11,008 nt of DNA from a virus (lineage: Duplodnaviria > Heunggongvirae > Uroviricota > Caudoviricetes), in IMG/VR virus record IMGVR_UViG_3300029577_000076, positions 1-11,008 of that record, one strand, 5' to 3'. The stretch's first letter is position 1. Each line of letters opens with the position of its first letter. Below the pieces are notes generated by a model. That model was not told where the DNA came from. It did not search any database and was given only the letters and a program-made list of their open reading frames with translations. Made by a program: the position numbers and the translations under genes. This document shows positions 1-11,008 of the stretch, one piece after another.

Positions 1-1109
1 ATTTCATTCCAGGGCCATTAATGAATTACTGGGCAGAGAGGAATAAGAAAAGACCTGCAGTTCTTCCTATGACCAGCAAGAAGGACAAAAACGGAACAGT
101 CATTTCAGAAGCTCAGGTTGCTGGCTGGACACCTCCGACACAAATGCCGCCTGCTCTTGCCGGGCTGTTGCAGTACACCGGAACGGCTATTCAGCAAATT
201 ACAGGTGCGTCGCAGCTTGAGAACATGCCGAGCAACGTCGCCACCGATACCGTTGATAGCATTTTTAACCGGATGGACACGCAGTCCTATATCTACATGG
301 ACAACATGGCTAAATCCATGCGCCGCGCTGGCGTTGTGTGGCTTTCTATGGCGCGTGAGGTCTATGGCAGTGATACGCCGATGCGTATCGTTAATGAGGA
401 CGGCAGCGATGACGTGGCGCTGATGACTGGTGAAGTGGTTGACCGTCAGACAGGGCAGGTTATCGCGCTTAACGACCTTTCGCAGGGTAACTATGAAGTG
501 ACTGTCGATGTCGGTCAGTCGTTCGCTACTCGCCGTGATGCAACGGTTAAGTCGTTACTTTCCATGCTGGCACTTATCCCACCAGGAACGCCGAAGCACG
601 ACCTTGTATCGTCGATGATTCTCGACAATATGGACGGCGAAGGGATGGACGACCTGAAAGAATACAACCGCAATCAGTTGCTTCTGTCTGGCGTTATCAA
701 GCCGAGAACGCCTGAAGAACAGCAGATGGTTGAACAGGCGAAACAACAACAGGCCAGTCAGCCAGATCCGGCTATGGTTGCAGCGCAAGGTCAGCTTCTT
801 GCTGGTCAGGCTGAATTGCAGAAAGCGCAGAACGAACAGGCAGCCATTCAGGTTAAAGCATTCCAGGCACAGACGGATGCTCAGGTTGCTGCGGCAAATG
901 TTGTGAAAATCCTCGCATCTGCCGATAGCCAGCAAAAATCTGATATCCGTGAGGCGCTGAAACTGCTCGGACAGTTCCAGCAACAGCAAGGAGATAATGC
1001 CCGTGCTGATGCAGAGCTTGTCCTGAAAAGTCAGGCACAGGGCCATGCGCAGCGCATGGACATCAGCAGCATCCTGCAAAAATCAACTCAGCAACAACCA
1101 CAGCAGTAA
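1..1109 (+). CDS. Portal protein, C-terminal ~369 codons (P22 gene 1-like); 5' end lies upstream of the window
   Basis: The frame of ORF 21..1109 stays open back to base 3, so the gene is truncated by the window edge. It sits immediately upstream of the scaffold and coat genes as in P22. The C-terminus is a long Gln/Ala-rich helical tail ending QQQPQQ, consistent with the C-terminal barrel of P22-type portals. Confidence 0.8.
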   Translation, partial: FIPGPLMNYWAERNKKRPAVLPMTSKKDKNGTVISEAQVAGWTPPTQMPPALAGLLQYTGTAIQQITGASQLENMPSNVATDTVDSIFNRMDTQSYIYMDNMAKSMRRAGVVWLSMAREVYGSDTPMRIVNEDGSDDVALMTGEVVDRQTGQVIALNDLSQGNYEVTVDVGQSFATRRDATVKSLLSMLALIPPGTPKHDLVSSMILDNMDGEGMDDLKEYNRNQLLLSGVIKPRTPEEQQMVEQAKQQQASQPDPAMVAAQGQLLAGQAELQKAQNEQAAIQVKAFQAQTDAQVAAANVVKILASADSQQKSDIREALKLLGQFQQQQGDNARADAELVLKSQAQGHAQRMDISSILQKSTQQQPQQ

Positions 1110-1199
1110 TTAACCCATAACGTGCAATGGCTGTCTTTATGAGGCCTGGCACCCTATTGCCTTCCGATGGGCTGAACATCGAGTAAACAGGGGTAACAA

Positions 1200-2093
1200 A
1201 TGGACCAGATGGCAGAAAACACACCAGAAGTTGAAATCGAAACCGACGCGTCAGAGCAGATTCCTGATGATGTCGAACTGGCTGAAGAAGTCGAAACAGA
1301 AGATGGCAGTGAGTCCTCCGGCAATGATGCAGAGGAAGCTACTGAAACTGATGACGACGAATTAGAACAGGAATTCTACTTTGGTGACGAAAAGCTGGAT
1401 TCGCCAACCAGCGAAGATGGCGCAGAGCATGGACTGGTAAAACACCTGCGCAAGACGATTAAAGAGAAAGACCGCGAGCTGAAAGAGCTGATGCGCCAGT
1501 CTCAGAAACCCGTCGAGCAGCAGCCGGTAATTACTCAACCACCGCGAATGCCAAAACTGGACGATGAGGACATCGGTTTCGATGAAGAAATCTACCAGCA
1601 ACGCATGGCTAAGTGGGCAGAGGATAACGGCAAGTACCAGCAACAGGAGATGGCTCGCAAGCAGAAGGAGCAGGAGCTTCAGGCTGCCTATCAAGAGCGA
1701 TTATCCAAATATCAGCAACGTGTTAAGGCTCTCAAAGTTCCTGGCTATCAGGAAGCTGAGCAGGCCGTACTCGAGGAAATCCCCATCGAGACACAAAACG
1801 CGATCCTGTTTGAGTCAGAGAAGCCGGAAATCGTTGTTCTGGCACTCGGTCGCAACGCTGAACTGCGCAAGCAACTGGCAGAAGCTACCAACCCCGTAGC
1901 AATTGGTCGTCTGCTGGAACGTATCGAATCGAAGGCCAGAATCATGCCAAAAGCAAAAACCACGGCAGCCACAACCCCGACAGTTAAGGGGAGCAACGGC
2001 GCAGTAATCAACAACCTCGACAAATTGAAAGCCAAGGCGCTGGAAACTGGTGACTGGACGCCGTATTTCGCCGCTAAAAAGGCAAAAAAATAA
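1200..2093 (+). CDS. Scaffolding protein (P22 gene 8-like)
   Basis: A 297-aa ORF between portal and coat, the syntenic position of P22 gp8 (about 303 aa). Shine-Dalgarno AGGGG lies about 7 nt upstream. The N-terminal ~80 aa are extremely acidic, the middle is charged and helical (KEKDRELKELMRQ, QKEQELQAAYQERLSKYQQRVKALK) and the C-terminus is basic, as expected for a coat-binding region. Confidence 0.8.
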   Translation: MDQMAENTPEVEIETDASEQIPDDVELAEEVETEDGSESSGNDAEEATETDDDELEQEFYFGDEKLDSPTSEDGAEHGLVKHLRKTIKEKDRELKELMRQSQKPVEQQPVITQPPRMPKLDDEDIGFDEEIYQQRMAKWAEDNGKYQQQEMARKQKEQELQAAYQERLSKYQQRVKALKVPGYQEAEQAVLEEIPIETQNAILFESEKPEIVVLALGRNAELRKQLAEATNPVAIGRLLERIESKARIMPKAKTTAATTPTVKGSNGAVINNLDKLKAKALETGDWTPYFAAKKAKK

Positions 2094-2111
2094 CCTATCG
2101 GAGCATTAAGC

Positions 2112-3365
2112 ATGGCTAACCAATTAGCAAAAGACCTTGAAATCATGTTCGAAAACTACGTTGAAGGCTTTGAGGCCGCCTGCGTAGTTTCCCGTAACGC
2201 TAAAAAATTCCGTCCCGGTGATACAGCAATGCAGCGAGCAGGTGATGTTCTGTATCGTCCGCAGCATTACCACATGAACATTGAGGAAGGCCTCGATCTC
2301 AGCAGCAAAACGCCAACAGCACTGGTTCAGCGCCTTGTTCCTTCAGTGTTCAAGGAGCCGAAAAACATTCTGTACACTCTGGATGCGCGTGAAATGCGTG
2401 ACCCGGAACATAAAACTGAAGCTGGTCGCGCCGCAGGTATGCGCCTTGCTGCACAGATTGACTCGGACCTGATTTCCATGGTCACGCAGCGTGCTACTAA
2501 CGTGATCACAATGGCTGACTCAACCACTGGTTCACAGGGCCGTGATTTGTGGAACTGTGCGGCAGGTATTGATGCCACCATGACGGCGATTGGGGTACCA
2601 CAGGGTATCAACCGCCGCTCTTTCTGGAACCCCTTCAACTACAAAGACCTTGCTGGCGAGCTTGGTCACCGTGCCTATGCTCAGGGCGCAACCCTGACAG
2701 CATACGAAAAAGCGCAGATCCCTCCGGTTGCGTCCTTCGATAGCTACAAGACCGATATTTCTGGTCGTGTTCCGAAGGGTACAGCAACTTCCATTACGCT
2801 GGCAGCAGCACCTGCGCACAAGGTTGAAGCGAAAGATGCTAACGATATGCCAGTGGATAACCGACAGGGGACCATTACGGTATCTGCTGAAGGTTTGCAG
2901 GTTGGCGATGCGTTTACCATCGCAGGGGTGAATTCCGTACACCAGATCACCAAAGATACCACCGGGCAGCCGCAGGTATTCCGCGTTCTGGCAGTTAGCG
3001 GAACGACAGTAACTATCTCCCCGAAAATTCTGCCGCCTGACAACGCGGATGTCGCCAGCCGTCCATATGCAAACGTTGATGCTAATGCGGCAAGTAGCGC
3101 AGCAATCACCATTCTCAACAAAAATGCCGCACCGGCTAACCTGTTCTGGGCTGATGGTTCTGTTGAACTGATGTACGGCAAACTGGCGTTCCCGACTGGT
3201 CAGGGTCCACAGGTAATGACAGCAACCACCGAGCAGGGCGCTACGCTGATCATGTCTTACGCCTTCGACCACATCAAAGGCGTAACCACTGCGCGTTTCA
3301 CCACTCTGTACGGTTGCTCTGTACTGGTTCCTGAATATACGGGCATCGTTATTGCCGGGCAGTAA
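2112..3365 (+). CDS. gp5: Major capsid (coat) protein, P22-like (gene 5 family)
   Basis: A 417-aa ORF with GGAG 8 nt upstream. Motifs align to recalled P22 coat protein: [15 protein letters not shown] vs [33 protein letters not shown] vs [32 protein letters not shown] vs NVFWADDAIRI. Overall similarity is low, suggesting a non-P22 coat subtype. Confidence 0.88.
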   Translation: [417 protein letters not shown]

Positions 3366-3371
3366 TTTAGG

Positions 3372-3395
3372 TGGGGCTTCGGCCCCATTTTTATT
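3372..3395 (+). terminator. Intrinsic (rho-independent) terminator immediately 3' of the coat gene
   Basis: Stem GGGGC (3373-3377), loop TTCG (3378-3381), stem GCCCC (3382-3386), with a possible extra T3372-A3387 pair, followed by ATTTTTATT (3387-3395). It starts 7 nt after the coat stop codon. Confidence 0.6.
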
Positions 3396-3406
3396 GGGAG
3401 AAGACA

Positions 3407-3595
3407 ATGGCACGAACAATGCTCTATAAGCCGGGCAACATGATCACCTGTGGTCAGTTTGCTGTCGATTACATCATTGTTGATGACGAAGAAGTTAAAT
3501 CTCACCTGAAAAAAGGCTGGGTAAAAACTCCTGAAGAAACCGCAACGAAGCAAAAAGTGGCTAAGGCGGAAGAAGATGGCGAAAACGAAGGGTGA
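3407..3595 (+). CDS. Small hypothetical protein (62 aa) between coat and gene 4
   Basis: ATG at 3407 is preceded by GGGAG (3396-3400). The GTG start at 3371 used in the ORF track falls inside the terminator hairpin and is unlikely. The product MARTMLYKPGNMITCGQFAVDYIIVDDEEV... has an acidic C-terminus and its last 20 nt overlap the gp4 start. I recall P22 having a small unnamed ORF in this position but cannot verify it. Confidence 0.5.
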   Translation: MARTMLYKPGNMITCGQFAVDYIIVDDEEVKSHLKKGWVKTPEETATKQKVAKAEEDGENEG

Positions 3596-4037
3596 TCTCG
3601 TTCTTAAGGCTTTACGAAAAGCCGGGCTGTATTCCAATGCCACGTTGACAGATGCTGACCCTCAGGCAATTGAAGATGCCATTAATGACCTCGAAGACAT
3701 GATGGCAGCATGGCAGGCAAAAGGTATCGAGCTTGGGTATCAGTTTGCTGATACAGAAAACGGCATCATGCCGTTACCTGACGATGATTCAGGTATCCCT
3801 GCATGGGCAAATGATGGCGTCGCTTTGAAACTCGCTGTGCAAGTGTGCATGGATAACGTCATTCAGCCGTCAGACGCTCTCCTTACCGCTGCTGACAGTG
3901 CATATCAGACAATCTGTATCGCTTTAACCAAAATACCACCACTTGAGCGGAGAAATGACATGCCTCGCGGTAGTGGTAACAAAAGCGCGTTTACGTGGAA
4001 TCGGTTTTACATCGAGAAAGATGATCCGAGTACGTGA
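3576..4037 (+). CDS. gp4: Head completion / tail adaptor protein (P22 gene 4-like)
   Basis: A 153-aa ORF whose N-terminus MAKTKGDLVLKALRKAGLYSNATLTDADPQAIEDAINDLEDMMAAW aligns closely to recalled P22 gp4 ([44 protein letters not shown]). The C-terminal RGSGNK motif also matches PTGSGN. Confidence 0.88.
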   Translation: MAKTKGDLVLKALRKAGLYSNATLTDADPQAIEDAINDLEDMMAAWQAKGIELGYQFADTENGIMPLPDDDSGIPAWANDGVALKLAVQVCMDNVIQPSDALLTAADSAYQTICIALTKIPPLERRNDMPRGSGNKSAFTWNRFYIEKDDPST

Positions 4038-4046
4038 GGTGAATAA

Positions 4047-5465
4047 ATGCCGATTCAGCAACTTCCGCTTATGAAAGGTGTCGGCAAAGACTTTCGAAAC
4101 GCCGACTATATCGACTATCTGCCAGTGAATATGTTGGCAACCCCCAAAGAAATCCTGAACAGCAGCGGATATCTTCGCTCATTCCCGGGCATTGCCAAAC
4201 GCTCTGATGTGAACGGTGTATCGCGCGGCGTCGAGTACAACATGGCGCAGAATGCTGTCTATCGTGTGTGTGGCGGCAAGCTCTACAAAGGCGAAAGCGA
4301 AGTCGGTGACGTCGCTGGAAGTGGTCGCGTATCAATGGCGCATGGTCGAACATCTCAGGCTGTAGGTGTTAATGGTCAACTGGTTGAGTATCGCTATGAT
4401 GGCACGGTTAAAACCGTCTCAAACTGGCCTACAGACAGCGGATTCACGCAGTATGAGTTAGGTTCGGTTCGCGACATTACACGCTTACGTGGCCGTTATG
4501 CGTGGTCAAAAGACGGAACTGATTCATGGTTCATCACTGACCTTGAAGACGAATCGCATCCTGACCGTTACAGCGCACAATATCGTGCCGAGTCGCAGCC
4601 TGACGGCATCATCGGCATAGGAACATGGCGAGACTTCATCGTCTGCTTTGGTTCATCGACGATTGAATATTTCTCCCTGACTGGCGCAACCACAGTTGGT
4701 GCTGCTTTGTATGTCGCACAGCCATCACTGATGGTGCAGAAAGGCATTGCCGGGACTTACTGCAAAACGCCATTCGCTGATTCGTATGCGTTCATCAGCA
4801 ATCCGGCAACAGGTGCGCCGTCTGTTTACATCATCGGCTCTGGTCAGGTATCACCAATCGCCAGCGCGAGCATTGAGAAAATTCTCCGCTCCTACACTGC
4901 TAATGAACTGGCTGATGGTGTGATGGAGTCTCTGCGATTTGATGCGCATGAGCTGCTGATTATCCATCTTCCGCGCCATGTTCTCGTGTACGACGCATCT
5001 TCAAGCGCCAATGGTCCGCAATGGTGTGTGCTGAAAACGGGCCTGTATGACGATGTGTACCGCGCTATCGACTTCATTTACGAAGGCAATCAGATAACGT
5101 GCGGTGATAAGCTGGAGTCCGTGACCGGGAAATTGCAATTCGACATCAGCAGCCAGTACGACAAGCAACAGGAACACCTGCTGTTTACTCCACTGTTCAA
5201 AGCGGATAACGCCAGAGTGTTCGACCTTGAGGTTGAATCGTCAACTGGCGTTGCGCAGTACGCCGACCGCCTGTTCCTATCGGCAACCACTGACGGCATC
5301 AATTACGGACGTGAGCAGATGATTGAGCAGAATGAACCGTTCGTTTACGACAAGCGTGTTTTGTGGAAGCGAGTAGGGCGCATCAGGAAAAATGTCGGCT
5401 TCAAATTGCGCGTTATCACGAAGTCACCTGTCACTCTGTCTGGCGCTCAGATAAGGATTGAGTAA
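4047..5465 (+). CDS. gp10: Head completion / tail accessory protein (P22 gene 10-like)
   Basis: A 472-aa ORF, the length I recall for P22 gp10, positioned between gene 4 and the tail needle. GAGGTGA lies about 6 nt upstream and the stop overlaps the next start (TAATG at 5463-5467). Confidence 0.82.
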
Positions 5466-6166
5466 TGGCTGATTCGAATCTCAATGTGCCGGTAATCATC
5501 CAAGCTACGCGGCTCGACACATCAATCCTTCCACGCAATATCTTCAGCCAGTCTTACCTGCTGTATGTCATTAATCAGGGGGCTGATGTCGGTGCAATTG
5601 CTGGAAAGGCAAATCAGGCTGGTCAGGGCGCTTATGATGCCCAAGTAAAAAACGATGAACAGGATGTCGAACTGGCTGACCACGATGCAAGAATCACCGC
5701 AAACACAAAAGCGATAAATCTCCTTGAGGTCAGGTTAACAACCGCCGAAGGGAAGATAGTCGTACTGCGTAGCGATGTTGATTACTTGCTGGATGAGGTT
5801 ATCGATATTCAGGCGCATCTGGTCACTGTTGACCAAAGACTGGATGGCGTAGAAAGCGATGTATCTGACATTAAGAGTGATTACGTATCGAAAACCGTAA
5901 CCGAATCGCAGTCTCTTGCGTCACCGCTGGATGTAAAAACATCATATTCAGTTGATGGAATTCAGGTTGTTGGAGCAAGAAATACCGGATGGACTGCAGC
6001 CACAGGTACACCTCTTCTTGGCTCATTCAACGCTAACCAGTCATACACGGTCGGCACTACGTACACACAATCCGAAGTCGCGGCTCTCGCTACAGGTTTG
6101 CAGCAGGCGCGGCAGCGTATTCTGGCGCTTGAAACAGCACTTAGATTACATGGGCTGATTGACTGA
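5465..6166 (+). CDS. gp26: Tail needle / cell-envelope-penetrating fibre (P22 gene 26-like)
   Basis: A 233-aa ORF. The first ~70 residues ([77 protein letters not shown]) are near-identical to recalled P22 gp26. The C-terminus ...[13 protein letters not shown] also matches P22 (ALEDALRAHGLID). The start overlaps the gp10 stop. Confidence 0.9.
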
Positions 6167-6621
6167 TGATTACATTCAAACCAACGCGAAACATCGACTT
6201 GATCGAAGCAGTCGGAAATCACCCTGACATTATTGCCGGGAGCAACAACGGTGATGGATACGACTACAAGCCTGAATGCCGTTACTTTGAGGTTAACGTG
6301 CACGGTCAGTTTGGCGGCATTGTTTACTATCAGGAGATTCAGCCGCTGACATTCGATTGCCACGCCATGTACCTGCCAGAGGTTCGTGGATTCAGCAAGG
6401 AAATCGGGCTGGCGTTCTGGCGATACATTCTGACTAACACCACCGTTCAGTGCGTAACATCGTTCGCTGCACGCAAATTCCGACACGGTCAGATGTACTG
6501 CGCAATGATTGGCCTTAAGCGTGTAGGAACCATCAAGAAATACTTCAAAGGCGTGGATGACGTGACGTTTTACAGCGCCACACGCGAAGAACTAATCGAC
6601 TTCCTGAATCACGGGAGATAG
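6166..6621 (+). CDS. P22 gene 14-like protein (inferred role in ejection-protein assembly; not verified)
   Basis: A 151-aa ORF in the syntenic position between the tail needle and ejection-protein genes. Its start overlaps the gp26 stop (TGATG) and its stop lies 2 nt before the next ATG. Assignment is by position and size only; I cannot recall the P22 gp14 sequence. Confidence 0.7.
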   Translation: MITFKPTRNIDLIEAVGNHPDIIAGSNNGDGYDYKPECRYFEVNVHGQFGGIVYYQEIQPLTFDCHAMYLPEVRGFSKEIGLAFWRYILTNTTVQCVTSFAARKFRHGQMYCAMIGLKRVGTIKKYFKGVDDVTFYSATREELIDFLNHGR

Positions 6622-6623
6622 CC

Positions 6624-7316
6624 ATGTTATATGCATTTAAGCTGGGCAGAAAACTGCGCGGCGAGGAACCTTATTGCCCTGAAAAGGGCGGGAAAGGTGG
6701 CAGCTCTGATAAAAGCGCAAAGTATGCAGCAGAAGCTCAGAAGTATGCTGCAGACCTGCAAAATCAGCAGTTCAACACCATCATGAACAACCTGAAGCCG
6801 TTTACTCCTCTGGCTGATAAGTATGTCGGCAGCCTCGAGAACTTATCGTCTCTGGAAGGGCAAGGTCAGGCGCTTAACCAGTATTACAACTCTCAGCAGT
6901 ATAAAGACCTTGCAGGTCAGGCTCGCTATCAGAGTCTGGCTGCAGCGGAAGCAACAGGTGGATTGGGTTCCACCGCAACCAGTAATCAGTTAGCAACAAT
7001 CGCACCAACGCTTGGTCAGCAATGGCTATCTGGTCAGATGAACAACTACCAGAATCTGGCAAATATTGGTCTTGGCGCACTGCAAGGTCAGGCAAACGCC
7101 GGGCAGACATATGCCAACAACATGAGTCAGATTTCGCAGCAAAGTGCGGCTCTTGCAGCGGCAAATGCCAACAGACCATCAGCAATGCAATCTGCTATTG
7201 GCGGAGGTGCGTCTGGTGCTATTGCTGGGGCTGGACTTGCGAAATTAATCGGTTCATCAACTCCGTGGGGGGCTGCGATCGGCGGCGGTCTTGGTCTGCT
7301 TGGCTCGTTGTTTTAA
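6624..7316 (+). CDS. Ejection (DNA transfer) protein, P22 gene 7-like
   Basis: A 230-aa ORF (P22 gp7 is about 229 aa) with GGGAGA upstream. It has a charged N-terminal leader, Gln/Asn-rich repeats (GQGQALNQ, LAGQARYQ, LSGQMNNYQ, LQGQANAGQ) and a Gly/Ala-rich hydrophobic C-terminus (AIGGGASGAIAGAGLAKLIG...AAIGGGLGLLGSLF). Confidence 0.78.
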   Translation: MLYAFKLGRKLRGEEPYCPEKGGKGGSSDKSAKYAAEAQKYAADLQNQQFNTIMNNLKPFTPLADKYVGSLENLSSLEGQGQALNQYYNSQQYKDLAGQARYQSLAAAEATGGLGSTATSNQLATIAPTLGQQWLSGQMNNYQNLANIGLGALQGQANAGQTYANNMSQISQQSAALAAANANRPSAMQSAIGGGASGAIAGAGLAKLIGSSTPWGAAIGGGLGLLGSLF

Positions 7317-7326
7317 GGGGTAATCA

Positions 7327-8637
7327 ATGGCTACGTGGCAACAGGGTATTAATTCTGGTGGTTTTCTGGCTGGCATCGGTACGCAAAATGAGAATGCGCC
7401 AAAGGCAAGCGACATTAACGCAACGCTTGGTCTGATCCGAGAAAACAATGAACTGGCTCGCTCAGGTGCAAATAACGTTGGTCTGACCGCGTTACGTGGT
7501 CTGGCTGGAGTTGCTGAGATTTACAATCAGGAACAGCAACAGAAAGCGATTAGTGCGTTCAATAAGGTTCATGCTGATGCATGGGCTTCTGGTGATCCAT
7601 CGGGACTATTTAAGTTTGCCCAGGAAAATCCAGCGTTTGTTGCACAGGCACAACAGGCGTTTTCCGGTCTTAATGAGCAGCAACGCAACGATATGGGCGA
7701 TTTAGCCATGAGGGCTAACGTCGCTCTTTCTCAGGGACCGGAAGCCTACAGTAAATTCATTACTGACAACAAGGACAGGTTAAATCGCGTGGGGGCGAAT
7801 GCTGACTGGATGATTCAGACAGGTATTCAGAATCCAGAGCAGCTATCACACATGCTGACTACTATGTCTCTCGGTGCGCTTGGACCAGAAAAGGCGTTTG
7901 CTGTTCAGGACAAGATGGCTGGTCGTGAAATTGACCGAGGCAAACTTGCAGAGACAATCCGCAGCAATCAGGCTGGAGAAGCACTAACAGCTCGAGGTCA
8001 GGACATCCAGATACGTGGACAGAACATCAGCGCACAGAATGCTGCTCTTTCCCGAGAAATACAAAGAGCAGAATTACAAGAAAAGGCTCTGGACAGACAG
8101 ATAGCCAGAGAAAGCAATCAGTTAAAGCTTGAAGAGCTAAAACAGAAACAGGCAGATGTTAGGCAAAAGGCTGACATAGCCCGCGCTGACAGGCAGGCCG
8201 CCGCTCAGGGTGCAGTTGATACGTTCAGCACCGCGCTTGATTCTCTCAACGAGATAGAGCAAAGCCCCGGCCTTTCAAAAGCAGTAGGAATTCGCTCAGC
8301 GTTTCCGACAGTTCCTGGCTCTGATGCGGCTAACTTTGAAGCAAGGCTCGACACCTTTAAAGCTCAAACATTCCTTCCTATGGTGCAGTCCCTGAAGGGT
8401 ATGGGTGCTCTTTCAGATGCTGAGGGTAAAAAATTATCCGATGCGGTTGGTGCCCTAAGCCCCAAAATGAGTGAAAAGGCTTTTCGTGACTCTNNNNNNN
8501 NNNGAAAGATTAGAAATCAGCTTGAAAGCAAGTTGAGCACTGTTAAAAAACAGTTTGATTATCAGGAGCCAGTACAGAATACGCCAGCGCAACAACCTAC
8601 TACTGGCAGTAATTTTTCTTCACTATGGGGTGATTAA
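7327..8637 (+). CDS. Ejection (DNA transfer) protein, P22 gene 20-like; contains a 10-N assembly gap at 8494-8503
   Basis: A 436-codon ORF with AAGGGG upstream, in the syntenic position between gene 7 and gene 16. The central region is charged coiled-coil-like ([48 protein letters not shown]). The frame is maintained across the N run and the stop overlaps the next start (TAATG), but the true length is uncertain. Confidence 0.72.
8494..8503. other. Run of 10 N (assembly gap or masked bases)
   Basis: Literal nnnnnnnnnn in the sequence, inside the gene-20 homologue. Confidence 0.99.
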
Positions 8638-10634
8638 TGGCTAAAGCATGGAAAGATGTTATCGCCTCTCCACAGTATCAGGCGTTAGCACCAGAACAAA
8701 AAGCGCAGGCTCAGGAGCAATACTTCAATGAAGTCGTGGCCCCGCAAGCCGGAGAAAATGCAGAGCAGGCTAAGCAAGCTTTCTATGCTGCCTATCCATT
8801 GCCATCTGTGCAGAAAGTGGAGACACAGCAACCAGTAGCACAGCAACAACCACAGCAAAGTGGATTTATGTCTGATCTTGGCGAAGCAGTAAAAGAGACT
8901 GGTCGCGGACTGGTGCAGGCTGGCGTGAACGTGGCAAACATACCTGCATCAGTTGCCGATGCTGTAACAAGCGCGGCGGCTTGGGCTGGCGGTAAACTCG
9001 GAATTGGCGATGGGACATATCAACCAGCGCCACGAGTAACAACGCAGGGATTAGAGCAGGACTTTGGCCTTCAGCAAGGCGCGCTGACTCCACAAACGAC
9101 AGAGGGAAGGGTATTTGCTGAAGCATTGCCTTACCTCACTCCTGCTGGCGTTGAGAGAGCGGCAACACAGGCACCAACACTCGCTGGTAGAATCGCTCAG
9201 GGTGCAACTCGCCTTCTCGCTGAAAACGCAGTCGGGTCACTTGCTGCAAATAGTGCGAAAGATGATGCGGAAGCACTCGCTACCGATTTAGGCATTGGCG
9301 TTCTGGCTGGCGGCGCTATTAACGCTGCCGGACGTGGATTAGGCGCTGCTTATCGTGGCGTTCGTGGTGCTATTGCACCAGAAGCGCAGCAAGCTATCAG
9401 ATTTGCAGAGCGTGAAGGAGTGCCTCTGCACACCACAGACCTGTTACAACCAACTTCCCGCGTCGGAAAAATGGCGCAGACTACAGCAGAAAATATCCCT
9501 CTGGCTGGCACAAGCGGAATGAGAGCAACGCAACAGGAAGCGAGAAGCCAGTTGGTGCAGAGATTTGCTGATAAATTCGGTGAGTATGATCCAGCGGTTG
9601 TTATTGACAGCCTTAAAGCGAAAACATCAGGAATTCGTCGTGCTGCTGGGAACCGTCTTGAGCAGGTACAGAATGCAATGGCAGGAATCAACATTCAACC
9701 TGCCAGAGCAATTCAGCAGATAGATACTGAGATATCTAACCTGCAGAAGCTTGGTAAGGTCGCTGATAACGAGACGATTTCAAAACTTCAATCCTATCGT
9801 GATGAGCTTATTCGCAATGCTGGTCCTGATGGTCCGGTAAATCTGGATTTGAAGCAATTAAGCGATCTACGCAGCCAGTTCAGAATGGACGTGAAGGGTG
9901 AGAGACCAGTGCTACCAAACCGTTCCGATGCCGCCATTCAGCGCGTTTACAAGGCAATGACCGACGATATCAATGGTGCCATTGGTCAGAATCTTGGCAA
10001 CGATACTCTCCGTAAATATCAGCAGGCCAATGCCGTCTACGCTGACGAAGCGGCGAAACTAAAGAATACCAGGCTGAAGAATGTTCTCATGAAAGGCGAC
10101 CTGACGCCGGAAGTTGTCAATAACATGCTATTCAGCAAGAACAAATCTGAAATTAAGACGCTGTATAACTCAGTTGGTCGTGTTGGCAGGGCGCAAATGC
10201 GCAATGGCATCATTGGAAAGGCGATGGAGAAATCAGGTGGTTCCCCTGATCAGTTCCTTCGACAGCTTAACATCCTGCAAAACCAGACTGGCATCACATT
10301 TAAGGGGCAGGACGCTGCTTATCTGAAAGGATTGAAAAACTATCTGCAATCCACGCAGCAGGCTGCAAAAGCGGCAGTAACAACACCAACAGGGCAGCAA
10401 ACCATCCCGTTCATTATCGGGTATGGGACGGCAATGAACCCGGCGACAACTGGCGCAGCGGTAAGCTACGGACTTCTTACTCGCGCCTACGAGAGCGAGC
10501 CATTCAGAAATGCAATGCTCCGAATGGCAAACACACCACGCGGATCAACAGCGTTTGAGAAAGCCATGCAGCAGGCGCAAAAGGCCATTAACGCCCTGAC
10601 TCAGGGTGCCAAGTCTGATGCGTTGTCAGAATAG
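8637..10634 (+). CDS. Ejection (DNA transfer) protein, P22 gene 16-like
   Basis: A 665-aa ORF that is the last gene of the plus-strand block, translationally coupled to the preceding gene. It is Ala/Gly/Gln-rich with long predicted helical segments. Assignment is by synteny and size class (P22 gp16 is about 609 aa); no direct sequence recollection. Confidence 0.72.
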   Translation: MAKAWKDVIASPQYQALAPEQKAQAQEQYFNEVVAPQAGENAEQAKQAFYAAYPLPSVQKVETQQPVAQQQPQQSGFMSDLGEAVKETGRGLVQAGVNVANIPASVADAVTSAAAWAGGKLGIGDGTYQPAPRVTTQGLEQDFGLQQGALTPQTTEGRVFAEALPYLTPAGVERAATQAPTLAGRIAQGATRLLAENAVGSLAANSAKDDAEALATDLGIGVLAGGAINAAGRGLGAAYRGVRGAIAPEAQQAIRFAEREGVPLHTTDLLQPTSRVGKMAQTTAENIPLAGTSGMRATQQEARSQLVQRFADKFGEYDPAVVIDSLKAKTSGIRRAAGNRLEQVQNAMAGINIQPARAIQQIDTEISNLQKLGKVADNETISKLQSYRDELIRNAGPDGPVNLDLKQLSDLRSQFRMDVKGERPVLPNRSDAAIQRVYKAMTDDINGAIGQNLGNDTLRKYQQANAVYADEAAKLKNTRLKNVLMKGDLTPEVVNNMLFSKNKSEIKTLYNSVGRVGRAQMRNGIIGKAMEKSGGSPDQFLRQLNILQNQTGITFKGQDAAYLKGLKNYLQSTQQAAKAAVTTPTGQQTIPFIIGYGTAMNPATTGAAVSYGLLTRAYESEPFRNAMLRMANTPRGSTAFEKAMQQAQKAINALTQGAKSDALSE

Positions 10635-10723
10635 CTTCGCAAACACCAGGAACGTGCAAAAACCAAATATGTAGAACGCAATATTCATCATATCTCTTTG
10701 CATAAATCCTCCGTAATGGATGG

Positions 10724-10984
10724 TTAGTTGCTGTCTTTTTTATATAGCTCCTTGAGCGTATCAAAGACAATTTTCTTAACCATATCAGATTGTTGTTCTG
10801 CCATATGCTCTGCATCGTCAATGTAAACTGATGCAGAGCTTTGTTTATCCAATGATTCTTCAATCGCTGCAATTATCTCTGAGTTCAGCGACCTGTTATT
10901 CATCTTCGCACGCTGCTTAATTTTCGCGTGAAGTTCATGCGGAAGTCTCAAGTGAAACTGCGCCTCGTCGTATTTGCTGTACAT
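10724..10984 (-). CDS. mnt: Mnt-like ribbon-helix-helix repressor (immI region)
   Basis: An 86-aa minus-strand ORF. Its C-terminal half DDAEHMAEQQSDMVKKIVFDTLKELYKK closely matches recalled P22 Mnt (NDAERLADEQSELVKKMVFDTLKDLYKK). The N-terminus has the Arc/Mnt motif QFHLRLPHEL...NNRSLNSEI (P22 Mnt HFNFRMPMEV...NGRSMNSEL). GAGG lies about 8 nt upstream of the ATG. The reading frame stays open to the window end, so a longer N-terminus cannot be excluded. Confidence 0.85.
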   Translation of the reverse strand: MYSKYDEAQFHLRLPHELHAKIKQRAKMNNRSLNSEIIAAIEESLDKQSSASVYIDDAEHMAEQQSDMVKKIVFDTLKELYKKDSN

Positions 10985-11008
10985 CCTTGATGCCTCACCA
11001 GTTGGGTG

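Follow-up and report, generated by a model that had tools for sequence, protein, structure and literature searches.

An mnt homologue behind the gene 16 homologue

The window (the whole stretch of 11,008 nucleotides that was analysed) represents the virion-gene arm of an E. coli Lederbergvirus that is CUS-3/720R6-like. Over the last 709 nt it matches prophages of many E. coli genomes at 97-99% identity, with some relatives at 99.3%. At least 80% of these 709 nt is present in 140 of the 5426 complete genomes of E. coli, among them E. coli W and APEC_AN-25. The homologue of P22 gene 16 is the last gene of the late operon before the moron, in synteny with IME10, E. coli W, and APEC_AN-25, and the mnt homologue follows directly after it on the strand opposite to the late operon (Table 1). 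In IME10, Sf101, E. coli W, and APEC_AN-25 the gene order is gene 16 homologue, mnt on the minus strand, a spacer of 121 bp, and the tailspike gene on the plus strand, beyond which are found an O-antigen-modifying gene and then intS beside a tRNA-Arg gene. Past the end of the window, the distance from the mnt ATG to the tailspike ATG (ATGTCAGATATCACC) would be about 121 nt, as in these relatives.

Table 1. Features in the last part of the window, in window coordinates
Feature	Position	Strand	Basis and remarks
P22 gene-16-type DNA transfer (ejection) protein	8637..10634	+	PHROG 770 'DNA transfer protein', E 9.5e-239; synteny
25-aa hydrophobic ORF, MQRDMMNIAFYIFGFCTFLVFAKLF	10626..10703	-	ORF list; start 20 nt past the mnt stop; GGAGGA ribosome site
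mnt homologue, CDS	10724..10984	-	86 codons and TAA stop; ORF list, Pfam, PDB, PHROG 795
Mnt-type C-terminal tetramerisation helix, residues 57-82	10739..10816	-	Pfam PF11423 Repressor_Mnt, E 1.5e-12
Ribbon-helix-helix (RHH) DNA-binding domain, residues 7-49	10838..10966	-	Pfam PF03869 Arc, E 8.7e-15
Beta-strand, codons 9-15, CAG TTT CAC TTG AGA CTT CCG = QFHLRLP	10940..10960	-	Direct sequence reading
Last 24 nt of the mnt leader, in mnt sense CACCCAACTGGTGAGGCATCAAGG	10985..11008	-	GAGG at 10993-10996; 3' arm of the GATGCC/GGCATC repeat

The open reading frame of the mnt homologue translates into 86 aa (MYSKYDEAQFHLRLPHELHAKIKQRAKMNNRSLNSEIIAAIEESLDKQSSASVYIDDAEHMAEQQSDMVKKIVFDTLKELYKKDSN). 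Among the solved structures, P22 Mnt 1-76 (PDB 1mnt) is the best match (E 2.8e-18, ungapped over residues 6-79), and the Mnt tetramerisation domain (PDB 1qey) is also matched (E 8.9e-8). Arc is a weaker match in the structural database (E 1e-3), and PHROG 795 is matched with an E of 4e-35. According to sequence comparison with Repressor_Mnt and 1qey the C-terminal helix of the Mnt tetramerisation type is present, and we infer that the gene product is a functional Mnt-family repressor, whose RHH dimers are predicted to tetramerise via this helix. The identity to P22 Mnt is 47% over the whole protein, 41% (18/44) in the RHH domain (residues 6-49), and 65.5% (19/29) in the tail. The statement of an earlier sequence-only reading of the window that the C-terminal half is nearly the same as in P22 Mnt was therefore too strong. 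The change in the DNA-reading strand that it had also described was recovered by the ungapped alignment, in which Gln9 is equivalent to His6 of Mnt, His11 to Asn8, and Arg13 to Arg10. The strand is thus QFHLRLP in the window versus HFNFRMP in P22 Mnt and QFNLRWP in P22 Arc, and careful alignment does not restore the P22 recognition residues: His6 is replaced by Gln and Asn8 by His, while Arg10 is kept. QFHLRLP, or the same strand with the last Pro changed to Thr or Ser, is found in 93 of the 120 best homologue clusters (clustered at 90% identity).

A GAGG Shine-Dalgarno sequence is located 8 nt ahead of the mnt ATG. In the annotation of Sf101 (gp14, extract 4007-4300) the protein has 97 aa and begins at an upstream in-frame ATG (MPFHPTGEASR-MYSK…). 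Because this upstream ATG is out of frame or followed by a stop in ST160 and Gally, the start of the 86-aa form is the more likely one. Metagenomic calls of mnt homologues are often 97-139 aa long. Codon 60 of the window copy (10805-10807, minus strand) encodes a His within the tetramerisation helix (…DDAEHMAE…) that is private to this copy: the residue is Arg in all 80 IMG/VR loci, and the 102 of the 120 best homologue clusters that contain the DDAE motif have Arg (100 clusters), Lys (1), or Ser (1).

RefSeq names P22 mnt (P22 extract 2992-3243) and its homologues 'partition protein ATPase', a label whose source is PHROG 795, and the GenBank name of the Sf101 homologue is 'putative chromosome segregation ATPase'. 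The label was rejected for the window gene because the product has 86 aa and only RHH and Mnt-tail domains were matched but no Walker-type domain. For an RHH repressor of 83-86 aa the ATPase label is a misannotation.

Palindromes at the Omnt position and the modules they form

The window ends 24 nt upstream of the mnt ATG, which is short of the operator position, and the candidate operator was read from relatives that are 91-99% identical in protein. The 24 nt of leader within the window are identical to those of IME10, Sf101, E. coli W, and APEC_AN-25. Sequences upstream of mnt were collected from P22, epsilon34, ST160, Gally, Brookers, VSe13, JEP4, IME10, and Sf101, and the set was enlarged by a pair of E. 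coli prophages, ten further enterobacterial genomes, and 80 contigs of IMG/VR. In an alignment of 19 representatives each contains one palindrome, always in the same register and directly 5' of an ATTG, whose TTG is the start of the -35 hexamer of P22 Pmnt. The P22 palindrome is the one annotated in the P22 record as mnt operator AGGTCCACCGTGGACCT. The palindromes are listed by type of reading strand in Table 2.

Table 2. Reading strands of Mnt homologues and palindromes at the Omnt position
Strand	Found in	Palindrome
HFNFRMP	P22, epsilon34, Pluralibacter, Pectobacterium	(A/G)GTCCACCGTGGACCT, i.e. (A/G)GTCCAC-C-GTGGACCT
QFNLRL[PT]	ST160, Gally, Brookers, Symbiopectobacterium, Providencia	AGACCAC-N-GTGGTCT, left half degenerate in some
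QFNFRMP	Phlomobacter	ATATCAC-C-GTGATAT
QFHLRL[PTS]	Window type, Escherichia sp. E1V33, VSe13, JEP4, Buttiauxella, Serratia	RTACC-N5-GGTAC, A-rich centre

RTACC-N5-GGTAY occupies the Omnt position in more than 90 relatives that have an N-terminal domain of the window type. The palindromes of the QFH type read CATACCGAAATGGTACT in E. coli, CATACCGAAACGGTACG in JEP4, and GTACCAAAATGGTAC in Buttiauxella, where the palindrome is perfect. Between lineages of this class the flanks on the tailspike side are unrelated and TACC-N5-GGTA is still kept. The palindrome of the E. coli subtype is short, consisting of the TACC/GGTA core with 4 of 8 positions symmetric. GTGGACC is given as the experimentally best half-site of P22 Mnt in a passage of PMC2726951 that cites Fields et al. 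1997. If this half-site is numbered 1-7, positions 3-4 are GG in nearly every class, the exception being GA in Phlomobacter, and the Arg of the strand at the position of Mnt Arg10 is likewise constant across the classes. The class with Asn changed to His has lost the G at position 1 of the half-site and has GTA at positions 4-6.

In the entire 38.7-kb genome of Sf101, TACC-N5-GGTA is found only once, at the spot equivalent to Omnt. Degenerate extra Mnt sites elsewhere in the Sf101 genome are at chance level only, as are sites with one mismatch to TACC-N5-GGTA elsewhere in the window. The half-sites of the relatives' palindrome differ from those of P22 Omnt, GGTCCAC-C-GTGGACC being replaced by RTACC-N5-GGTAY at the same position. 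A changed operator specificity, which the sequence-only reading had proposed from the strand, appears to be well supported by this comparison. The cognate operator would be a single palindrome RTACC-N5-GGTAY (AGTACCATTTCGGTATG in E. coli W, in tailspike sense). Based on the offset in E. coli W, the candidate operator would be located at about 11044-11060, 36-52 nt past the window end and about 60-76 nt before the start codon, one base away from the TTG of the -35 hexamer of a promoter corresponding to P22 Pmnt. The candidate operator may be weakened in the window's own lineage. In the closest relative, APEC_AN-25 (extract L010, 6745-6761), one half reads TACT for TACC, and the -35 hexamer is TTGGGT for TTGAGT.

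The operator type appears to follow the N-terminal domain and not the tail. The Mnts of VSe13 and JEP4 share the window-like N-terminal domain (QFHLRLT), the leader, and the operator type, and have an unrelated C-terminal tail (…VKEVAADILRKEKTRS). P22 and ST160 have tails like that of the window and differ in strand and site. In addition, a third tail, ending in …FETLKTMYSNNKKET, occurs together with the N-terminal domain of the window type. By megablast the similarity of the window to VSe13 is confined to positions 10890-11008 (92%), that is to the first approximately 31 codons and the leader. The similarity ends at about 10890, and the recombination joint must therefore be inside mnt. Taken across the enterobacterial phages, three or four modules of strand plus operator seem to exist. 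Because strand and site are co-inherited, the association between them represents about three to four evolutionary events and not a large number of independent ones. Knight and Sauer reportedly found in 1989 that a short stretch at the N-terminus decides between the specificities of Arc and Mnt, and the pattern in VSe13, JEP4, and the window is a natural counterpart of their domain swap.

A probable orphan mnt and its possible functions

The tailspike N-terminus adjoins mnt in 86 of 90 related loci searched by tblastn, and arc is absent by the same search from all 86 QFH- and QFNL-type loci with enough flanking sequence. Among the 90 loci, arc was seen only beside Mnts of the HFNF and QFNF types, namely in Pluralibacter, Pectobacterium, and Phlomobacter; it is also found beside mnt in P22 and epsilon34. 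There is no ant beside mnt in IME10, Sf101, E. coli W, and APEC_AN-25, and in the complete Sf101 genome ant is absent from the moron region. Neither the TTGACA of the Pant -35 nor the Arc operator is kept in the spacers of the orphan types. To judge from these relatives, mnt of the window is an orphan, an mnt-only 'ant moron' between the gene 16 homologue and the tailspike gene of a P22-like E. coli prophage or phage. Such an arrangement is known for ST64T, ST104, and Para1 (PMC2629481). A second immunity region in the sense of P22 is excluded from the reading because the relatives have no antirepressor to control. Of the 'distinct immI specificity' that had been suggested from the sequence, the changed operator is thus retained at the level of sequence comparison, but the immunity region is not, the relatives being devoid of arc, ant, and sar.

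Some loci deviate from the common arrangement. In JEP4 (extract 3270-5930), genes of the Rha type, the KilA type, and for a C2-like repressor are found between gene 16 and the QFH-type mnt. They run towards mnt and the tailspike gene, and represent another kind of antirepressor-like cargo in the same moron. In E. coli SCPM-O-B-8794 (L013) the tailspike gene is apparently interrupted by an insertion after a few codons, and the Mnt strand is QLHLRLP. In Citrobacter (L016) the mnt frame ends after four codons (MYSK), and the operator-like site is degenerate (TACC…AGTA).

The promoter scan recovered both Pant and Pmnt in P22. In the E. coli W spacer the same scan did not find a sigma-70 promoter directed towards the tailspike gene (Pant-like). 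Its single hit there, CTGACA-17-AATGAT, is on the mnt strand and precedes the palindrome. By eye, only weak TG-extended -10-like hexamers are seen in the tailspike direction. Hexamers of the Pmnt type are kept in all orphan types (TTGnnn, TAnnAT), at a spacing of 17 nt in VSe13, JEP4, ST160, Gally, and Brookers and of 15 nt in the E. coli subtype (TTGAGT, TACGAT). In every class the palindrome is one base away from the TTG of the -35 hexamer, and this juxtaposition, being kept throughout, argues for direct autoregulation of the mnt transcript. In the prophage, the Mnt tetramer would bind the candidate site and would mainly autoregulate the mnt unit including the 25-aa ORF. Transcription running through the site in the tailspike direction may be impeded by bound Mnt as well. 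A role of mnt in transcription into the tailspike gene has been the subject of speculation by Villafane et al.

The 25-aa ORF, which is strongly hydrophobic and has a strong ribosome site, overlaps the 3' end of the gene 16 homologue on the other strand and is without PGAP annotation. It does not match any family, and is intact with few substitutions in 47 of 80 related loci. The ORF is probably co-transcribed with mnt, and its product may be a small membrane peptide that is made together with Mnt in the lysogen.

The longest inverted repeats in the 121-bp spacer of E. coli W are ATGCAATCA-N5-TGGTTGCAT, which abuts the TACC site, and GATGCC-N18-GGCATC, and given their length it could be supposed that one of these is the true operator. 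GATGCC-N18-GGCATC (E. coli W extract L011, 6690-6719) spans the mnt leader, the Shine-Dalgarno sequence, and a -10-like hexamer. It is kept in both the QFH and the QFNL orphan types, with arms TTTGTC/GACAAA in Brookers, and so does not track the strand. Its inner stem is variable (CACC/GGTG, CACTT/AAGTG, GTCC/GGAC), and RNAalifold gives a stem of 6 pairs in which both sides are changed at one pair only, which is weak covariation. ATGCAATCA-N5-TGGTTGCAT (E. coli W extract L011, 6759-6781) is situated between the candidate operator and the ribosome site of the tailspike gene and is limited to the E. coli subtype: E1V33 has other arms at this position, and the sequences in VSe13, JEP4, Buttiauxella, and Serratia are unrelated. 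A T/C polymorphism in the arms leads to a G-U pair in the tailspike-sense RNA. The gene 9 leader of P22, ST160, and VSe13 carries CCGTAGCCAYGCTGCGG instead, which means a different hairpin in P22. An RNA hairpin fits ATGCAATCA/TGGTTGCAT because of the G-U polymorphism and the P22 hairpin at the same place, and tailspike leaders may contain a hairpin quite generally. That either repeat is the operator seems very unlikely to us.

Three further explanations concern the locus as a whole. A complete immI region of new specificity would need arc, sar, and ant just past the window end, repressed via the new operator. The window indeed stops short of the gene neighbouring mnt, and arc adjoins mnt in P22, epsilon34, Pluralibacter, Pectobacterium, and Phlomobacter. 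However, all 86 QFH and QFNL loci with enough flank have the tailspike gene and no arc beside mnt, and among them are relatives whose DNA matches the final 709 nt of the window at 99.3% identity. Together with the missing Pant -35 and Arc operator, and with a moron without ant in Sf101, this makes such a region very improbable. It could also be that the strand differences are neutral, so that a P22-type Omnt is still recognised or there is no defined operator. The conserved Arg of the strand and the half-site GG at 3-4 would agree with this, but no site with up to three mismatches to GGTCCACNGTGGACC is found near mnt in Sf101 or in the prophage arm of E. coli W, and a different conserved palindrome occupies the Omnt position. 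As the N-terminal region is moreover said to set the specificities of Arc and Mnt, neutrality is very unlikely. Finally, mnt might be a decaying, functionless remnant of a former immI region, a possibility that was raised for the mnt-like gene in the phage L paper. Altered or truncated copies do occur occasionally (the Citrobacter copy, the QLHLRLP copy, and truncated clusters), and the Pmnt-like spacer has only 15 nt in the E. coli subtype. Against this, dN/dS is 0.04-0.35 among the E. coli-type copies and E1V33, and 0.01-0.07 with saturated dS when the first 45 codons are compared with VSe13, JEP4, Serratia, and Buttiauxella. Within the 80 IMG/VR contigs the N-terminal domain hardly varies, about 140 complete genomes of E. 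coli have an intact copy of the gene, and the palindrome is kept across genera while the flanks have diverged. The 120 best clusters at 90% identity are nearly all of the window type, some with hundreds of members, and such clusters are named only "Arc family DNA-binding protein". Orphan mnt is under purifying selection. Because of the low dN/dS, the near-invariant N-terminal domain, and the wide spread, a decaying remnant is quite unlikely.

The reading that we prefer, and that we regard as likely, is that the window encodes a functional Mnt of an mnt-only moron. This Mnt would constitute a separate specificity module with RTACC-N5-GGTAY as cognate site; it would act mainly in autoregulation and would control no antirepressor. 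Since orphan mnt is widespread, is under purifying selection, and has kept its palindrome one base from the promoter, it probably has a function beyond those identified so far. A more far-reaching reading combines at least three to four natural modules with a re-specification of the strand by the change of Asn to His at Mnt-8/Arc-11 and with a new job for the orphan Mnt. This combination is possible, but we put it forward only tentatively and would rather doubt it as a whole. If it were true, the change of Asn to His would go along with the loss of the central CAC-N-GTG and the gain of a GTAC core (TACC-N5-GGTA), and a natural re-specification of an RHH reading strand could extend the recognition rules of Arc and Mnt. 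The new job could then be, for example, the gating of tailspike transcription or the driving of a small membrane-peptide moron in the lysogen.

Relation to known repressors

Mnt and Arc are textbook models of DNA recognition by a beta-sheet. The co-inherited natural variants (HFNF, QFNL, QFH) provide ready test pairs for the rules of RHH recognition, and variants of strand and operator could supply repressor and operator parts that do not interfere with each other. The puzzle that was raised for phages L and ST64T is sharpened by a widespread and selected mnt that is without an antirepressor and keeps a palindrome at the cognate position. In the literature searched there is no description of a QFH-type Mnt or of the Mnt of Sf101. 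Public genomes (IME10, Sf101, E. coli W) already contain this common allele under poor or wrong names, and the practical consequences are therefore small.

The mnt homologue resembles P22 mnt in its position between gene 16 and gene 9 and in its orientation. Both proteins combine an RHH N-terminal domain with a C-terminal tetramerisation helix, the tails being 65.5% identical. In the relatives of the window, as in P22, a palindrome is separated by one base from the TTG of a -35 hexamer, that of the putative mnt promoter in the relatives. The equivalent of Arg10 and the half-site GG at 3-4 are kept. In contrast, the strand is HFNFRMP in P22 and QFHLRLP in the window, whose N-terminal arm is longer by two residues. 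Omnt of P22 is GGTCCAC-C-GTGGACC, whereas the relatives of the window have RTACC-N5-GGTAY with an A-rich centre and are without Pant, arc, sar, and ant.

The phages L, ST64T, ST104, ST160, SE1, and Gally also have mnt alone beside the tailspike gene, without arc and ant, and the same type of tail. Their strand, QFNLRLP, is only one residue away from QFHLRLP of the window, but their palindrome AGACCAC-N-GTGGTCT keeps the central CAC/GTG of P22 Omnt, and the proteins are 55-57% identical to that of the window. P22 Arc shares the RHH fold, the Gln and Arg of its strand QFNLRWP, and the residue numbering (Gln9, residue 11, Arg13). It differs in having no tetramerisation tail, in its operator ATGATAGAAGCACTCTACTAT, and in residue 11, which is Asn in Arc and His here, and the identity is 34%. 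Most similar in the DNA-binding part are the Mnts of Salmonella phage VSe13 and Escherichia phage JEP4, which have a nearly identical N-terminal domain (QFHLRLT), the palindrome CATACC-N5-GGTACG, and a nearly identical leader, but an unrelated C-terminal tail …VKEVAADILRKEKTRS that is joined near position 10890 of the window.
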